Made by a program: the position numbers and the translations under genes
In this document: in pieces, positions 1-10,227 of the stretch
Numbering within the stretch: the stretch's first letter is position 1
Layout of the letters: every line of letters starts with the position of its first letter
Notes under the pieces: model-generated
Seen by the model: the letters and a program-made list of their open reading frames with translations, nothing else
What the model was told of the DNA's origin: nothing
The model's database searches: none
Assembly (NCBI RefSeq): GCF_006345805.1
Contig: NW_021827488.1
Span: 1 to 10,227, forward strand
DNA from: Octopus sinensis
Taxonomy: Eukaryota
Length of the DNA stretch: 10,227 bases
Direction of reading: 5' to 3'

Positions 1-9227: not shown

Positions 9228-9500
9228 ATTTACTGGGGTAGTATTTACAACCGGTATTTTCAACTCTAGATATACTCTACTGAGGATTAGAAAATGATTA
9301 TGTAAGTAAAATTACACAATCTATTAACGATGAAACAATTGTACAGAGTTAATCTATTTTTTCGTTATTTTTCATTCGTCTTGCCCGCTTACCTTCTTGG
9401 CGTGTTGAGTAATACTTGAGAATAATTATTTAGTCGTGGATTCCTTTGCGGATCTATTTCTAGCGTTAGAGTGACCACATGTGGTCTCTCTTATTACTTG
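9228..9500 (+). mobile_element. Short hammerhead-bearing module between (TA)n tracts
   Basis: ~270-bp unit with sharp (TA)n borders, containing the 9274-9349 motif and a subterminal palindrome at 9468-9491. Confidence 0.6.
9274..9349 (+). ncRNA. Minimal type-I hammerhead ribozyme-like motif, core intact
   Basis: ACTCTA (9274-9279) - CTGAGGA (9280-9286) - stem II with GATTATGTAA/TTACACAATC hairpin - GAAAC (9332-9336) - palindromic AATT - GTA (9341-9343) - CAGAGT (9344-9349, pairing 5/6 with ACTCTA). Confidence 0.72.
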
Positions 9501-9516
9501 TATATATATATGTATA

Positions 9517-9569
<53 letters not shown>

Positions 9570-9570
9570 T
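9501..9570. repeat. (TA)n microsatellite, interrupted
   Basis: Direct reading. Confidence 0.95.
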
Positions 9571-10109
9571 ATCCATCTATATGCTTATGAACATGTGTCG
9601 CGCTTGGCATATTCATCAATGTAGTTTGTAAAATATTCGAATATACCCTGTCAATCAAAAAGAAAACCAAAACTTTATTCTCTTCCCATAAATCTGACGA
9701 CACTATTATTTCTGATAAGCCTTAATTATATAAGGTATCTTCCCGCATTCCCCTGCACATACGTATTTGGACATCGAAAACTGCATACAACGATACTGCA
9801 GGTCACTAACAGCGGCAAGAAATAATTAGAAGGACGGTAAAATGTGTAGTAACGTTTTAATGGTATACTTGAGCAAGTGAATGTCAAGAAGACCATTATA
9901 AGTGCATATGTATACATACATATATACATACATACGTGTGTGTATACATATATCTATGCTTGTACGCGTGTGAGTATATATATATAAATTAGAGAAAAAA
10001 CAGTATTATGTCTTTGTAATTTATATATATATATATATATATATTTATATTGTGAAATTTGATTTAATACTAAATTGAATTTTTCCCTGTACGTTTGGAG
10101 TTACTCCCC

Positions 10110-10227
10110 ATATTATTATTATATTATTATTATTATGATATATTATTATTATTATTATTATTATCTCTATATATATATACGTATGTATGCATGTATGTAT
10201 GTAGATGTATGTAGATGTATGTATAGT
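10110..10227. repeat. (TAT)n, (TA)n and (TATG/TAGA)n simple repeats
   Basis: Direct reading. Confidence 0.9.

Follow-up and report, generated by a model that had tools for sequence, protein, structure and literature searches.

Results

The locus and its surroundings

The window, that is, the whole stretch of 10,227 nucleotides that was analyzed, is AT-rich with a GC content of 0.26–0.44 and contains many (TA)n and other microsatellites. The TA tracts are dense, and 31% of the window positions have one at most 160 nt downstream. No recognizable gene lies in the window: none of 121 stop-to-stop frames gave a Pfam match above the curated cut-off, and the matches obtained were weak (E = 0.011–0.047, all below the cut-off). 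In total 131 frames had been kept; 10 of them, mostly microsatellite-rich, were outside the Pfam scan. Matches to a reverse transcriptase or a GIY-YIG domain were absent among the same 121 of 131 frames, and ARAGORN found no tRNA in the window.

Several repeats are recognizable. Two copies of a dispersed repeat of about 400 nt, at about 3771–4185 and 7716–8125, are 89–96% alike and contain an internal (CA)n/(TA)n tract; we take this repeat to resemble an octopus SINE. An inverted repeat at 780–962, with arms of 86 nt which are 88% complementary and 11 nt apart, looks like a foldback or MITE-type element. Two GC-richer stretches at about 7010–7240 (plus strand) and about 8930–9150 (minus strand) have a SINE-type look by eye, and ARAGORN detects no intact tRNA in them.

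The hammerhead motif at 9274–9349 sits in a fragment of about 270 nt (9228–9496) between two TA tracts. The fragment is composed as follows.

9207–9226, (AT)n tract bordering the fragment 5′
9228–9264, plus strand, 5′ head of the repeat; in relatives apparently followed by other sequence (about 145 nt) without counterpart in the window copy
9267–9271, plus strand, distal part of stem I, 5′ strand; pairs with 9352–9356 (probabilities 0.62–0.70)
9274–9279, plus strand, stem I, 5′ strand; A9279 is position 2.1
9280–9286, plus strand, 5′ half of the catalytic core, C3-U4-G5-A6-N7-G8-A9 = CUGAGGA
9287–9331, plus strand, stem II domain of 45 nt with U-U at 10.1/11.1, three basal positions, internal loop and distal hairpin
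9288–9290 and 9328–9330, plus strand, basal stem II positions, the middle one unpaired in the window copy
9296–9321, plus strand, distal hairpin of stem II, arms 9296–9305 and 9312–9321, loop of 6 nt
9332–9335, plus strand, 3′ half of the catalytic core, G12-A13-A14-A15.1 = GAAA
9335–9342, plus strand, perfect 8-nt palindrome with inner AAUU; as a monomer a 2-pair stem III with a 4-nt loop, in two copies an 8-pair duplex
9341–9343, plus strand, GUA triplet, G16.2-U16.1-A17
9343, plus strand, position 17; predicted cleavage between 9343 and 9344
9344–9349, plus strand, stem I, 3′ strand; C9344 is position 1.1
9352–9356, plus strand, distal part of stem I, 3′ strand
9357–9496, plus strand, 3′ tail of the repeat, which also runs into (TA)n in relatives
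9501–9568, (TA)n tract bordering the fragment 3′

A preliminary description of this DNA had proposed a hammerhead from the letters CUGAGGA, GAAA and GUA. We checked these base by base and all are in place, such that the letters C3–A9 and G12–A14 of a type I core are complete. A15.1-U16.1 and a base other than G at position 17 are both present, the relatives described below showing A or U there. The same description placed the cleavage 3′ of 9343, and indeed position 17, the predicted site, is A9343 of the GUA triplet. Its palindromic AAUU loop is the centre of the perfect palindrome 9335–9342, which provides a short self-complementary stem III predicted to be able to pair between two copies. 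The layout is that of a type I hammerhead located 158 nt from the 3′ TA tract, a distance at which 31% of random positions are as close.

The five-pair stem I and the hairpin of nine out of ten pairs in stem II, both described before, are also found. In stem I 9274–9278 form Watson–Crick pairs with 9345–9349, and A9279 is opposite C9344, the A-C mismatch next to the core that had already been noted. Beyond a 2 × 2 internal loop stem I is extended by five more pairs, which are absent from the preliminary description. The outer two pairs of this extension (9267–9268) may be special to the window copy, as judged from several relatives which align only from 9269. In the distal hairpin of stem II A9300 is opposite C9317 and the pair probabilities are 0.84–1.00. 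Positions 10.1 and 11.1 are U9287 and U9331, and the usual G10.1-C11.1 pair is absent.

Relatives of the repeat fragment

Parts of the fragment were found in 24 sequencing runs of four organisms, and we compared the contigs of four of these (X1, X3, X4 and X13, one per organism) at 80% likeness. All four runs show the fragment to be a member of a multi-copy family, the aligned records numbering 77, 149, 176 and 31. One contig of X1 is identical to 9230–9319 at a depth of 3.6, and the summed depth over 9300–9380 is 1400–2700; this contrast fits a multi-copy family, the depth itself being no copy number. Behind 9491 the loose contig ends lead into TA repeats in X1 (five records) and X4 (six records) but not in X13 (three records).

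The 5′ part of the family appears to be longer than that of the window copy. A 272-nt contig of X13 contains the joint 9264 to 9269 and matches 9269–9360 with five differences from its position 181 onwards; X13 also has loose ends behind 9264 and before 9269. From this one contig we infer that the family has about 145 nt between 9264 and 9269 which are missing from the window copy, and that the family unit would be about 410 nt long. In each of the four runs 9228–9264 and 9443–9496 have separate coverage, and their loose ends lead into other sequence; 9417–9434 has coverage in X3 alone. The repeat ends 9228–9264 and 9443–9496 seem to be common to several subfamilies.

The letters of the relatives bear on the pairs of the motif. 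Position 9344 is U in the majority of the summed depth (73% in X1, 82% in X3, 79% in X4 and 58% in X13), which closes stem I to six out of six pairs. Since the family majority has U at this position, the A9279-C9344 mismatch is likely decay in the window copy. At 9343 the alternative letter U accounts for 14–27% of the depth and gives an allowed triplet, and G is not among the listed letters. The exchange of A for G at 9330 (6–33%) keeps a wobble pair with U9288. At 9329 G is replaced by A in 2–5% of the depth in three runs and in 52% in X13, and a basal pair of stem II would then be lost. Neither 9332–9342 nor 9280–9286 has an alternative letter at 8% or more in the relatives, the 5′ core half being thinly sampled at about one-fifth or less of the depth of the 3′ half. 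The only loose end showing the 5′ core half, from one X13 contig, lacks the base at 9300 and has U at position 7 and C both at 9289 and in place of U4; that copy is thus damaged too. The listed differences inside the motif appear mostly to respect the hammerhead. Only six positions vary in the well-covered part, however, and conservation of the core is therefore inseparable from the general homogeneity of the family.

Predicted folds

Folded as a monomer (9262–9362) the window copy hardly forms stem III (probability about 0.02), and its basal stem II pairs are all absent. For the stretch 9269–9354 stem III reaches 0.17, and with the palindrome held unpaired the basal stem II pairs and the 2.1–1.1 pair are at 0.00. 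Two traps are predicted for both stretches, namely pairing of CUGA with 9287–9290 and of 9327–9331 with 9338–9342, with probabilities of 0.47 and 0.73 in 9269–9354. A9289 remains unpaired opposite G9329 at the base of stem II and lets 9287–9290 pair with the CUGA of the core. When two copies are folded together the palindrome pairs with probabilities of 0.70–0.76, the duplex having −6.4 kcal/mol, and stem I of the window sequence does not form.

We then introduced letters of the relatives. The majority letter at 9344 by itself closes stem I but leaves the CUGA trap in place. When U9344 is combined with C9289, the latter letter coming from one contig end, and the palindrome is kept unpaired to mimic its engagement in trans, the fold of lowest energy is the hammerhead junction. 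This fold has the six-pair stem I, the U-U at 10.1/11.1, three basal stem II pairs at 0.66–0.71 and the 2.1–1.1 pair at 0.67.

The window copy is thus predicted to misfold. The preliminary description had considered a weak or dead copy, or one that depends on dimers formed through the palindrome, and both the predicted folds and the letters of the relatives support this. It had further counted the missing G10.1-C11.1 pair as a weakness. The pair is indeed absent, as U9287 and U9331 show; that it is a defect did not hold, because U-U is found at this place in 14 of 25 Hydra-clade Penelope hammerheads and in an axolotl hammerhead which cleaves, and we regard it as a described variant rather than as decay. 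According to the folds A9289 is the likelier cause of inactivity.

Chance controls and model searches

No site of the window other than 9274–9349 combines the two exact core halves with a stem I. One other pair of core halves, at 6464, has at most two of six stem I pairs. The combination of core, 8-nt palindrome and at least five of six stem I pairs, a descriptor written after the site had been seen, did not occur in 3000 dinucleotide shuffles of the window, nor in 3000 shuffles with the microsatellites removed. A looser motif of the core and any palindrome alone occurred in 687 and 829 of 3000 shuffles (23–28%). A scan of viral contigs, which served as chance control only, gave 120 loci, 109 of them distinct; one of these 109 loci with both core halves and the palindrome had five of six stem I pairs.

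Two results speak against a hammerhead. No Rfam hammerhead model matched the whole window or 9228–9495 at E values of up to 10, the sub-threshold matches being mostly of miRNA models to microsatellites, and the folding z-score of 9274–9349 is only −1.25. For the stem II domain 9287–9331 the z-score is −2.30. A metagenome scan with a 25-letter motif had no match. With a 19-letter motif 76 loci were obtained, none of which aligned past about 36 bases, and we rejected them as chance matches.

Other hammerhead-like sites in the window

There are three more decayed hammerhead-like sites of other sequence, each 27–99 nt upstream of a TA tract. The first, at 506–550 on the minus strand, lies in a fragment (about 427–608) between two TA tracts and shows GAAA, a GUA triplet and a palindrome of 8 nt centred on AGCU; G12 is at 517 and position 17 at 506, and the candidate 5′ core at 550–544 is damaged. 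The second, at 4212–4315 on the minus strand, is another candidate with a long stem II. Its core at 4315–4309 has U4 changed to C, GAAA is at 4223, about 85 nt separate the core halves, and its palindrome of 8 nt is again centred on AGCU. The site folds with a z-score of −2.65 and lies 27 nt from a short TA tract. The third, at 5118–5145 on the minus strand between the TA tracts 5010–5019 and 5213–5240, is a minimal hammerhead-like site with a 4-pair stem I, an extra A past position 9, a 4-pair stem II closed by G-C and a 4-nt palindromic stem III. Its core carries U6 and G15.1, so that the site is either decayed or a variant of the core. An alignment of the four sites has a mean column identity of 47% with the 9274–9349 site out of register; they are therefore different families.

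Discussion

We consider it probable that 9274–9349 represents a type I hammerhead motif within the 3′ portion of a short multi-copy repeat flanked by (TA)n, which likely derives from a Penelope-like element, and that the window copy is inactive, as predicted. No twin of the copy is present within 10 kb, two of its pairs are damaged, and it is thus likely dead. Since no reverse transcriptase or endonuclease gene was found in the 121 frames scanned, we only infer the Penelope origin.

For an intact member of the family we suggest the following course. The transcript would fold into a six-pair stem I and a long stem II whose base is U-U. In a monomer stem III is too short to be stable, and two copies would therefore pair through the 8-nt palindrome. 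The paired transcripts would then cut 3′ of the position that corresponds to 9343. By analogy with published related motifs (PMC4209133, PMC6765202), the cut could free the RNA of the element from a longer transcript. An autonomous Penelope-like partner elsewhere in the genome would supply the reverse transcriptase and the endonuclease.

Could the family instead be a retrozyme-like non-autonomous element? Here a unit of about 400 nt would carry a hammerhead of canonical geometry, with a 6-pair stem I with internal loop and a basal stem II of about four pairs, that cuts multimers into linear and circular monomers. The inferred unit of about 410 nt is within the range of 150–450 bp given for such elements (PMC7229834), stem I has an internal loop after six pairs, and in the axolotl hammerhead HHR_Amex2 helix II likewise begins with U-U, helix III has two pairs and the dimer cleaves better (PMC7229834). 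The window, however, holds no tandem array of the unit. Moreover, the four runs compared yielded no joint from the 3′ end to the 5′ start, although contigs show presence and not absence, and in X1 and X4 the 3′ ends enter (TA)n. We therefore think a retrozyme-like element unlikely.

It is very unlikely that the window copy itself still cleaves, be it slowly as a monomer or in trans with a transcript of the family, in which case it could affect a host transcript that reads through. All core letters are intact, GUA is a natural and working triplet (PMC1636495), and the palindrome equals that of the family majority such that trans pairing would be possible. Yet an A-C stands directly beside the cleavage site, the basal stem II pairs are absent and two traps are predicted; further, the 10-kb window contains neither a second copy nor a recognized host gene.

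That the repeat is real and its likeness to a hammerhead mere chance in AT-rich DNA, as the lack of an Rfam match, the weak folding z-scores of −1.25 and −1.05, the frequent loose core matches in shuffles and the one viral locus with an equal stem I score might indicate, is hardly credible, because the full motif is absent from the shuffles, the letters of the relatives mend exactly the broken pairs, and stem II begins with U-U / U-A in published hammerheads of Penelope elements as well (PMC8557442).

A type I hammerhead in a Penelope-derived repeat, our preferred reading, could also be extended. The family could be an undescribed and still active non-autonomous retroelement family of about 400 nt in related animals, likely octopods, and one of several families with a long stem II which cut as trans-dimers, possibly with circular RNAs, the site at 4212–4315 being a second candidate; the 45-nt stem II would then hide the hammerhead from Rfam and standard descriptors. 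In this full form the proposal appears improbable to us. Should the family still produce cleaved or circular RNA, it would offer a natural model for the control of ribozymes by trans-dimers. Hammerheads that combine a long stem II with a U-U base escape Rfam here, and also core searches with spacers of 7–17 nt (PMC8557442); hammerhead counts in repeat-rich genomes may thus be too low.

Comparison with known hammerheads

In a search of mainly openly accessible literature for hammerheads in Octopus or cephalopods we found no description of the family. Recently active Penelope families are known from Octopus vulgaris (PMC13282606); the main text of that report does not mention hammerheads, and its supplements may hold the family described here.

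The closest likeness is to the Hydra-clade Penelope-like elements, which carry a type I hammerhead near their 3′ end and are nearly all inserted in (TA)n (Craig et al. 2021, PMC8557442, File S2). Their proteins have the motifs RWK and DKT and a CxCX5C linker, and no CCHH motif (PMC8557442). The octopus hammerhead shares with theirs the type I layout, the 3′-terminal location, the (TA)n surroundings, the base of stem II, which is often U-U and then U-A, and the short self-complementary stem III. The U-U at 10.1/11.1 occurs in 14 of the 25 Hydra-clade families by our count from File S2, two of the 14 rows being the same sequence (PMC8557442). In contrast to the Hydra-clade rows, the stem II domain of the octopus motif is far longer with its 45 nt, stem III is a perfect 8-nt palindrome and not mostly a near-palindrome of 9 or 10 nt, and the octopus repeat is known here without a coding part (PMC8557442).

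We rejected the octopus family Hydra-1_Obim as a parent element, as its 3′ sequence is different by eye (PMC8557442). An origin from the ‘half-core’ of Naiad was rejected for now, Naiad_Ovul and the 3′ end of Naiad_Obim being unlike by eye (PMC8557442). Eight short motifs of the fragment or its relatives had no relevant match in the supplement of PMC8557442, in which line breaks can mask matches.

The minimal hammerheads of metazoan Penelope-like elements are abundant in animal genomes, have a palindromic helix III, are inactive as monomers and have a low activity when dimeric (PMC4209133). Like these minimal or atypical hammerheads (Cervera and De la Peña 2014, PMC4209133), the octopus motif would belong to dispersed single copies from truncated elements, and it shares with them the small palindromic helix III, the larger helix II and the predicted low-activity work as a dimer. 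Unlike them it lacks the G10.1-C11.1 pair and the extra base between positions 9 and 10.1, both of which are conserved there. Its stem I has six pairs and an extension, whereas 4–5 pairs with a poorly defined loop are described in PMC4209133, and in the octopus window no reverse transcriptase–endonuclease gene was seen flanking the motif, in contrast to the elements of that study.

The axolotl HHR_Amex2 of the non-LTR retrozymes cleaves as a monomer to 22% in 1 h and better as a dimer (Cervera and De la Peña 2020, PMC7229834). The octopus motif resembles it in the U-U at the base of helix II and in the 2-pair helix III, which in HHR_Amex2, too, carries a tetraloop. Retrozymes are tandem repeats that give circular RNAs (PMC7229834), whereas here we have a single unit bounded by (TA)n, with a long stem II and known from DNA. 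A long and interrupted helix II has a precedent in one hammerhead of Table 1 in PMC1636495.

Dimer-type hammerheads have been reported by the thousands from animal Penelope-like elements; the octopus repeat adds one more family to them, and its weight is accordingly modest. In summary, the window holds a likely dead copy of a dimer-type hammerhead of a known kind, the unusually long stem II being its only odd trait.
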